A DNA stretch of 64,000 bases, from positions 9,078 through 73,077 of the IMG/VR virus record IMGVR_UViG_3300036832_001138, one strand, 5' to 3'. Both the position numbers and the translations under genes were made by a program. Position 1 is the stretch's first letter, and every line of letters begins with the position of its first letter. Of the stretch, positions 1 to 64,000 are shown in pieces. The DNA comes from a virus. Below the pieces are notes generated by a model. The model had not been told where the DNA came from. It saw only the letters and a list, made by a program, of their open reading frames with translations, and did not search any database.

Positions 1-128
1 TAGATCGCATCGATGTTGGCGTTGTCGTTTATCGCGGCAACATGCCGGAGGTCGCGCTCCTATTCCAAGACCTTTGGAACAAGATGCGCGTCGAACCGGT
101 GCTCTCGCCGTATGGAGGTTCAGTATAA

Positions 129-1232
129 ATGCCGTGGGTCACGCCAACGTTGCAGCAATGCCGCGAGATCGTGCGCGACGATATCACCGCGTCTTTGCAG
201 GGCGCGGCCGTGGTCGGCAACACGGTGCTGCGCGTTATGTCCGATGCGATGGCGGGGATCGGCGCGCTCGTGCTGCGATACGAGGATTGGCAGGCGCGGC
301 AATTGATGGTCGACCAAGCCGAGAAGGAATGGCTCGATCGGCACGGGAACATATGGCTCGTGAACGCCGACGGCACGACCGGCCGCAAGGGCGCGACCAC
401 GGCATCCGGTACGGTAACCTTCACGGGCGTTGCAGGCGTGACCGTTGCCGCGGGCACCGAGCTTGTGTCACCTGACGGGCAGGCGTTTTACGATACGCTG
501 GAATTCATCACGCTCGGCACGGCACCGGTCGAGGTTGCCGTTCGCGCGACGACCGCCGGGGCGGCGGGCAACATACCCGCGGGCACCGCGCTGGCGCTGA
601 CCGTTCCGGAATCCGGCGTCGATAGTGCGGTCATCGTCGTCGATCTGCGCGGCGGTGAGGAAGTCGAGAGCGATGACGAACTCCGCGCGCGCGTGCTCGC
701 GCGTATCCGCCAGCCACCGATGGGCGGCTGCGCTTACGATTACGAGCATTGGGCGATGAGCATTCCGAGCGTGACGCGTGCATGGTGCGCGCCGCGCGAG
801 ATGGGAATGGGCACCGTGACGGTGCGATTCATGTGCGACGCGTTGCGGCCGGAAACCAGCGGCATCCCGACGCAAGACGATATCAATATCGTGCGCAACT
901 ATCTCGACACGGTGCGCCCGGTCGCGGTGCGAGATTTCTTCGTTGAAGCGCCCGTGCCCGAGCCGATCAATTTCAATCTCGCGCTCAAACAGGATTCTCT
1001 CGCGCTGCGCGGGCAAGTGCAAGCGTCAGTCGCGGCGATGATCAGCGAGAAGGCCGCGCCCGCGCACCAAGTCGACGGCGAGCTTGTGGCGGGCACGACG
1101 ATTCTCGCATCGTGGGTTGCGGAGGCGATCAACCGCTGCACGAATGATTTCACGCTCGATATGCAAGATCATCCCATGCCGCACAACGGGGCAATCGGGG
1201 TACTCGGTGCGATCAGCTATCCGATTCCGTAG
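129..1232 (+). CDS. Baseplate J / Mu gp47-like wedge protein
   Basis: 367 aa; motifs 'ESDDELRARVLARIRQPPMGG..DYEHWA..VTRAWC.P...G.GTVTV' typical of Baseplate_J; followed by a gp48-like gene and a tail fibre. Confidence 0.9.
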   Translation: MPWVTPTLQQCREIVRDDITASLQGAAVVGNTVLRVMSDAMAGIGALVLRYEDWQARQLMVDQAEKEWLDRHGNIWLVNADGTTGRKGATTASGTVTFTGVAGVTVAAGTELVSPDGQAFYDTLEFITLGTAPVEVAVRATTAGAAGNIPAGTALALTVPESGVDSAVIVVDLRGGEEVESDDELRARVLARIRQPPMGGCAYDYEHWAMSIPSVTRAWCAPREMGMGTVTVRFMCDALRPETSGIPTQDDINIVRNYLDTVRPVAVRDFFVEAPVPEPINFNLALKQDSLALRGQVQASVAAMISEKAAPAHQVDGELVAGTTILASWVAEAINRCTNDFTLDMQDHPMPHNGAIGVLGAISYPIP

Positions 1233-1242
1233 AGAGAAGGGC

Positions 1243-1292
1243 GAGCCCCGGCAGTCACGCTCTGGAGTTCATGAATTCGATGGCCGGGGCTC
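1243..1292 (-). ncRNA. Solo TIGR-like guide unit
   Basis: + strand GAGCCCCGGCA-gtcacgctc-TGGAGTTCA-tgaattcga-TGGCCGGGGCTC: same 9/9/9 core and inverted stem as the array units; intergenic. Confidence 0.75.
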
Positions 1293-1343
1293 TAAGTCGC
1301 TTGGGAGCGACCTGACGACAAGTTTAGAAAAGATGGAGAGAGA

Positions 1344-2375
1344 ATGCCACCGCCTCCTGGCCCGCCGGTCGAAGATCGCCACGTCCGCCGCGGGCAGGAA
1401 GAATATTCGCACGCCATAAGCGCGTTGCTGCCGCAAGGCATCGCGTGGCCGCGCTGGCCTGACAGCGTTTTGATGCAAACGGTCTATGGCCTCGCGGGCA
1501 TCATGGGTTATGCCGACGGCCGGATCGCCGATCTGCTTGAGCGCGAAAGCGATCCGCGCATCACAACCGAAATGCTCGATTGGTGGGAGCGGGCGTGGGG
1601 CTTGCCTGATCCCTGTTACACCGGTCCGTCGACCATCGGCGAGCGGCAAAAAGCGCTGATGATGCGCATGACGTTAATGGGCGGGCAGTCGCGAGAATTC
1701 TTTATCGCGATGGCCGCCTACATCGGCTACACGATCGCGATCAGCGAGTACAATCCCTTCATTGTTGGCATCGCGCCGCGCTACCAAGGGCACTATTATC
1801 AGGGCAATTATGACGTTGTTGCCAACTCGCCCGATCTCAGGGCGATCACGCCGAGCAAGGATCAGTTTTGGAGCGCGGTGACGCCGGATGCCGGATACAA
1901 CACGCCGCCCGGTTACACCAATGCGCCGACGCCATCCGCATTGACGGTTGCGCTGCCGCCGCTGACTGCCGGAGCGGCAATCTCTTTCGGCGATCGCTTG
2001 TGGTTCGACGGCACCAATTGGAAAATTGCCCCGGTCGGGCAAAGGTTCTATTCCGACATCGCGGGTTTTGACGAATCGCTGCGCTCGCGCTGCGGAGATA
2101 ACCGCGATTACAAGGCCGACGGTTCGCTCGGCGAATGGCCCGCACAGATCGGTCATCCGGCGATGCGGTTTGCTTGGACCGTGCACGTCTACCGCGCGCG
2201 GCTGACGTGGTTTCGCGCGAGCAAGGGCCAAGCCGGTGTCGATCCGCATTTGCGCATCGGCAAGGCCGAGGACCTTGAGTGCATCATCCGCCGATGGCGG
2301 CCCGGTCATACCGAGGTGCTGTTCGATTACAGCGGCACCGCTGCGCCGGGCGATCCCATGGCTGGTACGCCGTGA
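1344..2375 (+). CDS. Mu gp48 / YmfQ (DUF2313)-like baseplate protein with an internal extra domain
   Basis: 'ALLPQGIAWPR', 'LLERESDPRITTEMLDWWERAWGLPD', 'GGQSREFF', 'LECIIRRWRPGHT'. Confidence 0.85.
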   Translation: MPPPPGPPVEDRHVRRGQEEYSHAISALLPQGIAWPRWPDSVLMQTVYGLAGIMGYADGRIADLLERESDPRITTEMLDWWERAWGLPDPCYTGPSTIGERQKALMMRMTLMGGQSREFFIAMAAYIGYTIAISEYNPFIVGIAPRYQGHYYQGNYDVVANSPDLRAITPSKDQFWSAVTPDAGYNTPPGYTNAPTPSALTVALPPLTAGAAISFGDRLWFDGTNWKIAPVGQRFYSDIAGFDESLRSRCGDNRDYKADGSLGEWPAQIGHPAMRFAWTVHVYRARLTWFRASKGQAGVDPHLRIGKAEDLECIIRRWRPGHTEVLFDYSGTAAPGDPMAGTP

Positions 2376-2435
2376 TCCTCCCGCGCCGTTGAGACGGCGC
2401 GCATCAACCAAAGCGTTCAAAGAGGGAAATGCGCG

Positions 2436-3770
2436 ATGAAATATTCGCAGCCGTTCGGCACGCCCGATCCACCGCTCGGAACCTACCCGAGATTCGTTAA
2501 CGGGAATCCCGTGACGGGCACCGAGGGCTCGATCCCTCCGGCGACCGCGTTCGACGAAGACCAAATCGAGATCATCACCGTTATCCAAAACGCTGGTCTA
2601 ACGCCGGATCACGGCGACCTGACTCAGCTATGGCAAGCGTTGATGGCGCTGTTTGCGCAGAAGTACATCACCACGCCAATCACCAAGACGATACACGGCG
2701 CGGGCGCGGATTTTCCTGATTTGATTGCGGCGTTTAATTGGGTCGCGCAATACATCATCACGCCGACGGGTAGCGTCACGTTTCTTTGCGCGTCGGGGAC
2801 ATGGAATTACACGCAAACCGTCGAGGTTAATCACCCGAACGCCGATCGCATTGTCGTCACTGGCCCTGCGCTTACCGGAGCTTCGCCAGCGCAGAATCAA
2901 CTCTCTGTCACGTGGCCGATCACCGGCACGTCGCGGCAGACCGACGGCACCAATCAGCACAATCAGTTGAAGGGCATTTACGCGTGCGAGCTTAGCTTTC
3001 TTGGCGGCGTGAGCGGGTTTCGCGTCTACCGCGGCGGCGTGACCATTCGCTATCTCTTGATCAGCGGGACGCAAACGGTCGCGCAACCGCACGCGGGCGA
3101 TCCCGGCGGCTGCGGCATCTGTGCATTTGCCACCGTGGTGCTCGACGGCACGGCGGTATGGGGCTTCGGCAATCATGGTTATTACAGTCAAGGCGGCGCA
3201 TTTTTATCCTACACATCGCTTTCGATCATTGCGTCGTTTTGCAATTCATGTGGCTTTTGGACCTTCGGCGGGTTGATCTCGTTTCTGTCCAATCAAAACG
3301 TTATCAGCACCTCACACGGCTCTTGCGCGTTTGCCTGTTTCGGCACCGAGGTCTATTCCGGTATTGTCGATGCGCGCGGGATCGCGACACCGAAAACCGT
3401 TGCGGGCGGCGGTGCGTCTAACGTTGGCGCGGTCACGGTCGAGCAGGGCACGCAATTCATGATGGGGGCGGGAAGCCTTGTGCGCTACTGCAACAACCAG
3501 GGCTGCACCGTCGCCGACTGCTCGACGCTGCAACTCAGCGGCAGCACGGTGATGGATTGCAGCGTTTGGCAGATTTGGATGAACAACGGCGTATGTTGGG
3601 CGGAGGGCTCAAATATTCAGCAAACCGCGGGCACGGTCTATCCCAACGGCGGCGTTGCGGTTCTGCAAAACGGTGCACAGCTTTCGTTGCTCGGTGCTGT
3701 TGTCGGCGGCAGCGTCTTCCCGACGCCCAACACGTACAACATGGCGAACAATTCTTTCGTGCGCATGTAA
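2436..3770 (+). CDS. Tail fibre / tailspike
   Basis: Mu-like fibre N-terminus 'NGNPVTGTEGSIPPA..EIITVIQNAGLTPDHGDLTQLWQAL', then a G/S/V-rich, probably beta-helical region; directly follows the baseplate genes. Confidence 0.8.
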   Translation: MKYSQPFGTPDPPLGTYPRFVNGNPVTGTEGSIPPATAFDEDQIEIITVIQNAGLTPDHGDLTQLWQALMALFAQKYITTPITKTIHGAGADFPDLIAAFNWVAQYIITPTGSVTFLCASGTWNYTQTVEVNHPNADRIVVTGPALTGASPAQNQLSVTWPITGTSRQTDGTNQHNQLKGIYACELSFLGGVSGFRVYRGGVTIRYLLISGTQTVAQPHAGDPGGCGICAFATVVLDGTAVWGFGNHGYYSQGGAFLSYTSLSIIASFCNSCGFWTFGGLISFLSNQNVISTSHGSCAFACFGTEVYSGIVDARGIATPKTVAGGGASNVGAVTVEQGTQFMMGAGSLVRYCNNQGCTVADCSTLQLSGSTVMDCSVWQIWMNNGVCWAEGSNIQQTAGTVYPNGGVAVLQNGAQLSLLGAVVGGSVFPTPNTYNMANNSFVRM

Positions 3771-3779
3771 GGAGGCACT

Positions 3780-4010
3780 ATGACCGATGTTGGTGTTGGC
3801 AGCGGCTATAAGTTTCCTCTCACGCCCTTGACGTGCAACTACTGCGGCGCGGTTTGGGATCGAGTCAATCCGGTGGTTCACACCGGAACGGCGAATCAAT
3901 TCTCCGGCCACACCGATGCCGAATGGGAGCAGTGGCGGATCGATCAGGGCATTCCTGACGGCCAACCTTACGCGCGCTGGACGCCGGTCGCGCCCCCGCC
4001 CGGACCATGA
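3780..4010 (+). CDS. Hypothetical protein
   Basis: AGGAGG RBS, 76 aa, CxxC, coupled to the next ORF. Confidence 0.6.
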   Translation: MTDVGVGSGYKFPLTPLTCNYCGAVWDRVNPVVHTGTANQFSGHTDAEWEQWRIDQGIPDGQPYARWTPVAPPPGP

Positions 4011-4900
4011 CGCTTCGTCCGCGCATCCCGCTCGATCTCGGCATTCGGCGACCGCCGATCGTCAGTCCATTCTTTACCTATCCCTATCAAAATCCGGTGT
4101 ATCCGCCGGACATGCCGATTCCGGAGATGGAGCAAATCGCGCGCGACGCGGCAATGGCGCGCGCGCAGTCGCCGGGCGAGCGCGTTTGTTTGATCGATGA
4201 GGCGACGGCGCTCGAAAACCCGACACATACGCACCCTTACGATGAGTGCATGAATTATCGGCACGATCACGTCGTGGCGGATAGCGATCCCTGGACCTAC
4301 TGGCAACTGCTCGATCAGGTTGTCTCGAAGTTTATGGCGATCCCGCCGCCGCCGCCGCCGCCGCCGGTTGGCTGGAATTCTCGCGCCCGCGTCAACGAAA
4401 GCGGCATTTCGATCATGGATGGGACAAGCCCCGGCTGGCAGGGCTTCACGTGGGCGACCATGATCGGCGCGTCGCGGATTAAGCTCGGGCCCGGCAACCA
4501 AAGCCGCGTCACGATCCAAGGGCTTGCGCTGATCGGTCCGGTCTACCTTTGCCCGATCGCCGCACCGGCAAAACCGTTCATGGCGAACATCATTTATCCG
4601 CTAACCTTCAATGGCGGGCAGGGTTTAGTCGTGCCGCAACCGCCTGATTATGTGGCAACATCTGATCCGCTGCCGCACGGACTCGACCTTCCTAACGGTG
4701 TCATGATTTATTCGTATGTTCCGGACGTAGCTCCGGGGCAACCGACCGGGTATATCGGCCACCGCAACACCGAACAGGATTGGTACTCGCGATGGGCGTA
4801 TGGCAATTGGTCCGGGCATTATGATCTGTTCACGCCGACGGCGTGGGTTGCTGCCCCCTTTGGCTCGATTGGGGTGTTAGAGTTCGACGCGAACTACTGA
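4007..4900 (+). CDS. Hypothetical protein with poly-Pro linker, possibly virion-associated
   Basis: 297 aa; ATGA overlap with the upstream ORF; PPPPPPPP linker. Confidence 0.65.
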   Translation: MTLRPRIPLDLGIRRPPIVSPFFTYPYQNPVYPPDMPIPEMEQIARDAAMARAQSPGERVCLIDEATALENPTHTHPYDECMNYRHDHVVADSDPWTYWQLLDQVVSKFMAIPPPPPPPPVGWNSRARVNESGISIMDGTSPGWQGFTWATMIGASRIKLGPGNQSRVTIQGLALIGPVYLCPIAAPAKPFMANIIYPLTFNGGQGLVVPQPPDYVATSDPLPHGLDLPNGVMIYSYVPDVAPGQPTGYIGHRNTEQDWYSRWAYGNWSGHYDLFTPTAWVAAPFGSIGVLEFDANY

Positions 4901-4933
4901 GTCGAATCACAGTGGAAAAACGTAAAGGACCAA

Positions 4934-4963
4934 TTGCCAAACGCGGACAATTGGCCCTAGCTT
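4934..4963 (+). promoter_or_regulatory. Putative sigma70 promoter with degenerate operator
   Basis: TTGCCA-N18-TAGCTT enclosing GGACAATTGGCCC. Confidence 0.4.
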
Positions 4964-4998
4964 GATTGCTCTCACCTCAAACAGAAGGAGTCGTCATT

Positions 4999-5631
4999 AT
5001 GGTCGGAAGACTCGCCTACATCGTGTTTCTGGATTCCGGTGGTCCGGTCGATCCGGGCTTCGGCGTTCCCGGTTGGCCCGCGCATCCTATCGCACCGGGC
5101 GGGCCGCCTCCCGGCATCTGGCCCGGTCCCGGCTACCCGGCACATCCGATCGCGCCCGGTGGTTCTCCGCCCGGCATTTGGGGCGGTGCGCCAGCATGGC
5201 CCGCGCACCCGATCGCGCCCGGTGGTCGGCCTCCGGGTTTTTGGGGCGGGTCACCCGCATGGCCGAGCCATCCCATCGCGCCCGGTGGTTCGCCTCCGGG
5301 TATTTGGGGCGGCGTTCCGCCGAACTACATCGACATCGGGTTACCGGGCCAGCCGCCCGGCATTTGGGGCGGTGGCAATCAACCGTTCCCGACGCCGCCG
5401 ATCTACATTCCGATCCCGCCCGGCGAGCAGCCGCCCGAAGGCGGCAATGGGCTCTTGCCTAGTCATCCGATTGTGATTCCACCGTCGGAAGGCGTTCCCG
5501 AAGATAGCCAAAAATACTTGGTTCACGTTTACGTCGCGGGGGTTGGTGGAGTGTGGTTCTTGATCCAACCGCCGCCCATGCCGACGCATCCGTGGGTGCC
5601 GCCCGCTCCACCGGCAGGGCCGAAGGCGTAA
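4999..5631 (+). CDS. Pro/Gly-rich repeat protein
   Basis: GAAGGAG RBS before ATG 4999; four repeats of P(A/S)HPIAPGGxPPG(I/F)W. Confidence 0.75.
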   Translation: MVGRLAYIVFLDSGGPVDPGFGVPGWPAHPIAPGGPPPGIWPGPGYPAHPIAPGGSPPGIWGGAPAWPAHPIAPGGRPPGFWGGSPAWPSHPIAPGGSPPGIWGGVPPNYIDIGLPGQPPGIWGGGNQPFPTPPIYIPIPPGEQPPEGGNGLLPSHPIVIPPSEGVPEDSQKYLVHVYVAGVGGVWFLIQPPPMPTHPWVPPAPPAGPKA

Positions 5632-5786
5632 CGCGTGACATCTTTCGGTGACGGGCAACCCCCATCACCGTGAGCCCTCGACGTTAAGAGCGTCCGAACG
5701 TTCTGGAGAGCGCCCGAACGTTTCTGGCGTCGAGGGCAACCACGATGAGCGAAAAAGCGGCCCCGACGCTTAGAGCGCCGGGGCCT

Positions 5787-5838
5787 GTGATCCGGGCATC
5801 AGGTTATTGGAGTTCATAGGTCGCGTGGCCGGGATCAC
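5787..5838 (-). ncRNA. Solo TIGR-like guide unit
   Basis: + strand GTGATCCGGGCA-tcaggttat-TGGAGTTCA-taggtcgcg-TGGCCGGGATCAC; own stem sequence, identical core. Confidence 0.75.
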
Positions 5839-5893
5839 GCGATCAAGTCTTACAGGGACTTTGCCTAAAGGGTAGAGGCAGAATGAAATGGCG

Positions 5894-5924
5894 GCGGGCT
5901 GCTTCGGCGGCCCGCTTTGTTTTT
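5894..5924 (+). terminator. Intrinsic terminator just upstream of the endolysin
   Basis: GCGGGCTGC-TTCG-GCGGCCCGC-TTTGTTTTT. Confidence 0.65.
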
Positions 5925-5935
5925 GGGAGCACGCC

Positions 5936-7744
5936 ATGCGCAACAATCCGATCGCGATCTCGTCGGGCCACGGCAAGTTTATTCGCGGTGCGAGCGGATA
6001 TCTCGACGAAGTTGACGAAGCGCGTCGCGTCGTTGCGCGCGTTGCTGACATGCTCACCGAACGCGGCGTCACCGTGCGCGGCCCGTTCAATGACGATACG
6101 AGCACAACGCAAAACGAAAATCTCAATCGCATCGTTGACTGGCATAATTCGCAAGAGCGCGTGCTCGACGTGTCGGTGCATTTCAACGCGAATGAAACCA
6201 CGTCGTCGCCGATGGGCACCGAAGTGCTCTACGTCACGCAACAGATGCTCGCGGCCGAAGTCTCGACGGCGATCGCGGATGCGGGCGATTTCAAGGATCG
6301 CGGACCAAAAAAACGGACCGATCTCTACGTGCTCAATAACACCGACATGCCTTGTATCCTGCTCGAAGTGTGCTTCGTTGATAGCTCGGCGGACGCCGAA
6401 CTATACGAAGACAACTTCGATGCGATTTGCGACGCGATCGCACAATCGATCTGCGATGTGACGGGCGAAGACGCCGGGCCGCAGCCGCCGGATCGTCCGG
6501 ATCGCCCGGAGCGGCCGCCGCAACCGGAAGTGCCAACCGAGCGCCCCGAGCTAAGCAAGGGCGATGAGGGCCCGTGGGTCGAGAGCGTACAGCGAACACT
6601 CGGCCTGCCGCTCGACGGCGACTTCGGCAATACGACACAAGCGGGCGTGCAAGGCTATCAGCGCGCGGTCGGGCTTTCCGCCGATGGCAAGGTCGGCGAC
6701 ACGACATGGAAATATCTCGATGAGCTTGATCGCCGTATGGCGACCGGCGACGCCGGGATCAGCGATGAACTCGCGGCATCAATCGATGAGTTGGTCGCGG
6801 ACTCGGGCATCATAGAATATTTGTGGCCCGATCGCGGGCAAGCGCCGATGGGTTATTACAACGGCATTGCCAAGACCTACGCGTTAGCGATCAAGCGCTA
6901 TGCCAACGGCGACGGCGCGACCGCGATCATGGCGCAAGCCGAAACCGGCAGTGCCAGCCATGATGCGCTGACGTGGTATCACGATGAATTCGAAGCGCGC
7001 GGGATGCGCAACGATGCGAATAGCGTCGACACGCTGCGCCATCTGTTCGTGATGCTCACCGGGCTCGGGGTGCGCGAAAGCACCGGCAACCATTGGACCG
7101 GGCGCGACATGACCGCCGACAATGTGGAATCCGACACGTGCGAAGCTGGCGCGTGGCAATCGAGTTGGAATCTCAGCAATTGCTCGTCGGAAATCAGCAA
7201 GCTATTCGATGAGTTCAAGATCGATCCGAACGCGTTCCGCCCGAGCTACAGCGAAGGCGTGGTGCCCTATCCGGATGATCTCGACAACTACGGCGGCGGC
7301 GACGGTGCGACGTATCAATTCCTCGCGAAATATTCCCCGGCGTTTGCTGCATTGATGACCGGTGTCGGCATGCGGTTGCTCGGCGGCAGCGAGGGGCATT
7401 GGGGGCCGATTCGCCGCCGAGAGGTGACGATCGAGCCGCGCATCGATGAACTTCTCACCGAAGTCGATTTGCTGGTCGAGAATGAGGACATCGAGCCGCC
7501 GGGCCCCCGTCCTGATCCGCGGCCGCCGCAACCCGAGCCCGGCGCGGCTTACGTCGCCGTCAATGTCTCGGCGTTGGGTCGCGTGATCGTCAATATCGAG
7601 GAACCAACTAACGAACCATCGGACGAAGTGCCGGAGGTGACGATCAGCGTGCGCAGTAAAGGTGCGGTCGCAGTGAGCGTGAACCACGGCACGCCCGACG
7701 AGATCGCCGATGCGTTGCGCGTTGGTAAGGTGAGACACGTGTGA
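5936..7744 (+). CDS. Endolysin: N-acetylmuramoyl-L-alanine amidase (Amidase_3) + peptidoglycan-binding domain + C-terminal domain
   Basis: 'ISSGHG..E..VSVHFNA..GTEV..ILLEVCFVD' amidase motifs; 'LSKGDEG..VQRTLG..DGDFG..T..YQRAVGLSADGKVG' PG_binding; GGGAG RBS before ATG 5936. Confidence 0.9.
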   Translation: MRNNPIAISSGHGKFIRGASGYLDEVDEARRVVARVADMLTERGVTVRGPFNDDTSTTQNENLNRIVDWHNSQERVLDVSVHFNANETTSSPMGTEVLYVTQQMLAAEVSTAIADAGDFKDRGPKKRTDLYVLNNTDMPCILLEVCFVDSSADAELYEDNFDAICDAIAQSICDVTGEDAGPQPPDRPDRPERPPQPEVPTERPELSKGDEGPWVESVQRTLGLPLDGDFGNTTQAGVQGYQRAVGLSADGKVGDTTWKYLDELDRRMATGDAGISDELAASIDELVADSGIIEYLWPDRGQAPMGYYNGIAKTYALAIKRYANGDGATAIMAQAETGSASHDALTWYHDEFEARGMRNDANSVDTLRHLFVMLTGLGVRESTGNHWTGRDMTADNVESDTCEAGAWQSSWNLSNCSSEISKLFDEFKIDPNAFRPSYSEGVVPYPDDLDNYGGGDGATYQFLAKYSPAFAALMTGVGMRLLGGSEGHWGPIRRREVTIEPRIDELLTEVDLLVENEDIEPPGPRPDPRPPQPEPGAAYVAVNVSALGRVIVNIEEPTNEPSDEVPEVTISVRSKGAVAVSVNHGTPDEIADALRVGKVRHV

Positions 7745-8109
7745 TGCACATCGTAACTCCCAATGAGCTAACGTTGCCGCAGCGAGTCGCGTTAACCCTT
7801 GTCATTGTATTCGTCATTCTATTCGCGTTCACGGCGTTCGGTTACTTTCAAGGAACGCGCGACGCCGAAGGAAAAGAAATAGACCTGTATCAAGGAATTC
7901 CGTTGGATGAAAAGTTGTTGCAGTTGGACAGGCGCGCGCTCGACGAAGCCTACCATGCGCATCTGATAAAGCTCTGGAACGTGTGGCTTACCGATGGCGC
8001 GCGCGAGGCGCAACGCATCACCAACGGATTGCGCATTGCGCGCGAATCTTATGCGGTGGCAGCGGCGCAAATCGCCAAGCGCGAACAGCAACAGGAGCAG
8101 CGCAAATGA
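7741..8109 (+). CDS. Membrane protein of the lysis region
   Basis: One N-terminal hydrophobic helix; overlaps the endolysin stop. Confidence 0.6.
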   Translation: MMHIVTPNELTLPQRVALTLVIVFVILFAFTAFGYFQGTRDAEGKEIDLYQGIPLDEKLLQLDRRALDEAYHAHLIKLWNVWLTDGAREAQRITNGLRIARESYAVAAAQIAKREQQQEQRK

Positions 8110-8258
8110 ACACGATCCTAATCATCATTCTCGTGCTGTTGCTGATCGGCGCTTTCCCGTCGTGGCCGTATTCGCGCGGATGGGGCCCCTATCCCGCGGG
8201 CGGCATCGGGCTCGTGCTGGTCATCTTATTGATCCTGATCTTGTTGGGGCACGTCTGA
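8106..8258 (+). CDS. DUF3309-like small membrane protein
   Basis: MNTILIIILVLLLIGAFPSWPYSRGWGPYPAGGIGLVLVILLILILLGHV. Confidence 0.8.
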   Translation: MNTILIIILVLLLIGAFPSWPYSRGWGPYPAGGIGLVLVILLILILLGHV

Positions 8259-8394
8259 AACATGGCGCAGAAACGAAGGCGCATGACCGAGCGCGAAGCG
8301 CGCTTCGAAACCCGGTTTATCTACGTGCTTTTGGTCGGGTTCGTGATCGCGATCTCCGCGGTGCTCTATTTCTATTTCACCGGGGCGATCAGCA

Positions 8395-8595
8395 ATGGAG
8401 CGGGCAATGCGGTTCAATGATCTTAGGCGCGAAACGCAAGTGGCGATCGTGATCTTTTTGGTGGTGGTCGCCGGGTTGCTTGCGATCGCGCTTTACGGTT
8501 GGCTCACGGGCGCGTGGGAGTTCCCGGTCGATTGGCGTGAGACTTCGGAATTGTCACGATCGGCCACGCTGCTTATCAACAATATTGGCCAGTAA
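8395..8595 (+). CDS. Small membrane protein
   Basis: Hydrophobic helix; last gene of the + strand block. Confidence 0.5.
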   Translation: MERAMRFNDLRRETQVAIVIFLVVVAGLLAIALYGWLTGAWEFPVDWRETSELSRSATLLINNIGQ

Positions 8596-9873
8596 TTCGA
8601 ACGGTATCGTCACACAATGATCCCAGGCGTATTTCTGACCGAAATCGAGGATCAGATTGCCATCTTTATCGGTGCTGGGAAGGGCGGCCTTGGGCCATTT
8701 GATCATGCCTGCGATTGGTTGCGCTTGCGGTGTTGCGTGAGTCCACATGAGCTTTTCCTCCGATTTGTTTGATTGATCTTCGGTGGCGGCCCGCGAAAGC
8801 GCGGTAGGGAATCCAACCCCTGCCGCGCTTTTCATTTTTGCGCCTGCTTTTGCAACTCCCGCAACGTTTCAATCGCGGGCCAGAATTGATCGCGGCACGG
8901 GCAAGCGCTCGGTTTGCCGTGGGCGCAACTTCCGCAGCATTCGTCGGTCAAAGCCGTCAATGCCGCTTCGGCCGCGCGGTACAAATCCATCATTTTTGCG
9001 TGCTCGTTTCGTTGATGATCCGCGCGCGCAATTCATCGTCGGTTTCGAGGCGGAAACCTTCGACAACCCCAATCAAGAGATCGCACGGCTGTGCTTCGCC
9101 CGGTTTAAGCGGGATCAATCGCCGAGTGAAATGCGGACCGCTCAACTCTGCTAAGATGTCTTCGATGTCTTTCATTTTGTGTGCCCGCGTCGATTGCCTT
9201 GACCCTCACACATGAACCATGCCGGGGGCGGCGGGGAGGCAATCTTTCGGCCCCGACGCGCGGGCTCGCCGAGTAGGAACTTCCGCCCCCGAGCGCATCC
9301 TAGCTCACACGCCGAAGCCGCGCACGCAAACTATCGTGGTGCACCACACCGTCGGGCCGCCAATCCTCGATCCGCTCGATCCCCTGTAGCTTCTCGAATG
9401 CCTGATTGCGCAGACGTAGCTCGCGCGCGGCTTGCGTCTTCTCTCGCACGGCCTGATCCTTCGCCGTCGCTTCCGCCATGCACCGATTGATCTTGTACGC
9501 GCGATATTTGCCGATCGCGACGCACAGCATCATGATTGCGAAGATGATAAGCCACACGACCATCATCGCGGCAGCGTGGAATTCCTGATCGCCGTTCATT
9601 TGTTATCTCCCCAATTCGATCCGCCATCGTCTTCCTTGGGGATGCGCTGTGCCCACACAATGCGATTGATCAGGCCGCACGTGACGTTGAAGCGAGCGCG
9701 GCAAATGACATTGCCGCACTCGATATTGATTGCCGAGCCGCCGCGCGGGCCAAGCACGAAACCGCGATAGCCGCAGTCCGGGCAATGGCCCGCGTTGAGC
9801 CGACCGAGGGTGATCTCGTCGAGCATTTGCATTTCGAAATAGACTGGATCACCGGGCCCGGTGGGCATTCGCG

Positions 9874-10659
9874 TCATGCAATGGCACGGTTCCTCCGCTT
9901 GCGTGCGAGCCATACTAACCCAAGACCGAACAGTCCGGCGATCGGTCCGCTGCCGACGATCGGGCCGGGCACGGGCGTCGGACTATGCAGCGTGGTTTCG
10001 ATCAGCGCGCCAACATCGCCTTGAGCGAAAGGCGGGTGCGTCCCGCCAGTGAACGCAAAAACTTCGGTGATCTTGAAGTCCTGCCCCGGCAGGATTGCCG
10101 TCAGAGTCATATTGTCGATTCGGTTCACATTGCTGAATTGGTCCTGGCCTGCGAAACTCGAAATGCCGCCCACGAATGGGCCGCAAAACGGGTTGCTCGT
10201 GCCGCAAACGAGAACTTGCGTTGTCACGGTGTAACCCGGATTGGCGGAAGGCGGCGGGCTTTCGATCGAGCCCCATACCGTCGGCATTGTGATTGTGCCA
10301 GTGCCGGTGAACCTACCCTGCCACGTGGCATAGAGATACGACGTGCCACCTTGCGGCGGTGCAAACCCGTCGTTGAAAGTAAATTCGAACGTCGGGAAGC
10401 TTCCGCCGAGCCCGCCGGAGAATTGATTGCCTCCGGGCGGAATGACCATCGCCATGATCTGATCGAAACCGAACCCAGTGACTCCGGTGGGCAAGATAGG
10501 ATTGCCCAATAACTGCACGATTGGACTCGTGCCGGTGTTAGTGCCGAGCACCTGAATTCCGTTCATGCCTGCGGCCGGATCGAAATATCCAACCGTAACG
10601 GTGTCGGCATTAGCTGCCGTCGAGAACAACAACGTTGACGCGAGCAGTACCTTTTTCAT
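9874..10659 (-). CDS. Secreted PEP-CTERM-like (VPGPIVG-CTERM) protein
   Basis: Signal peptide MKKVLLASTLLFSTAANA; C-terminal VPGPIVGSG + TM helix + RKRR. Confidence 0.8.
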   Translation of the reverse strand: MKKVLLASTLLFSTAANADTVTVGYFDPAAGMNGIQVLGTNTGTSPIVQLLGNPILPTGVTGFGFDQIMAMVIPPGGNQFSGGLGGSFPTFEFTFNDGFAPPQGGTSYLYATWQGRFTGTGTITMPTVWGSIESPPPSANPGYTVTTQVLVCGTSNPFCGPFVGGISSFAGQDQFSNVNRIDNMTLTAILPGQDFKITEVFAFTGGTHPPFAQGDVGALIETTLHSPTPVPGPIVGSGPIAGLFGLGLVWLARKRRNRAIA

Positions 10660-10677
10660 GGCCGTTATCCTTCACGG

Positions 10678-11079
10678 TTAACCCCCTTTCCTCACCACGG
10701 CCGAATCTATCACTCGACCTAGTGCCTTCACGCCTTCCGGCGTGATCTCTAAAACCTTGTCGCCTTCGACACTGTGCACCTGAAAGTGCACGCCGCTCCA
10801 ATTCGCGATGCAGTCGCAGATCGCGACCAAAAGGCTATCGGCGCGTAGCTGATCGCGGCCCATGTCGGTGAGCGACACCGCGCGATACATCATGCTCTTT
10901 TCGCCGTGCGGGTCCTTGGCAATGAATCCATCTTGGTGCTCGCCCGGTCCGTGCACTTGCGCGAAACCCTTCGCGATCAGCGCGTCGAGCGCTTCGCCGT
11001 GACACTCGCCGTATTGCGAGAAAGCTTCGTTGCCGAGCCACGTCAGCAATTCGCGCTCGGGCAGGGTGAGGTCGGACAT
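10678..11079 (-). CDS. Hypothetical protein
   Basis: 133-aa ORF in the tightly packed minus-strand run. Confidence 0.55.
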   Translation of the reverse strand: MSDLTLPERELLTWLGNEAFSQYGECHGEALDALIAKGFAQVHGPGEHQDGFIAKDPHGEKSMMYRAVSLTDMGRDQLRADSLLVAICDCIANWSGVHFQVHSVEGDKVLEITPEGVKALGRVIDSAVVRKGG

Positions 11080-11085
11080 GTACGC

Positions 11086-11526
11086 TCACGATCCCAAGAG
11101 GAATTTTTGATCTAAGATTTCGGCCTCGTTCTGCGTAATGCGATCCTGATTTGCTTTCTTTTCACGCAGAGCCGTAAGGGCAGTCTCAGCGCAGTCCAAG
11201 CAGATACATTGGCCGTAAGCGCTCTTACAGCGGTAACCATCTTCGCTCAAACAAAACGAGCAAGCGTCGTGGCTTCGAAGCCTCCAACGGTTGCCGACGG
11301 AAACAAAATGTTGCGGATAATGAGAAAGGATAGACCTGATCTCGCGCATGTTCGTTTGATCGGAAAAAGGTTCGCCTGACCTTTTTTGCCATTCGGGATG
11401 TTGCGAGACTTCGGCCAAAATTTCTTCTAATGACAAAGTGCGCTCGTAGCCCGGAAGATGACCCGGAAGAACCGCCCGCAATCTGTTTAGGCGCTCGGAA
11501 TAGTCAGACCATCGTATTATTGTCAT
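11086..11526 (-). CDS. Hypothetical protein with ClpX-like C4 zinc finger
   Basis: CSFC...CICLDC; visibly lower GC. Confidence 0.5.
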   Translation of the reverse strand: MTIIRWSDYSERLNRLRAVLPGHLPGYERTLSLEEILAEVSQHPEWQKRSGEPFSDQTNMREIRSILSHYPQHFVSVGNRWRLRSHDACSFCLSEDGYRCKSAYGQCICLDCAETALTALREKKANQDRITQNEAEILDQKFLLGS

Positions 11527-11699
11527 CGCAGCGCCTTCGCGACCGCGCTCACGTGCTCGCGTGTGGCGCGGCGATAGCCGTTTTCCAGATTGGCGATGTG
11601 CGAGCGGGAGCAGCGCAGCCGCTTGGCAAGATCGTATTGCGAAAGTCCCTCGCGCTCGCGCATCCTGCGAATCCGTCGGGCTCGTTTGTCGCGCTTCAT
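11523..11699 (-). CDS. XRE-type HTH regulator
   Basis: 'IRRMREREGLSQYDLAKRLRCSRSHIANLENG'. Confidence 0.75.
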   Translation of the reverse strand: MKRDKRARRIRRMREREGLSQYDLAKRLRCSRSHIANLENGYRRATREHVSAVAKALR

Positions 11700-11886
11700 A
11701 CTGCACCCATGCGCTGCCGCCCGCGCTTTAGCGTGTAGCGGCCCCATCCGATCTCGATCAGGATGCCGCGCTCGACCAACGTCTTGAGCATCGGCAAGCG
11801 CTTCACGCCTGCGCGGTGCAGCGCGGTCTTGTAGTTCGCTACGTCGCGGCGGCGGATTTCAATGGGTCGGCGTCGGCGCGCGCGTT

Positions 11887-12591
11887 TCATGATGTTTGTC
11901 CCTCTCGCATCCCAAGCGTTATGTCGCCGAGTGCCGCGGTTTTTTCCTCGATCGTGTGCTCGGGACGATTAGTTAGATTCTCGGTCTTCTCGATCCACTC
12001 GCCGCCGGTCATTGACGGCGGAAAGAGCACGAAGCCTCGGCTGGCGTCGTAACGGATCAGCGTGGCGTAACCTTCCTTGCCGCGACGATCGAGGTACGCG
12101 CGCAAGACCGGATCGCGATGCGCGTCGGGATAGTTTGGATCGACCCACACTTGGATTGCGGGAATTGGCGTGCACTTACCGGTCGCATCGTCAACGTGCT
12201 CGACGAAATCCGGCGACATGTCGACGACGTAGTGCGAGCGATCGGGCCGCGAGAGTTCGGCCGTATCGTCGGCGACCAACCAGCGACATGACCAAAAGCG
12301 GCAACCAAAAGGTCGGCGCGCGTAGATCGCGCAGCCAACGTGAAATTTCTGAAACTTGCATCGCTCGCCCGCGGGTTTGTCGAAATCGCGGATCATGCGG
12401 CGCTTCTGCTCGGCCGTGAGCATTCCAAGCTCGATCATCTTGGCGAGCGTTTCATCGAAATGCTCAGTCTTCTCCGCTTTCATCGGCAACAGTTTGCAAC
12501 ACAAAGAGCAGTCGCCACATCGTCGCGCGTTCGGGAGTTCATTGATAATTCCGTCGGCATTGAATTGGATTTTGACCGTGCTCATGACCAA
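11887..12591 (-). CDS. Cys-cluster protein (YkgJ-like)
   Basis: CGDCSLCCK...C...CAIYARRPFGCRFWSCRW. Confidence 0.65.
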   Translation of the reverse strand: MVMSTVKIQFNADGIINELPNARRCGDCSLCCKLLPMKAEKTEHFDETLAKMIELGMLTAEQKRRMIRDFDKPAGERCKFQKFHVGCAIYARRPFGCRFWSCRWLVADDTAELSRPDRSHYVVDMSPDFVEHVDDATGKCTPIPAIQVWVDPNYPDAHRDPVLRAYLDRRGKEGYATLIRYDASRGFVLFPPSMTGGEWIEKTENLTNRPEHTIEEKTAALGDITLGMREGQTS

Positions 12592-13058
12592 TCCCCATAA
12601 TGGAGTTTTTCAGCTTCACGCCGAACAGCACCGGCAGCCTCGATCATGTCGTACAGGCCAAGCGAAAGCATCTTGCCATCAACGCAAATTCGCGCTCGAA
12701 ATCTCTCGCCGTATCGAGTCACGCCTCGAATGCCAGTTGTGTTATTGCAGCCGACGCTACGGTTTTTTCCATTCTGTGAGCGAGTAGCGGCGCGTAAATT
12801 GCGCCAGCGATTGTTGCTTTGTTTCCGATCGCGATGATCTGTTTCAGATGTGGGCCACGCTCCCGACACGAGAGCGCGCGCGACGATATGCGCCAGATAG
12901 TGATGGCCGTCGATATAAAGCCGACGATATTTGCGTACAGACTTGTTGCCGCGAAACCATCCTTTCGCTTGACGCACCGACGGCATACGCCAGCGAAACA
13001 AACCGGTTGCTTGGTTATATTCAAGCAAGGCGCGCAATCTCGCGATTGTTGGTTTCAT
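12582..13058 (-). CDS. HNH homing endonuclease with AP2-like domain
   Basis: 'TDHRDRKQSNNRWRNLRAATRSQN..N' then 'TGIRGV..FRARI..LGLYD..A'. Confidence 0.85.
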   Translation of the reverse strand: MKPTIARLRALLEYNQATGLFRWRMPSVRQAKGWFRGNKSVRKYRRLYIDGHHYLAHIVARALVSGAWPTSETDHRDRKQSNNRWRNLRAATRSQNGKNRSVGCNNTTGIRGVTRYGERFRARICVDGKMLSLGLYDMIEAAGAVRREAEKLHYGDWS

Positions 13059-13305
13059 TGCGTCGGCCCACCGGTTAGCTTGCGTTGAAGCTCGGTGATC
13101 AATGTCTCGAATTCCTTGCGCGTCGCCTCCATCTCGGCGAGCAGGGCCTCAAGCTCGATTTTGGTTTCGTCGAGCTTGGCGATCGCGCGCTTTTGCAGCG
13201 CGGCGAGATGATCAAACAGAGACGACATGCGATTCCTTCAACCAATGTAATTCTTACATAGGCCAATGGTCCCCGTCCAGTGGAAAGAAATTTTCTGGAC
13301 GGGGA

Positions 13306-13902
13306 TTAGTAAATCCAACAGCGATTGAGCGGGACGCCCGCCGTCCATGACCACGCGAAGGTCGGGGTGAGATCGCAACCGGCGGCGACAAGCAGCCATT
13401 TCCCCTCGCGGCCCAAGGGTATAAGCGGCGTGCCATTGGTGAGCGCCATGACTGCGGGCCCGTTGGGGGCGGCGCGGACGTTGAGCCCGTCGGCCGCCAC
13501 GTTCACCATCCCGGTTGAGCACCGGGGCGGATCGGCGCAGGCGGTATAGGGCCCGTACACCCAACCCAATGGCGGCGGCGCTGGCGGGGGCACCGGGGCC
13601 GCTTCCGCGACCACGGGCGGCGGCCCTGGCGGCACGGGCGGCGGCAGGAGCACCGGCAACGGGCCGGGGCAATAGGGGAAAGGCCCGCCCCGGCAGCCCG
13701 GCGGGACGCTGGCGGGCCCGTAGGCTTCGGTAAGCGTGGGGGCGCGGTATTGCCCAAGGGCGGGGGCCGAAACCAGCGCCAGCGCCATCCCTAGGGCCGG
13801 GGCTAGGCTAGCGGCGAGCCCAAACCGTAACGGACGCCGGGTGCATTCGAGGGGCGATTTTGGGCCGGTTTGGGCCCTATTTTGGCAGGGGTTCATTTGC
13901 AT
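13306..13902 (-). CDS. Pro-rich secreted SH3-like domain protein (start uncertain)
   Basis: 'VNVAADGLNVRAAPNGPAVMALTNGT..LGREGKWLLV'. Confidence 0.6.
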   Translation of the reverse strand: MQMNPCQNRAQTGPKSPLECTRRPLRFGLAASLAPALGMALALVSAPALGQYRAPTLTEAYGPASVPPGCRGGPFPYCPGPLPVLLPPPVPPGPPPVVAEAAPVPPPAPPPLGWVYGPYTACADPPRCSTGMVNVAADGLNVRAAPNGPAVMALTNGTPLIPLGREGKWLLVAAGCDLTPTFAWSWTAGVPLNRCWIY

Positions 13903-14406
13903 AAGCCTTTCGTTTTCTTAGCTTTCTTTGCCGCGCGCGGGTTCTCTCGCGGGCCGTGTCGAGCGTAACCTTGCCCCTAGCGATCGCCATAAGCTCATAC
14001 GCGCGGCTCACCCCCAAACCGCAGACTTCCCGCACGATCCCCTCCCAAAAATGCTTGGTCTTGTCTTGCCGCAGTGCAACAAGCGCCTTGCCCGCTTCGC
14101 GGTAATATCCTGGCGACTTCGGGAACCGGCGGCCGAAATAGACCATCGAGCGCACCCGACGGGTTTGCTCAAGATCGTGGTCGTCGAGCCGGATGGGCAA
14201 TTCGCTGATCGTCGTCATCGCGCTCATCCCGGCCACACAAAAATGTGCGAATAGACGCAAATCGCGATCCATATGGCCGCACCCGCGAGCATCAGGAAAT
14301 TGATAAATCCGTCACTCATCGCAGCGTGATCCAAACCGCGATCCCGAACATCACGATGCAGAGCGCGATCACCGCGAGTCCAAACAGGATGATCTCATTC
14401 ATTTTT

Positions 14407-14700
14407 TTAACGCTGCCGATTCTTCATTTCGTCGCGCGTCAACTGCGATACGCCCTTACTCCGCCGTTCCTTTTCCGTCAGCTTGGGATAGCACTCGACA
14501 CAGATGCGCTTGGGCACCCTTGGGGCGTGCCAGCGATACATGATCGGGCACCCGCATCGGCAGCACACGCCCTTGAAATTGTCGTCGAACGGCGATGGCC
14601 CATCCGGCAGGCAAACAAGATATTCCGCCGTTTCTGCTTTCGCGTCGGATACGACCTTAACCGGCGTGTTGCCGACGTTGACTGTCTCGCGTTTTTTCAC
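14407..14700 (-). CDS. Small Zn-binding hypothetical protein, paralogue of 54157-54435
   Basis: CxxC pairs; aligns by eye with the 54157 ORF. Confidence 0.65.
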   Translation of the reverse strand: MKKRETVNVGNTPVKVVSDAKAETAEYLVCLPDGPSPFDDNFKGVCCRCGCPIMYRWHAPRVPKRICVECYPKLTEKERRSKGVSQLTRDEMKNRQR

Positions 14701-15647
14701 GGGATATCTCCGGCGGCTTCGATCGGCGTGAGCATCGAGCGCACGTGATCGCAGAGCACTTTTGTCGTGGCCTCACGCGTGCCGGTAATGCGCAGCCATT
14801 CGGCGATCTTGGCGTCGTCCCATGCTCCGCCGCTGTGAAATAGCAAGACCAGCTTGAGCGCATCCATCACGCTGTAGGACGGTTCGGATTCGTAGTTCGT
14901 TTCGGTCATCATTCCGGTTCCGTTTCAAAATAAGCAGCGAGCGCAGATTCCGGTCCGGTTAGCGCAGCGACGGCGAGCGCCACCAACACACCGATATCGC
15001 CCTCGAACCAACCGCTATCCCCGACCAATCGGGCGAGCGCTTCGATAAGCTCGCGCTGGCCTGCGGTGAGTTCATCGTCGAGATGATTCAGCGCTTGGCT
15101 GAATTTCCAGTTTACCAAGCGCGATTTCAGCTTCTCATTCATCGCTTGTCATCCTGATCCGACACGCGCAGCAACGGCCGCTCGCCCTGCGCATCCTGAT
15201 AATCCTCGCGCGCGACTTTGAGCCCGCGCCGCTGTAGCTGGCGGCGGATGTTCGTGGAGTCGCCGCGCACGTCGCAGTGATTGCCGTAAAGCACGACGCC
15301 AAGGAAAACCATCTTGGCGCGCACGGCTTCCCAATCCTTGCACGCGCCCCAATTGATATGCACGTTTTCGGTTTTCATTTTTCGTCTCGTTGAGTTTCGA
15401 GCGTCATAACCCGTGCTGCTAGATCGCGAAGCTCGGATAGCGCTCGATCGATATCGGTATGCATGGCTTCGACTTCGCCCGCGGTAATGTTGGTTCTGGC
15501 GAGATCGTTGACGGCAGCACGTATCAATCGCATGTCATGTTGCAATGTCGAAATGGCTTCGCCAATCAGCGGCAAGCCATCAACTCTTGCACGGATCGGC
15601 GCGAGTTCGGCGCGCAACATTTCGAGTGTCAGATCAGTCACGATAGT

Positions 15648-15866
15648 TCACACCGTTTCCGGCCAAGATTGCACGAGCATCGCGAGCATGGTGCGGTTGC
15701 GGATGACCAACTTTTGAAACACGTTTTCCAAGCTCCGGCGCACGCCGCCCGCGGTGGTGCCGACCTTGCACGCGATCTCTTTGTTGGTGAGTCCGTGCGC
15801 AACCAGCCGCGCAATCTCAAGCTCGCGCGCGGATAGCTCCTGCATTGCATAGGCCGTCGTGTTCAT
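15648..15866 (-). CDS. LuxR-type HTH protein
   Basis: 'LSARELEIARLVAHGLTNKEIA..V...L.NVFQKL.IRNRT.L'. Confidence 0.85.
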   Translation of the reverse strand: MNTTAYAMQELSARELEIARLVAHGLTNKEIACKVGTTAGGVRRSLENVFQKLVIRNRTMLAMLVQSWPETV

Positions 15867-15876
15867 GGCGCACCGT

Positions 15877-16164
15877 TTACCGCTTGAAGTTGAACGCGCG
15901 ATCGAAGCTCGACGGTGCGGTCGTGACCGAACCCTGATAGGTCCCGTGCGTGCCATAGAGGTTCGTTTCGTTGCCATTGCGGATCGAGCTTCCGGAAAAG
16001 TTTCCGTTGCGATCGTAAAAGCTCGTTGAATTGCCGTGCGTGATCGCCGAGCCGGAATAGCGCCCGTTGGCGTCGCGGAAGTTTTCTTGCTGTGCCAGAG
16101 CCACAGTCGCGATCATGGTGGTGATTGTGATGGTGATCACAATTCCGAACAAAAATCGTCGCAT
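15877..16164 (-). CDS. Small secreted beta-repeat protein
   Basis: Signal peptide; repeats of (F/Y)xDxNGx(Y/F)SGS. Confidence 0.6.
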   Translation of the reverse strand: MRRFLFGIVITITITTMIATVALAQQENFRDANGRYSGSAITHGNSTSFYDRNGNFSGSSIRNGNETNLYGTHGTYQGSVTTAPSSFDRAFNFKR

Positions 16165-16577
16165 TGGTCCTTATCCTTTGCCCCGCGCGGGGGAAGTGGG
16201 GAAAATCGGGGCCGCCGACGCGGCGGGGGTGAGAGAGTCGGCGGCCCCTTGGGGCCCGTTCGATCGAGGGGGGATCGACCGGCCGGGCTTTCTCGTTAAT
16301 CCTTCTTAAAGTTGAAGTAGACGCGCGGGCTATGCGTGAACTCTAGCGAGCCTTTCGCGCCGTCGGCTTTGCGCTTCACGACGACGAACGGTGCCATGAA
16401 GCCGATCACTTCGAAGTCGCGCGTAAGCTCGTTGGTTGTCCAGCGCTCTTGCGCTTGGGCGAGATCGCGATGCGGTTGACCGCTTTCGATCATGGCACGG
16501 CGGATGCTCGTACCGTTTTCGATCATGGCGCGGCGGTCGCTCTCGGTTTCATCGTGGCTCATTTGTCAGTCTCCCGG

Positions 16578-17135
16578 TTAGTCGCTAAGGTTCTGCTCGA
16601 CGTTCATTTCTAAGTGCGCTTCGCGTGCGCGAGCGGCATCGCAAGCCTTCTCATATTCGCGGCGTAGAGCATTGATCGCCTGCTCGTAATCCTCCGCCGA
16701 TTTGAAACCGTAACCGCGGCTCACTTTGATCTGCACGTCGCGAAGCTCGCGATCGATCTCGGTGATGCGCTCGCGCAATCTGCGCTGCTCGATCAGGCGA
16801 TCCTTGATCCACTCGACCGGCGGATAAACTTCGGTCGGGCCGCCGTAGCTCTCGCGCGCTTTCTTGCTGTAGCTGCCATCGGTGAACAGCAAATTCCCCT
16901 CGCGCTGGTGAATGCCCTTGATTTGCGTCACGCCGCTGCCGTCATGCTTGAGCACGTCGAGCGCGAGGTTCATCGCCTTGGCTTTGATCTCGACCTTTTC
17001 GGCAGCGTCGATCGCGGCGGTTGCTTCGTCGAAACTCGCGAAGTGATTCGGGCGTAGCTCGCCGCCTTCGACGCGAAACTTTTTCGAGTCCGCGTCGATG
17101 ACGATATCGCGGTCCTTATAGGTTGCGAGCTTCAT
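16578..17135 (-). CDS. Hypothetical protein
   Basis: GGAG RBS; MKLATYKDRD...; coiled-coil C-terminus. Confidence 0.6.
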   Translation of the reverse strand: MKLATYKDRDIVIDADSKKFRVEGGELRPNHFASFDEATAAIDAAEKVEIKAKAMNLALDVLKHDGSGVTQIKGIHQREGNLLFTDGSYSKKARESYGGPTEVYPPVEWIKDRLIEQRRLRERITEIDRELRDVQIKVSRGYGFKSAEDYEQAINALRREYEKACDAARAREAHLEMNVEQNLSD

Positions 17136-18180
17136 TGCTGGACTCCGATCTTCCTGAGATTGATGGGCGCAGTGCGGTAGGTGTAGCCGAGATATCCGCC
17201 CCAATCCGATCCGTCGGGTTTCATCTCAAACAGCGAGCGCACGGTCACCATGCCGTCGCGGTGCACGCGTAAGACGCGGGCGCGGATGCGCCGATGCGGC
17301 GCAAACCAAAGCTCGTAACAAACAAGATCGTCCTTTTTGATTTGCGCGGTCATCGCAGCAATCCCAAGTGAAATTGGATCGTGGTGAGCGCGTCTTGCGC
17401 TTCCTCCATGTATTCCTTGGCCTTGTCGATCAGTCGCGGCACGTCGGCTTGCTGTGCTTCCTTCATGATGGTGAGCGTCGCGCTCACGCCTTCGAGCGCG
17501 AGCATCAACTTTTCCGTCGCGGGCCGATCAGCTTTTCGCTTAGCCATGATGGTGGCCCCCCGATCGCGCGTAAGCTTTGCGGGCGTAATGGAGCGCGCAG
17601 CGCAGCGTGCAAAATGGCTTGTAAGGCGTGGAGTAGGTTTCGCCGTCCCACACCCATCGCGTCATGACGGCTCGGCCATCGTCGGCGCTGATATACGGCG
17701 AGGTTTCTTTGATCACGACGCCGTTGCCGCGGTAGGGCGGCGGCGGCGGGATTTCTCCCACTGTGATGTAGCTGCGACGCACGCGGCCGCCCCATTCCTT
17801 TTGCTCGTGCAATCGGCTCGGCGCGTCCCAACGCACCTCTTGCGATGCCGCGTTGCGCCTGCCGTAAGCTTTGCCGCAGCATGCGCATTTCGGGCGAGGT
17901 GCGCCGCGCTTTAGCGTGGCGTCGAGCGATCGCATTTCTTTCTTGGTCGGAGCGGCCATGGCTCAATCCTCCAACTCGATTCGCTCGGCCTGCTCGATCG
18001 CGTCGGCGAGCTTACGCGCGTCGCGGGCTTGCTGCTCGAATGTCTCGACAATGCGCCTGCGGCCTTCGTCCGACCAATACATCGCATCGGCCGGAGGCGT
18101 GTTGTGCACAAGCGCATCCGCTTCATATTGATCGGCGGCGACGCGCAGCGCATTGGCGAGGGTATGGCGTTTCGCGCGCA

Positions 18181-18606
18181 TCACGCCACCGCTTCCGCGA
18201 GCACCTTCCACGCATCAACGCCGGGCTCGAATTCGAGCGTCAGCGCATGGTGAAACGTTTCGCCGATGTAGCCTTTGATGTCGTTGCGGTTCGGTCCGCT
18301 CACGCGCAGATCGATCTCGAACGCGAGCGACGGCCGCACGGTCACGACGTGATAGGTCCAGCCGTCGTAATAACCGCCATCATTCATATGGTGAAACGCC
18401 GTCTTGAACCGCAGACAATCGCTTGTCGAATTGTCGAGATCGAGCGTCGTGGGATTATCGAAGCCGCCGCCCGATGGCATGTGCTCGCGCGTGAGCACTT
18501 CGATGGTGTCGGTATGGCGCTTGAACCATTCGGAATTGCCGTTGGCGCGGCAAGTCTCGCGCGCGTCGATCGCGCTGGCGATGATCTGATAAAGCTTGCG
18601 GCGCAT
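18181..18606 (-). CDS. Conserved phage hypothetical protein
   Basis: 'MPSGGGFD..FHHMNDGGYYDGWT'; GAAGGAGTC RBS; first gene after the 18635 promoter. Confidence 0.65.
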   Translation of the reverse strand: MRRKLYQIIASAIDARETCRANGNSEWFKRHTDTIEVLTREHMPSGGGFDNPTTLDLDNSTSDCLRFKTAFHHMNDGGYYDGWTYHVVTVRPSLAFEIDLRVSGPNRNDIKGYIGETFHHALTLEFEPGVDAWKVLAEAVA

Positions 18607-18634
18607 GACGATGTGACTCCTTCAACCGGTTCCA

Positions 18635-18663
18635 GATATGGGCCAATGGCCCGGATTTGGCAA
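18635..18663 (-). promoter_or_regulatory. Putative sigma70 promoter with operator
   Basis: Minus strand TTGCCA-N17-CATATC containing GGGCCATTGGCCC. Confidence 0.6.
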
Positions 18664-18852
18664 GAGGGTTTGCGATTTTCTTTTGCCGAGTTATACGCTC
18701 GACGCGCGCAAATTTTTTCCGCGGGCCGGTTGTCCGGATCGCATTTTCGCTATACATTCCAAGGTAATCGCACCGTCGTAGCCGACTCCTTCAACCGTGC
18801 TTTAGTGCTCCGGTGCGGCGGACCGCCGCGAACGGCAAAGGTCGCGCTGGTC

Positions 18853-18915
18853 AAAAAGAAACCCCCGGTCGGGCTCGGCCTCATAAGCCAAAGCCCTTCC
18901 GGGGGTTTTCATTTT
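18853..18915. terminator. Possible bidirectional terminator
   Basis: A-run, GAAACCCCCGG...CCGGGGGTTTT, T-run. Confidence 0.45.
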
Positions 18916-18934
18916 CAGCGATGTGACTCCTTTA

Positions 18935-19318
18935 TCAAGGCGCAGGCGGTAACGGCGTTCGGTTGATCGAGCGGCAACCACGATCGCGATCGGCGTTTAT
19001 TAGATCGCGAGCGAGCACCGCCGCGTCCGCGGCCATGCCGACATATTCGGGAAACGCATTGAGTAGAATTCCCGCATAGCGCAGTTGATTGGCTTCGACC
19101 CGTCCGCACAGCTTATCGTAAACAATAATCTGTGCAGCGCGCTTCAAATCCTTCCCAACGACACTAATCCAAACCCAAGAGTTGATGCCGTTATCGCTCG
19201 CCCAATTTTGGTATTGCATCCGCAGAGCGGAGGCTTCCGGACTTACGTTGCTGTCCTGCGCCGATGCCATGCTCACGGTCGCAAGCACGAGCATCATGAG
19301 AGCGATTAGAGTTCGCAT
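18935..19318 (-). CDS. Secreted hypothetical protein
   Basis: Signal peptide MRTLIALMMLVLATVSMASA; RBS supplied by the repeat element. Confidence 0.6.
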   Translation of the reverse strand: MRTLIALMMLVLATVSMASAQDSNVSPEASALRMQYQNWASDNGINSWVWISVVGKDLKRAAQIIVYDKLCGRVEANQLRYAGILLNAFPEYVGMAADAAVLARDLINADRDRGCRSINRTPLPPAP

Positions 19319-19410
19319 TGTTCGACTCCTTCGTTGTGATGCACCGGGGCAAGCCGGTGAGTGCCGATGGGCACTATCGAATCCCGCCTCGCGACGGGAC
19401 TCTGTAGCGC

Positions 19411-19755
19411 TCAACCTTTGTGGTGATGCCAACTATGGCCGCCGTCGTGGCTGTGCGCCCCGTGGCCGACGACCTGCTTATTGACCGAGCGGCCGGATAG
19501 CTGCTCGGCGCGGGCGATCTCCGCCTTGGCGAGCCCCGAACCGTGCACCATCAATTGCCGATAGGCGCACGCGTCGGTCACGCCGTTTCGATCGTCTTCG
19601 GTCCAGCCCGCAAACGCGATCGCGCCTTGCGGCCCGATCACCGGCTTAACCTGCTTTGCCGCTAATCGCTGTGAGAGCTTCGCAACAGCGTCGCGGACTT
19701 CCTGCTTGCGCTGCGAAATCGTTTGACCGCGGCGCAACCTTGTATCGCATGGCAT
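19411..19755 (-). CDS. Hypothetical protein of the AAA cluster
   Basis: 114 aa between two repeat copies; His-rich tail. Confidence 0.65.
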   Translation of the reverse strand: MPCDTRLRRGQTISQRKQEVRDAVAKLSQRLAAKQVKPVIGPQGAIAFAGWTEDDRNGVTDACAYRQLMVHGSGLAKAEIARAEQLSGRSVNKQVVGHGAHSHDGGHSWHHHKG

Positions 19756-19848
19756 GGGAGACTCCTTCGTATGAGAGCGCCGGGGGCAAACCCGGCGAGT
19801 GCATGCGCACTATGACCGGGCCCGCATGGGGCCCGGCTTAGTGCTCAC

Positions 19849-20652
19849 TTATCGCGTGGGATCGTTGGTGTATTCTTCCCACTGCTTCTTTTCGAGTTGG
19901 TCTTTCGACAACGCGTCGAGCGGAGAAAGATCGATTGCCCGGCCCGTGGTCACGGGCGCGGCGATCGCTTTGCCGTCGGTATCGAGATCGAGGAACGCCG
20001 TGCGCTGCTCGGCGATCCTGCGGATGGCCGACCGATCAACCTCGACCGCGGCCTGCTCCCCGGCCGCTTTGATGGCCGTGGCGCTGGCGCGTGCCAGATC
20101 GATCGCGACTTGCACGCGGGCGGTTGCGTCAGGCGAAAGCATCTGCCCGACGCTCTTGGCCCGGCGGGCCGCCTCACGAACCTTTTTCACGTCGAGGTTC
20201 GCTAAGCCTTCCTGCATATCGTCCATCAAATCGCGAATCTCGCTATTGATGGCCTTGACCGCCTCAACGTCGTCGGGAGCGATCCGCCCCGTCATGACGT
20301 TGACGCTCAACCGCGTGACGTTTGCGGTTGCGTTGAACGCGTCTTGGATGCGCCGTGCTTCGGCGATCGCAGCGGCGAGCTTATCGCTTTCCGCTTCCGG
20401 GCAGAGCAGCCCGAACGCGCTATGCGCGCAAACCTTGCGGATCGCGTTAGATGCCTTGCCGCGGGCAACCGCCGCGGCTTCGTGCTCGACCGGATCGACG
20501 ATCGTGCGCTCGGTTTCCCAACGCGCCCGCCGCTCGCCTTCCGGCGTAGTGTGATCGGCTTCGATCGTTTGCTTGGCGTAGCTCACATTGCCGCGGACGC
20601 TGGTCGACAACGCAACCAAAAGGCCGGGGCGCAGTGTGGAGGTATTTAACAT
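19849..20652 (-). CDS. Helical hypothetical protein (possibly DUF3150-like)
   Basis: 267 aa downstream of the AAA ATPase; C-terminal 'GRAIDL'. Confidence 0.6.
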   Translation of the reverse strand: MLNTSTLRPGLLVALSTSVRGNVSYAKQTIEADHTTPEGERRARWETERTIVDPVEHEAAAVARGKASNAIRKVCAHSAFGLLCPEAESDKLAAAIAEARRIQDAFNATANVTRLSVNVMTGRIAPDDVEAVKAINSEIRDLMDDMQEGLANLDVKKVREAARRAKSVGQMLSPDATARVQVAIDLARASATAIKAAGEQAAVEVDRSAIRRIAEQRTAFLDLDTDGKAIAAPVTTGRAIDLSPLDALSKDQLEKKQWEEYTNDPTR

Positions 20653-20750
20653 GGTTAGACTCCTTCGTTTGATATGTCCGGGGCAAGCCGGAACACGTGC
20701 TCGGCGAGCACTATCGAGGGCAGCGCCTTAGCTGCCCTCTGTAGCGATCG

Positions 20751-22331
20751 TCAGGAGATATCGAGGGCGCGGACTTGCGCCTTGCGCCGCTCGATTGTCG
20801 CCGCGGTTGTCTCGACCGTGGAAGCCGGGCGAGCCCGCCCGACCGCCCACGCGCGAAGCGCCGCGATCTTTTCTTTCGACGTTTCGGCCAGCGGCACGAC
20901 ATTGCCCGCCGCTCGGATTAGATCGTCGGTCGTGATCTCACGCTTGCCATCCGCAAAGGCGGAGAACATCGCGTCAGGCACGATCTCGGCGACTTCCGAG
21001 CCGGTGAACTTGTCGCACGCCTTGGCGATCGCCTTGGCGTCGACCGCGACCTTGCCACGGCCATGCTTGCGCATGGCCGTCTGCAACACCGCGATCCGCT
21101 CGACTTCGCTCGGGAGATCGATGAAAAAGACTTCATCGAATCTTCCTTTGCGCATCAACTCCGGCGGCAGATCGTCGACCTTGTTGGCGGTCGCGATCAC
21201 GAAGGCTTCGCCCTGGCGCTCTTGCATCCAATTCAGGATGCTACCGAGCGCATCGGACGAAACGCCACCATCGGCCGCGCCTTGCGTCGCACCGGCCAAT
21301 GCTTTTTCGATTTCGTCGAGCCACACAACGCAGCGGCCCACGCTCTCGATCACGCGGAGCGCCTTTCTCAAATTGCCTTCCGATTCGCCGACGAACTTGC
21401 TTTTGAGCGCACCAAGATCGAGGCGCAGGAGCGGCACGCCGTAGGCCGTGGCGATCGCCTTGGCCGTGAGCGACTTACCGCAACCGGGAACGCCAACGAG
21501 CAGCGTGCCCTTCGGCGCAGGCAACCCGTAGGCTCTCGCGTCCGGCGACCATGCCGCACTGCGCGACACGAGCCATTGCTTCAAGCCTTCGAGGCCGCCA
21601 ACCGCTTCGAGCCCACCGGGCAGCGGATCATGCCATTCGAGCACGCGCTCGCGGGCAATCACGCGCTTTTTCTCGGAAGCGACGGCGGTCGGCTCGATCG
21701 TGCGAGTCTGCACGAGCGATTTCGAGTAAACCGCCTGCGCTTCCTCCCCGGTCAATCCGACCGCGGCATCGATTGCCGCGTCGCGCTGGCCGTTGAGGTT
21801 GAGGCCGTATTGCTCGACAAGACCGTCGAGGATCGCGGCGATCTCCGCACGATCCGGAAGCGGCCACTCGATCACCGTGACGTGCCCGGCAAGCTCGGCC
21901 GGAACGTCGCCGGAGGGCGAGAGCACGATCAGCGATTGCGCGGCTTCGCGTTTCACGCCCGGAAGCAACCGGCAAAGGTTGCGAACCTTGCGCAGCGGAG
22001 CAGCGCCGGGCGGGCCCTGTAACCATACGGGCAAGTCCCGCATGATCCACACGCCCCGCTCATTGCTTTTCGCTCGCTCGCGGATGGCTTCGAGCGTCGC
22101 ATCCGGATCAGCGGACCCGATGTTGCGCTCGACGTTGCCAGCCATATCGGCGACGCCTTGGCCTACGTCCCAAGTATGGGCAACGTAACCCGCGGTAGCC
22201 GCCGCTTCGAACAAGTAGCCTTCGACGCGCGCTTCCTCGCGGGTAACGACCCACAACAGCGGATTGCGCGCGCGCAGCAACGCCGCGATATCTTCCGCGA
22301 CTTGCAGGCTTTTGCTCATAACGTTTGTCAT
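20751..22331 (-). CDS. AAA+ ATPase (Ycf46-like)
   Basis: Walker A GVPGCGKS, Walker B VVWLDEIEK, SRH 'ATAN..LPPELMRKGRFD'. Confidence 0.9.
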   Translation of the reverse strand: MTNVMSKSLQVAEDIAALLRARNPLLWVVTREEARVEGYLFEAAATAGYVAHTWDVGQGVADMAGNVERNIGSADPDATLEAIRERAKSNERGVWIMRDLPVWLQGPPGAAPLRKVRNLCRLLPGVKREAAQSLIVLSPSGDVPAELAGHVTVIEWPLPDRAEIAAILDGLVEQYGLNLNGQRDAAIDAAVGLTGEEAQAVYSKSLVQTRTIEPTAVASEKKRVIARERVLEWHDPLPGGLEAVGGLEGLKQWLVSRSAAWSPDARAYGLPAPKGTLLVGVPGCGKSLTAKAIATAYGVPLLRLDLGALKSKFVGESEGNLRKALRVIESVGRCVVWLDEIEKALAGATQGAADGGVSSDALGSILNWMQERQGEAFVIATANKVDDLPPELMRKGRFDEVFFIDLPSEVERIAVLQTAMRKHGRGKVAVDAKAIAKACDKFTGSEVAEIVPDAMFSAFADGKREITTDDLIRAAGNVVPLAETSKEKIAALRAWAVGRARPASTVETTAATIERRKAQVRALDIS

Positions 22332-22425
22332 CTTTGACTCCTTCAATAGTGAACCGGAGGGCAAGCTCCGGAGCGTTGCGAGTGCAACACTATGACGCCC
22401 GCCGTAGCGGGCGCTTAGTGATGTC

Positions 22426-22650
22426 TCACTTGGTGAGGTGGGCGCGAAACGCGTCACTGTAAGGCTTGGACAGATGCGCCAGCGTTGGCCGGTATCGCAT
22501 CCGGTAGGATCGATCGTAATTCGCGCCGTAAGGCTTGCCGATCGCGTTGAGATGTTTGCCGTGTACGCGTTGGGCGACCGTATATTGCCGCGGCTTGGTC
22601 ACGCGATAACCAGCGGCTTTCACCACGGCGATCGCTTGATCGAGACTCAT
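22426..22650 (-). CDS. Hypothetical protein
   Basis: 74 aa between two repeat copies. Confidence 0.55.
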   Translation of the reverse strand: MSLDQAIAVVKAAGYRVTKPRQYTVAQRVHGKHLNAIGKPYGANYDRSYRMRYRPTLAHLSKPYSDAFRAHLTK

Positions 22651-22746
22651 ATTCGACTCCTTCGAGAGAGAAGCGCCGGGCAAGCGGCGCAGTGCAGCGA
22701 GTGCAGCACTATGACCGGGCGGCACGCCGCCCGGCTTAGCGATGTC

Positions 22747-23400
22747 TCACTTGGTAGGATTGAAACCGGCCCGCTCGGTCGTGCCCCACGATAAGCCGAA
22801 GTGCTCGGCGCACGTTGGGCCATAGCCGACCGCGGTCGACCGTTCGTCTTTGAGCGGCAGATTGCAGAAGCAGCACGCGCCAGTTAACCGGCCATGCTCG
22901 CCCGCGACCTTTGCGGGATCGCAAGCGAATTCCTTGAGCCGGGCAACGATCGCGTCCGTGCGGCCGTTGAGCTTGGCCGCCGGTTGAAACCCGCCGTCGA
23001 CCGTGATCCGGCCGAACCAATCGCGACCATCAACGCCCTTGTTGGCGTCGAGCACCGTGATCGAGCCCGGCACCTTGGCCCGCGGGCCCGCGACCGAGAG
23101 GCGCAGCGTCACGTCCGCGGCAGGAACCGCGAGCACGATCGCCGGATATTTGAGATGTTGCTTCGCCTTGGCGAAAAGCGCGAGCACGCCGGACATTTCG
23201 CCGACTTGCTTGGCTTGCGGCTTGGCATCGGCAACCGTCGCGTAAATGAAGCTTTCGCGATAGGTGCCGACTTGCTCGCCGAGCGTGACCGGTTTTGTGC
23301 GGCCATCGCGCAGCGTCACCGTGATGACTTCGCCGGGATTGTGCTGCATATCGCACAGCACGCCCCACGAACCATCCGGCAATTTGCGGAAACTATTCAT
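22747..23400 (-). CDS. Hypothetical protein with DUF6011-like Zn motif
   Basis: 'CCFCNLPLKDERSTAVGYGPTCA'. Confidence 0.7.
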   Translation of the reverse strand: MNSFRKLPDGSWGVLCDMQHNPGEVITVTLRDGRTKPVTLGEQVGTYRESFIYATVADAKPQAKQVGEMSGVLALFAKAKQHLKYPAIVLAVPAADVTLRLSVAGPRAKVPGSITVLDANKGVDGRDWFGRITVDGGFQPAAKLNGRTDAIVARLKEFACDPAKVAGEHGRLTGACCFCNLPLKDERSTAVGYGPTCAEHFGLSWGTTERAGFNPTK

Positions 23401-23499
23401 CTTCGACTCCTTCATTTGAATGCACCGGGGCAAGCCGGTGAGTGCAGCGAGTGCAGCACTGCAAAGGCCACGCCGAAGCGTGGCCGATGCGGTGGTGTC

Positions 23500-24027
23500 T
23501 CACTCAGTGACGACGGCAAGCGGCGAGTCCGCCTGCCATGCCGGATCGATCGAAGCATCCTCGACGCCGGGATCGAGTCCTTCGTTGTAACCGAGTTGAA
23601 TCGCGCCATCCCACGACGCCAGCCGCTCGCGGATTTCGGCGTTGTCGGGCACGACGAGAAGGCCGCCCCAAATCTCATTGAGGCCGGTTTCCTTGACGGT
23701 GCCGAGCGTGCCCGCAGGCACGACGCAATGGGGAAAGATGTCCCACGGCATCACGAACTTGACGCGCGAGCCGGGGTGCAGGTCGCGAGCCAATTCGAAC
23801 CACGTGGCGGCGCGCTCGCCGTCGGCGGGGATCAGACGAAACAGCGGTTGAGCACCGCCGCCGCCGAGGTGCTGGCCATAGGCTTGCAGATCGCGGATCG
23901 CGATCGCCGTGCTCTCCGGATCGTCGGGGAAGCACTCGTCGACGGGGCATTCGGTTTCGAACGTCCAAGCGTCCGAGCCGTGAACTTGCGAGTAGAGGCG
24001 CACGCGCATTCTATGTTTGATGGTCAT
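23500..24027 (-). CDS. Hypothetical protein
   Basis: MTIKHRMRVRL...; RBS in the repeat. Confidence 0.6.
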   Translation of the reverse strand: MTIKHRMRVRLYSQVHGSDAWTFETECPVDECFPDDPESTAIAIRDLQAYGQHLGGGGAQPLFRLIPADGERAATWFELARDLHPGSRVKFVMPWDIFPHCVVPAGTLGTVKETGLNEIWGGLLVVPDNAEIRERLASWDGAIQLGYNEGLDPGVEDASIDPAWQADSPLAVVTE

Positions 24028-24125
24028 CTTCGACTCCTTCGGGTGATGCGCCGGGCAAGCGGCGCGAGCGTTGCGAGTGCAACACTGCAAAGGCCACGCC
24101 GAAGCGTGGCCGATGCGGTGGTGTC

Positions 24126-24392
24126 TCACTTCAAGTTTTGCCGGTGATAAACGAACGCCGTTTGCGCGCTCGGCAGGGCACGCGAAAACGTTTCGGTGCC
24201 CGTGTAGCAGATGACGCCAGCGGTGCACGTAAAGTCCGCGTTGGCACCGTAAGGCCGGAAAAACGTGATCTCGTTTTCCGTGACGTTTTTGACGATGGCG
24301 GTGCCCCACGGACCGTCGAGCACTTTCACCACGTCGCCAATGCGAAGCTCGGCAACCGGCATTTCGCGATTGGGATACATCGGATTTTCCAT
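24126..24392 (-). CDS. Hypothetical protein
   Basis: MENPMYPNRE...; RBS in the repeat. Confidence 0.6.
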   Translation of the reverse strand: MENPMYPNREMPVAELRIGDVVKVLDGPWGTAIVKNVTENEITFFRPYGANADFTCTAGVICYTGTETFSRALPSAQTAFVYHRQNLK

Positions 24393-24766
24393 TCTGGACT
24401 CCTTCGGGTTGATGCGCCGGGCAAGCGGCGCGGGAATTAAGCGTGCCCCTAGTCTCGCGTGATCCGGCGAGGGCGAGCCGGGCGCTTCGGCAAAATCTTG
24501 AATGGCGCGCCTTGCTTCGCGTGCCATTCGGTAGATTTTGTCGTTTGAAGGAAAGAGTCACATCCGCGCTCGCCGCGTGAAGCGAGCCGCCGATGGAATC
24601 TCAGCACCCCCGCTACGTCGGCCACAAATAGGGCACTCGCGAGAGCGTGTGAGCGGCGCACCGGGCTTGCTTGTGGATGCCCCCTTTGGGGGTCACGAAT
24701 GCCGACTTGTGGAGGGCCAGCGCCCGGCGGTGAACCAATCGAGCTATATGCTCGATCTCGACCGTA

Positions 24767-24795
24767 AATATAGGGCCATTGGCCCGGAAAGTCAA
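24767..24795 (-). promoter_or_regulatory. Strong sigma70 promoter with operator
   Basis: Minus strand TTGACT-N17-TATATT; spacer contains GGGCCAATGGCCC. Confidence 0.8.
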
Positions 24796-24825
24796 GGGCC
24801 ACAAAGACTATATAAGTCTTTGATA

Positions 24826-25086
24826 TTATTCGGGTTTTAGGCCCAAAATGGCCATGGCGCGATGGCCGGGTTTACCCGTCGAAATGAGGTATTGGAGGAA
24901 CGCGCGCGCCGGGCCGGGCACTCCGCGCTCGCCCGCGCTCCATCGCCGCGAGGTTCTTTCGTCGACGAATAGCAGCGCCGCGGCATCGACGTGCGAATCG
25001 AGCCCAAGCTTTCTCAACGCGTCGTCGTAATCGTCGGGCGACATGTCCGGCGGCTTTGATTTCTTTGCAGGCGTCTTCGCAGTCAT
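24826..25086 (-). CDS. Small HTH transcriptional regulator
   Basis: 'ALRKLGLDSHVDAAALLFVDERTSRRWSAGERGVPGPA'; nearly leaderless after the 25094 promoter. Confidence 0.7.
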   Translation of the reverse strand: MTAKTPAKKSKPPDMSPDDYDDALRKLGLDSHVDAAALLFVDERTSRRWSAGERGVPGPARAFLQYLISTGKPGHRAMAILGLKPE

Positions 25087-25093
25087 GCCATCC

Positions 25094-25123
25094 GATATAG
25101 GGCCAAAGGTCCCAAACCGGCAA
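25094..25123 (-). promoter_or_regulatory. Putative promoter with operator for the HTH gene
   Basis: Minus strand TTGCCG-N18-TATATC containing GGACCTTTGGCCC. Confidence 0.6.
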
Positions 25124-26027
25124 GACCTTATGATGATCGCAAATGCGCTGGCGGTGGTAACGGTCGCCCGATCTGCTTGAATATGCGGAAGGCGAGTTGT
25201 TGCTTCGCAAGCATGACCATCTGCGATGCGCGCTGCCGGGTGACGCCGAACTCGCGGCCGATCGCCTCGATCGTCGCGCCGTCGAGCCGCATATCGAGCG
25301 CGCGGGCGTATCGTGCCCAATCGCGCTGCGCGCCATTGATCAGAAGATTATCCGCCATGTGAAGCCCATCCAACCGAGCGCGTAGGTCAGCGGGCCGATG
25401 GTGAACGCGTAAAACCATCCGACCCATTGCGCGTAGAACATACACGCGGCAATGCAGAAAATCACGTGCGCCAATTCCCACCGCTCGATCTTGACGCCGC
25501 GCACGGTGACAAGCTCGATATCGAGCCAATCGGCCATGCGATCGAAGCGATCGAGGATCACGCGCGGGACGTAGCGTCCGACCGGGCGATGTTTGCCGCC
25601 GAATTCCATCATCTGACGATCTCGGCTGGCGCTTCGGCCGACCGCATTTGCTGTGATGTCAGCGTGACTTGTATTGCCAGTAGTAAACACATTCGCAACC
25701 GTTCCAATCCACTGTCCACCGCCAATGCTGGCGTCTCATGCAGGGGCGCCAGAACATCCACCACGGCGTGGCTTGCCATGGGCCGGTAGGGTGTTCTGGA
25801 AATTCGATCTTCATGTCAGCTTGCTACTGAAAGGGTTGCGTCTGTGCAATAGCGGCTGGCGCTTCGGCCGACTGCATTTGCTTGATCCGAAACAAACTGT
25901 CTTTGTATCGCGGCTTGTAGAACGCGGCCTGCATCCAATCGATTGCGTCTTCTTTATCTGCGAACGCGCCCACAACTTCGAAATCGCTCGCGCCTTCCGT
26001 TGGGGTGATGATGACGATGTAGCTCAC

Positions 26028-26447
26028 CTATTGGCCTCGCTGTTCTTCCTTGCCTGCCGCGATGATCTTGCCATTGGCATCGCGCGTGGTCGTCGTGCCG
26101 TCCGGCTCTCTTGTCGTGATCGAAATGATTTGCCCGCCAGCATCGCGAGTCGTCGCAGTGTTGCCGGTCGTGGTGGTGGTGCCAATGAGCTTGCCGTTGG
26201 GATCATAGATCGTGCGCGTGCCATCGGGGGCGATTTTGGCCGTGCCCGTGAGTTCGCCCTTGGCGTCGCGGAAGTAAACCATGTTGTCAGATGTAGTCGC
26301 CGTGCCGACGATTTGGCCTTCGGGCGATTTGATAATGGCAGTGTGCGGCACAACCGACTTGCCGGGCATGTCAGGCGTCCGCGTTATCGATTGCGCCATC
26401 GCGGTCGGGGCAAAGAGCGCGACGGAAAGAAATAGCATCTTGATCAT
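26028..26447 (-). CDS. Secreted beta-hairpin repeat protein
   Basis: Signal peptide; repeats resembling T.RDA.G.I.G. Confidence 0.65.
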   Translation of the reverse strand: MIKMLFLSVALFAPTAMAQSITRTPDMPGKSVVPHTAIIKSPEGQIVGTATTSDNMVYFRDAKGELTGTAKIAPDGTRTIYDPNGKLIGTTTTTGNTATTRDAGGQIISITTREPDGTTTTRDANGKIIAAGKEEQRGQ

Positions 26448-26554
26448 TTTGCTTTCTCCTAAAAAACGAGCCCGGCGCTAGGTTAGCCACCGGGCTCGCG
26501 CCGAACGGCATCAGCGATGTGGATAAACTGCACCGTTCGGTGTTCGTTGTCGAG

Positions 26555-27223
26555 CTACGCGATCGCCAGTTTCTTTTTGCGACGCGTCCACTGCCAGCCA
26601 CCGAAGCCGAGCATCCCGAGCAAGCCCGGAAGCCCCGCGCCGACGATTGGTCCCGGCACCGCAGCGGCAGACAGAGCGCCGCCGAGATTGGCCGCGCCTC
26701 CACCGTTGGTAACGATGTGGAAATCGACGCTGGCGTTGAACGTCGCCGGAAGATTGAACGCAGCGAACGCGGCATCATGCCCACCGGAGATCGGCCCCGT
26801 GAAGGTCGAGGAGTCGATGATGGTGCCATTGATATCCGTGCTGATCGTCGCGACCCAACCGGTAGAGAGCCCGGTTGCATCGAAGCCGCTCAGCAATGCG
26901 GTCAATCCGGTCGGGCTGGTGAGCCCGACGCCGAGCACGTTCAAGTCCAGCGTATGACTTCCTGCAACGGTTTGCTGGACCGAGATCGTGTTGCCTTGCA
27001 GAAGGAAGGGCGGCGGAACGCCGCCCGGTCCGTTGGTCGATCCCGTCGCCAGGATCGTGAAGTCACCGAACGCGACCGGACCAATCGATGACGTAGCGGT
27101 CGGAGTCGGAACGGTCGTCGTCGCCCCACCATCCTCTTGAGCAGTGAAGGTGATGGTTGCGGCCATGGCACTGGTTGACGCCAGCAACAGGGCCGTCGTT
27201 AACGCAATTCCTAGTTTTCGCAT
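26555..27223 (-). CDS. Secreted PEP-CTERM-like protein
   Basis: Signal peptide; C-terminus VPGPIVGAGLPGLLGMLGFGGWQWTRRKKK. Confidence 0.85.
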   Translation of the reverse strand: MRKLGIALTTALLLASTSAMAATITFTAQEDGGATTTVPTPTATSSIGPVAFGDFTILATGSTNGPGGVPPPFLLQGNTISVQQTVAGSHTLDLNVLGVGLTSPTGLTALLSGFDATGLSTGWVATISTDINGTIIDSSTFTGPISGGHDAAFAAFNLPATFNASVDFHIVTNGGGAANLGGALSAAAVPGPIVGAGLPGLLGMLGFGGWQWTRRKKKLAIA

Positions 27224-27321
27224 GCGAAACGCCCCTTTGCGTTTTTCGAGATATTCCATCGCGGCCGACTGGTCGCGATGGTCGTTAATGGCGCTTCAAG
27301 CTACGCCATAGAGTTGATGGC

Positions 27322-27951
27322 CTAGGCCACTTGCCTCCACCATTGATAACGCTTCTGGCGGACGCGAGCGAGCACAAGCATTCCCAAGCCAAGCAAGCCG
27401 GGGATTCCCGCGCCCACGACCGGACCGGGCACCGAAGCAACGTCGATGCGATAATGCTCGAAGTCTTGGATCACGCCACCAACATCGTTCAGCGTGATCT
27501 TCGAGATGGCTTCGCCGTTGATCGCGGTGAACGTGAACCCGGATTGTGCGCCGTTGATCACACCTAGATCAAAGGTGAACGTTCCGTCCGTGGCGACTAC
27601 CGTCGCAGTCACATCGCCGGTGCCTACAAGTGAAAAGACATCGGTTGCGGTGCCAAGTACGGTGGTCTTGTCCGTGGCGAAAACAACGATTTGAAGATCG
27701 CTCGTGTTGCTGATCTTAATATCGTTGCCGTTGGAAGCACCGGTGAAGCTAGAATTCCCCGACAGATCGGTGAATTGAGCAAAACCGGTGTGTTGGCCGT
27801 TGAAACTGCCAAAAGCAACATTGCCGCTAATGGAGTCGAAGACGACGTTATCGCCCGTGCCGCTTAGATGCCGGTCGAGGATAACGTCGGCGCTTGCTTG
27901 AGTCGTCGCGAGGCCGAGCGCAAAGACGCTCGCGAGCAGGAGTTTCTTCAT
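27322..27951 (-). CDS. Secreted PEP-CTERM-like protein
   Basis: Signal peptide; C-terminus VPGPVVGAGIPGLLGLGMLVLARVRQKR. Confidence 0.85.
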   Translation of the reverse strand: MKKLLLASVFALGLATTQASADVILDRHLSGTGDNVVFDSISGNVAFGSFNGQHTGFAQFTDLSGNSSFTGASNGNDIKISNTSDLQIVVFATDKTTVLGTATDVFSLVGTGDVTATVVATDGTFTFDLGVINGAQSGFTFTAINGEAISKITLNDVGGVIQDFEHYRIDVASVPGPVVGAGIPGLLGLGMLVLARVRQKRYQWWRQVA

Positions 27952-28063
27952 TTTGTGATTACTCCGGTTTGAATACGCGAGGCAGCCCATCTTTTAAGAA
28001 CCGTGCCCCTCTGGAAAGCCCCCGCGCGGATGGTGGGTGTCTTGAGAGCAGCGGTAACATGCC

Positions 28064-28092
28064 ACGCTAGGGCCATCGGCCCGGCAGAGCAA
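28064..28092 (-). promoter_or_regulatory. Putative promoter with operator
   Basis: Minus strand TTGCTC-N17-TAGCGT containing GGGCCGATGGCCC. Confidence 0.55.
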
Positions 28093-28195
28093 GATCGGCA
28101 AGGCTCTATTTTTTGGACATTGACAGATTTTTGCGACGAAGATTTTACGCGTAATTGGGCTTTATTGGGCCATTGGGCAGATATAGCTTTCCTCT

Positions 28196-28549
28196 ATGCC
28201 GACGCGGATCAGCGATGACGAACTTGTGGAGCTTTGGCACAATGGCGTGGCGACGCACCTTGTGGCCCGCGATTGTGACGTGTCCGCCGAGTTTTTGCAA
28301 TCGCGGTGGAAACTGCTCAAGGCCGAAGGTCGCCTTCCTATGACCAAGCGCCCGGTCAAGAGCACTGCCGCCAAAGGGCCCGCGCCCCCCGATAAAGGCG
28401 ACGACAATAACGGTTGCCCGCTCGACGACGGCGGCATGCTCGACGCGCTATGGGCCGCGCATCCCGAAGGCCCGCGCGAGGATTTATTCAATGATGCGCG
28501 GGCGAAGGCGAGAGCTTTCGGAGCAGAGCAAGATCGCAAGCAATCGTGA
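28196..28549 (+). CDS. Divergent small protein, possible HTH
   Basis: 'DDELVELWHNGVATHLVARDCDVS'; lone + strand ORF after an AT-rich spacer. Confidence 0.5.
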   Translation: MPTRISDDELVELWHNGVATHLVARDCDVSAEFLQSRWKLLKAEGRLPMTKRPVKSTAAKGPAPPDKGDDNNGCPLDDGGMLDALWAAHPEGPREDLFNDARAKARAFGAEQDRKQS

Positions 28550-30379
28550 CTGAGCGCGGATCGTCCGGCCGCCCGGCCGCCGTCAATAAAATATTCTCAC
28601 CGCACGTTGTGCATTCAACGTAGAAATATCCGCAACGCGGCGCGGGATACGGCAGCGTCGCCTTGCACGACGGCGAGCGCCCCATTGCCATGTTAATATC
28701 AACGCCGCTCGGGAATTCCGGATTCGGCTTCTCGCGCGGTTCTCTACCCAAATCGATCCATTCGATCTTGAATTTGTCGGTCATTCATCCTGCTTCTTGT
28801 CTTTGCGATAATCGATGCCGAGCGCGAAGTATCGCGCATTGTCGTTGACCATCTCAAGCGAGTTGCACAGCGCCGCGATGCGCTTGCCGCGCTCGACCGT
28901 GCTCGGGTTTTTCATCTCGCCATCGAGCGCCACAAGAAACGTGCGCACCGCGCTGGTCACCGCGACTAGGCTCGCGCGATACTTGCGCGTTTCGATATCC
29001 ATCCCGCGCCCCAACCGAGGCATGTCAGTTGGCTTTCTCTTTCATGACTTCCGCACGGGCTCGTTGCAGCCGCAGGATGCGCGGATCGCCTGCGATCTGC
29101 CGGGCTTCCTCGCGGTTCGGATTATCGAGCACATGCTTTCTCCCGCGCTTGCGAAACACCATGATGTGCCCGCAATAGATGCAAATCGTCACGTCGCCGG
29201 GCGATGGCTTGTGATCGCCGAACATGCTGCTTGCGGCATCCAACTGCTTGCCGCAGGCAAGACAATAACCGCCCCGAACACGTGTTTCTCGCATGCCGCG
29301 TCCATCACGGTTGTTTCGGATTGATGATGATCTCGACCGGCTGGCCGACGGCAAGCTCGGGCTGCTCGGCACCGAGCCGCCAACTCTCCCGCATACCCTC
29401 GAATTGCACGAACCAACCGATATCCTCGTATTCGATTTCAGTCTCCGCCCTGCCATCGGGCAACGTGCGGCCGGTCTTGACCGCGCGCATGGCCATGCGC
29501 TTCTGCTCGATCTTGGAAACCGTGGTATTGATGACGTAGCTCATTCCGGTTCGTTGCAAATTTTGCACACGACTTCGCCAGCCTCGTGATAGCCGCCCCG
29601 GTTCTCGCCGCGCGCCGATAGCTCGGCCTTGCTGGCGAGCCGATTGCGCAGCGCCACGATCGTGGGATTTTCAACGTTCGCATCCGGCACGCGTATGATC
29701 TGCGCCTCACCGCCGGGATTGAGCCCGCGTCGTGTGGCCTCCGTCAATGCGCTTAGAGCATCGTCGGCTTGCACGACGGTCCCGCCGAGAAATCCGCCCT
29801 CCGCTTTGGCGCGAGCGAATGAGATGTAGAACCAAGTTTTGTCCATTAGATACAATCGTGCTCCCTACCAAGCCGCGAATACTTCTTTCCGCATGCGACG
29901 CAAAACACGCCTGTGATCGGCGGTATGGTATCCATGACCGGAACCGAAAAATTGATATCAAGCCGACCGCCGCAAGCGGGGCAGCGCTCTTGATCGTGAG
30001 AAAGAATCTTATCGGTGCGACTCGGTTTGCTTTGTGTCATGGCGAGCGTCCGATTTCCATGCCGCCATACTCAGAATGAAACCGTTTGCAGTGCGCACAG
30101 TATTTGTTTTCAACGTCGCCGAGATGATACGAAGTCATGCCGCAGCGCGTGCACACAATCGCCTTGCCGTCGTTGACGATCACATAGGTCCGCGGAACGA
30201 ACTTGCCGAGAAAATAATCGGTGAGCACAAACACTGCGGCGGTTCGCACCATGGCCCCGCGATAGCGCTCGTTGAACCAATCCTCCGGCCGCGCCTTCGC
30301 TTCCATCACGCGCCGCGCGATCTCGTAAGCGAGTGAGCCGAGCGTATCGGTAATGCGATCGCTAAGCCCCTTAATTTCA

Positions 30380-30724
30380 TCACGCGTCATGCCCATGCGC
30401 TTTCAAAACTTCTCGCCAGCTTGAATATGCTTCGTTGCGCGGATCGAGCTTGGCGAGATCGAGATGGCCCAAGCGTTCCGCGATTTGCATGATGTTGTTG
30501 GTCTTGCCTTCACGCGCCAGCACCGCCATCAACCCGGCGCACTGTTGCGGATGGTCACCGGCTCGCTTGTGCGGATCATCGAAGTTATCGTAATCGATAG
30601 TCTTGTGGCATTGAAATGCAGACTGGTTGAAAATCTCGCGCAAGCGCGGACGCGAAAGCTCAAACGTCTCGCCGACGCCCTTGCGGAAAGGGCAATTCTC
30701 GCATGGGCGTTTTAAGTGGAACAC
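30380..30724 (-). CDS. Cys-rich hypothetical protein (DUF6283-like)
   Basis: PCENCPFR..FQCH..CAG. Confidence 0.55.
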   Translation of the reverse strand: MFHLKRPCENCPFRKGVGETFELSRPRLREIFNQSAFQCHKTIDYDNFDDPHKRAGDHPQQCAGLMAVLAREGKTNNIMQIAERLGHLDLAKLDPRNEAYSSWREVLKAHGHDA

Positions 30725-30917
30725 GGCTTAACCTCGATCCACTTTTTGATGCAATCCTCGCAAAACGATGCCGCCGATCCATCGCTGCGCCACATCATCA
30801 ACGGCACCTCCGGCAACGCGCCATGACAAATTCCGCAGAGCTTGCGTTGCGGTGAGTCCGGCCTACCCCACGAGATCACGCAACCGGGACGAAATGCGAA
30901 TACGGTGTTAGGGCGGG

Positions 30918-31574
30918 TCATGCTGGCAACAGTGCCATCGCGTCGGCGTGGCGTTGGTTGAATTCTTCGACCGCGGCCGGGCCGTCCCGCTCCGCGACTT
31001 CGCGCAGCAATGGGAGGCCACTATCGATCGAGTCGATTATTTCGTCGCGCGTCGCCTTGCGACCACGCGCGTACCATTCGAGTGCGATCGGATCGCCGAG
31101 CGAAAACAAAATGCCAGGATTTCCCATGCCATCGGTGCGAAAGGGGCGATAGCTCAGCGTGATCCAAATCGCCATTGCGCCGGGATTGCGCTCGACGTGA
31201 ATGCCCGGCGCTTCGATGCGATTATCCGGCAAGTCATGCTCGTTACGCTTGCGTTCCGGATGCGCCAGAAACGGGCAGGCTTTTACGGCGAAGCGCGCAC
31301 ACTCAAGATGCGACGGCGGCTCGGAATTGACGCGGTTCAGCGCACACATGGGGCCCAAGATAAAGGCGAGATGCTTTCCCAAGCGCTCGCCACATATCCA
31401 ACAAAGCTTTTGATTGACCGCCTGCGCGAGCCACGACGTATGCACGGCACGAAAATCGGGCTTGCCGTCGACCCACGCGACAAACCGCGGCACCGGAAAA
31501 CCATTTTCTGATATCGGCAGCTTTAGCATTCGTGCCGGAATGTCGAGTTTGGAAATTGCGTGATTATAGTTCAT
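30918..31574 (-). CDS. Conserved phage hypothetical protein
   Basis: 'CWICGERL..EPPSHLECARFAVKACPFL'. Confidence 0.65.
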   Translation of the reverse strand: MNYNHAISKLDIPARMLKLPISENGFPVPRFVAWVDGKPDFRAVHTSWLAQAVNQKLCWICGERLGKHLAFILGPMCALNRVNSEPPSHLECARFAVKACPFLAHPERKRNEHDLPDNRIEAPGIHVERNPGAMAIWITLSYRPFRTDGMGNPGILFSLGDPIALEWYARGRKATRDEIIDSIDSGLPLLREVAERDGPAAVEEFNQRHADAMALLPA

Positions 31575-33531
31575 TGCTCGAATTCTCCGGTTTCAGCGAT
31601 GGCGATCGCATCGCGCGCCATGCGGATAAATTGCTCACGGTCGCCACGGTGGGCAAAGGCGGAGAGTCCCATCGTTTCCAGCGCGATCATCATTAAGGTT
31701 GCGTGCTCGGCTAGCCCGTTGCGCTCGGCCATGGCAAATAACCGCAGCGCCGAGCGGCGCAGATCGTTGCGAAAGCAGTCGGCCGCTTGTGTGAGCGTAA
31801 TCGCATCATTCAGTCTGCCATCCGCTCGGTCGTGTTGGATCGTCATGGGGGCGTGGCGGCTCGTGCCGTCCTTTATCCTTAGCAAGAGCGAGAAGTTCGC
31901 TCACATCTTGCACACGCATCACCTTCTCAATTATCTTGTTAAGGTCGACGCGCAGCGAGCGTATTTCATGCTCAATTTGGTCGAGTCGGGAAGGGGCCTC
32001 GCGCGTTCGCTCCCCGCTATCCACACGTCTTTCCAGCGCTAAAATTCGCCGAGCGAGCACAGCGGGATGCAATTCCATCGCTTCGAGCACGCGCATGCGC
32101 TCGCGCATGTTCTCTATCGACCCTTCGGCCCGGTTCAAGGCGTCGAGCGCAGCCGATATCTGCAACGCCAAATGCTCGGCTCGCGGGACGATGCTCTTGT
32201 GGACGAAATTTTCCAAGCGGCGATGCTGCTCGTCGAGCACTTCGGCCGCGGCGCGGTCGCCCCATCGCTGCCAATTCGGCAGATCAACCGGGACAAGCCG
32301 CGTACCCTGCGCTCGCAAGGTGCGTGGCGGCGTGAAGCCGGTAATCTTGCGCTTGATCTTCCGTTTTCGCTTTTTCATTTGCATTCGACTCCTAGTGGGC
32401 GGTCACCGCAATCAGGAGAAAACCGCAATGGGTGCGAGCACGTTGCGAGCAGGCCGAAAAGTATCAGTGCGACGCCGAGCGCTTTCATGACGGATCGACG
32501 CCGCCAATTCGCAGATGGTCGAGCGCTTTCGCGAGGCATAACTGCGCTGCATAGGCGCGCAGGAGCTTGGCCGTTAGTTCGAATTCTCGGGCGCTGCCCG
32601 GCTGGTCGCGATCGCGCGCCTCTTTCGCCCATACTTCGCGCTCCGCGGCAAGCGTGAGTGCTTCGTCGGCGGCTTTCGGCAATTCTGCCGGAGTGTATTT
32701 GGTGGGGATCACGGCCATCATACAAACTTCGGTGCGTGTTGTTTTTCGTAATCGTCGAGGATCGATTCCATGATCCGGATGCGCTCGGCGGCTTCGTGCG
32801 GCGTCATCTTGTCGTCACGCACAAACCGCGGGTAAACGCCGCGACGCATCGCAAGCTCGCGCCTGATCTCGGATATCTTTTGTTCCAGCGTGTAGCTCAA
32901 ATCCAAATCTCCGCGATCTTCGGGTCGTCGAGCGGGTGACGTTCCATGCGCACCAAACCGCGCGGTATCTTGCCGCGCACTTCGTCGAGCGTGAGCCCAA
33001 CAAATACCGCTCCGGTTGCCTCTGTGCGTCCGCGGCCGAGAAGCCACTTTCGCGCGACGTAAAACGTGGGCAGGTCGAGCGGATGGTCATAGATCACCCA
33101 TAGCGGCAGATCGTTTGTCATCGCCATTCCGATATCGGCGTCGGATCGAGTAGCGATCGCGGGGTGAATGTTTCCATTAGAAAGCGCCACACGCGTGGAA
33201 ACAGATCAACCGCCGCACGCATCGGTTTTGGTTCGGTTACTGGTTGCGCACCATTATCACTGCGCACAGCGCGAGCCCGATCATCGATCCGAACAGAATC
33301 AGCAACTCGGGGGGTAGGTGCGCGAGCATCGGGTTGCCTCCAATAGAGCATCGACTTCGGCATGGTCGCGCGGCCGACGAACCAACATCGCTTCTGATCG
33401 ATCTCGCGCCAACTCCAATACTCGCGCGACATGGGCCGCTCGCTGCACGCGATGCGCCCTTGCCCGTGCGCAGGCAAATCGGCAATGAGCATGAACGCGA
33501 AGCTTGCGGCCATCGGCGCGAATCTCACGTC

Positions 33532-33939
33532 TTAGTCCGGCGCTGGTAGAAGTGGCTGCATCGTGCCGCTCTCATAGATTTCGGCGATGCGCGGCGCGGC
33601 AGTCTCGTAAACCGTCTTGCCATCGGGCATGACGATGTGAGCGAAAAACGCTTGCTCGAATGTCTCGATACGGCTGGCGACACTTTCGAGCTTGGCTTTG
33701 ATGCAAAGAAGTAACGCGCGCCAGCGCTGCCGCCGCTCTTGCGCGATTTTATCGCCCGCGCCTTCCGGCAACGGCAAGAGAAACCGCACGCGGCGGTTCT
33801 TGGCTTCGAACATCACGATGGCGCGTCCCGGTTCGATGACCAGCCCAAATTTGTCGGCACCATAGCGCGCAACGGCCGCTTCGATTTCCGCTTTGGATTG
33901 ATTTTCCGGAACACGGGTGCGCTCGGCATATCGGCTCAC
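33532..33939 (-). CDS. Conserved phage hypothetical protein
   Basis: 'RQRWRALLLCIKAKLE..FEQAFFAHIVMPDGKTV'. Confidence 0.65.
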   Translation of the reverse strand: MSRYAERTRVPENQSKAEIEAAVARYGADKFGLVIEPGRAIVMFEAKNRRVRFLLPLPEGAGDKIAQERRQRWRALLLCIKAKLESVASRIETFEQAFFAHIVMPDGKTVYETAAPRIAEIYESGTMQPLLPAPD

Positions 33940-36032
33940 GCGATATCCTCAATTTTGAATTCGAGATGCATTCCGTCATTCGATTGCACGTTCGCGCGAT
34001 AGCCGTGCGCGTTGAGCGTGCGGTTCACGAGCGAAAAAAGCTTCACGTCGACAAGATAGGATTCATTGGCCGCGTGAAGCTCGGCGATGATTTGCGCGAC
34101 GGGGATCATCCCATCCTCTGCGAACTTGAATGTCACTCCATCCGCTCCGTCGCCGCTGCCCACGACGCGGCTTCCGCTTGAAGCTCGTTGATGCGTTCCA
34201 CGAGTTCGGCATTTCGTTCTTGTAGTTGCGGCACGATGTCTGCCAAGTGCTGCATACGTTGCACTTCCGCGATGCTGGCGGGATCACCGAACACGTTGAA
34301 GCCCGACCATGACAGGCCCGCGAATTCGAGGTTGGCGGCAGTGAGTGCATCGGTGAATTCCCCCGGTGGAATACGCTCACGATTTTTCATGCGTGCTTCT
34401 CTGATCAGTTGTTGCCAGAAACCGGCTTCGTTTTCGATGTCCTGACGCGTGACCACTTATTGCATCTTCGCTGTGCGACGCGGCAGCATGCCCACAAGCC
34501 GACCTTGCGATGTTGGCCTCAATTGATGATCCATGAATTCGAGCGGGGCGAGCGTCGGCTTGCCGGTTTCGCGGATGATGCGGCGATGCGCCACCATCAT
34601 GCCGCCTTCGCTATCTTCGCCCATGAACGCGATGACTTCGACGCGATTAGGGAAATCAGCGATGGTCCCGCCTCTCTCGATCCATTCTTTCGCTCCGCCG
34701 CCCGTCGCGGTCCATGCCTCATCGATGAACAGGCAGCACACCACGTCGTTAAGCTCGAAGAACGCGCGCATGATGGCCACGCTCGTATCCTTGTCGCCGG
34801 ACGGCGGCATAACCACCGCATGCTCGCCGTTGGCTTTGACCACGTGCCACATCGGACGAACCGCGCCCGTTTCCGCAAAGCGATCCTGCGCCCAAGTTGA
34901 CGCATGCTCGATCATTTCGCGAAGCTGCGCGGTGCTCATTTGAAATCGCCGGTTGTCTGATCGACGCGCGGATCACTCCGGCGCGGTGGCGCTTTGGCAA
35001 CGCTGGCGATGCGATCGAGCGCCGAGCGCATGTCGGTGATGCCTTGACTCACGTGCGAATGCCGCGCCGCTTCGGCGCTGGCGATCTCGGTCAAGACGTT
35101 GGCGGCTTCTTCCGCATTCTCTCTTGGGACGGCGCGGAGCTTGGTCACTTCATTGGCGGCATGCTCGATTGTCTGCCGCGCCTCGTCGCCCAACTGTGCC
35201 ATGCGTTTGGCGAACGTGTCGCCGATCTCGCGTAGCTGTTTGGCGACAGTCTCGCCTTCTCTGATCTCTTGATCGGAGATCGCGCGGATTTTGTCGGCCG
35301 CTTTGATGCATGCATCCATGACGCTATTTGCTGCCGCAGGCACGCCGCCGTTGCCGCGCTTGAGTTCATCGCTCGTAAGCTTGGCGAATTCCCGTTCCAT
35401 CGATTGCGCTAGATCGTGATCAGATGGCATTTTCATTCTCCCCTTGTCTGAAAGGTTCAGGCCATTGCCAGATTAGTTGTCCGTCGACACGAATCACCGG
35501 CCGCTTTAGCGCGCCAGCCCTGATCTCCGCCTCGACCGCATGATGATCGGCGAACCAATCGACCTTTGGTATTTGATCGAGCGGCAGGTCGATCGTGTCG
35601 CCCGCTTCGTCGAAGCCATAGGCTACCGCGTTGCCCGCGTAGAGCTTGCTATAGATCGCGAAATAATGCTGCTTCGCCGCCTCGACTCTAAATCCCCACT
35701 CGTAAACCACGACACCAACGCCGGACCTGCCATCATGCGCGCGGCGCACGAGCCCGTGGTCGACTTGCAAGCGATCGAGCCCGGCCGCGTCATAAACATC
35801 GTGAAGCTCTTTCGCTTCGATCGGCACGATCTCGCGCGCTGCCGGGCGGATGATCAGAAAATTCATGATCGATATCCGACGCTCGCCTTGTTGTGCGCGC
35901 GGATCGCGTCTTTGCGCATGGAGTCGGAAAGACTCTGCACCGCGAGCGCCGTTTCCGACGTGCCGCGTTTTGGGTACACCGTGACCAATAGCTTGAGCAC
36001 CATGTGCGCAAACCAAATGCGAAGCAGGTCGG

Positions 36033-37196
36033 TCATTTCAGCGGTATCCCGTCGTATCCGTCGAGCCACGCTTGCCAAAGCTTTTTGTCTTCGCGGTACT
36101 CGCCGGGGATCGCCTTGCGCTGTACGCCTCTGATCTTGTCGGTTTGTCCGTGGCCCCACGCCTCGATCTCCGCCTCTCGCCCTTGCATGTTGCCCGCGAT
36201 CTCGCGCGCCTTCTCGCCAAGCTCGCGCGCTTGGTCGACTTGTTCTTTCGGTGGCAGAATCTCGGGATTGGTGTCGGCAGCGCCGGGATTGCGAGCGCCA
36301 GAGGGGACGCTTGCTTCCCGCACGCCACCGTTCGCCGCGTCGCCTACGGCATCATCATGCTGTGCGGCAGAGTCAGTCGCTTGCGTCGCGGTCGAACTAA
36401 AACCGGCACCGAAATCGTCGAGCGTCGAGGCGACCGACGCCGGACCGTGCTCAATCTGCGGCTGCGTGCGGTGCTCATACGGCTCGGGATGGCCGATCGC
36501 GTCCATGCTCTCGGCTTCGTGCCGGAATACGTTTTCAATATCCGATGCCATCGGCAGCGATTTGGCATGCCGCCGCATGACGGTCTTGCGCACCATCTCC
36601 GGATAAAATACGTCGTCGTCCCACGGCGTCGCACGCTTGGCGCGCACGGCAGGCGACTTCAAACGAATTTCTTCGATCTGATCGATGGTCATCCATTCGA
36701 TCGATTTGCTTTCGTCGTCTTTGAAGGTCGCGACACTATACGCGCCGATGATCTTGCGCTTCGAATTGCCGGTCAGCGATGGCTTGTGATGCACGTAGGG
36801 CCGATCGCCGAATGCGATATCGAATTGGTCGCCCTCGAATACGACCTGACAATTTAGGTCGTTGATCAATCCCGATGCGCGAACCTTTTTGCGCAGACCG
36901 ACCACCATCGGTTGATAGGTCGCGATCAGATCGGGGCCGGATTTGAACGGCACGATCGCCGCCTCGCGGCCGTCGAGCATCAAGCCATCTTGCGCCGCAT
37001 GCATCATGACCGAGAGCAGCGAGCGCGGATTGCAGCGAAGCAAGTCCGGCTTATCGTTGAGCGTGGTGAAAACCACGCGCTTAAACTTATCGACGGTTTC
37101 CTTCGGCATCAGCATCGCGAATTGCGAGCTTGATTTTTCGATTAGCTCGCGCAGCGCGCCGGATTGATCTTGCTTAGCCGGTGTAGTCGTTGCCAT
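36033..37196 (-). CDS. recT: RecT-family ssDNA annealing recombinase
   Basis: 'AAQDGLMLDGREAAIVPF', 'VFEGDQF', 'PW..EMVRKTVMRRHAKSLP'; near the YqaJ gene. Confidence 0.9.
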   Translation of the reverse strand: MATTTPAKQDQSGALRELIEKSSSQFAMLMPKETVDKFKRVVFTTLNDKPDLLRCNPRSLLSVMMHAAQDGLMLDGREAAIVPFKSGPDLIATYQPMVVGLRKKVRASGLINDLNCQVVFEGDQFDIAFGDRPYVHHKPSLTGNSKRKIIGAYSVATFKDDESKSIEWMTIDQIEEIRLKSPAVRAKRATPWDDDVFYPEMVRKTVMRRHAKSLPMASDIENVFRHEAESMDAIGHPEPYEHRTQPQIEHGPASVASTLDDFGAGFSSTATQATDSAAQHDDAVGDAANGGVREASVPSGARNPGAADTNPEILPPKEQVDQARELGEKAREIAGNMQGREAEIEAWGHGQTDKIRGVQRKAIPGEYREDKKLWQAWLDGYDGIPLK

Positions 37197-37526
37197 TTAC
37201 ACTTTCCCTCATTCACCCGCCGAGTTAGGAGTAAAGCGAAACTCCGGCTCGGATGGGCGCATGGCAAATTGCCGATGCGCATCGTCGACTTCCTCGCGCA
37301 GCACATTGAACATTTGCCCGACTTCGTTGGGAGTCAACACGCCGCCATTGCGCTGGCCGAGCCTGCCGAGTTGGCGCAGCCCGCGCAGCACGCGCGAGAC
37401 TCGCGTTTCGGTTTGCACCCGGTATTTATTCGCATCCATTAGTTTCCTCCGTCTCAAGTTTGGTGGGGGCGCGACCGGGAGTGTCGGTTGCGGTGGCCGC
37501 GCCCCCGCGGCGACATTGGTGAGCGC

Positions 37527-38480
37527 CTACGCCGCCGCCGTGCCTTCGTCATCCTTCACAGCACGAAGCTGCCGATAGGTTGACGCGCGCACGAAGTGTT
37601 CCTTCTTTTGCACCGTCTTTAGGGTTACGCGCCAACCGTTCACGAGCGCGATCTCGGCGTCGCCGATCTTTTGCTTGATCTCGATATCAATCTCTTTGCA
37701 GCGCGCTTCCGCGGTGTCGCAATCGGCTTTGACTTTCTCGCGCTCGGCAAGCAATTCGTGCACGCGGTTATCGCTGCGCAGATCGATGGTTTTGCCCGGT
37801 GTCGCCGTGGCATGCATCGCCGTGATCAGCGCGGCATCGCGGGTAAAATCCGCCTTCGGCGTATTGCCCGCCTCAACGTCATGCCAAAACCTTTGCACGC
37901 CATCGCGGATGCGCGCTTCCGCCGCTTCGTGGCGCGGCACTTCGAACTCGTGAAGCTCCGGCGCGCCCCACGGCTTGATCTCAAGCGCAGCGATCAATCC
38001 AAACTCGGCACGCGCGAGCATCATGCACGTGAGGCATTGCAGGCTAATCCATGCGGGCGCGCCGTCGGTCCAATAGCGCTTGAATTGCGCGCTGGCGACG
38101 GTCTTCGCCTCGACGATGCCGCGTCTGCGCCCGGTCGGCCTGATCTCGGTACAGAAAAAGTCCGGCGTCCCGCCGAGCCGCAATTGCGTGTGGCGGAAAT
38201 AGGAGTTGGCCGCGCGCAGTTTCCAATCCGGATGTGCGCGTTGCACGTAGCGGCCGACCAACTCTTGAAGCTCGATGCCGCGCGCCATCACGCTGCTCAT
38301 CGCGCGCTCGGGAAGCTCGACGCCGCGCACCTTGGCGTGCAGGCCATAGATCGTTTCGTAAGGGTGCAGACCAAACAGTGCGCCGACCGTGCCTGCCGTC
38401 ACGTCGTGCTTTCGCCACGCGAGCCATTCGGCTTCGCTGGTTATGATACGGCGTTCGATCGTGGGCGGCTTCTTTGGCAT
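37527..38480 (-). CDS. YqaJ-like viral recombinase exonuclease
   Basis: 'EWLAWRK..TA', 'RG.EL', 'GGTPD', 'EAKT', 'LQ'. Confidence 0.85.
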   Translation of the reverse strand: MPKKPPTIERRIITSEAEWLAWRKHDVTAGTVGALFGLHPYETIYGLHAKVRGVELPERAMSSVMARGIELQELVGRYVQRAHPDWKLRAANSYFRHTQLRLGGTPDFFCTEIRPTGRRRGIVEAKTVASAQFKRYWTDGAPAWISLQCLTCMMLARAEFGLIAALEIKPWGAPELHEFEVPRHEAAEARIRDGVQRFWHDVEAGNTPKADFTRDAALITAMHATATPGKTIDLRSDNRVHELLAEREKVKADCDTAEARCKEIDIEIKQKIGDAEIALVNGWRVTLKTVQKKEHFVRASTYRQLRAVKDDEGTAAA

Positions 38481-38759
38481 CCGGGCGCTCGCGGATGGGG
38501 TGAGGGGCCAACGGTCCCGATTCGCACAATGTCACGCTATGCGGGCAAGTCAAAAGATTTTTTGCGCGAAGCGGTACGCGTCAGCGACGTTGACCCAAAA
38601 ATATCCCGCTAACCGCCGGAGCTTAGAAGGTTTTGCGCCTTTTCCACATGCCCCGCCGGGACGCTCGCGACACGTTGCCGGTGACGGCCTCGCGGCGTAT
38701 GGTTTCAAGGCTCTGTCCGGACTCGGACTTTCTGCGAAAAATCATGCGGAGGCAATACC

Positions 38760-39149
38760 ATGGCTGATAGCGGCGGCAACGGCTATGACCGACAACAATT
38801 GGAGGGATTTCTCAGCGAAATCGATGACGCGGATGCACGGCTCGCGTCACTCAAGGGCGAGTATATGCAGTCGTGCAAGGGCGTGCGCGAGGATATCTCG
38901 GCGGTTTACGATCGCGTCAAAGACGCGGGCGTGCCGCAACGGGCATTCAAGACCATCGTCAAAAACCGGCGCTTGAACCGGCAGATCGACGCCAACGTAC
39001 AACGGCTAGAGTTGGACGCGCAGGCCGATTACGACAAATTGTGCGAAGACCTTGGCGACTATATCGACCTTCCCCTTGGCCGCGCCGCGGCCGATCGGGC
39101 CCGGCCGCGTGCTGCCGAATCGAACCTCGACTCGCTCGCCGCAGGCTAA
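38760..39149 (+). CDS. GapR/DUF2312-like nucleoid-associated protein
   Basis: 'QQLEGFLSEID..EDISAVYDRVKDAG..AFKTIVK.R..LPLGRAA'; GGAGG RBS. Confidence 0.7.
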   Translation: MADSGGNGYDRQQLEGFLSEIDDADARLASLKGEYMQSCKGVREDISAVYDRVKDAGVPQRAFKTIVKNRRLNRQIDANVQRLELDAQADYDKLCEDLGDYIDLPLGRAAADRARPRAAESNLDSLAAG

Positions 39150-39250
39150 CGCCAGCGCCGTAATCTGTAGGCGCGCGGTGGGCGGATGGGGGCCACCATC
39201 ATGCCTGCCGCGTGGCGTTCCTTCCGGGCTTGTCGGGATGCGGCGGTGCT

Positions 39251-40858
39251 ATGGCATTCGAGGGCGAAGCGCCCAATGGCGCGGAAATGTTTCTTACCGA
39301 GCGCGTGGCGCTGCATCACGGCGATTGCCGGGCCGTGCTCGCGACCCTGCCGGAAAATTCCCTCGATAGCTGCGTCACCGATCCGCCCTATCACCTGATC
39401 AGCATCGTCAAGCGCTTCGGTGATGAAAACGCCAAGCCTGCGAGGCCGTTTGCTCGATCAAATCTTGTACGTGATCCCGATACATTGCAGCCGATTATTG
39501 GTAAGCAGAGCACGAGTCAATATGGCCGCCTCTCGACCGGCTTCATGGGCAAAGTTTGGGACGGCGGCAATGTTGCGGCTGATCCCGAGACATGGCGCGC
39601 GGTGTATCGCGTGCTCAAACCGGGCGCGCATCTTCTCGCGATGGGCGGCACCCGCACTTATCACCGCATGGCGTGCGCAATCGAGGATGCGGGGTTTGAG
39701 ATCAGAGATTGCGTGCAATGGCTGTACGGCTCTGGATTTCCGAAATCGCAAAACGTAGCAATTGCTATTGATAAACAAGCTGGAGCATCTGAGCACAGAT
39801 CAAAAAGGTTCAATACAGCGGGTGGCGGCCTGCCACCAATCGAAAAACAAGAACTGCGATCAGACAACTCTGAATATCAGCCGTACTCACCTAAAATTGA
39901 CGCCGCGCGCGAATGGGAAGGATGGGGCACCGCGCTCAAGCCCGCCTGCGAGTTGATCGTGCTCGCGCGCAAGCCGCTCTCGGAAAAGACCGTCGCCGCC
40001 AATGTGCTCAAGTGGGGAACGGGGGCGATCAATGTGGATGGGTGTCGGGTTCCGACAGACGAGAAATTGAATTCGCGCGATGGATACAAGACTGACGGCT
40101 TACATGATGGCTACAAGCGCCCTTGGATGACTGATGAAAAACATGACGCTAGATCGCGAATTGCTATTGAAAAAGCAGAATGTCTTGGACGCTGGCCCGC
40201 TAATTTAATCCACGACGGAAGTGATGAAGTCGTCGCGGCGTTTCCTGACGGCCGTTCTGCTGGCGACTATCCAAGTGAAAGTCGGGGAACCGGAAACGGC
40301 ACAACTTATCTGCCCGTAAAACCGCAGGGCCAACTCTATTCCGATTCCGGTTCTGCCGCCCGTTTCTTCTACACCGCGAAGGCCGACAGCGACGATCGGC
40401 TCGGCTCAAAGCACCCCACGATCAAGCCGCTCGACCTGATTCAATATCTTGTTCGGCTGATCTCACCGCGCGGCGGCACAGTGCTCGATCCGTTTGCCGG
40501 GAGCGGCACAACCGGCGAGGCGGCATGGCGCGAGGGCATGCGCGCGGTGCTGATCGAGCGCGAGGATGAATACTGCGCCGATATTCGCCGCCGCATGGCG
40601 CTCGTGCTCGCCGGTCCGGAGGAACGCACGCGCGAATCCATCAAAGCCCGCGGGCAGGTCGAACAGAATGCGGGGCCGCTCTTTGATTGGAAACCCCGCT
40701 CGCAAGGCTCGCCCATTGCGCGGGTGCTTCAATCATGTCCGCTTTATCCGGGTTGCGGTTGCGGCACGCAATCGGGCCCGCATACATGCGAATGGCGCGC
40801 GCAGGACCGCGATCGAGAGCTTTATCGCGGCCGCACCAAATCCGGAGACATGATGTGA
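39251..40858 (+). CDS. DNA N6-adenine/N4-cytosine methyltransferase, beta class (start uncertain)
   Basis: DPPY catalytic motif precedes 'HPTIKP..VLDPFAGSGTT' SAM-binding motif. Confidence 0.9.
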   Translation: MAFEGEAPNGAEMFLTERVALHHGDCRAVLATLPENSLDSCVTDPPYHLISIVKRFGDENAKPARPFARSNLVRDPDTLQPIIGKQSTSQYGRLSTGFMGKVWDGGNVAADPETWRAVYRVLKPGAHLLAMGGTRTYHRMACAIEDAGFEIRDCVQWLYGSGFPKSQNVAIAIDKQAGASEHRSKRFNTAGGGLPPIEKQELRSDNSEYQPYSPKIDAAREWEGWGTALKPACELIVLARKPLSEKTVAANVLKWGTGAINVDGCRVPTDEKLNSRDGYKTDGLHDGYKRPWMTDEKHDARSRIAIEKAECLGRWPANLIHDGSDEVVAAFPDGRSAGDYPSESRGTGNGTTYLPVKPQGQLYSDSGSAARFFYTAKADSDDRLGSKHPTIKPLDLIQYLVRLISPRGGTVLDPFAGSGTTGEAAWREGMRAVLIEREDEYCADIRRRMALVLAGPEERTRESIKARGQVEQNAGPLFDWKPRSQGSPIARVLQSCPLYPGCGCGTQSGPHTCEWRAQDRDRELYRGRTKSGDMM

Positions 40859-41418
40859 AAAAGATCGCCGATCACCTCATTCTCGGTTTGGATATCGCGA
40901 CCGTTACCGGTTACGCGATTGGCGCGCCGGGCACGGTGCCGCGCTGCGGATATATCAGGTTCGGCGAGGCGACGGCTTCGGCGAATTCGATCTTTGGCGC
41001 GGCGCTCTCGTGGTTCTCTGATTTTCTCAAAGAGGAACCGCGGCCGACCATGATCATGCTCGAATCCATGCTGCCCATGGCAGCGATGAAAGGCGAAACC
41101 CATCGGCAGACGCGCGATCGCCTCGCGGGGCTGCACGGCGTGTTGCGCGCCGTCGCCTTCTGCCGCGGGATTCACGATATCGGCGAGATCGGCGTGATCG
41201 CCGTGCGCCAGCATTTTTGCGGCGCAGCCAACGCGGGCAAGCACGGCGTTTATGAGCGCTGCCGCATGCTCGGCTGGCCGGTCAATGATCTCAACGCATC
41301 CGACGCCGCGGCGATTTGGAGCTATGCGTGCGGCATCGTGCGGCCGGACACCGCGATCAGCGTCACGCCGCTCTTTCATGGGCGACCGTACAGGGTGACC
41401 GCAGGAGCGGGATCGTGA
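40855..41418 (+). CDS. RuvC-like resolvase/endonuclease
   Basis: GTG start overlapping the MTase stop; 'ILGLDIATVTGYA..E..NASDAAAIW'. Confidence 0.7.
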   Translation: MKKIADHLILGLDIATVTGYAIGAPGTVPRCGYIRFGEATASANSIFGAALSWFSDFLKEEPRPTMIMLESMLPMAAMKGETHRQTRDRLAGLHGVLRAVAFCRGIHDIGEIGVIAVRQHFCGAANAGKHGVYERCRMLGWPVNDLNASDAAAIWSYACGIVRPDTAISVTPLFHGRPYRVTAGAGS

Positions 41419-41626
41419 GCGAACCTGCGCCCCGCCCATGGGATTGGATTTTCGTCGCGACTGGCAGCGGGAGCGACTTTGGGCACGTCTACATCGTCGA
41501 CGCCAACAACCGAAAGATCGCCGCGGTGTGGGGCAAGGCGGGCGAGAAGCAAAAGACTGCGGACTTGATCATTGAAGCGGTGAACTCTGCCGATCAGATC
41601 ATTCAATCCGCAAGCAAGGAACAGCC

Positions 41627-43771
41627 GTGATGCTGGAGATCGAGCCCATAGCTCGCGCATTGCTCGGCGAGCCCAACGCGAAGCTATCTTCGCAATTCGA
41701 ATGGCGATATGGCAACCGCGGCTCGCTTTCAATCGATCTGCGCAAGAATGTTTGGCACGACCACGAAACCGACGAGAGCGGCGGATGCCTCGATCTGATC
41801 ACTCACAAGACCGGACTCGACGGCCCGGAGCGTGCGCAATGGATGCACGATCGCGGCATCGGCAATGGATACGATCAAACGACCAAGCGCCCGGAGATCG
41901 TGGCGACGTTTCCCTATAATGACGAATACGGCAAGGAGCTTTTTCAGGTTGTCAAATTCGAGCCGAAGGATTTCCGCCAGCGGCGGCAAGACAAGACCGC
42001 GCCCGGCGGCTATCGCTGGTCGGTCAAGGGCGTGCGGCGAATTCCCTATCGCCTCGACGATTTGTCAGAAAAAATCGAAGGGCGCATTTTCATCGCCGAA
42101 GGCGAAAAAGACGTTGATACGCTTTGGCGGCACAACATTCCAGCGACGTGCAATGCCGGGGGCGCAGGCAAGTGGCATCCCGAACTCACCGAATTTTTCC
42201 GCAACAAGACCGACAACGTAGTTGTACTGCCCGATCGTGATCCGCCGAAGAAAGACCCAAAGACCGGCGCGGAAATGAAGCACGAGGATGGGCGGTTCAT
42301 TCGGCCGGGGCAAGACCACGCACAAGAGATCGCGGCAGAGATGCATCGCATTGGCGTACCCGTGCGCGTGGTCGAGCTTTGGCGCGATTGGCCGGAGATG
42401 CCCGAGAAGGGTGACGTAACCGATTGGTTCGATCATGGCGGCACGGCCGACCGGCTACAGAAAATTGTTCAAGACGCCCCATTTTGGAAACCGGGCGATC
42501 AAGCTGACGACGGCGCGCTGCTCAAGCTCCAATCCGTGTTTCCGATCAACGAGCGCGCACTCCCAACGCGCAATTGGATCATGCCAGGACTTTTAATGCG
42601 GCGTCAGGTAACCGTGTTGGTAGCACCAAGTGGTGTGGGCAAAAGTTTGCTCACGCTGCAATTAGGTATCGCCTGTGCACAAGGCCGAAAATGGAGCGGT
42701 TGGACTCCGCGCCGTACATTCAACGTGCTGTTTATCAACTCGGAAGATGACTATTTCGAAATCTGCCGCAGGCTCGCCGCGGCCACGCAAAGGATGCGAC
42801 TCGGCGCACATAACGAATTCGAAATTGATCAGCTAGGAATCGCCGATCGCTTCCATATCGCCGATGCCGAGCAGAGCGGTACTGTTGTTGCCAAGTTTGA
42901 CGCACGAACCAAAACGCTCGTGAGCACACCGTTGCACGATCAACTGATCGAAACAATAAAAGCCAACCAAATCGATGTGGTCTTCGTCGATCCGTTTGCC
43001 GAGACTTTCGAGGGCGACGAAAATTCCAATAGCGAATTGAAGTGGGCGGGCGCGTTATGGCGCAAGGTTGCGCGGCAAACCGATGCTGCGGTTTGTCTCG
43101 TGCATCATACAAAAAAATATGCAAGCGGGCTGCAAGGTGACGTTGATGCGGCGCGCGGTGCTGGTGCGCTGATCGGAATCGCGCGCATTGTCTCGACGCT
43201 ATTTCCGATGACGCCGAAGGAAGCGGAAGCGATGGGCGTCAAGCTCGGAGATAGGTCGCTCTATTTGCGATACGATGATGCGAAAGCAAATCTGAATTTG
43301 GTTTCTCCGTTTGCGCGCTGGTTTCAAAAGACCACGATCACGCTCGACAATGCATGCGGCGATCCTAACAGCGACGACTTTGTGCCCGGCGACGAAGTGG
43401 GCGTGCTCAATCCATGGAAGCCTGAAACGAAAGACGTGCACGAAGCTCAGATCATCGGATTTTTCAAGGCGATCGATCGCGGCATGGTCGACGATGCTGA
43501 TCAACCGACCGGCGAATTCTGGACCTTCAAAAAGGGCAAGAGCGGCGCGAGATACGTCGGCTACCTCGCGCAAAGCTTTTTCAAATGCGATGCGCTCTCG
43601 CAAGCCGAAGCGCTGATCCGCAAGTGGGAAGGCACAAGATTGAAAACGATTCAATTCAAGGCGCGGAACGGTCACCTTCGTGATCGCGTCGTGAGCGAGC
43701 TTTCCCCCGACTTCCCGCGCCCCGAGGCCGCGCCGATCGAGCCGATGGCACAGCTTTTTCCTGCCGAATAG
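41627..43771 (+). CDS. Primase-helicase (TOPRIM + RepA/AAA_25)
   Basis: 'IFIAEGEKD', 'LPDRD', 'KGDVTDW'; Walker A APSGVGKS; 'VFVDP', 'LVHHTKK', 'ARGAGA'. Confidence 0.9.
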   Translation: MMLEIEPIARALLGEPNAKLSSQFEWRYGNRGSLSIDLRKNVWHDHETDESGGCLDLITHKTGLDGPERAQWMHDRGIGNGYDQTTKRPEIVATFPYNDEYGKELFQVVKFEPKDFRQRRQDKTAPGGYRWSVKGVRRIPYRLDDLSEKIEGRIFIAEGEKDVDTLWRHNIPATCNAGGAGKWHPELTEFFRNKTDNVVVLPDRDPPKKDPKTGAEMKHEDGRFIRPGQDHAQEIAAEMHRIGVPVRVVELWRDWPEMPEKGDVTDWFDHGGTADRLQKIVQDAPFWKPGDQADDGALLKLQSVFPINERALPTRNWIMPGLLMRRQVTVLVAPSGVGKSLLTLQLGIACAQGRKWSGWTPRRTFNVLFINSEDDYFEICRRLAAATQRMRLGAHNEFEIDQLGIADRFHIADAEQSGTVVAKFDARTKTLVSTPLHDQLIETIKANQIDVVFVDPFAETFEGDENSNSELKWAGALWRKVARQTDAAVCLVHHTKKYASGLQGDVDAARGAGALIGIARIVSTLFPMTPKEAEAMGVKLGDRSLYLRYDDAKANLNLVSPFARWFQKTTITLDNACGDPNSDDFVPGDEVGVLNPWKPETKDVHEAQIIGFFKAIDRGMVDDADQPTGEFWTFKKGKSGARYVGYLAQSFFKCDALSQAEALIRKWEGTRLKTIQFKARNGHLRDRVVSELSPDFPRPEAAPIEPMAQLFPAE

Positions 43772-44570
43772 GTTCGTCAACGGCGACGCGACGCCATTCG
43801 CTCAGCAAATCTTTGAGAAATTGTTTCATCGTGATGCGCAGCGCATCTTTGCGCCGATGGCCGTCGGTCCAATCCGGGTGCGCTTTCTTGGTGTAGGCGC
43901 GGCGCTTAGCATAGATTTCGCCATAGTGGCCCTTTGGCTTGCCTTCGCCGCCGGTTTTCTTTGCGCCAATCCACTGCGCGTTCACGAGCCACGTCGCGAT
44001 CTGTGCCATCAGCGCATAGCGCTCCCCGGAAAAAGGATTTTCGATCCATTCGTCGGCGCTCAGCGCGCGCGGTCGCCACGTCGTGCGTTTCCACGTTGAT
44101 CCGGCGTGGCCGTCGTATGGTGCGAAGCCGAGCCGCTTCCATAACTTGCTCGGCTTGGAATAATTCGAGAGATCGCCAGCTTCGGCGACGATGGTCGCGA
44201 GCCCGAGCGCGCCTGCGCCGTGAATCTTTTCGATCCATGGATAAACCGGTAGCTCGCACGCGGCAGCCTCCATTCGCTTTTCCGTGGCAGCACGCCGTTC
44301 ATCAGCGGGCGCACGCGCAGGATCGCATACCTGCAACACTTCTTCCGCCAGCGGATGCGCTTCGCCCTCGCGAATGCGCTTGATAATTTCGCGCACCTCG
44401 CGGTTCGATTTCTCGCGCTCGGCATCGCTGGCGTTAGGATTCCATTTGGTGCCATTGATACGAATGAAGCTTTCGAGCGAGCGGTCAAGTTTCTGTTGCA
44501 CTTTCATTGCGAACCGTCGCTTTCGATGCAGGCCGCGGATCAATTCGATGGTTTCGGATTGTTGGGTCAT
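43656..44570 (-). CDS. TasA-like Nop-domain RNA-guided DNA-binding protein (IS110 C-terminal-like fold, no nuclease)
   Basis: Coiled-coil N-terminus, then 'LPVYPWIEKIHGAGALGLATIVAEAGDLSNYSKPSKLWKRLGFAP' and 'YGEIYAKRR..HRRKDALRITMKQFLKDL'; no DEDD/RuvC or HNH motif; directly downstream of the dual-spacer array. Confidence 0.85.
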   Translation of the reverse strand: MTQQSETIELIRGLHRKRRFAMKVQQKLDRSLESFIRINGTKWNPNASDAEREKSNREVREIIKRIREGEAHPLAEEVLQVCDPARAPADERRAATEKRMEAAACELPVYPWIEKIHGAGALGLATIVAEAGDLSNYSKPSKLWKRLGFAPYDGHAGSTWKRTTWRPRALSADEWIENPFSGERYALMAQIATWLVNAQWIGAKKTGGEGKPKGHYGEIYAKRRAYTKKAHPDWTDGHRRKDALRITMKQFLKDLLSEWRRVAVDEPIRQEKAVPSARSARPRGAGSRGKARSRRDHEGDRSAP

Positions 44571-44599
44571 TTGTTGTGGTTCCTATTTGTGAGTTAGGT

Positions 44600-45137
44600 G
44601 CGAGCCCGGCAACCGGTCAATGGAGTTCACGATCGCCTTGGCCGGGCTCGCGGCGGTCGCAAGCGGCGTGTGGAGTTCACAGACGTGATGGCGACCGCAT
44701 TGGTGGATTAGGGTGCGAGCCCGGCACTCGCGATATGGAGTTCAAGTGCTGGTAGGCCGGGCTCGCGGCGGTCGCAACGCAACGTTGGAGTTCACATGAT
44801 CTTTGGCGACCGCATTCGAGAATAGAGCGCCCGGCATGCCGTTTGTGGAGTTCAATCACGTGCTGGCCGGGCGCGGCGGTCGCACGGAGGCGCTGGAGTT
44901 CACGATCTACATGGCGACCGCATCGGTGGATTGGGTGCGAGCCCGGCATTGGCCGACAGGAGTTCAACCCTTTCCTGGCCGGGCTCGCTACGGTCGCATT
45001 GCGCGCGTGGAGTTCACTCAGATCGTGGCGACCGCAAAAGGTGCGCCCGGCAGCGTTGTCATGGAGCACACAAGTGTTTTGGCCGGGCGCGGCGGTCGCA
45101 ACCGCTCCGTGGAGTTCACTACTGTTTTGGCGACCGC
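44600..45137 (-). ncRNA. TIGR-like stem-loop guide array 1 (10 units)
   Basis: 5 pairs of GCG(AG)CCCGGCA-N9-TGGAGTTCA-N9-TGGCCGGG(CT)CGC and GCGGTCGCA-N9-TGGAGTTCA-N9-TGGCGACCGC. Confidence 0.9.
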
Positions 45138-45149
45138 ATTTCGTGAATA

Positions 45150-45821
45150 TCATGACCGTGCATCGCCCTCGATTTCTGACGGCTTGCGCGCGGCGGCGAT
45201 CAGATCGCTTGCGACCTTCGCCGAGCCGTCGCGGATCACTTCGACGGCTTTGATCCTAGCGTCGTTATAGTATTGCACGGCAATCTTGAGCGGTATCACC
45301 TTCTCGACTTCGCCGTGCGGATCGGCGGCGACGCAATAGTCATTCAACCGCCGGATTGCGATCGCGTCGACTGCATCATCATAACCGCGCTGTAGGAAAT
45401 CTCCGGCCGTGTTTGCCAGATTTTCCGCGATGGCGCGCAATTCGTGTACGCGCAGCTTCCCAAGCGGACCATAACCACGGATTTTGCGGTTGAATATCTC
45501 GGCGGCGACGGCTTGCCCGGCGGCGATCGCTCCCGCCTTTTGCGCGTCGGTGGGTGTGCGGAGCAGACTGCTCCGGCGATGCTTGCCCTCGCGGCGGCGC
45601 GCGGCGGGCTTCGGGTGCGCGATCCGCGGTAGCTTCGTTTCGCTCGACGGCGACGACAAGCGCGACAGGTAATCAGCAACGAGCGCGATAAGCAGCGGCC
45701 GCTTCGCATTGTCCATCAACGCGCGTGCCAGCGTCGGTGCGGCTTTGTTCACACTATTGTTGCTGGCGCGCAGCGCTTCGATCGCGGCGTCGCGGAGCTT
45801 ATCGAGATCAGAGGCGGCCAT
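45150..45821 (-). CDS. Unknown 223-aa protein between the two guide arrays
   Basis: GAAGGA RBS; Ala-rich helical sequence with a basic central stretch; co-oriented with the arrays and the Tas-like gene. Confidence 0.75.
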   Translation of the reverse strand: MAASDLDKLRDAAIEALRASNNSVNKAAPTLARALMDNAKRPLLIALVADYLSRLSSPSSETKLPRIAHPKPAARRREGKHRRSSLLRTPTDAQKAGAIAAGQAVAAEIFNRKIRGYGPLGKLRVHELRAIAENLANTAGDFLQRGYDDAVDAIAIRRLNDYCVAADPHGEVEKVIPLKIAVQYYNDARIKAVEVIRDGSAKVASDLIAAARKPSEIEGDARS

Positions 45822-45852
45822 GTGTTTGGTGTCCTTCTCGTTTGAAAAAAGT

Positions 45853-47044
45853 GCGAGCCCGGCAAGTGGTGACTGGAGTCCACGTCGGATCAGGCCGGGC
45901 TCGCGGCGGTCGCAGAATTGTTTTGGAGTTCACCAAGGCACTGGCGACCGCATTCGAGATAAGAGCGCCCGGCAGGCTACATTTGGAGTTCATAGGGCCA
46001 ATGGCCGGGCGCGGCGGTCGCAGCGCAAGATTGGAGTTCACGTGATCTTTGGCGACCGCATTCGAGGGAAAGAGTGCGCCCGGCAGAGCTTCACAGGAGT
46101 TCACGCCGAATTTGGCCGGGCGCGGCGGTCGCATCTCGTCGTTGGAGTTCAATCGTGTGCTGGCGACCGCATTTCGAATAGGTGCGCCCGGCAGAAGCCG
46201 GTTGGAGTTCAGGCCAGCATTGGCCGGGCGCGGCGGTCGCACGACACCAATGGAGTGCAAGGGAGAACAGGCGACCGCATTCGAGATGGGTGCGCCCGGC
46301 AGGTCATCGTTGGAGTTCACGTGCTTGATGGCCGGGCGCGGCGGTCGCAATCTCTGGATGGAGTTCATACAAATGCTGGCGACCGCATTCGGGTGAAAGA
46401 GAGCGCCCGGCATTTCCATTTTGGAGTTCAACTGATCGCTGGCCGGGCGCGGCGGTCGCATTCCAAACCTGGAGTTCATCAGCTTACTGGCGACCGCAGT
46501 CGGTTTGATAGGTGCGCCCGGCAAGGCGATGTTGGAGTTCATATTGCCGGTGGCCGGGCGCGGCGGTCGCAGATAGGTGCAGGAGTTCACACCCGAATTG
46601 GCGACCGCGTTGGTGATAGGTGCGCCCGGCAATGATTGCTTGGAGTTCATCATGAAGGTGGCCGGGCGCGGCGGTCGCAGCGTGGCGTTGGAGTTCACGG
46701 GATCAGTGGCGACCGCGTTCGTTGTGATAGGTGCGCCCGGCAGACAGCGATCGGAGTGCACGTTCACCAGGGCCGGGCGCGGCGGTCGCAGTGGCAGTAT
46801 GGAGTTCATTCGGCACCTGGCGACCGCATTCGAGAATAGAGCGCCCGGCACGCCTCCCTTGGAGATCAATGCCGAAATGGCCGGGCGCGGCGGTCGCATC
46901 CTCGATCTGGAGTGCATCAGTGGCATGGCGACCGCGTTCGTGAAAAGGTGCGCCCGGCAGACGAGTTCTGGAGTTCACGACTACGATGGCCGGGCGCGGC
47001 GGTCGCACCTTGAACTTGGAGTTCAACCACGTCGTGGCGACCGC
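45853..47044 (-). ncRNA. TIGR-like stem-loop guide array 2 (22 units)
   Basis: 11 pairs, period 108-111 nt; all spacers exactly 9 nt and different from each other. Confidence 0.9.
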
Positions 47045-47052
47045 ATGCCAAA

Positions 47053-47082
47053 CATATACGGGCCATCGGCCTAACGTGTCAA
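47053..47082 (-). promoter_or_regulatory. Sigma70 promoter of the array operon, with operator
   Basis: Minus strand TTGACA-N18-TATATG ending 8 nt before the first unit; spacer contains AGGCCGATGGCCC. Confidence 0.75.
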
Positions 47083-47097
47083 TGTGACGAAAATCAC

Positions 47098-47126
47098 AAA
47101 AAAAGAGCCGCCCCGAAGGGCGGCCC
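47098..47126 (-). terminator. Intrinsic terminator insulating the array promoter
   Basis: Minus strand GGGCCGCCC-TTCG-GGGCGGCTC-TTTTTTT. Confidence 0.85.
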
Positions 47127-47131
47127 GAGCT

Positions 47132-47791
47132 TTAGCTTAGATCGAGCGTGCGGCCTGCGATCGTGGGGGCCGCGAGTTGTTTCGCTTCGCCGAGATCGAG
47201 CCGTCGCTTCGCCATTCGCGAGGCTTTGATCGCGTCGCGCTGGCGTAGCGATTTCTCGTAATACTTCTTTCGTAACTTGAGCTTGCGCAGTTTCGTCTTA
47301 GCGAGCTTTTCCTTTCGCTCCCACGCGGCGATCAACTCAACCGTGCGCGCGTAGCGTGCTTGTTGCCGGTCCGTCGGCGGCTTCGCCTTCGCGCGGGCGA
47401 GCTTTCCGTCGAGCCATCCCGACTTGACCACGTACTCCGCGAGCCTGCGCTCGATATACGCATGTTGCGGAGCGTGCGGCCCGAGCCGATTGCGGTCATA
47501 AAGGCGATTGAATGCCCAATGACTTATATCGTGCACGATCCCTTTCCATCCGCTGAAACTCGGATGGCGATAGGCCGGGTTGACGTAGAACACGCCGCCA
47601 CGAGTCCAAGTGCGCCGGTTGCCCGACGTTGGTTTGAACTTTCCGCGGAACTTGCGTTTCGGCGAGTTCGCCGGACCGAGCGAGAGGGCGAGTCTGACGA
47701 GCTTGCGCGCGCCAGCGATCGCCTCCTGCGGTGTGGGGGCCCGCGCATCCGCGGGCCATGCGGCATTGACGTTTTGATAGTTCGTTGGCAT
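47132..47791 (-). CDS. Basic hypothetical protein
   Basis: GAGGA RBS; 'VHDISH..H' HExxH-like remnant; C-terminal 'GRTLDLS'. Confidence 0.65.
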   Translation of the reverse strand: MPTNYQNVNAAWPADARAPTPQEAIAGARKLVRLALSLGPANSPKRKFRGKFKPTSGNRRTWTRGGVFYVNPAYRHPSFSGWKGIVHDISHWAFNRLYDRNRLGPHAPQHAYIERRLAEYVVKSGWLDGKLARAKAKPPTDRQQARYARTVELIAAWERKEKLAKTKLRKLKLRKKYYEKSLRQRDAIKASRMAKRRLDLGEAKQLAAPTIAGRTLDLS

Positions 47792-48490
47792 GATTATAGT
47801 TCCTCTGATTTGGACGCAACGCCTTCCGCCCGGCCGACACCATCGGTCGGGCGGTTTTGTTGCTGATCTGATTCACCTGTCAAAGAGCCCGGTCGCTTTG
47901 CGCGCGCGATCTTCTATTTGTTTGATTATAGCACAGATCGGAATCGCGTGTTTTGTTAGTTAGCTCGCGTCAATGACTTAGCGGGAATCGGACTTCACTT
48001 TCCGGCGGCAATCGCACGAAAATATTTTTTATTCATGCTTTTCGGGTAGTGATCCGAGCGCCGGACCGTTGGACAATTCCAGACAATTGGGGCAGACTCG
48101 CGCCGATAACCGGAGCAAGCGAAAATGAGAAAACCCGACTTCGATCTTGAGGGCGTTCCGCAAGCGTACAGCGTCAAGACTTTTGTCTGCGCCAATCCCG
48201 AATGCGGGCGCATCCATGTTGTGCTCGAAGATGAAAGCCGGAAGCCGATCGCGCATTTTGTCGCGCCGGATGATTTCGGCGTCAAGCTCGTGCGCGAGCA
48301 GGAAGTAGCGGCGGAGATGCGTGACGATCCGCACGTGCACTAATGTCGAACTGGCGCAGTTTTGTCGAGCGACCCGTGCTTTATCAGCGCATTGAAGTAA
48401 CGCGCTATCCGACGCGAGACGAGCCGCTTGATTGCCTCATCTGGAACCCGAATGAGAATTGGAATTTACGCGGTCTATACTGGCGACCGA

Positions 48491-50164
48491 TTAGCGCCAG
48501 CCTCCCGCGCCAGCCTTGATTTTGTCCTTGATCCAAATCGCTTCGTCCGCGGCGGTCATCGCACCTTTCGGTATGTGCCTTGAGCGCCGCGGGTGCCACG
48601 TATACGGCACATCGATCTCCTGCATTAACAGGTGATCGCGGCCCGGCACCGTGATCGAAACGTCATAGCCTGCCCATGTGAATTCGCGCAGCCCGCGAAA
48701 TTGCATCGGCATCGCGCGCCCGTCGGCGCGCACGTGCGGACGCACAGCATGAAATATCCGCTGCTCACGGCCATTCTTATCGAGCACGTGGTCGCGATCC
48801 TTGAAAAAGTACGGAAGCCGATTCGGCTCGATGCCAAACACCGCCGTCAGATCGCCCTTCGAAACTGATACGCGGCAGGTCGCATAATAGGATTCCTCAA
48901 TCTGTTTCACCGCGTTGCAAAACAGATGCGCGAGATGCAGTTGTGCGTTCAATCCGTATTGCTTCGCCCATTCTTGGTAGTTGTGCGGGATGCGCCAATC
49001 GTGCTCGGTCCGATAATTGCCGCCTGTTGTCTCGCGCGTCTTCAATACGCGAATGACACTGCCGTCATCGCTCACCCAAATCGGAAACGAGTTCGGCACA
49101 CCCCAACGCCTTTTGAACTTCGGATGCTCGGGACGATCCCACCAAACTGTCAGAACGTAGAGCTTGCCACCGACCTTTGGCTGCACATACCACGGGATGT
49201 TTCTGTAGCGCACGAAATAGAGGAATTTCGGCGTCCACATCTGTCCCTTGTTCGTGGTGTTTTCCCATTCTTCGTCGTGCGGGTTGACGCCATGGGCAAC
49301 GCAACCGAACACCGGCCAATATTTCTTGAACCACGGAGTCAGGCGAATGTCTTCCTTGTATCTTTTTAGTTCCTCGCCGCGAATCTTGTGCTGCGGATCG
49401 TGCTTGATATTGGTTTGCGTTGCCGTGTAAGGCAACAACGTCGCGCCGATCACCTTGTAAAAGTCATAGGCGTCGACATCGTGTTTTTTCATCCGCTCGA
49501 TGTAAACCCAATAGCGCTCAAGCTGCATTAAGATCGTGTCGCGGAAATTGAACGTGCCGAAGAATTCGGATTCCTTGAAAAGTACATCGCCCTTGCCATC
49601 ACCCTCCATCCATTCGTCGGCGATAATGTCGTCATTCGGATCAACGAACGCATCTTCCACAAGCGGCGGCGGCTGTTCCTTCGGTTCGCTCGGAATAGAG
49701 ACTCGTTCCTGTTTGACGGGTTCAGGACCGCCGCGCTCGACCCAAACGTCGTGCTTCATGCGCGCGCGCTCAAGCTCGCGAAGGTGATCATCTTGACGCT
49801 TGCGTACATCACGGCGCTGTTGCGGTGAGAGTTCGTCGATCGCCTTGGCTCTACGCTGCCGCCTAGAACTTCTCGGCTCGGATTCAAACGCCGATGCTGG
49901 CGGCTCTTGCGGCGGCTCGAAAGCGAACGGCGATTGCGGCGTTACGCTTGGTTGCGGCTCAGCTTGCGGCAGCGATGCGATAGGCGCGCTTGGCGCGCTC
50001 GCAGGCGAAACGACTGGCGCGGGCGGCTCGACTTGCGCGGGCGGCTCGACTTGCGTTGCTGGCGGTTGCGGTTCTTGCGTCGATTGCTCGACATGCGCCC
50101 CCTCGCTTGGCCGAAACCATGCTACCGTCTGCCAGAACCATTGCCGCAGCCGTGCCAGCATCAT
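48491..50164 (-). CDS. Large hypothetical protein
   Basis: 557 aa; Pro-rich N-terminal linker; 'IFHAVRPHVR' near the C-terminus. Confidence 0.7.
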   Translation of the reverse strand: MMLARLRQWFWQTVAWFRPSEGAHVEQSTQEPQPPATQVEPPAQVEPPAPVVSPASAPSAPIASLPQAEPQPSVTPQSPFAFEPPQEPPASAFESEPRSSRRQRRAKAIDELSPQQRRDVRKRQDDHLRELERARMKHDVWVERGGPEPVKQERVSIPSEPKEQPPPLVEDAFVDPNDDIIADEWMEGDGKGDVLFKESEFFGTFNFRDTILMQLERYWVYIERMKKHDVDAYDFYKVIGATLLPYTATQTNIKHDPQHKIRGEELKRYKEDIRLTPWFKKYWPVFGCVAHGVNPHDEEWENTTNKGQMWTPKFLYFVRYRNIPWYVQPKVGGKLYVLTVWWDRPEHPKFKRRWGVPNSFPIWVSDDGSVIRVLKTRETTGGNYRTEHDWRIPHNYQEWAKQYGLNAQLHLAHLFCNAVKQIEESYYATCRVSVSKGDLTAVFGIEPNRLPYFFKDRDHVLDKNGREQRIFHAVRPHVRADGRAMPMQFRGLREFTWAGYDVSITVPGRDHLLMQEIDVPYTWHPRRSRHIPKGAMTAADEAIWIKDKIKAGAGGWR

Positions 50165-50171
50165 CGCTCTC

Positions 50172-50630
50172 TCACACCACGGTGAGTTTGACGGGCTTCT
50201 TTCGTTTCAACCGTTGCAGCCGCGTTGCACGCGCGAGATCGCGCGCTTGGACTTCTTCAACAGCATACGGCTTCAATGCTTCGAGCAGACCGTCGAGATG
50301 ATAGATATTCGTCGAACTTTTTTTGTGGAGATTTCGTCGCTGCTCGCGCCCGATAAGCCTAGCGTGCTCTAAACTCGCAATGCGCCGTTGAACGGTGCGC
50401 GGGTGGATGCCCATTGCGTGCGCAATGGTGACCTTCGAAGGATGCGGAAGAGTCTCACGTTCCCACCAATAGCGCAGCAAATGAATGACGATCACAACAT
50501 CGGTCGAGTCGATCCCGAGCGCGGTCATGTGCTCGAAAAGCATATTCGGGACGGCCGTCCATCCCGCCTCCACAAGCTCCTTGCCAAACTTCTGTTCGAT
50601 GGCGCGCGGCTTTTTCGATTCGTCGGGCAT
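50172..50630 (-). CDS. Winged-HTH protein (replication-initiator N-terminal-like)
   Basis: 'GWTAVPN..HPSKVTIAHAMGIHPRTVQRRIASLE..L..SSTNIY'. Confidence 0.75.
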   Translation of the reverse strand: MPDESKKPRAIEQKFGKELVEAGWTAVPNMLFEHMTALGIDSTDVVIVIHLLRYWWERETLPHPSKVTIAHAMGIHPRTVQRRIASLEHARLIGREQRRNLHKKSSTNIYHLDGLLEALKPYAVEEVQARDLARATRLQRLKRKKPVKLTVV

Positions 50631-51955
50631 CGGTGCCTCCCACGGCTACATAGATCACCGCGGCATTGTTGCAGAGTCCCACCAGGGAGACAGGCGTGCC
50701 TTGGGGGCGACGTTCTGATGGGTTTCGAATACTGTGTGCAGCTTGCGGTGGTTCTTTTTTGTAGGGCACGCGTGTCGCCCCATCCCCGGACACTGGCGTC
50801 GTGAGGGGGGAGGCAATGGTGTCTCCCCCGCTACCGAAAAATAACGATTTTTTCGCTTTAACCGAGACACCGCGGTCGCCCTATTTACCCGCGGCCATTG
50901 TCCGACCGTCGCCGTCGGCTGTCAAACGGTCCGATACGGGCATCCCCTCATTTTTTTCCCGCGTCGAGCCATTCGCGGATTTTGATCAACCAAACACCCT
51001 GCGCGACCGTGGGGCGTGCGTCGGCGCTCACCGCAAGCTCGTTGGTCATCTTGCGGATAAATCTTCGATCTTCGGCATCGATGTTGGGAAGCTTGCGCTG
51101 CTCGGCGTCCGCCTGCGCAACGTCGCGCTCGATCGTGACCACGAGCGCAAACCAATCGTCGGGCGAGCGCTCGGTACCCCGCGCCGAATCCACGATGATG
51201 GCGATGATTGAAAGAAAAACGGCAAACGTTGCAACGCCAGCGGCAAATCCCGACCAAAATGTCCACCACGCCTGCCGGTTCACAGCGAAAACTCTTTGAT
51301 GAACTTGCGCAAGCCCAAATCATCGCCCGCCGCAGCTAATCGCAAGCCCTCGATCGTGCGCTCCGGACGAAAATGCGGATCGTGATTCTGTAGCTCGGAA
51401 ATCAGCATCGCGATCGCGTTCTGTGGCTCGCGCGGCAGATAGCCGAGCGCCTTGCGTTTGGCGGCGGCGAGTTGGGAGTCGGTGATCATCGGTGCAATAC
51501 TCCGAACCACCATAGCAGCGCCATGATCGCCAGCGTGGCGAGAGCCGCGATGCTGCGAACCTCAATCTGATTCATCGCGATGTTATTCTTGGCACTGGTT
51601 TCTCGATTTGCGGCTGCGATGGTGGGCGTTCCCAACCGCGCTGATCCATGAATTCTTCGGGCGATGAGACGACCTGACACCATTCCCAAACCATGACTAT
51701 TTGCATTTCATGGTGTTCGCTGTAGCCGAAGATGCGATCTTGGCCCGGAAGGCCACGGCGACTAACGGATTCGTTGTACCGCGTGATAAAGGCCACGCCG
51801 ACTAGATATTTACCGAAAGTTTCTAGGACCAGCGCCGTTCGATTCCTGTCGAGAGCGCGCGCGAAAACGATTCTCATATCCCAAACCTCCGTCCAGTATA
51901 GCGGTAGCCTCCAATCTGGCGGTATGTGTGCGAACGCGATCGGCATGATCTCGCA

Positions 51956-52360
51956 TCAGTCATCCTTGGTGAACACGTGTTCGTGGTAATCGCAGAAATC
52001 GTTGGGCGGCCAATCGCCCATTTCTTCGACCCACGCGATCGCGTCTTGCTGGTGCGCAAAAATAAATTCCTCGCATAGCTCGCACACGGCGGATTCGCAG
52101 TGGCGCACGCGATGATGGAAGCGGCACAGCACCTCCAAATCTGTGTCCAACTCTGCGCCGAGCCGTTCATAGCTGCGATGGTGCACCTCAAGATTTTCCG
52201 TCACGGCACAGCGCGGACCGCGCGGGCCATCGTCATGGAATTCGCAACATGGCACGAATTCGCAACGATGCCCGGCGGCAATGAGCCGTCGCCTGCGCCG
52301 CTCCGCCCACGTGATCGAGGCGAGATAGTTGCGATAATCGGTTTTGCGGAAACTGGTCAT
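51956..52360 (-). CDS. HNH endonuclease-like protein
   Basis: 'YRNYLAS..W..RC..LEVHHRSYERLG.E..DLEVLCRFHH'. Confidence 0.75.
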   Translation of the reverse strand: MTSFRKTDYRNYLASITWAERRRRRLIAAGHRCEFVPCCEFHDDGPRGPRCAVTENLEVHHRSYERLGAELDTDLEVLCRFHHRVRHCESAVCELCEEFIFAHQQDAIAWVEEMGDWPPNDFCDYHEHVFTKDD

Positions 52361-54156
52361 TTCAAAGTCTCATTGAGATACGAGGCCCACATCTTGCCGC
52401 CGAGACGATCGGCCAATGACGGATCAAGCGGTCGGCCGTCGTCGCGCTTCGGATCGCGTCGTATCCAATGCCGCCAAGTGGCGGGCGAAGTCGGAGCGCG
52501 CGGATTGGTGTCCATCTGATCGTGAATGCACCGGAGTCCAGCTTCTAGCGGTAGCCACGGCTTGATTCCAAAAAACTCATAACCCGCATACTGGACGGGC
52601 TTGCATGCCAACTCGCCGAGACGCTTGGCAAGGTCCATCAACTTTTTCAGTACATCCACGGCATCATCCAATCGATCGAAAAACACCGAAGTGCTCGCAT
52701 CGCCGAATGCGGCGGCCTCGACCGTCGCCCAACAGGTGACGCGCCAGCCGTAGTAACGATATGCTTGGATCAGACCGAAATGCTCGTAGCCGGTCCATCC
52801 GCCGTATCTGCCGCAGTTTTCATTATAGATCACGCGTTTTCCTCGCCACCGCGCTTGCAATTGTTCGGTCGTCAAATAGCGATGTGTGACTTCGATGGAT
52901 CGGCGGTCAGCGTTCATTCGGATGATCCGATCTCTGTGCTGATATACCGATCGAAATATTCCGGCTCTACGTCGATATCGCCACGTGGTTCGCCGCCGAT
53001 GCACGCCAATTCATTTGCCTCGATCGCCAATTCCGCCGTGTTGCTGATCGCTTCGAGGCGATCGAGCGCATACCAAGTTGGCTTGCCGTCGCGGTCGTAG
53101 CCTTCCTCGCGAATCGTTTCCAATTCGTAAATGATGCGAGCGATCGCGCGATCTAAACCTTGGCGGCTAATCATTCCCTTTCCTCGTCGAGCGCTTCGCG
53201 CATGGCTCTGGCTTTTTTCACGTGTGCATCCAACTCGGCGTTGATGCGGTCAAAGAGTTCGGGCGCGTTGCCTTCGTCTTCGATCACCTTCATTACCCAT
53301 GTCGCACCGGCATAGAACACAACCTCGATCAGCAATTGCAGATGCGCGTTCGGATGCGGCCATTGCTTCGCAATGATTTCCTCTTGCACCGTGCGGAAGC
53401 CTTCGGCGATCAAATCCGCTTGCGTGGTCATCGCGCGTTCTCCTTATCCGGCAGCGTTGCAAGTATTCTTTCCACGATGCTATCGATCATCGCTGGCCCG
53501 ACCGGAACTTGATCAAATCGTTTAAGGACTTCACGCACAAAGTCTTCGGTGTGCGCGCGATCCCAATCGCTGATCGGATGCTTGCGTTTCATTGTTCGGC
53601 CTTGACCATTGCCACGATTTCGGCGTGTTTCGCTTCGGCTTCCTCCCACGTCGCGGTGCGAAAGTCTTCCTGATTGTGTTTGCCGCCGAATACCTTCGTT
53701 TCAAATGGCATCTTGTCGGGCGTGAGAACGAGCCCGACGAATACGGTGCTGATCCACACATCGCCGATCTCCGTCTCCGCGACGCGGCGGTTTTCCGTTT
53801 TCAAGTACCAGCGAAACCATTCGTCATTGTTTGGATGCTGCACAACTTTTTTGTCGACAAGGATGAACGTGCACGCATCCAAATATGCCGCGTGCCCCAT
53901 GTTGGTCATGGCAATGGCCCCCCACCGACATGGAAGATTGTTGTATTTTGCTTTTTCGCAATCTCGTAGCCTTCGCGATCTAATAGTGTCATCAGCAAGT
54001 CGACGGTTTGCCCCACGGTGAGCTTTTCGCCTTCCATGCGGATCATTGCCGAGCCGAGCAACACGATCATCACGTCGCGGGTGCTGGTGGTCATCTTGGA
54101 TACGAGCCCATGCTTGGTTACTTTGTCGAGCGCTTGCGCGAGCTTGGTATTGTCGG

Positions 54157-54435
54157 TCATTCGTGTGCTCCCGTCACTTTTTTGCGTTTGCCCGGAAGTG
54201 TCTCGGCGAGCTTGTTGGCGCAGTTGAGACAAATCTTTTTCGGCTTGCGCGGTACGTGCCAGCGAAACATGATCTTGGTTCCGCAATGCGCGCAAAAGCC
54301 GGTGAGGTTGTCGTCGAACTTCGATGGCCCATCGGGCATGCAAACAACGTAATCGACCGTTTCCGCTTCGGCTTCGCTGACAACCGTGACCGGCACGCCG
54401 CCGAGAGTGATCTTTTCTCGCTTTCGCTTGGTCAT
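54157..54435 (-). CDS. Small Zn-binding hypothetical protein, paralogue of 14407-14700
   Basis: 'VVSEAEAETVDYVVCMPDGPSKFDDN..C..CG..IMFRWH.PR.PK.IC..C'. Confidence 0.65.
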   Translation of the reverse strand: MTKRKREKITLGGVPVTVVSEAEAETVDYVVCMPDGPSKFDDNLTGFCAHCGTKIMFRWHVPRKPKKICLNCANKLAETLPGKRKKVTGAHE

Positions 54436-57235
54436 TGTCGCGATTGCTTTCCGTCGCAGTTATCGCCCTTGGCCACCATCTGGCTATGCTCGACGCGGCG
54501 ATCGATAACTTCGCGCAATGCCGTGCGCTTCTCGCAAGACCATCCGCTCTTTGCTATTGTGAGATAGCGGCAACACGCCTTGCCTTGACCGAGCCTGCAC
54601 ACCGATTCCACCCATTCGTCATGCGGCGGCGCATCCGACCAAACCCGCGCTTTCTCGGTCTTTTGCACACGCCGTCGTCGCCGTTTCCTCCGGCCGGTCA
54701 TCATCGCCAGCAGTTTGCCGGTCATCATCGCAGGTTCGCCGTTCACCACCGCCAGCGGTTTGCCGTTTATCATCGCTCTTGCGACTCCACCATCCGCCGC
54801 ACATAAATGCCGGAGCGGGTTGGTTGTTTGCAGTAGTCGCAAGTCTCGGGCTCGGGCTCGCGAAGTCGCACGGGCTCTTGCCCGGCCAAGCGATTCCAAC
54901 AGGCTTCGCAGATCGCTACCGTCGCAGGGCGTAGTGTCATGGCCCTATAGGCTCTCCCGTTTTTGGTCGCGCTTGTACCAATCGTCGCGACGACGCGTTG
55001 CAGAGTTGAACGATTCAAGACAACCACGAATGAACGCCGTCAGAATAAAATCCGGCGTATCCGAATGGTTTTCCTGAGAGTATCGATTGAGCAATTTCTC
55101 TAGCTCGGCATAGAATTCGGATGTCGATTCGATCTTCTCAGTCATTTGCGCTCTCCCATCGTCGGGTGATCTCGATATGCCATCGGCCAGTTTTCGCCGC
55201 AGACGGTGCACTCGACCGATAGGAACGCGGTCATCCCGGTCACCGGGCTTGTGCCGACAAACCGCAATCGAAGCTTGCCCAAGCAGATCGGGCACTCACG
55301 TGATGCCGTGAACGGGCGCAGGCGTTCCGGGTCCCTAAGCTCAGTCATCCGGTTTTCTCACGATGCCGAATTCGGTTGCTCATCACGCCGATCATGATCA
55401 CGACAAGCCGTTGCGCATGAGCGGCATCTGTTGCCGCGCCATAGATTAGATCGGCGAGCACTTCGGCCACGGCCATGCTGGTCACCGTGAACGTCTCGGC
55501 GGCGAGACGCGGATCGTCGCTCATCCGCCGTTTGATCGCTTCGCTGATCTCGATGCGGATCGCGTTGAGTTCGGCGGTATCGACATCTGTCATTGTTCCT
55601 GCCCGATAAGTTGGCGAACGTGTTTGGCTACACCGTCGGCGAGTTCAAGATACTGATCTTGCGATGAACCCGCGCGCAGACAATGCCGCACAGTTAGCAA
55701 TTCGATCAGTTGTTGCTGGCGCACCGGATCACGCTCGCGCTCGATCACCTGAATCATTTCATTCAGCAGCGGCAATAAGTCGGCCCGCAGCGTAGCGGTC
55801 ATCGCAATACTCGCGGGCGACGGCGCGTCGCGTCGCGCGCAAATTGATGATCCTCGCGCACGCGCAGCCCCTTGAAGCGCAATCGCTGAAACATGTGGAT
55901 GCCTTCGATGTGATACTCGAAGCGCGTCGGGCCGATTTCCCAACCGCGCCGCAGCGACCATCGCTCCATTTTGCCGGTCGATTTGCGGACTTTCATCGCA
56001 ATACTCGCGGGCGCACGCCTAACTCGTCGGTCGGAACTTCGGTCATTTCCGCCTCAACTCATCGAGTATTCTCCAAAGCGTCAACCCGATATAGATTAGC
56101 AGGAGGTTCGTCGCGAACCACATTAGGAGGGCGGGCCAGGGGATCATCTGCGCCTCATCTCGTCGATCTGATCCATCGCCATGTCGATTTCGTCGCGGCC
56201 CGCGCCGCACGCCAACGGGGCAAGCCCATATCAAGCCCGAAGTAGAAACCAATCCACCATCTATTCCAAAGACTGACGCTCATTTGACGATATCCGCTAT
56301 GTTCGCGGCAACCCGCAGCGCTGCAACAATAACGTCCCGCTCATCCGGCGTGATCGCAATGCTTTCTTCGATACGATCAGCATGGACGAAAACAACATCG
56401 GCGAATCTGTTTGCCAGCCGTTCGATCTCGAAAGGTTTCAATGTCATGCATGGCCCTCGACTTCGGGTTGCCCCTCAAAGCGTTTGATCTGCTCGCGGAA
56501 TAGCGTGACGATATCCCGGCGATCTGCGCCGTTGGAAATGTAATTGCAGCGGCCCTCTTTCTCACCGTAGGGAAACACGAGCAGCACGAATCCAACTTCG
56601 CGATCCTTGCCGCGCTTGTCGCCGTTGAAAGCCTGATCGAGCGCTCCCGCGATATTGTTCATCATCTCGCGCCATCGCGGCTCGATCGGTGCGTCGCCAA
56701 GTCGCTCGCTCATTCGATTTCTCCCAAACTGAGAATCGCTTGCTCGGCCTGCTCTTTGCTTGCAAACGTATCTTTGCCGTTTAGCGTGACACCGCTTTGC
56801 AACGTAACCTTCACGTACCAGCGACCGCTATCCGATTGCACGGGCTCGGCAATGAACTTAACCGGCGGCAAGTCGATCATCATGGTTGAATGATCTCCAC
56901 ATCCTCGCGCTTGGTGAACTTCACGAGCCGGATCGGCTTATTGAAAGCTTTGGCCATCGCGCGCGCGAGCGGATAAAGCAGATCGAGACGTTGCTTATCG
57001 GCAGCGATCAGCGGCAGGGTCATTTGCCCCATCGGTGCGGCACAGACGCCCTCGCCACCTTCGTCGAGCGAAAGGAACGCCCAAATCTCTTCGATGCGGC
57101 CGAGATAGTTGCGCGGTTCGTGCTTAACGATCGGCCGCTCGTCGAGCAAAAGATTGATTGCGTCGAGCACGAACGTGCGTTCCTCCGGCGTGAAAGCATC
57201 GCTGATAGCGACGCGTTCCTTGAGATCGATCAGGT

Positions 57236-57823
57236 TCATCGCACAACTCCGATCATTTTCAGCACGCCTTCGTCGAGCAACACGCGCGTTTCAAGTTGAC
57301 GCAATTGGAATGCGAGAGCCGTGACTTCTTTGCGCACGTACTCGATATCGCGATAGGTCCGACCGGCCAGCGGCAATTCGTCGAACAGCCCCGTCATTTG
57401 GAAACCGGGCAGCACATCCCACGCGTGCCCGCAATCGAAGCCGAAAAACCACAGCCCGGACGGATCGTTGTGCAGGCTGCCCGCAAAGTTGACTCCGTGG
57501 TGCGCCTTTAGCGTCATGCTAAGCGGAATTGTCCCGTGCTTGTCGCCGCCTTGCATCGCATAAATAAAAGCGTCGAAGATTCCCACGTCTTCAAGAGTCG
57601 AGCTTTCGAGATCGCCTGGCGCGAGCCGGATTTCGTCGTCATAGCTCCATCCGAAATAGGGGTGCGACGGCGGCACGCCGACATAGCCGCACAGATTGCC
57701 GAGCGCCATGTTGCGCCTGATCCGGCATGCAAGCCCGGTGCGCTCGTCTTTCCATTCCACCAAATCCGGTTCACTCTGCCATGGCCCTGGCCCCCAACGG
57801 GCTTTTGCGTTTGGGTCCATCAA
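57236..57823 (-). CDS. Conserved phage hypothetical protein
   Basis: 'LCGYVGVP..HP..HHG..F..WFFGFDCGH'. Confidence 0.7.
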   Translation of the reverse strand: MMDPNAKARWGPGPWQSEPDLVEWKDERTGLACRIRRNMALGNLCGYVGVPPSHPYFGWSYDDEIRLAPGDLESSTLEDVGIFDAFIYAMQGGDKHGTIPLSMTLKAHHGVNFAGSLHNDPSGLWFFGFDCGHAWDVLPGFQMTGLFDELPLAGRTYRDIEYVRKEVTALAFQLRQLETRVLLDEGVLKMIGVVR

Positions 57824-58315
57824 TGATCCTTGGCGCTCTCGTAACTGGTCGCGAGGCTGTGCGCATTGCCGATAATGCGCGCCCGCTCGGCGGCGATCGC
57901 TTGCGCGATCTGATCTCGCAACAGGTCCACTTGCCCGTCACTAAGCGAATCGCGAAAGCGCAAAACGATACTGTTCGCCTTGGCAACATCGTATTGCGTA
58001 AGCATGGTCATATCTGACTCGATTCGCACGCCGACCGCGCCGGGCACGCCGACCGCGCCGGGGCACTCGATGCCTTTTGAACCAGTTGGACCGCGATCGC
58101 CCGGCCGTCCCATTCCAGCACCCTCGATTGCAAACTCGCGTAACTCCATATACGCGCGCTGAATTTTGCTCTGAATAGCGTCGCTCGTGGCCTCGCTGGC
58201 GCATTCGAGAATCCAAAGCGTGAAGGCGAGAATTGTCTCGTCGTCGCCTTGTTCGCGACACCAATCACGGAAGGTCGAGTACGGTTTGTTCATCATCGGT
58301 CATCCTTAAAAGGGT

Positions 58316-58410
58316 GCGCCCGGCAGTGCTTGTCTGGAGTTCACGTCGAAGCTGGCCGGGCGCGGCGGTCGCAAAGGGTTATTGGAGTTCATCGGATGCT
58401 TGGCGACCGC
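58316..58410 (-). ncRNA. Orphan TIGR-like unit pair
   Basis: Complete two-unit module identical in repeats to array 2, with new spacers gtgcttgtc/cgtcgaagc and aagggttat/tcggatgct; intergenic. Confidence 0.9.
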
Positions 58411-59965
58411 ATCTCGTGTGTTGGTTTATCCTTTCACCGAACCGTGTTCCATCATTGCTTGTTCGTCATCGGTCACCCCCTCGAATAGTAGTAGCACTCT
58501 GTCATCCTGGCGCAGCGCGACGATCCGCGCGTTGCGCACGACGATCGGCTTACCCGACACAAACTCATACGTGAGCGTGGCATCGCTCATTGGGAAATCG
58601 GCAATATCGAAGTCCGGGCTCAACGGGATTTCACCGGAGACAATGCGTGTCATGACACGGGCTCGCCATGGCGTTGCACGATCGGGAGGTTATCGAGATT
58701 GCGCGTTGGCTTGATCGTGCGATAAAAATCGGCCAGATCGTCACCTTTCATCGTGCTCGACAACGTGCCGAGCAAATAGCCGAGCTTGAACGAATCGATC
58801 AGATCGCCGTCGCGCACCATCATCCTAACCATCCCGATGATGATTTCTTTCATGATCACGCTGCCGGTGCTCTCGCGGATCAAGCGTTCCCATGTGACAT
58901 AGCTCACCATGTGACCAATCATCGGCGGCCTTTCTTGAGTTCCTTCAAGCCGCGTTGCAGAATGTTGCCGCCACCATCCGAGAGCACCAACATCAACGCG
59001 AGCGTAGCGGTATCGGTCTTGTATGCGCGCGCCTCGCGATCGAGCTTGCGCACGAGCGATTTGATTCGTTTGGCCCGAATGCCCTTGCTCATTGCAGGCG
59101 ACTCCATCTGCCCTTGGCGTCGCGATCGAAGCGCGAGCCGCATTGTGGATTTCGACATGTGATCGGATGCGTGGTGTCGAGAGTTTCTTGCACGCAATCA
59201 GGGCAAAGCTTTTGCGCGTAGCACGCGTCAAGCTCGGCCTGCGCCATGATTCCAGACGGGAGTTGGAAAAGCGGGTGCAACGGGATCGTCGTCAGTCTTT
59301 CGATCCGTTCGACGAATTCTTTTTCCTCGCGGCGAAAGCGCGCCATGCGCCGCCAACTAAAGATAAAGCACACGACCATCGTGAGCACCGACACGGCACT
59401 GATCGCGCCCATCCAACTTCCGACTTGGATGTTGCGGACAAGATAGTAAGCATTCAATGCGCCAGCGATAACGTTGAAGGTTTGTAGCGCGATATAGCTT
59501 TGATTGATGTTCATGCGTGCCCCGCCTGCGATGGCGTGACGATAAAGAGCGCGTTGTACGCAAGTCCGCCGGGCTCGCCGTCAATCAGGAATTCCTCGAT
59601 CCAATCGCGGCCGTCGCGTAGCTCTGGCTGGCCTACGGCGTTGAGGCACAATTGCATGACCGCAGAGGCGGCGGCCGGATGTGGCAAGCGGCCCGGACGA
59701 TTGACCGAGAGCGAACAGTGCATGCACAAGCCCGCGGGCTGTTCCTCGAAGCTCACGCACAGCCGGTAGTTTGCGGGCAGAAACACTTCCTCCGCGGGCG
59801 GACGATAGATTTCAACCGCCGCGCGGTCGGCGAGCGTCACCACATCGGTATTTTGGTTCTCCGGCAGTGCCGCCTTGAGCAGCGCCCACGGGATCGGCCG
59901 TGCCCGCGCGCGATCGACCGCGGTCTTGATCGTCGCGATTTCTTCGCTGCCGAGCAGAAGCGCGC

Positions 59966-60253
59966 TCATTTGTTCGCCAACTCCAAAAGCACGTCCGCAT
60001 GACACTGTACTCGCTTGCCCTCTTTGTCCCGCAGCGGGCACCAACAGGCCAAATTCTTGCCCCTGATCGCTTTGAAGTCATCGGGCCCATAGATATCGCT
60101 GGCAATGCAGCGAAAGCGCCGCACAGCCTCCGCGCGGCCGACACGGGCCACGCGCCACGGGTTGCCCCACTTGGTGCCGCGCCCGACAAAGACCGTATTT
60201 GCGGGCATGCGCCAGCCCTTGACGCGGCGGACTTGCACGCGGTGCGGTTTCAT
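59966..60253 (-). CDS. DUF4326-like protein
   Basis: 'VFVGRGTKWGNPW..RGKNLACWCP..CHADVLLELAN'. Confidence 0.8.
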   Translation of the reverse strand: MKPHRVQVRRVKGWRMPANTVFVGRGTKWGNPWRVARVGRAEAVRRFRCIASDIYGPDDFKAIRGKNLACWCPLRDKEGKRVQCHADVLLELANK

Positions 60254-60675
60254 TGCGGGCGCATCGGCACGCCGATGCCCTGCTGTTCGATCCCGCGATG
60301 CACGTTGGCCTCGATCACGTCGGGCCCGGCGGCATGGCAGCGCGCGCAAAACGCCCCCGCCATGCCGATTTGGCGGCCCGGCTCATGCGGAGCCAACAGG
60401 ACGAAGCCGCACGCTTCTTCGAGCGTGAGATCGCCGCGGCAGGAAATGCAGGCGAAGCCTTTCGCCTCGCGGACGAAGCCGGTCCATCGCGACAGGCTGC
60501 TCACCACCGCGCGCGCTTCCTTATCTCCGGAACTGCCGCGGACAACGTAACCGAGTAATTCCGATCGTGGAATGATGTGCATTGTCATCGCCACGGCTTG
60601 CCCGGCATTCTCGCGCCGAAAGATTGCCCAATTCTCGTCGATCTCTTTGCGGAAATCGCTCGGCATCGCGCTCAC
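60250..60675 (-). CDS. Zn-finger hypothetical protein
   Basis: CISC...GAFCARC; resembles 60872-61294. Confidence 0.55.
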   Translation of the reverse strand: MSAMPSDFRKEIDENWAIFRRENAGQAVAMTMHIIPRSELLGYVVRGSSGDKEARAVVSSLSRWTGFVREAKGFACISCRGDLTLEEACGFVLLAPHEPGRQIGMAGAFCARCHAAGPDVIEANVHRGIEQQGIGVPMRPQ

Positions 60676-60871
60676 TCCCGCGCCAGCACGCGCAATGCCT
60701 GCCGCAACATGTCGAGCGCCGAGGCTGCCGGAACGGCGCGCTCCAAATCTGCAACACGCGAGCTAAGCGAGGCGATCTGATTTTCCAGGTCGGTCACGTA
60801 GTAGGGTTTGAGCGGTGCGATCGCTCGCTTGCTCCTGCGCTTGCGCTTTAGCTTACGTGCTTTTTTCATTT

Positions 60872-61294
60872 TCATTGCATGGTTTGGATTTCTACGTCTG
60901 CATCAAATTCATCGCGAATACTTTGCAAGAGTTTGGCTCGAAGTGCATCGCGATCGACCCGCGCGCATTGTTCGCAGATTGCGCCGGTCGAGCCGACGGC
61001 GTTGGGATCATCGCTTAGCGGCACAAGCACGACCCATCCGCCGACTTCGCCTTGGCGCAAGGTTCGATCGCAGCACGAGCATGTCGGGATGATCGGAGGG
61101 GATTCGTTGAGCCCCGCTTTGCACGATTTGCCCCAATCCATAATTGCCTGCATTACGATTTGCCCTGACTTGGAATCGTCGGCCACGAGCCGGTCATAGA
61201 GATCACGTGTGGCAAACAACACAAGCACCGTGAAATCCTGCGGCGTGCGGCATTGCCGTCGCATCTGCTTGTAGAGTTCATCGTCTTTGTTCAT
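60872..61294 (-). CDS. Zn-finger hypothetical protein
   Basis: CSCC...GAICEQC; start MNKDDELY. Confidence 0.55.
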   Translation of the reverse strand: MNKDDELYKQMRRQCRTPQDFTVLVLFATRDLYDRLVADDSKSGQIVMQAIMDWGKSCKAGLNESPPIIPTCSCCDRTLRQGEVGGWVVLVPLSDDPNAVGSTGAICEQCARVDRDALRAKLLQSIRDEFDADVEIQTMQ

Positions 61295-64000
61295 TGCTCG
61301 ATCGCCTGCCGGTGTCGGCGTTTCCATTGATCCTCGATCATGATCACAGCGGCGCGGATTTCTTCGTCGTCGCGGCGTTCCTCGCGTGCCAATGTCAATC
61401 CCCACACCACGCGGCGCACATGAAAGCCGTAGCGCTGCCGCTTGCCGAGCGCCCATGCGGCTGAATTGTGGGCCGGGCGCATCATGGCATTTGCTCTCGA
61501 TATTTGCGTAGCAGTTGAACACCGAATTGCACCAAAGCTTCTTTTTCCACCGCCGGGAGCCATGGAAAGCGCCGTAGAACAAGCGTGTGCACAAAAGCTC
61601 TGAGTTCTTCGTCTCGCATCATAGCAACGGCCCGTCGGTATATCCCCACGGCGAGCCGTTGACCGTGACAAGGTGAGTGTCCCATTTGATGCGGTCATCG
61701 TAAAAATACGGCTCGATCTTGGTGTTTTGCAGCGTCGGCAATTCGTCGCGCGGATACCAATCCGGAGCAGACTTGCGCATGTGCTCGATCAATTGCGCGC
61801 GCGAATCGATCTCGACCACTTCGTGCATATTGAGCGAGCCGCGGTGCGGACGATATTTGGTCATCGCTCTTGCCGCCCTTCGGTGCGCCCGAGTGCACGC
61901 CCATGCGCGAAGCCATCGTTATATGCCTTGGTGTGCGCGTCGCCCGTGCCACGCCAGCGGCCGAGCCAATACGCGCCCCAACATGTTGCCAGCGCGAGCG
62001 CGAAGCTCGCCACAAACCACAAATGGTTTTCGGTCATCGTGCCATGGCGGCAGCCTTGCGCGCACGCGCCAGCATCCCGCCGAACGTCCAATCTTTTATG
62101 CCATCACCGATGGCAATCTTATTGAAGTGCTCCGGTAGACGGCGCATGTCGTGCAAATGCATTCCGCGTCCGGGCTCTATGATCATCTCGCCATAATGCG
62201 TTTCGTCCACATACATTCGCCGACCAAACTTCTCGCTGAAATATTGCGAGAGCCCGCAATCCAAGCACTCCGGATATTCGTATCTCTCTTTCTTCGGTTT
62301 GGTTTCGAGGTACGCGATCAGCGAGTAAATCGATTCGGCGTCTTTGCGGATATCAAGCAGCATGGTTCATTCCTCCATTTTTGTGTGGATCATCTAAAGC
62401 CTTCAATGAATCGCCGCACGAATTCGCTATCCCCATTTGCCGCAGCCACGATGCCGATCATGCTCAATTCTGGCTGCACCGACTTTTCGGTTTCCGGATT
62501 TTTACCCAAATCAGATAGTATCGAAGCGACCGCATCGCCGAGAGCGCCAGCGTCGAGATATTCGCGCGCGCGCTTTTTGCACCATTCCAGATATTCGGCT
62601 CGCGTCATGGCGGATATCTCAATGCGCAATCGGCAGTGTGCCATTCGCCGTTCGGCCCGCCGCCGCAGGTCGAGCAGCGCTGATCGTGCGGGCGCTGATT
62701 CGGTCGCCACGAGCGCGGATCGACGCGATGATTGGTGGCGGTATTGACGAAGCTTGCGCGCTTGGAATCGTAGCGGCAAGAAAAGATCATGCCCTGCCGT
62801 GTGCGCGCCTCGAATGTCGTGCCGTCGCGCGGTGCGAACAGGATCGGCTGGAATTGATCAGTCATCATCCTTGCCCATAGCTCGTTGCGGATAGCTCGTG
62901 CGACGGACGACGGTTTGCGTGCCGTCATCGTCGGCTCGATTAGAACGCCACGGTAAATCACCGGACGATCGAAAAGCGTTGTGCGTTGATCGCTGGTCAT
63001 CATCATTATCCAATTGCGGATAGCTCGCGCGATCCCAACGGGACGTTGAACGACATTCGATTGCCTGCGACCATGTTTGCGGGATGCGTGAAAATAACCG
63101 CGCCACATGTGAGGCCCGCGGTGTCCCACAATTCCCAACTCGTGACCTTGGCCGTGCATGGCGCGATGCCTTCGCCGTTGAGCATCGTTGATTGTCGTTG
63201 CGAACCATCACACCAAACAGAATGTGCAGGCACGAGCGGCATGCGCGCGACTTCTTTGCCGTAGGACTTCAATACCGCTTCCCAAACCGGTGCGCGCGCG
63301 ACAATCAGCGGCGGACGCTTGACCGGCATCAGATGCCCGTAAGCGATGACGGCAGGCGCGGAGATCGTGCCAGTGACAAACCATCGCCGTGAGACTTTCA
63401 TTTAGAACCTCCGCAGCATATCATCGAAGACGATGACCAACGTTGCGGCCTCGACTCAGTATCGGTCATTTGTGAAAGCCTTTTGCACAAGCGGCGGCTC
63501 GCAGGTGCTCGCCCGAGCCGAACTGCGAGGCCGCCGCCCGCGCGATCGCACCATGGGGACCAACCTTTTGGGGCAACCGCACAGCCAAGTTTTGACCATT
63601 GGCCCCCGGATTGCAAGCCCGAAAAAATCACCGTCCAAAGGTTTTATTGGCCGACCAATGCCCGCATCACTCGATACGACATCCGCAAGCGGGCGCGCTC
63701 CAGTCTTTCGGATAGCGGAAACAAGCGCGACCATCGCACCATCCGCAACCATATCGCGATCAACAGCGCCCGCAAACTTATTGCTCTAAGTTGTCTTCGA
63801 ACCGAAGACGGACTCGGTTTTCATTTGTTGTATTAGGTTGCACCGCAGGGGCCGCTTGCTTCAAGACGAAGGTCCGCCCATCGGCAAGCTCTGCAACACC
63901 GTCGCGCTTCTCGAACGGATCAAACGGCGCGTCCGGCCACATGCACAAATATCTCTGATCAAGCTTTGTGATATCGGCCATCACGAGAGCCCGCTAGCCG

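What the first reader, a model, noticed from the sequence alone, without database searches (positions are those of the whole stretch)
43656..47126. Phage-encoded TIGR-Tas-like RNA-guided system with a nuclease-less effector and 32 dual-spacer guides
Seen: one minus-strand unit reading terminator | promoter | 22-unit array | 223-aa ORF | 10-unit array | 304-aa protein. On the transcribed strand each unit is stem-CA-N9-UGAACUCCA-N9-U-stem, and every spacer is 9 nt and unique. The 304-aa protein has the IS110/Nop-like 'G.G..LA.IVAE.GD..Y..PSKLW..LG.AP' core but no RuvC/DEDD or HNH domain. Established: two 9-nt spacers bounded by CCA and UG motifs next to a Nop-domain protein is the architecture of TIGR-Tas, and TasA is the nuclease-less form. 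Inference: a programmable DNA-binding system that represses or recruits to about 36 targets in the host or competing phages.
Basis: partly seen in the sequence, partly recalled or inferred. Interest (0 to 1): 0.95.

Follow-up and report, generated by a model that had tools for sequence, protein, structure and literature searches.

The report
Phage stem-loop TIGR-TasA guide array
A 73-kb soil phage carries a real TIGR-TasA system, a CRISPR-like RNA-guided DNA binder first published in 2025, here with 38 hairpin guide RNAs and a conserved partner gene of unknown function.

Summary
It is not new as a kind: stem-loop TIGR arrays with nuclease-free TasA were published in 2025-26 (PMC12045711; bioRxiv 10.64898/2026.09.09.750476 and 10.64898/2026.08.11.744272). 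This scan has also noted similar loci on other DNA.

The minus strand holds 22 + 10 units reading stem-CCA-N9-UGAACUCCA-N9-UG-stem. All 64 spacers are unique. The 304-aa protein folds as a Nop domain with no nuclease domain. Its best structural matches are TasH (Z 15.8) and TasR (Z 14.9), then IS110 (about 12) and Nop5 (7-8).

Four things go beyond the finding:
- Units come as fixed A/B hairpin doublets one base apart, across the clade.
- Six more units lie scattered elsewhere in the genome.
- The 223-aa ORF inside the array is present in 28 of 29 related loci and matches no known family or fold.
- Guides turn over very fast: 2 shared guides at 98% TasA identity.

Natural targets were not found, and none lie in the phage itself. 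Expression is untested.

The parts
47105..47126 (-). Intrinsic terminator of the upstream 219-aa gene; it marks the start of the unit
   Evidence: 9-pair stem (8 G-C), 4-nt loop, then a T-run
47053..47082 (-). Promoter-like TTGACA-N18-TATATG, ending about 9 nt before the first hairpin (by eye only)
   Evidence: Read. The consensus scan did NOT call it (0 promoters in 43400-47400), because the second hexamer lacks the final T
45853..47045 (-). Sub-array 1: 22 stem-loop tigRNA units, as 11 A/B doublets
   Evidence: each unit 43.7-55.7 bits. Doublet order
45150..45821 (-). 223-aa conserved partner gene of unknown function, lying between the two sub-arrays
   Evidence: Profile hit in 28 of 29 related loci, always on the tas strand. 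40 clusters of relatives. No Pfam family. Best fold match Z 6.8. Model pLDDT 81.3
44600..45138 (-). Sub-array 2: 10 stem-loop tigRNA units, as 5 A/B doublets
43656..44570 (-). tasA: 304-aa solo Nop-domain protein (coiled coil plus C-terminal RNA-binding domain). Residues 266-304 are disordered and not conserved
   Evidence: AF2 pLDDT 85.4, pTM 0.78. Foldseek ranks 1-10 are all TasR/TasH. Z 15.8 and 14.9. PDB sequence best hit 9mty_A, E 0.015. Motif H231-x2-W234-x3-H238-x6-R245-x3-K249 in 36 of 36 aligned relatives
58316..58411 (-). Satellite A/B doublet, 14 kb from tasA, in the 129-nt gap between two minus-strand ORFs
   Evidence: 54.3 and 49.8 bits. Folds as two hairpins 1 nt apart, z -3.7
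1244..1291 (-). Satellite single unit (B-like stem), antisense in the gap between two plus-strand baseplate genes
   Evidence: 47.0 bits, E 1.2e-7. Fold z -4.0. Flanking genes
5789..5836 (-). Weakest satellite unit: its own stem has one C-C mismatch. It lies antisense in the gap before the endolysin gene
   Evidence: 30.4 bits, E 3.7e-4. Fold z only -1.6, and only the centroid shows the expected stem

Best explanation
This is a stem-loop TIGR-TasA system of a soil phage.

Proposed mechanism:
1. Inferred: one minus-strand transcript starts just after the terminator at 47105. It runs through 22 hairpin units, the 223-aa gene, 10 more units and tasA.
2. By homology: a TasA dimer, joined through its coiled coil, clamps each hairpin by its two CCA/UG box pairs. 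Host RNases trim the linkers.
3. Shown for other TasA proteins, not here: each ribonucleoprotein unwinds an 18-bp DNA site. Spacer A pairs with one strand and spacer B with the other strand of the adjoining 9 bp. With no nuclease, the complex stays bound and blocks transcription or replication.

Biological role (inference): the guides change far faster than the protein and none matches the phage's own 73 kb. The most likely targets are therefore fast-changing foreign DNA, meaning rival phages or plasmids or variable host loci, rather than the phage's own genes.

Two clade features probably bear on biogenesis or assembly: the conserved 223-aa partner protein and the fixed A/B hairpin doublets. 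Their roles are unknown.
For: Protein:
- AF2 model pLDDT 85.4, pTM 0.78.
- Foldseek ranks 1-10 are all TasR or TasH chains.
- VIA-align: Z 15.8 (21kl_B TasH, 199 residues aligned, rmsd 3.2), Z 14.9 (9mty_A TasR, 181 residues, rmsd 2.9), IS110-family Z 11.7-12.4, Nop5/Prp31 Z 7-8.
- The aligned parts of TasH and TasR exclude their nuclease domains.
- The best PDB hit by sequence is TasR 9mty_A, E 0.015.
- The residues reported to read box C in PlTasA (H292, W295, H299, R306, K310; passages) recur with the same spacing as H231, W234, H238, R245, K249, in 36 of 36 aligned relatives.

RNA:
- 32 units have CCA-N9-UG-N4-CCA-N9-UG between palindromic flanks. This is the published box C, box D and 9-nt loop grammar.
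- Units were picked by box grammar alone in this genome and 29 related loci: 308 on the tas strand against 2 on the other. In the 270 distinct ones, the flanks pair in 93-100% of units at 8 stem positions. When flanks were dealt among units the figure was 42-66% at six of them, and it was 100% and 90% at the two box-proximal pairs.
- 29 of 29 true relatives' loci carry such units next to tas.
- 38 model hits in the genome, all on one strand.

Turnover:
- TasA 98% identical: 2 shared guides of 12 and 15.
- TasA 91% identical: 0 shared in three pairs.

No self-target:
- 32 guides against 73,077 bases gave a best hit of 2 mismatches (1 hit). Counts at 3-4 mismatches were like the shuffles.
- 369 guides of the clade against 397,754 bases showed no excess over control geometries.

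Function of TasA elsewhere: EMSA and reversible reporter repression by MbTasA; cryo-EM and EMSA of PlTasA.
Against: - Nothing here shows expression, processing, RNA binding or DNA binding. The only sequencing run that holds the locus is a soil DNA run that may be its source.
- No sigma-70 promoter was called.
- The CUU motif reported at processing sites of stem-loop tigRNAs is present in only 5 of 14 B-to-A linkers.
- No natural target was identified, so the foreign-DNA role is an inference from turnover and from the lack of self-matches. Short 18-bp targets with tolerated mismatches could have been missed.
- The target geometry I used (one strand reads spacer A followed by the reverse complement of spacer B) is my deduction from the reported 8-nt 3' overhangs. 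It is not a stated rule. All four geometries were scanned for that reason.
Confidence: 0.85

Rival explanations
1. Host take-over. The guides silence chromosomal genes of the host, probably a Xanthobacteraceae-like soil alphaproteobacterium, during infection or lysogeny.
For: - The predicted target of unit 44767-44814 matches exactly in 2 of 301 Xanthobacteraceae-family genomes. Both hits fall at the same place in an orthologous LysR-type regulator gene. By my own calculation, not a call, about 0.01-0.05 such hits are expected for a random 18-mer in that sample.
- The only relative in the species-genome collection lies on a Xanthobacteraceae MAG contig.
Against: - The two hits are one evolutionary event. 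They came from a 16-fold degenerate pattern that gave 4 hits in 3 unrelated genes, which is close to chance.
- A second guide gave 0 exact hits in 301 genomes. It gave 15 one-mismatch hits against 3 for the reversed control, and none in the two genomes with the LysR hit.
- Only 3 of 38 guides were tested.
- Very fast guide turnover fits conserved host genes poorly.
Confidence: 0.2
2. Self-regulation. TasA with its guides represses the phage's own genes as a lifecycle switch.
For: - Xu et al. list regulation of the viral lifecycle as one possible role (Discussion).
- Four of the six satellite units lie antisense in intergenic gaps between plus-strand genes: baseplate genes, the gap before the endolysin gene, and two unannotated ORFs near the left end.
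Against: - No guide matches the 73,077-base genome at 0 or 1 mismatch in any of four geometries.
- No pair of doublet guides has neighbouring sites, even at up to 4 mismatches each.
Confidence: 0.05
3. A decaying or domesticated IS110-type element. The protein would be a transposase remnant and the hairpins would be bridge-RNA or REP-like debris with no guide function.
For: - The only Pfam hit is the IS110 C-terminal family Transposase_20, below its threshold (20.8 against 21.3 bits).
- PHROGs calls its relatives 'transposase'.
- IS110 structures score Z about 12.
Against: - There is no DEDD/RuvC domain.
- Tas structures score higher than IS110 (Z 15-16 against 12).
- The family is large: 2,437 representatives. 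64 columns of the alignment are invariant.
- The stems and boxes are strictly kept while the spacers are all unique. Decay would not produce that pattern.
Confidence: 0.02

Closest known systems
Stem-loop TIGR-TasA systems: PlTasA (Peromyscus leucopus gut contig), BlTasA, MbTasA. Sources: Faure et al. 2025, PMC12045711, sections 4, 6, 8, 9, 10, 24, 44 and 49 read; Xu et al. 2026, bioRxiv 10.64898/2026.09.09.750476, Results, Discussion and Extended Data legends read; bioRxiv 10.64898/2026.08.11.744272, passages read
   Same: - Solo Nop-domain protein.
- Hairpin units with two 9-nt spacers, each bounded by box C and box D.
- 9-nt loop repeat.
- Sub-arrays on both sides of genes.
- Phage origin.
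- Box-C-reading residues with the same spacing as in PlTasA.
   Different: - 38 guides. The published mean is about 7 per stem-loop array: 17,756 tigRNAs in 2,559 arrays.
- Two fixed stems in strict A/B alternation, with a 1-nt junction.
- A conserved 223-aa partner gene.
- Units scattered up to about 50 kb from tasA.
- The CUU linker motif is present in only 5 of 14 linkers.
- The words orphan, dispersed and doublet, and alternating in the sense of stems, do not occur in the held text of the first two papers. I could not see their figures, supplements or the TIGRSafari catalogue.
Dual-repeat TIGR systems with TasR or TasH (TaTasR PDB 9MTY; SpTasH PDB 9W04 and others)
   Same: [quoted passage not shown]
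- 9-nt spacers.
- UG...CCA loop repeat with an A-rich centre.
- Same protein core (Z 14.9-15.8).
   Different: - No RuvC or HNH domain.
- Long stems instead of short edge repeats.
[quoted passage not shown] That was not checked residue by residue here.
TasParB-TasA operons (Faure et al. 2025, Methods section 44)
   Same: A tasA gene in a conserved two-gene cassette with arrays around and between the genes.
   Different: - The partner here is not ParB-like: no ParB family appears among the Pfam matches of 29 members at E up to 0.1.
- Its model is all-helical.
- Those operons carry dual-repeat arrays; this one carries stem-loop arrays.
IS110-family bridge-RNA recombinases (IS621 PDB 8WT6; ISCro4 PDB 9T56)
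   Same: - Nop-like RNA-binding domain (Z 11.7-12.4).
- The bridge RNA is described as resembling a fusion of two tigRNAs (Fig. 7E legend). The A/B doublet recalls this.
   Different: - No DEDD/RuvC catalytic domain.
- Many guides instead of one bridge RNA.
- No element ends.

Membership tests
TIGR-Tas (stem-loop, TasA type) | Protein with a Nop domain: coiled-coil dimerisation helices plus a C-terminal RNA-binding domain | tested here: met
   AF2 pLDDT 85.4. Foldseek ranks 1-10 are all Tas chains. Z 15.8 to TasH and 14.9 to TasR over 181-199 residues
TIGR-Tas (stem-loop, TasA type) | No nuclease domain (this defines TasA as against TasR and TasH) | tested here: met
   The model starts in the coiled coil (helix 4-40). 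It aligns only to TasH 65-283 and TasR 112-299. No nuclease family in Pfam
TIGR-Tas (stem-loop, TasA type) | Units with two spacers of about 9 nt, each preceded by box C (CCA) and followed by box D (UG), with a loop repeat of about 9 nt between them | tested here: met
   32 of 32 units in register. G8 C9 C10, T21 G22, C27 C28 and T39 G40 are invariant. Published grammar read
TIGR-Tas (stem-loop, TasA type) | Palindromic flanks that form a stem around each spacer pair | tested here: met
   93-100% paired at 8 positions in 270 units chosen without regard to flanks; dealt control 42-66% at six of them, 100% and 90% at the two box-proximal pairs. Folds z -3.1 to -4.0. Most variation is between two conserved stem types, so free covariation is limited
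TIGR-Tas (stem-loop, TasA type) | Array next to tas, on its strand, and kept in relatives while the spacers differ | tested here: met
   29 of 29 related loci. 308 units on the tas strand against 2 on the other. Spacer turnover
TIGR-Tas (stem-loop, TasA type) | Box-C-reading residues as in solved TasA (PlTasA H292/W295/H299, R306, K310) | tested here: met
   The same spacing, H-x2-W-x3-H-x6-R-x3-K, starts at residue 231, in 36 of 36 relatives (residues quoted from passages). This is a match by spacing, not an alignment to the PlTasA sequence, which I did not hold
TIGR-Tas (stem-loop, TasA type) | Conserved CUU at the stem base or linker (the reported processing mark) | tested here: inconclusive
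   5 of 14 B-to-A linkers hold CTT. The paper reports the motif as frequent, not universal
TIGR-Tas (stem-loop, TasA type) | Transcription and processing into unit RNAs bound by Tas; spacer-dependent DNA binding | not testable with these tools
   No RNA run holds the locus. This needs pull-down, small-RNA sequencing and EMSA
IS110-family RNA-guided recombinase | N-terminal DEDD/RuvC-like catalytic domain joined to the Nop-like domain | tested here: not met
   Only a sub-threshold Transposase_20 hit at residues 113-165. The model has no domain before the coiled coil
Box C/D snoRNP (Nop5/Nop56/58) | Nop5-type protein with an N-terminal fibrillarin-binding domain, plus K-turn guide RNAs | tested here: not met
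   Nop5 and Prp31 chains score only Z 7-8, against 15-16 for Tas. There is no N-terminal domain. The loop repeat is a plain UG-N4-CCA with no K-turn
TasParB partner of TasA | Partner protein with a ParB/Srx-type domain | tested here: not met
   No ParB family among the Pfam matches of 29 members at E up to 0.1. The model is all-helical
CRISPR-Cas | Direct repeats of 25-36 nt with single spacers of similar size, plus cas genes | tested here: not met
   The units are 48-nt hairpins with two 9-nt spacers. No cas-like family was seen in the neighbours scanned

The most novel reading that the evidence does not exclude
In this clade the working RNA may be the A/B doublet rather than the single hairpin.

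The doublet would be a two-hairpin RNA of about 105 nt with four spacers, built like an IS110 bridge RNA. It would load two TasA dimers and tie together, or cooperatively occupy, two 18-bp DNA sites. The 223-aa protein, kept in every informative relative, would act as the assembly, processing or effector partner.

That would be an RNA-guided DNA-bridging or DNA-looping device in a phage, and a living intermediate between tigRNAs and bridge RNAs.

What the evidence shows:
- Adjacent units are AB 93 times and BA 66 times, against AA once and BB never.
- The A-to-B gap is 1 nt in 64 of 93 cases; the B-to-A gap is 10-16 nt.
- Both stems are kept across phages whose TasA falls to about 57% identity.
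- Satellites occur mostly as intact doublets.

What counts against it: single units also occur, and nothing shows that the doublet escapes cleavage.
Probability: 0.12. Interest if true: 0.8.

Novelty: new variant of a known kind. Interest (0 to 1): 0.4.

Why it matters
As a kind this is already in print, so it opens no new field. Its value lies in four specifics.

- It is a near-complete 73-kb phage genome with one of the larger stem-loop guide sets: 38 guides. That makes it a good test bed for the main open question about TIGR systems, which is what the guides target in nature (stated as open). Here the phage's own genome can be excluded.
- The 223-aa gene, kept in 28 of 29 related loci, is a candidate second component of TasA systems. 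It could bear on the unknown maturation of stem-loop tigRNAs.
- The fixed A/B doublets may bear on how arrays grow and on the proposed kinship with IS110 bridge RNAs.
- The scattered single units show that guide sets extend well beyond the neighbourhood of tas. Surveys limited to that neighbourhood will therefore undercount them.

Tried and rejected
Self-targets
- 32 guides in four geometries against the 73-kb genome gave nothing at 0-1 mismatch. Counts at 3-4 mismatches were like the shuffles.
- 369 clade guides against 397,754 bases of own and related phage DNA gave no excess over control geometries.
- Doublet co-targets within 300 nt: 0, the same as the control.

IMG/VR scan
- A degenerate 18-mer covering the two related guides gave 24 loci. 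0 of 24 equal either guide's target, and all are unrelated contigs of lower GC.

Host-family scans
- See the host take-over rival. I stopped after three guides because one-mismatch noise was high.

Binding of TasA to the 223-aa protein
- Complex prediction returned 'no answer', with a score of 0.00 in both runs and no controls folded. This is neither for nor against binding.

The 223-aa protein
- No PHROG.
- No Pfam family.
- PDB profile search: best E 0.16.
- VIA-align wide search: best Z 6.8, helical hairpins only.
- ESM Atlas: no usable hit.

Other searches
- Rfam: only three sub-threshold matches, all on the terminator.
- RNA evidence: no RNA holder is listed, only one soil DNA run that may be the source. 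I did not lay reads.
- tRNAs in the window: none.
- Cultured-phage collection: one distant TasA relative, Rhizobium phage RHph_X2_25 at 26% identity, so no named close kin.
- Earlier notes of this scan on this genome or by sequence: none.
- 'relatives' cannot be drawn for a virus record.

Full report
OBSERVATION

Read on the minus strand, window 47126..43656 has the following layout:
- a strong intrinsic terminator that ends the upstream 219-aa gene (47126..47105; 9 pairs, then a T-run);
- a by-eye promoter-like TTGACA-N18-TATATG (47082..47053), which the consensus scan did not call (0 promoters in 43400-47400);
- 22 repeat units;
- a 223-aa ORF (45821..45150);
- 10 more units;
- a 304-aa ORF (44570..43656).

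One search found 33 matches to the 9-nt core at up to 2 substitutions. 32 are units and one (45810) is a chance match in the ORF start.

In a gap-free alignment of the 32 units (48 columns), the invariant letters are the two CCA boxes, the two TG boxes and the first stem pairs. The two 9-nt stretches are variable. 64 of 64 spacers are unique, and the nearest two units differ at 4 of 18 positions. Tandem Repeats Finder reports periods of 108-115, 219 and 327, which reflects a two-unit module.

The units are not of one kind. Two hairpins alternate:
- A has the stem GCGGTCGC/GCGACCGC.
- B has the stem GCGCCCGGC/GCCGGGCGC, with a compensated longer form, GCGAGCCCGGC/GCCGGGCTCGC, in four units.

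I counted adjacent units in this genome and 25 non-duplicate related loci. L009, L012, L023 and L030 were left out as duplicates and L002 as a false match. The counts were AB 93, BA 66, AA 1 and BB 0. Other stem classes also occur, in the more distant relatives. The A-to-B gap is 1 nt in 64 of 93 cases, and the B-to-A gap is 10-16 nt. Doublets fold as two hairpins one base apart (z -3.1 and -3.7).

A covariance model built from the 32 units finds 38 matches in the whole 73-kb genome. All are on the minus strand, and nothing else appears up to E = 1. The six extra units are:
- a doublet at window 58316-58411, between two minus-strand ORFs;
- single units at 1244-1291 and at 5789-5836 (the latter is weak: 30.4 bits, one stem mismatch, fold z -1.6);
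- a doublet at genome 2820-2915, just outside the window.

Four of the six lie antisense in intergenic gaps between plus-strand genes: baseplate genes, the gap before the endolysin gene, and two unannotated ORFs near the left end.

THE PROTEIN

Sequence searches:
- Pfam gives only a sub-threshold IS110 C-terminal hit (Transposase_20, 20.8 against 21.3 bits).
- Against PDB sequences the best hit is the TIGR TasR chain 9mty_A (E 0.015).
- The family is large: 391 clusters at 90% identity with E up to 1e-3, and 2,437 representatives at 50% identity.

With a 36-row alignment AlphaFold2 gives pLDDT 85.4 and pTM 0.78. The model is all-helical, with a long coiled coil (helices 4-40, 49-67, 75-104) and a C-terminal domain. 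Residues 266-304 are disordered.

Structure searches:
- Foldseek ranks 1-10 are all TasR or TasH chains, followed by IS110-family recombinases.
- VIA-align gives Z 15.8 for TasH 21kl_B (199 residues, rmsd 3.2) and Z 14.9 for TasR 9mty_A (181 residues, rmsd 2.9).
- It gives Z 11.7-12.4 for IS110-family chains and Z 7-8 for Nop5 and Prp31.
- The matched parts of TasH (65-283) and TasR (112-299) lie after their nuclease domains.

The protein is therefore a solo Nop domain, which defines TasA. The residues reported to read box C in the PlTasA cryo-EM structure (H292, W295, H299, R306, K310; passages seen) recur with identical spacing at H231, W234, H238, R245 and K249. This holds in 36 of 36 aligned relatives.

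CONTEXT

The window is bases 9078-73077 of a 73,077-base virus record. PHROGs identifies baseplate, tail-fibre, endolysin, RecE-like, RecT-like, RuvC-like, primase-helicase and replication-initiator genes.

The only run that holds the locus is a soil-metagenome DNA run that may be its source. The species-genome collection holds one true relative, on a 4.6-kb contig of a Xanthobacteraceae MAG. The cultured-phage collection holds only a 26%-identical hit, in Rhizobium phage RHph_X2_25.

RELATIVES

28 viral contigs and the MAG contig encode relatives at 46-73% identity. All 29 carry units of the same grammar beside tas.

I picked units by box grammar alone, with no stem requirement. That gave 308 units on the tas strand against 2 on the other. 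In the 270 distinct ones, the flanks pair in 93-100% of units at eight stem positions. When flanks were dealt among units the figure was 42-66% at six of them, and 100% and 90% at the two box-proximal pairs. Most of the variation is between the two conserved stem types, so this is strong evidence of a kept structure but only limited free covariation.

Whole records of five relatives also show units far from tas, with 0 hits to the reversed control pattern. By my own arithmetic, these lie 42-63 kb away in G305, 5-24 kb in G306 and 15 kb in G302.

THE 223-AA GENE

A profile of 29 relatives finds this gene in 28 of 29 related loci, always on the tas strand and usually just upstream of tas. The one locus without it, L017, holds only 259 bases upstream of tas. 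Plain tblastn had found it in 13 of the 29.

It has 40 clusters of relatives. No match was found in PHROGs, Pfam, a PDB profile search or ESM Atlas. Its best fold match is Z 6.8, to helical hairpins.

The model (pLDDT 81.3, pTM 0.45) shows three parts:
- a three-helix N-terminal bundle;
- a disordered basic linker;
- a long helical hairpin.

It is not the ParB-like partner described for some dual-repeat TasA operons.

COMPARISON WITH WHAT IS KNOWN

Faure et al. 2025 define TIGR arrays, box C (CCA), box D (UG), 9-nt spacers and TasA, TasR and TasH. They also describe stem-loop arrays with TasA, split into sub-arrays.

Xu et al. 2026 catalogue 2,559 stem-loop arrays with 17,756 tigRNAs. They note mostly 9-nt loops and flexible positions around tas. 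They show that TasA is a reversible RNA-guided transcriptional repressor.

A third preprint gives PlTasA cryo-EM structures with a stem-loop guide.

The finding is therefore a member of a published kind, and its inferred function matches published experiments on relatives. Neither of the first two papers uses the words orphan, dispersed or doublet, or alternating in the sense of stems, in the held text. I could not see their figures, supplements or the TIGRSafari catalogue, so I cannot say the clade features are unreported. Earlier notes of this scan describe similar loci on other DNA and reached the same 'known kind' verdict.

TARGETS

The reported 8-nt 3' overhangs imply a geometry: one strand of the target should read spacer A followed by the reverse complement of spacer B. 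This is my deduction, so I scanned all four arrangements.
- No guide matches the phage's own genome at 0-1 mismatch.
- Clade guides show no excess of matches on related phage DNA.
- Doublet partners have no neighbouring sites.
- A degenerate scan of IMG/VR for the two related guides gave 24 loci, none equal to either target.
- In 301 Xanthobacteraceae-family genomes one guide's target matches exactly, in an orthologous LysR-type gene of two genomes. This is one event from a 16-fold degenerate pattern, so it is a weak lead.
- A second guide gave no exact hit in the same sample.

Guide turnover is very fast. Phages with 98%-identical TasA share 2 guides of 12 and 15, and three pairs at 91% share none. 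That pattern, together with the lack of self-matches, fits variable foreign DNA as the target better than self-regulation or conserved host genes. It remains an inference.

VERDICT

- The kind is known.
- The clade-level features are modest, checkable additions: A/B doublets, scattered units, a conserved partner gene, 38 guides and a weak CUU motif (5 of 14 linkers).
- No expression, processing or binding was or could be tested here.

Noticed in passing
window 43656-43771: The 3' end of tasA (minus strand) overlaps by 116 bases the 3' end of the convergent 714-aa primase-helicase gene (41627-43771, plus strand). The overlapped TasA tail (residues 266-304) is disordered and not conserved, and no terminator follows tasA.
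   Followed up: partly
window 45808-46926 and 44677-45153 (minus strand); several plus-strand frames: Long open frames of 372 and 158 aa run straight through the arrays. They come from stop-free repeat units and should not be annotated as genes.
   Followed up: no
window 46013-46060 and 44767-44814: Two A-type units in different sub-arrays carry related guides, identical at 14 of 18 spacer positions. They could be a duplicated unit that is drifting, or guides against two variants of one target.
   Followed up: partly
L057 (G092:C7) 1304-2224 and L058 (G257:C12): The predicted 18-bp target of unit 44767-44814 matches exactly inside the N-terminal part of an orthologous LysR-type regulator gene in two Xanthobacteraceae-family genomes. 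This may be chance.
   Followed up: partly
window 45841-45863: The last hairpin of sub-array 1 has an 11-pair G+C-rich stem and is followed directly by ACTTTTTT, just before the ribosome-binding site of the 223-aa gene. It could attenuate read-through into the genes.
   Followed up: no
window 36033-41418: A recombination module lies upstream of the replication genes: RecT-like (36033-37196), RecE-like exonuclease (37527-38480) and a RuvC-like resolvase (40687-41418). No tRNA gene lies in the window.
   Followed up: no
H1: MW960032.1 25149-25706 (Rhizobium phage RHph_X2_25): This is the only cultured-phage record with a detectable TasA relative (26% identity over residues 97-261). It is annotated as a hypothetical protein. 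I did not check it for hairpin units.
   Followed up: no
G304:C1:62094-62177 (whole record of L020): In one relative, two units lie on the strand opposite to tas, about 7.5 kb away. All other dispersed units in the five records searched share the tas strand.
   Followed up: no

Follow-up and report, generated by a model that had tools for sequence, protein, structure and literature searches.

A stem-loop TIGR-TasA array built of two-hairpin modules in a soil phage genome

[quoted passage not shown] Two aspects of these systems are stated there as open: the maturation of stem-loop tigRNAs (Xu 2026), and the building of the arrays together with the link between TIGR and the bridge RNAs of IS110 (Faure 2025). 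Along with Guan 2026 (bioRxiv 10.64898/2026.08.11.744272), the texts of these publications form the set to which the present locus was compared.

The region analysed here (44600-47044) lies in a stretch of 64 kb, hereafter the window, of a 73-kb phage genome from soil. It is almost certainly a stem-loop TIGR array of a phage-encoded nuclease-less TasA, and a stem-loop TIGR array adjoining a nuclease-less Tas is a known kind of system. The pairing of its guide hairpins appears to be new, no such pairs being described in the passages of text compared from Faure 2025, Xu 2026 and Guan 2026. The overall explanation that we favour, with moderate confidence, is a TIGR-TasA array made of selected two-helix modules with differing stems, the precursor of which would be cut once per module.

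Identity of the array and its adjoining genes

In the 397,754 nt of the phage genome and 29 related loci, the tas strand carries 310 copies of the box motif CCA-N9-TG-N4-CCA-N9-TG and the other strand 3. At least six contiguous base pairs flank 287 of these 310 matches, with 51 distinct stem cores, and when the 3' arm was slid by 1-3 nt as a control, only 0-1 of the 310 kept at least six pairs; the signal of motif and stem together exceeds chance. The tandem units, each with two spacers of about 9 nt, CCA/UG boxes and a loop of about 9 nt, stand beside a gene for a Tas protein of the Nop and coiled-coil type, as in TIGR-Tas systems; the paired flanks of the 287 units and covariation at 15 of 17 stem pairs correspond to the stem-loop subtype, and a Nop core free of any fused HNH or RuvC domain corresponds to TasA. 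For the array itself we infer its transcription, the strand transcribed and the processing of the RNA; the one sequencing run listed with this DNA is a DNA run and a possible source of the contig.

The tasA gene (43656-44570, minus strand) encodes a 304-aa protein with a coiled coil and a Nop-like RNA-binding domain and without nuclease domain. Pfam returned a match to Transposase_20 over residues 113-165 (E 5e-4, under the cut-off) and none to DEDD_Tnp_IS110 or to HNH or RuvC families, nuclease families being considered at E <= 1. A profile of 42 homologues matches PDB 9mty (TaTasR) with an E-value of 1.1e-4. The AF2 model of the protein (pLDDT 84.4) begins directly with long helices, and its best 10 Foldseek matches in the PDB are without exception chains of TasR or TasH, with recombinases of the IS110 family in synaptic complexes coming next (E 0.03-0.07).

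An open reading frame of 223 aa (ORF223, 45150-45821, minus strand) splits the region into two arrays. Its homologues adjoin tas in 9 of the 29 related loci; it has no Pfam or PHROG family, the Atlas gave no usable lead, and it shows no similarity to the ORF found at the same position in Rhizobium phage RHph_X2_25. Just before array 2, an intrinsic-terminator-like hairpin of 9 pairs with a run of 7 T (47105-47126, minus strand) ends the upstream ORF at 47132-47791. The leader that separates this hairpin from array 2 (47045-47104, minus strand) contains a perfect TTGACA hexamer with TATATG about 18 nt further on, possibly a promoter, and a consensus promoter scan lists no minus-strand promoter in this leader.

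Several other identities were rejected. IS110 elements encode a DEDD RuvC-like domain and a Tnp domain with a catalytic serine and carry a single bridge RNA in a non-coding end, whereas the present locus lacks DEDD_Tnp_IS110 and has not one RNA but 18 modules in arrays. CRISPR arrays, which usually stand beside cas genes, alternate one repeat of 25-36 nt with a single spacer of about 30 nt; here each unit has two 9-nt spacers and three conserved elements, and Pfam found no Cas family among the five array-adjacent ORFs scanned. REP-like DNA elements were also discarded as the identity of the array, as were coding repeats, the long ORFs over the array (308 and 372 aa) being read-through of the repeats. 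No Rfam family matches the array, and three weak matches (E 0.3-0.9) fall on the terminator.

Organisation of the modules in the phage and its relatives

The phage genome contains 37 hairpin units, consisting of 18 pairs and 1 unit placed behind a guide-less hairpin, and all 37 fit the pattern CCA-N9-UG-N4-CCA-N9-UG, variants of the boxes being few. On the minus strand, a unit comprises a stem, CCA, a 9-nt spacer, UG-AACU-CCA, a second 9-nt spacer, UG and the other arm of the stem, and the order within a pair is invariant: a unit with a GCGGUCG stem, 1 nt, then a unit with a GCGCCCGG stem. The first unit measures 46 nt, with a GCGGUCG(C)/(G)CGACCGC stem, and the second 48 nt, with a GCGCCCGG(C)/(G)CCGGGCGC stem, boxes and loop being identical between the two stem classes. 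The original prediction of fixed alternating pairs with a 1-nt joint is confirmed, as the 32 units of 44600-47044 form 16 pairs that alternate without exception. The joint nucleotide is C in 15 of these 16 pairs and UA in the remaining one, and each pair is followed by a linker of 13-16 nt, with a single exception of 8 nt.

Array 1 (44600-45137, minus strand), directly upstream of tasA on the RNA strand, holds 5 modules, that is 10 guide units. Four of them reach 91-99.7 bits with the covariance model R1, and the fifth (44937-45035) is not among the matches listed. Array 2 (45853-47044, minus strand) holds 11 modules, or 22 guide units, which score 92-107 bits. The extension of the stem on both arms together in four copies, also part of the prediction, could be located: two bases are added on each side (GCGAGCCCGG ... 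CCGGGCUCGC) at 45904-45853, 44988-44937, 44766-44715 and 44651-44600. Far from tasA, the orphan pair of the original prediction is confirmed as an intact module of two guide units (58316-58410, minus strand; R1, 104.2 bits), which folds into two hairpins (z -4.08), and a second orphan pair lies outside the window, at 2828-2907 of the genome. A variant module (1243-1313, minus strand; R1, 34.9 bits, E 1.4e-4; z of the fold -3.22) associates a guide-less hairpin of 8 bp, AGGUCGCU-CCCA-AGCGACUU (1313-1294), with a guide unit with stem GAGCCCCGG (1292-1243) at a distance of 1 nt.

Two-helix modules were retrieved in 28 of the 29 related loci; their joints range from -2 to +4 nt, most often 1, and their linkers from 5 to 16 nt, most often 13. 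In five of these loci (L018, L020, L026, L027 and L029; 46-55% Tas identity) the spacing is kept with unrelated stems, and in L027, L029, L024 and L026 each module has stems of its own with a joint still of -2 to +4 nt, so the joint has survived a long divergence. Some distant relatives even have a different stem in every unit and retain the module, and orphans distant from the arrays are modules too. Of 177 modules, 156 have a second stem that exceeds the first in length, 17 have two stems of equal length and 4 have a shorter second stem; the longer second stem is also seen in 50 of the 62 modules with non-canonical stems. The covariance-model search for related arrays, suggested as a check of the prediction, gave 202 doublet matches at E <= 0.01 in 29 sources; L030 and L036, both outgroups, gave no match, and L035 gave two that were partial and marginal. 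The arrays of two more distant Tas relatives, used as outgroups, are made of evenly spaced single units, separated by 6-7 nt in Rhizobium phage RHph_X2_25 and by 15-33 nt in the prophage-like contig G304.

The selection on RNA structure that had been postulated from the extended stems is supported: beyond the 51 stem cores, both sides change at 15 of the 17 stem pairs, pairing is kept in 99.4% of the cells, and 0 of 500 shuffles come up to these values, in an alignment that was fitted to the model and leans towards structure. A MAFFT alignment of the diverse modules misplaces the variable stems and was left out of these counts.

That the pair is the unit, as initially suggested, agrees with the recurrence of the module in 28 of 29 loci despite differing stems and with its context in six phage genomes of 90% completeness or more, where 142 of 152 units abut another helix. 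These comprise 106 in guide-guide pairs, 19 that abut a unit-like hairpin, 14 that follow a guide-less hairpin and 3 that precede a small hairpin; the 10 others are solitary, and an abutting helix is therefore not absolutely required. A minimum total helix length was considered as an explanation and dropped, since the stems of solitary units are not clearly longer (mean 9.2 bp, n = 19). Of 65 apparently lone units, 9 have a guide-less hairpin that ends 0-1 nt before them, versus 322 of 20,000 random positions, and the guide-less hairpins in first position have stable loops of 4-5 nt (GCGA, GCAA, GUGA, CGCAA) and covarying stems.

An ancestral two-stem pair could also have been duplicated in tandem with no function attached to its alternation and joint, the units acting and maturing singly. 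Stems and some linkers are indeed near-identical within and between arrays 1 and 2, with linker UCUAUUCUCGAAU present in both, TRF detects higher-order periods of 219 and 327 nt, and RNA-seq of another TasA array yielded single units (Faure 2025). Such a neutral origin of the pairs seems nevertheless improbable to us, given that the joint persists where stems are module-specific, that the short-then-long asymmetry extends to the non-canonical modules, that the first position can be taken by guide-less hairpins with stable loops and covarying stems, and that orphans far from the arrays are modules as well. Judged from the loci compared, the conserved feature of this TasA clade is the module rather than the two particular stem sequences, and the module is probably under selection.

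Folding and the predicted need for two different stems

Folding in silico gave the native stems a mean own-stem probability of 0.63 in array 2 and 0.51 in array 1. When all stems were replaced by one of the two (Q or P), this probability dropped to 0.13 and 0.05 (all Q) or to 0.12 and 0.02 (all P) in arrays 2 and 1, respectively, and a blockwise order (QQQ..PPP) lowered it to 0.13 and 0.11. With the order of the two stems swapped it stayed close to that of native folding (0.62 and 0.48), and folding therefore does not explain why the short stem comes first. Single modules fold into two hairpins (z -3.2 to -4.4), while the native full-length arrays fold imperfectly in this equilibrium model, the MFE structure completing the own stems of 15 of 22 units in array 2 and 4 of 10 in array 1.

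The proposal that alternating stems stop neighbours from mispairing is thus supported in silico, homogenised stems falling to 0.02-0.13. According to these models, identical stems at so short a joint would pair across the joint and the linker and leave their own guide loops unclosed, and for this reason the two stems would have to differ. We lean towards the view that the different stems serve correct folding. The strict alternation of two stems in this phage and its nearer relatives could then be explained by this requirement combined with homogenisation of the scaffold within arrays.

The stem sequences might instead be tags that define two classes of guides and direct the units to a different protein, timing or stability. 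Both stem sequences are letter-identical in phages with only 57-73% Tas identity, and a conserved accessory ORF stands between the arrays, both points in favour of such tags. It is a highly improbable reading all the same: distant relatives keep the module and lose the stem sequences, some of them having all stems different, the two classes do not differ in boxes or loop, a profile search of five related phage genomes found one tas gene per genome, and no more than 9 of the 29 loci yielded the accessory ORF.

RNA maturation, guide function and comparison with known systems

The linkers, which the original prediction had described as variable and pyrimidine-rich, are composed clade-wide of 62% pyrimidine and 7% G and begin with ACCU-like motifs. 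In the outgroups each unit has such an ACC/CU-rich linker behind it, here only each second unit, which suggests one processing site per pair; from this spacing, a single cut per module would be made in the precursor. Of 106 linkers, only 45 contain the CUU motif that Xu 2026 assigns to processing. Each module runs from a unit with the shorter stem over a joint of about 1 nt to a unit with the longer stem and closes with a G-poor ACC/CU-rich linker. Its primary product would be an RNA of about 95-100 nt with four spacers in two guide cassettes, or with one cassette beside a helper hairpin, and might then be split at the joint. In the Peromyscus gut array, the one TasA stem-loop array studied by RNA-seq, the processed RNA is a single stem-loop unit (Faure 2025), and the tigRNA of this system is given as 46 nt (Guan 2026), which is the size of the first unit here and favours single units as the mature form. 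That the module itself is the mature RNA is rather doubtful.

On the model of TasA systems already characterised, a TasA dimer bound to a single unit would base-pair spacers A and B with opposite strands of an 18-bp site and so block transcription at that site. The four spacers of a module are not related to one another, in the same or reverse-complement orientation, above shuffled pairs. Targets were searched with a composite 18-mer per guide, with gaps of 0-2. In the phage genome and in the 29 loci both spacer orders were used, and in 674 kb of this and related phage DNA with six near-complete phage genomes the query was spacer A with the reverse complement of spacer B, the other order serving as control; this order was chosen because of the 8-nt 3' overhang stated in the text of Faure 2025. 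The best match in the phage's own genome had 2 mismatches and was not above controls, the 29 loci gave 3 matches with 1 mismatch versus 0-9 in controls, and the 674 kb gave 2 with 1 mismatch versus 2-6 in controls. This null result has no bearing on activity.

A bolder possibility, raised as tethering in the original prediction, is that the mature RNA is the module, its stacked stems holding two TasA dimers that bind two DNA sites, with cooperative binding or looping as the outcome, in the manner of the two-loop IS110 bridge RNA. The single linker motif per module and the 1-nt joint, which leaves scant room for a single-strand-specific RNase, are compatible with it, as are the narrow range of combined stem length (15 bp in 78 of 148 modules, 14-23 overall), the position of IS110-family synaptic complexes as the next fold matches after TasR and TasH, and an insertion of 6 residues in a conserved W/R-rich loop that is common to the Tas proteins of the module clade and absent in both outgroups, only two in number. 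Conversely, the first position can be filled by a guide-less hairpin, so a module does not need a second guide, the spacers of paired units are unrelated, neither a recombinase nor a nuclease domain is present in the protein, and the published stem-loop tigRNAs are single units (Faure 2025). Both the bivalent guide and the looping or cooperativity that it would confer are in our opinion unlikely, and no greater likelihood is given to its evolutionary extension, in which a double tigRNA of about 95 nt with coaxially stacked stems and two TasA dimers would be a living intermediate towards IS110 bridge RNAs.

The paired arrangement may bear on how guides are made and used, and a phage TasA clade with tight hairpin pairs, one linker per pair and an occasional guide-less helper offers a handle on maturation, raising the questions of whether there is one cut per pair and whether the abutting helix is needed. 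Should the pair be the working RNA, it would represent a natural two-guide RNA, of importance for the evolutionary model and for the engineering of multiplexed or cooperative TasA repressors. Such bimodal arrays would also escape an annotation that describes each array by its median linker length and the conservation of its stems.

Among the described systems, the closest are the TasA stem-loop arrays of the Peromyscus leucopus gut, Bifidobacterium longum and Minisyncoccota. They share with the present locus a nuclease-less Tas made of a coiled coil and Nop, tandem hairpins with two 9-nt spacers, CCA/UG boxes, a 9-nt loop and a 46-nt unit, as well as a phage origin and arrays located upstream, downstream or split by a gene. 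Unlike in these published arrays, the hairpins here come in pairs with a joint of about 1 nt, each pair having a single linker and a shorter stem followed by a longer one, and in this phage two conserved stem sequences strictly alternate. The dual-repeat TIGR arrays (TaTasR, SpTasH) are similar in their two spacers per guide, CCA/UG boxes and symmetric Tas dimer, and two short conserved elements alternate along them too. There, however, what alternates is the edge repeat and the loop repeat within one 36-nt guide that lacks long stems, whereas here the stems alternate from one complete guide to the next. The IS110 bridge RNAs (IS621, ISCro4) resemble the module in that one RNA carries two guide-bearing loops, each with split guides, and their protein has a related RNA-binding domain, as indicated by the fold matches at E 0.03-0.07. 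They differ in being one per element, within an insertion sequence, with internal loops and a DEDD/serine recombinase, whereas the present locus has 18 modules in arrays, hairpin loops and neither a recombinase domain nor insertion-sequence ends.

A stem-loop TIGR-TasA array in two blocks

On the minus strand, every unit follows the order stem, CCA, N9, UG, AACU, CCA, N9, UG, stem. These motifs are exactly the same as those of the TIGR arrays described in the text of Faure et al. 2025 (PMC12045711), where CCA is box C and UG box D, the boxes flank two 9-nt spacers pairing with both strands of an 18-bp DNA target, and a second, stem-loop type of array is reported beside some Tas proteins. Directly downstream of the array on the same strand, tasA (43656-44570, minus strand) encodes a protein of 304 aa. 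Its profile, built from 42 homologues, matches TaTasR (PDB 9mty, E 1.1e-4), and in a fold search of the PDB with its AlphaFold model (pLDDT 84.4), TasR or TasH chains take all of the first ten places, IS110-family recombinases coming next. Because of these profile and fold matches and of the lack of any nuclease domain detected by Pfam, the product is TasA. The text of Xu et al. 2026 (bioRxiv 10.64898/2026.09.09.750476) already describes TasA proteins as RNA-guided transcriptional repressors and counts 2,559 stem-loop arrays, so the present system, a stem-loop TIGR-TasA array, is of a known kind. No Rfam family corresponds to it.

The region 44600-47044 contains 32 hairpin units in two blocks on the minus strand: array 1 (44600-45137), with 10 units forming five pairs, and array 2 (45853-47044), with 22 units forming 11 pairs, separated by a 223-aa ORF (45150-45821, minus strand). 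The original prediction of two alternating stem types arranged in pairs was confirmed in every detail by reading 44300-47400 and parsing it, the alternation being strict over the 32 units. The extension of both stem arms it had noticed in four copies was found as two bases in four second units (GCGAGCCCGG ... CCGGGCUCGC), and the orphan it considered an intact pair parsed as such (58316-58410, minus strand, two units). Outside the window, at 2828-2907 of the genome (window -6257 to -6163) and ~50 kb away from tasA, there is another orphan pair, whose canonical stems are joined by C. A further unit (1243-1292, minus strand) is separated by 1 nt from a preceding guide-less hairpin of 8 bp and a 4-nt loop (together 1243-1313); the stem of this hairpin (GGUCGC) is similar to the one usual in first units. 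The whole genome, a single record of 73,077 nt of which positions 9078-73077 make up the window, holds 37 units (39 regex matches minus one duplicate and one false match), i.e. 18 pairs and one unit behind a guide-less hairpin, and the within-pair joint is C in 17 of the 18 pairs and UA in the other.

With tblastn, homologues of the 223-aa ORF sharing 25-52% identity were detected beside tas in 9 of 29 related loci; Pfam, PHROG and Atlas gave no lead for this protein, which may be an accessory of this TasA clade. On the plus strand, a 714-aa primase/helicase-like ORF (41627-43771; AAA_25, E 2.6e-35) converges on tasA, their 3' ends overlapping by 116 nt. A tandem repeat detected by TRF at 5110-5312 (63-nt period, 2-3 copies, 78-81% matches) is unrelated to the array.

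Stem structure and conservation of the pair

The phage genome and 29 related loci (28 from viruses, the other a contig from a Xanthobacteraceae MAG), 397,754 nt altogether, were searched for the box motif irrespective of any stem, giving 310 matches on the tas strand and 3 on the other. At least six contiguous flanking pairs are present in 287 of the 310, as against 0-1 when the 3' arm was slid by 1-3 nt and 1402 of 6200 with shuffled partners, the latter value being inflated by the two dominant stems; 51 distinct stem cores were counted among these units. The covariance-model search for related arrays proposed in the original prediction did retrieve them: a pair model built from 17 window pairs yielded, at E <= 0.01, 202 matches spread over 29 sources, and 193 of these lie on the tas strand. 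In the alignment of the best 150 of these 202, which is fitted to the model and hence biased towards the structure, pairing holds in 99.4% of cells (22-40% in slid controls), and both sides change at 15 of 17 stem pairs (163 cells), values reached by none of 500 covariation shuffles. To judge from these sequence comparisons, the stems are real RNA structure.

Tas homologues are numerous, with 391 at E <= 1e-3 in 90% clusters and 3,229 representatives at the same threshold in a 50% library. Paired units were found in 28 of the 29 related loci, the remaining one (L017) yielding no units. Spacing between neighbouring units is bimodal: joints range from -2 to +4 nt (mode 1, 126 cases) and linkers from 5 to 16 nt (mode 13). 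Where 55-68 nt separate two units, the search pattern missed one in between. The same two stem sequences are kept down to ~57% Tas identity. At 46-55% identity, stems are unrelated (loci L018, L020, L026, L027, L029 and L024), and in some relatives differ in every unit, the joint being kept; the pair is conserved while the stem sequences are not. Among 177 pairs from 26 non-redundant sources, 156 have a second stem longer than the first, 17 have two stems of equal length and in 4 the second is the shorter one; the longer stem also comes second in 50 of the 62 pairs without canonical stems. For this clade, the comparative evidence argues against the rival view that the alternation is a by-product of duplication.

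Six phage genomes, whose completeness is estimated at 90% or more in their records, contain 152 units with stems of 7 bp or longer: guide-guide pairs hold 106 of them, 19 abut a unit-like hairpin with degenerate boxes, 14 are preceded by a small guide-less hairpin, 3 are followed by a small hairpin, and 10 are solitary. Of 65 units that look solitary, 9 have a guide-less hairpin ending 0-1 nt upstream, compared with 322 of 20,000 positions chosen at random; these hairpins have loops of 4-5 nt (GCGA, GCAA, GUGA, CGCAA and others). Among related phages, this hairpin-plus-unit form is common in G406, where it accounts for 9 of 32 units, and also occurs in G405 (3 of 9).

Pairs are absent from the stem-loop arrays of two Tas relatives that are more divergent. 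In Rhizobium phage RHph_X2_25 (MW960032), whose Tas-like protein shows 26% identity over 54% of the query, units are 6-7 nt apart, box D is CG and the pair model has no match; in G304, a 218-kb bacterial contig (Tas profile E 6.9e-35), gaps are 15-33 nt and the model has only two marginal partial matches. Since pairs are absent from these two outgroups, the two-helix module appears to be derived and peculiar to one TasA clade. Tas residues 154-170 (~44060-44110, minus strand) form a conserved W/R-rich loop of low model confidence, in which a six-residue insertion (AGSTWK) is common to the pair-bearing clade; both outgroup proteins lack it and carry an insertion after the next helix instead. 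The RHph_X2_25 array (4424-6628), unannotated, surrounds the distant Tas homologue QWY83253.1, annotated as "hypothetical protein", and three units fall inside the 5' part of this CDS; the phage is isolated and its host known (Sinorhizobium americanum), so it could be used for experiments. On contig G304, two copies of a Tas homologue that do not differ in search score or length lie 63 kb apart (C74:50850-51704 and 113956-114810), perhaps because a prophage was duplicated or is present in tandem.

Hardly any spacer recurs between non-redundant loci, and no relation was found among the four spacers of a pair. No natural target was found in the phage genome, the 29 loci, or 674 kb including six whole phage genomes. 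The one sequencing run listed with this DNA is a DNA run. First units 46059-46014 and 44813-44768 (both minus strand), from different arrays, have 14 of 18 spacer letters in common, as do second unit 46997-46950 and L026:930-981, from a locus whose Tas is only 48% identical. No pair was as close in a swapped-spacer control, which points to duplicated guides or common targets.

Folding and processing of the module

Native and altered array RNAs were folded with ViennaRNA, the measure being the mean probability of a unit's own stem. This probability, 0.63 in array 2 and 0.51 in array 1, collapsed when all stems were made of one type, Q (0.13 and 0.05), or of the other, P (0.12 and 0.02), or all Q then all P (0.13 and 0.11). 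The idea that alternating stems stop neighbours from mispairing is thereby supported: in this folding model adjacent stems must differ, and alternation of two stems is enough. Swapping the order within pairs had little effect (0.62 and 0.48). Folding does not account for the fixed order or for the tight joint. Single pairs fold as two adjacent hairpins (z -3.2 to -4.4).

Linkers are G-poor (7% G) and mostly start with ACCU, ACCC, UCUC or alike; the same type stands behind every unit in both outgroups, so that the sequences indicate one linker per pair in the module clade versus one per unit in the outgroups. According to the text of Xu et al. 2026, the boundary at which stem-loop tigRNAs are processed lies in the linker, at a CUU motif by the base of the stem; CUU is present in 45 of 106 linkers of the module clade. 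A single-strand-specific RNase would have little space to act at a joint of 1 nt. From this pattern we infer that the precursor would be cut once per pair. Two reports count against it: in the text of Faure et al. 2025, RNA-seq of the Peromyscus TasA array gives single stem-loop units, and the Peromyscus tigRNA, given as 46 nt in the text of Guan et al. 2026 (bioRxiv 10.64898/2026.08.11.744272), matches the first unit here exactly in length. The best-supported mechanism is that the module is under selection, its two stems differing so that each guide hairpin would fold alone although only 1 nt joins it to its neighbour. Primary processing probably also takes place by module, and the module may, with low probability, work as a two-guide RNA.

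Comparison with described TIGR-Tas systems

The maturation of stem-loop arrays, the origin of spacers and the natural targets are named as open questions in the text of Faure et al. 2025 and Xu et al. 2026. Paired units are not described in the examined text of the three primary TIGR-Tas papers; Xu et al. 2026 there summarise linkers as a per-array median and stems as a conserved core. As far as this literature text was checked, the conserved two-helix module represents an undescribed variant.
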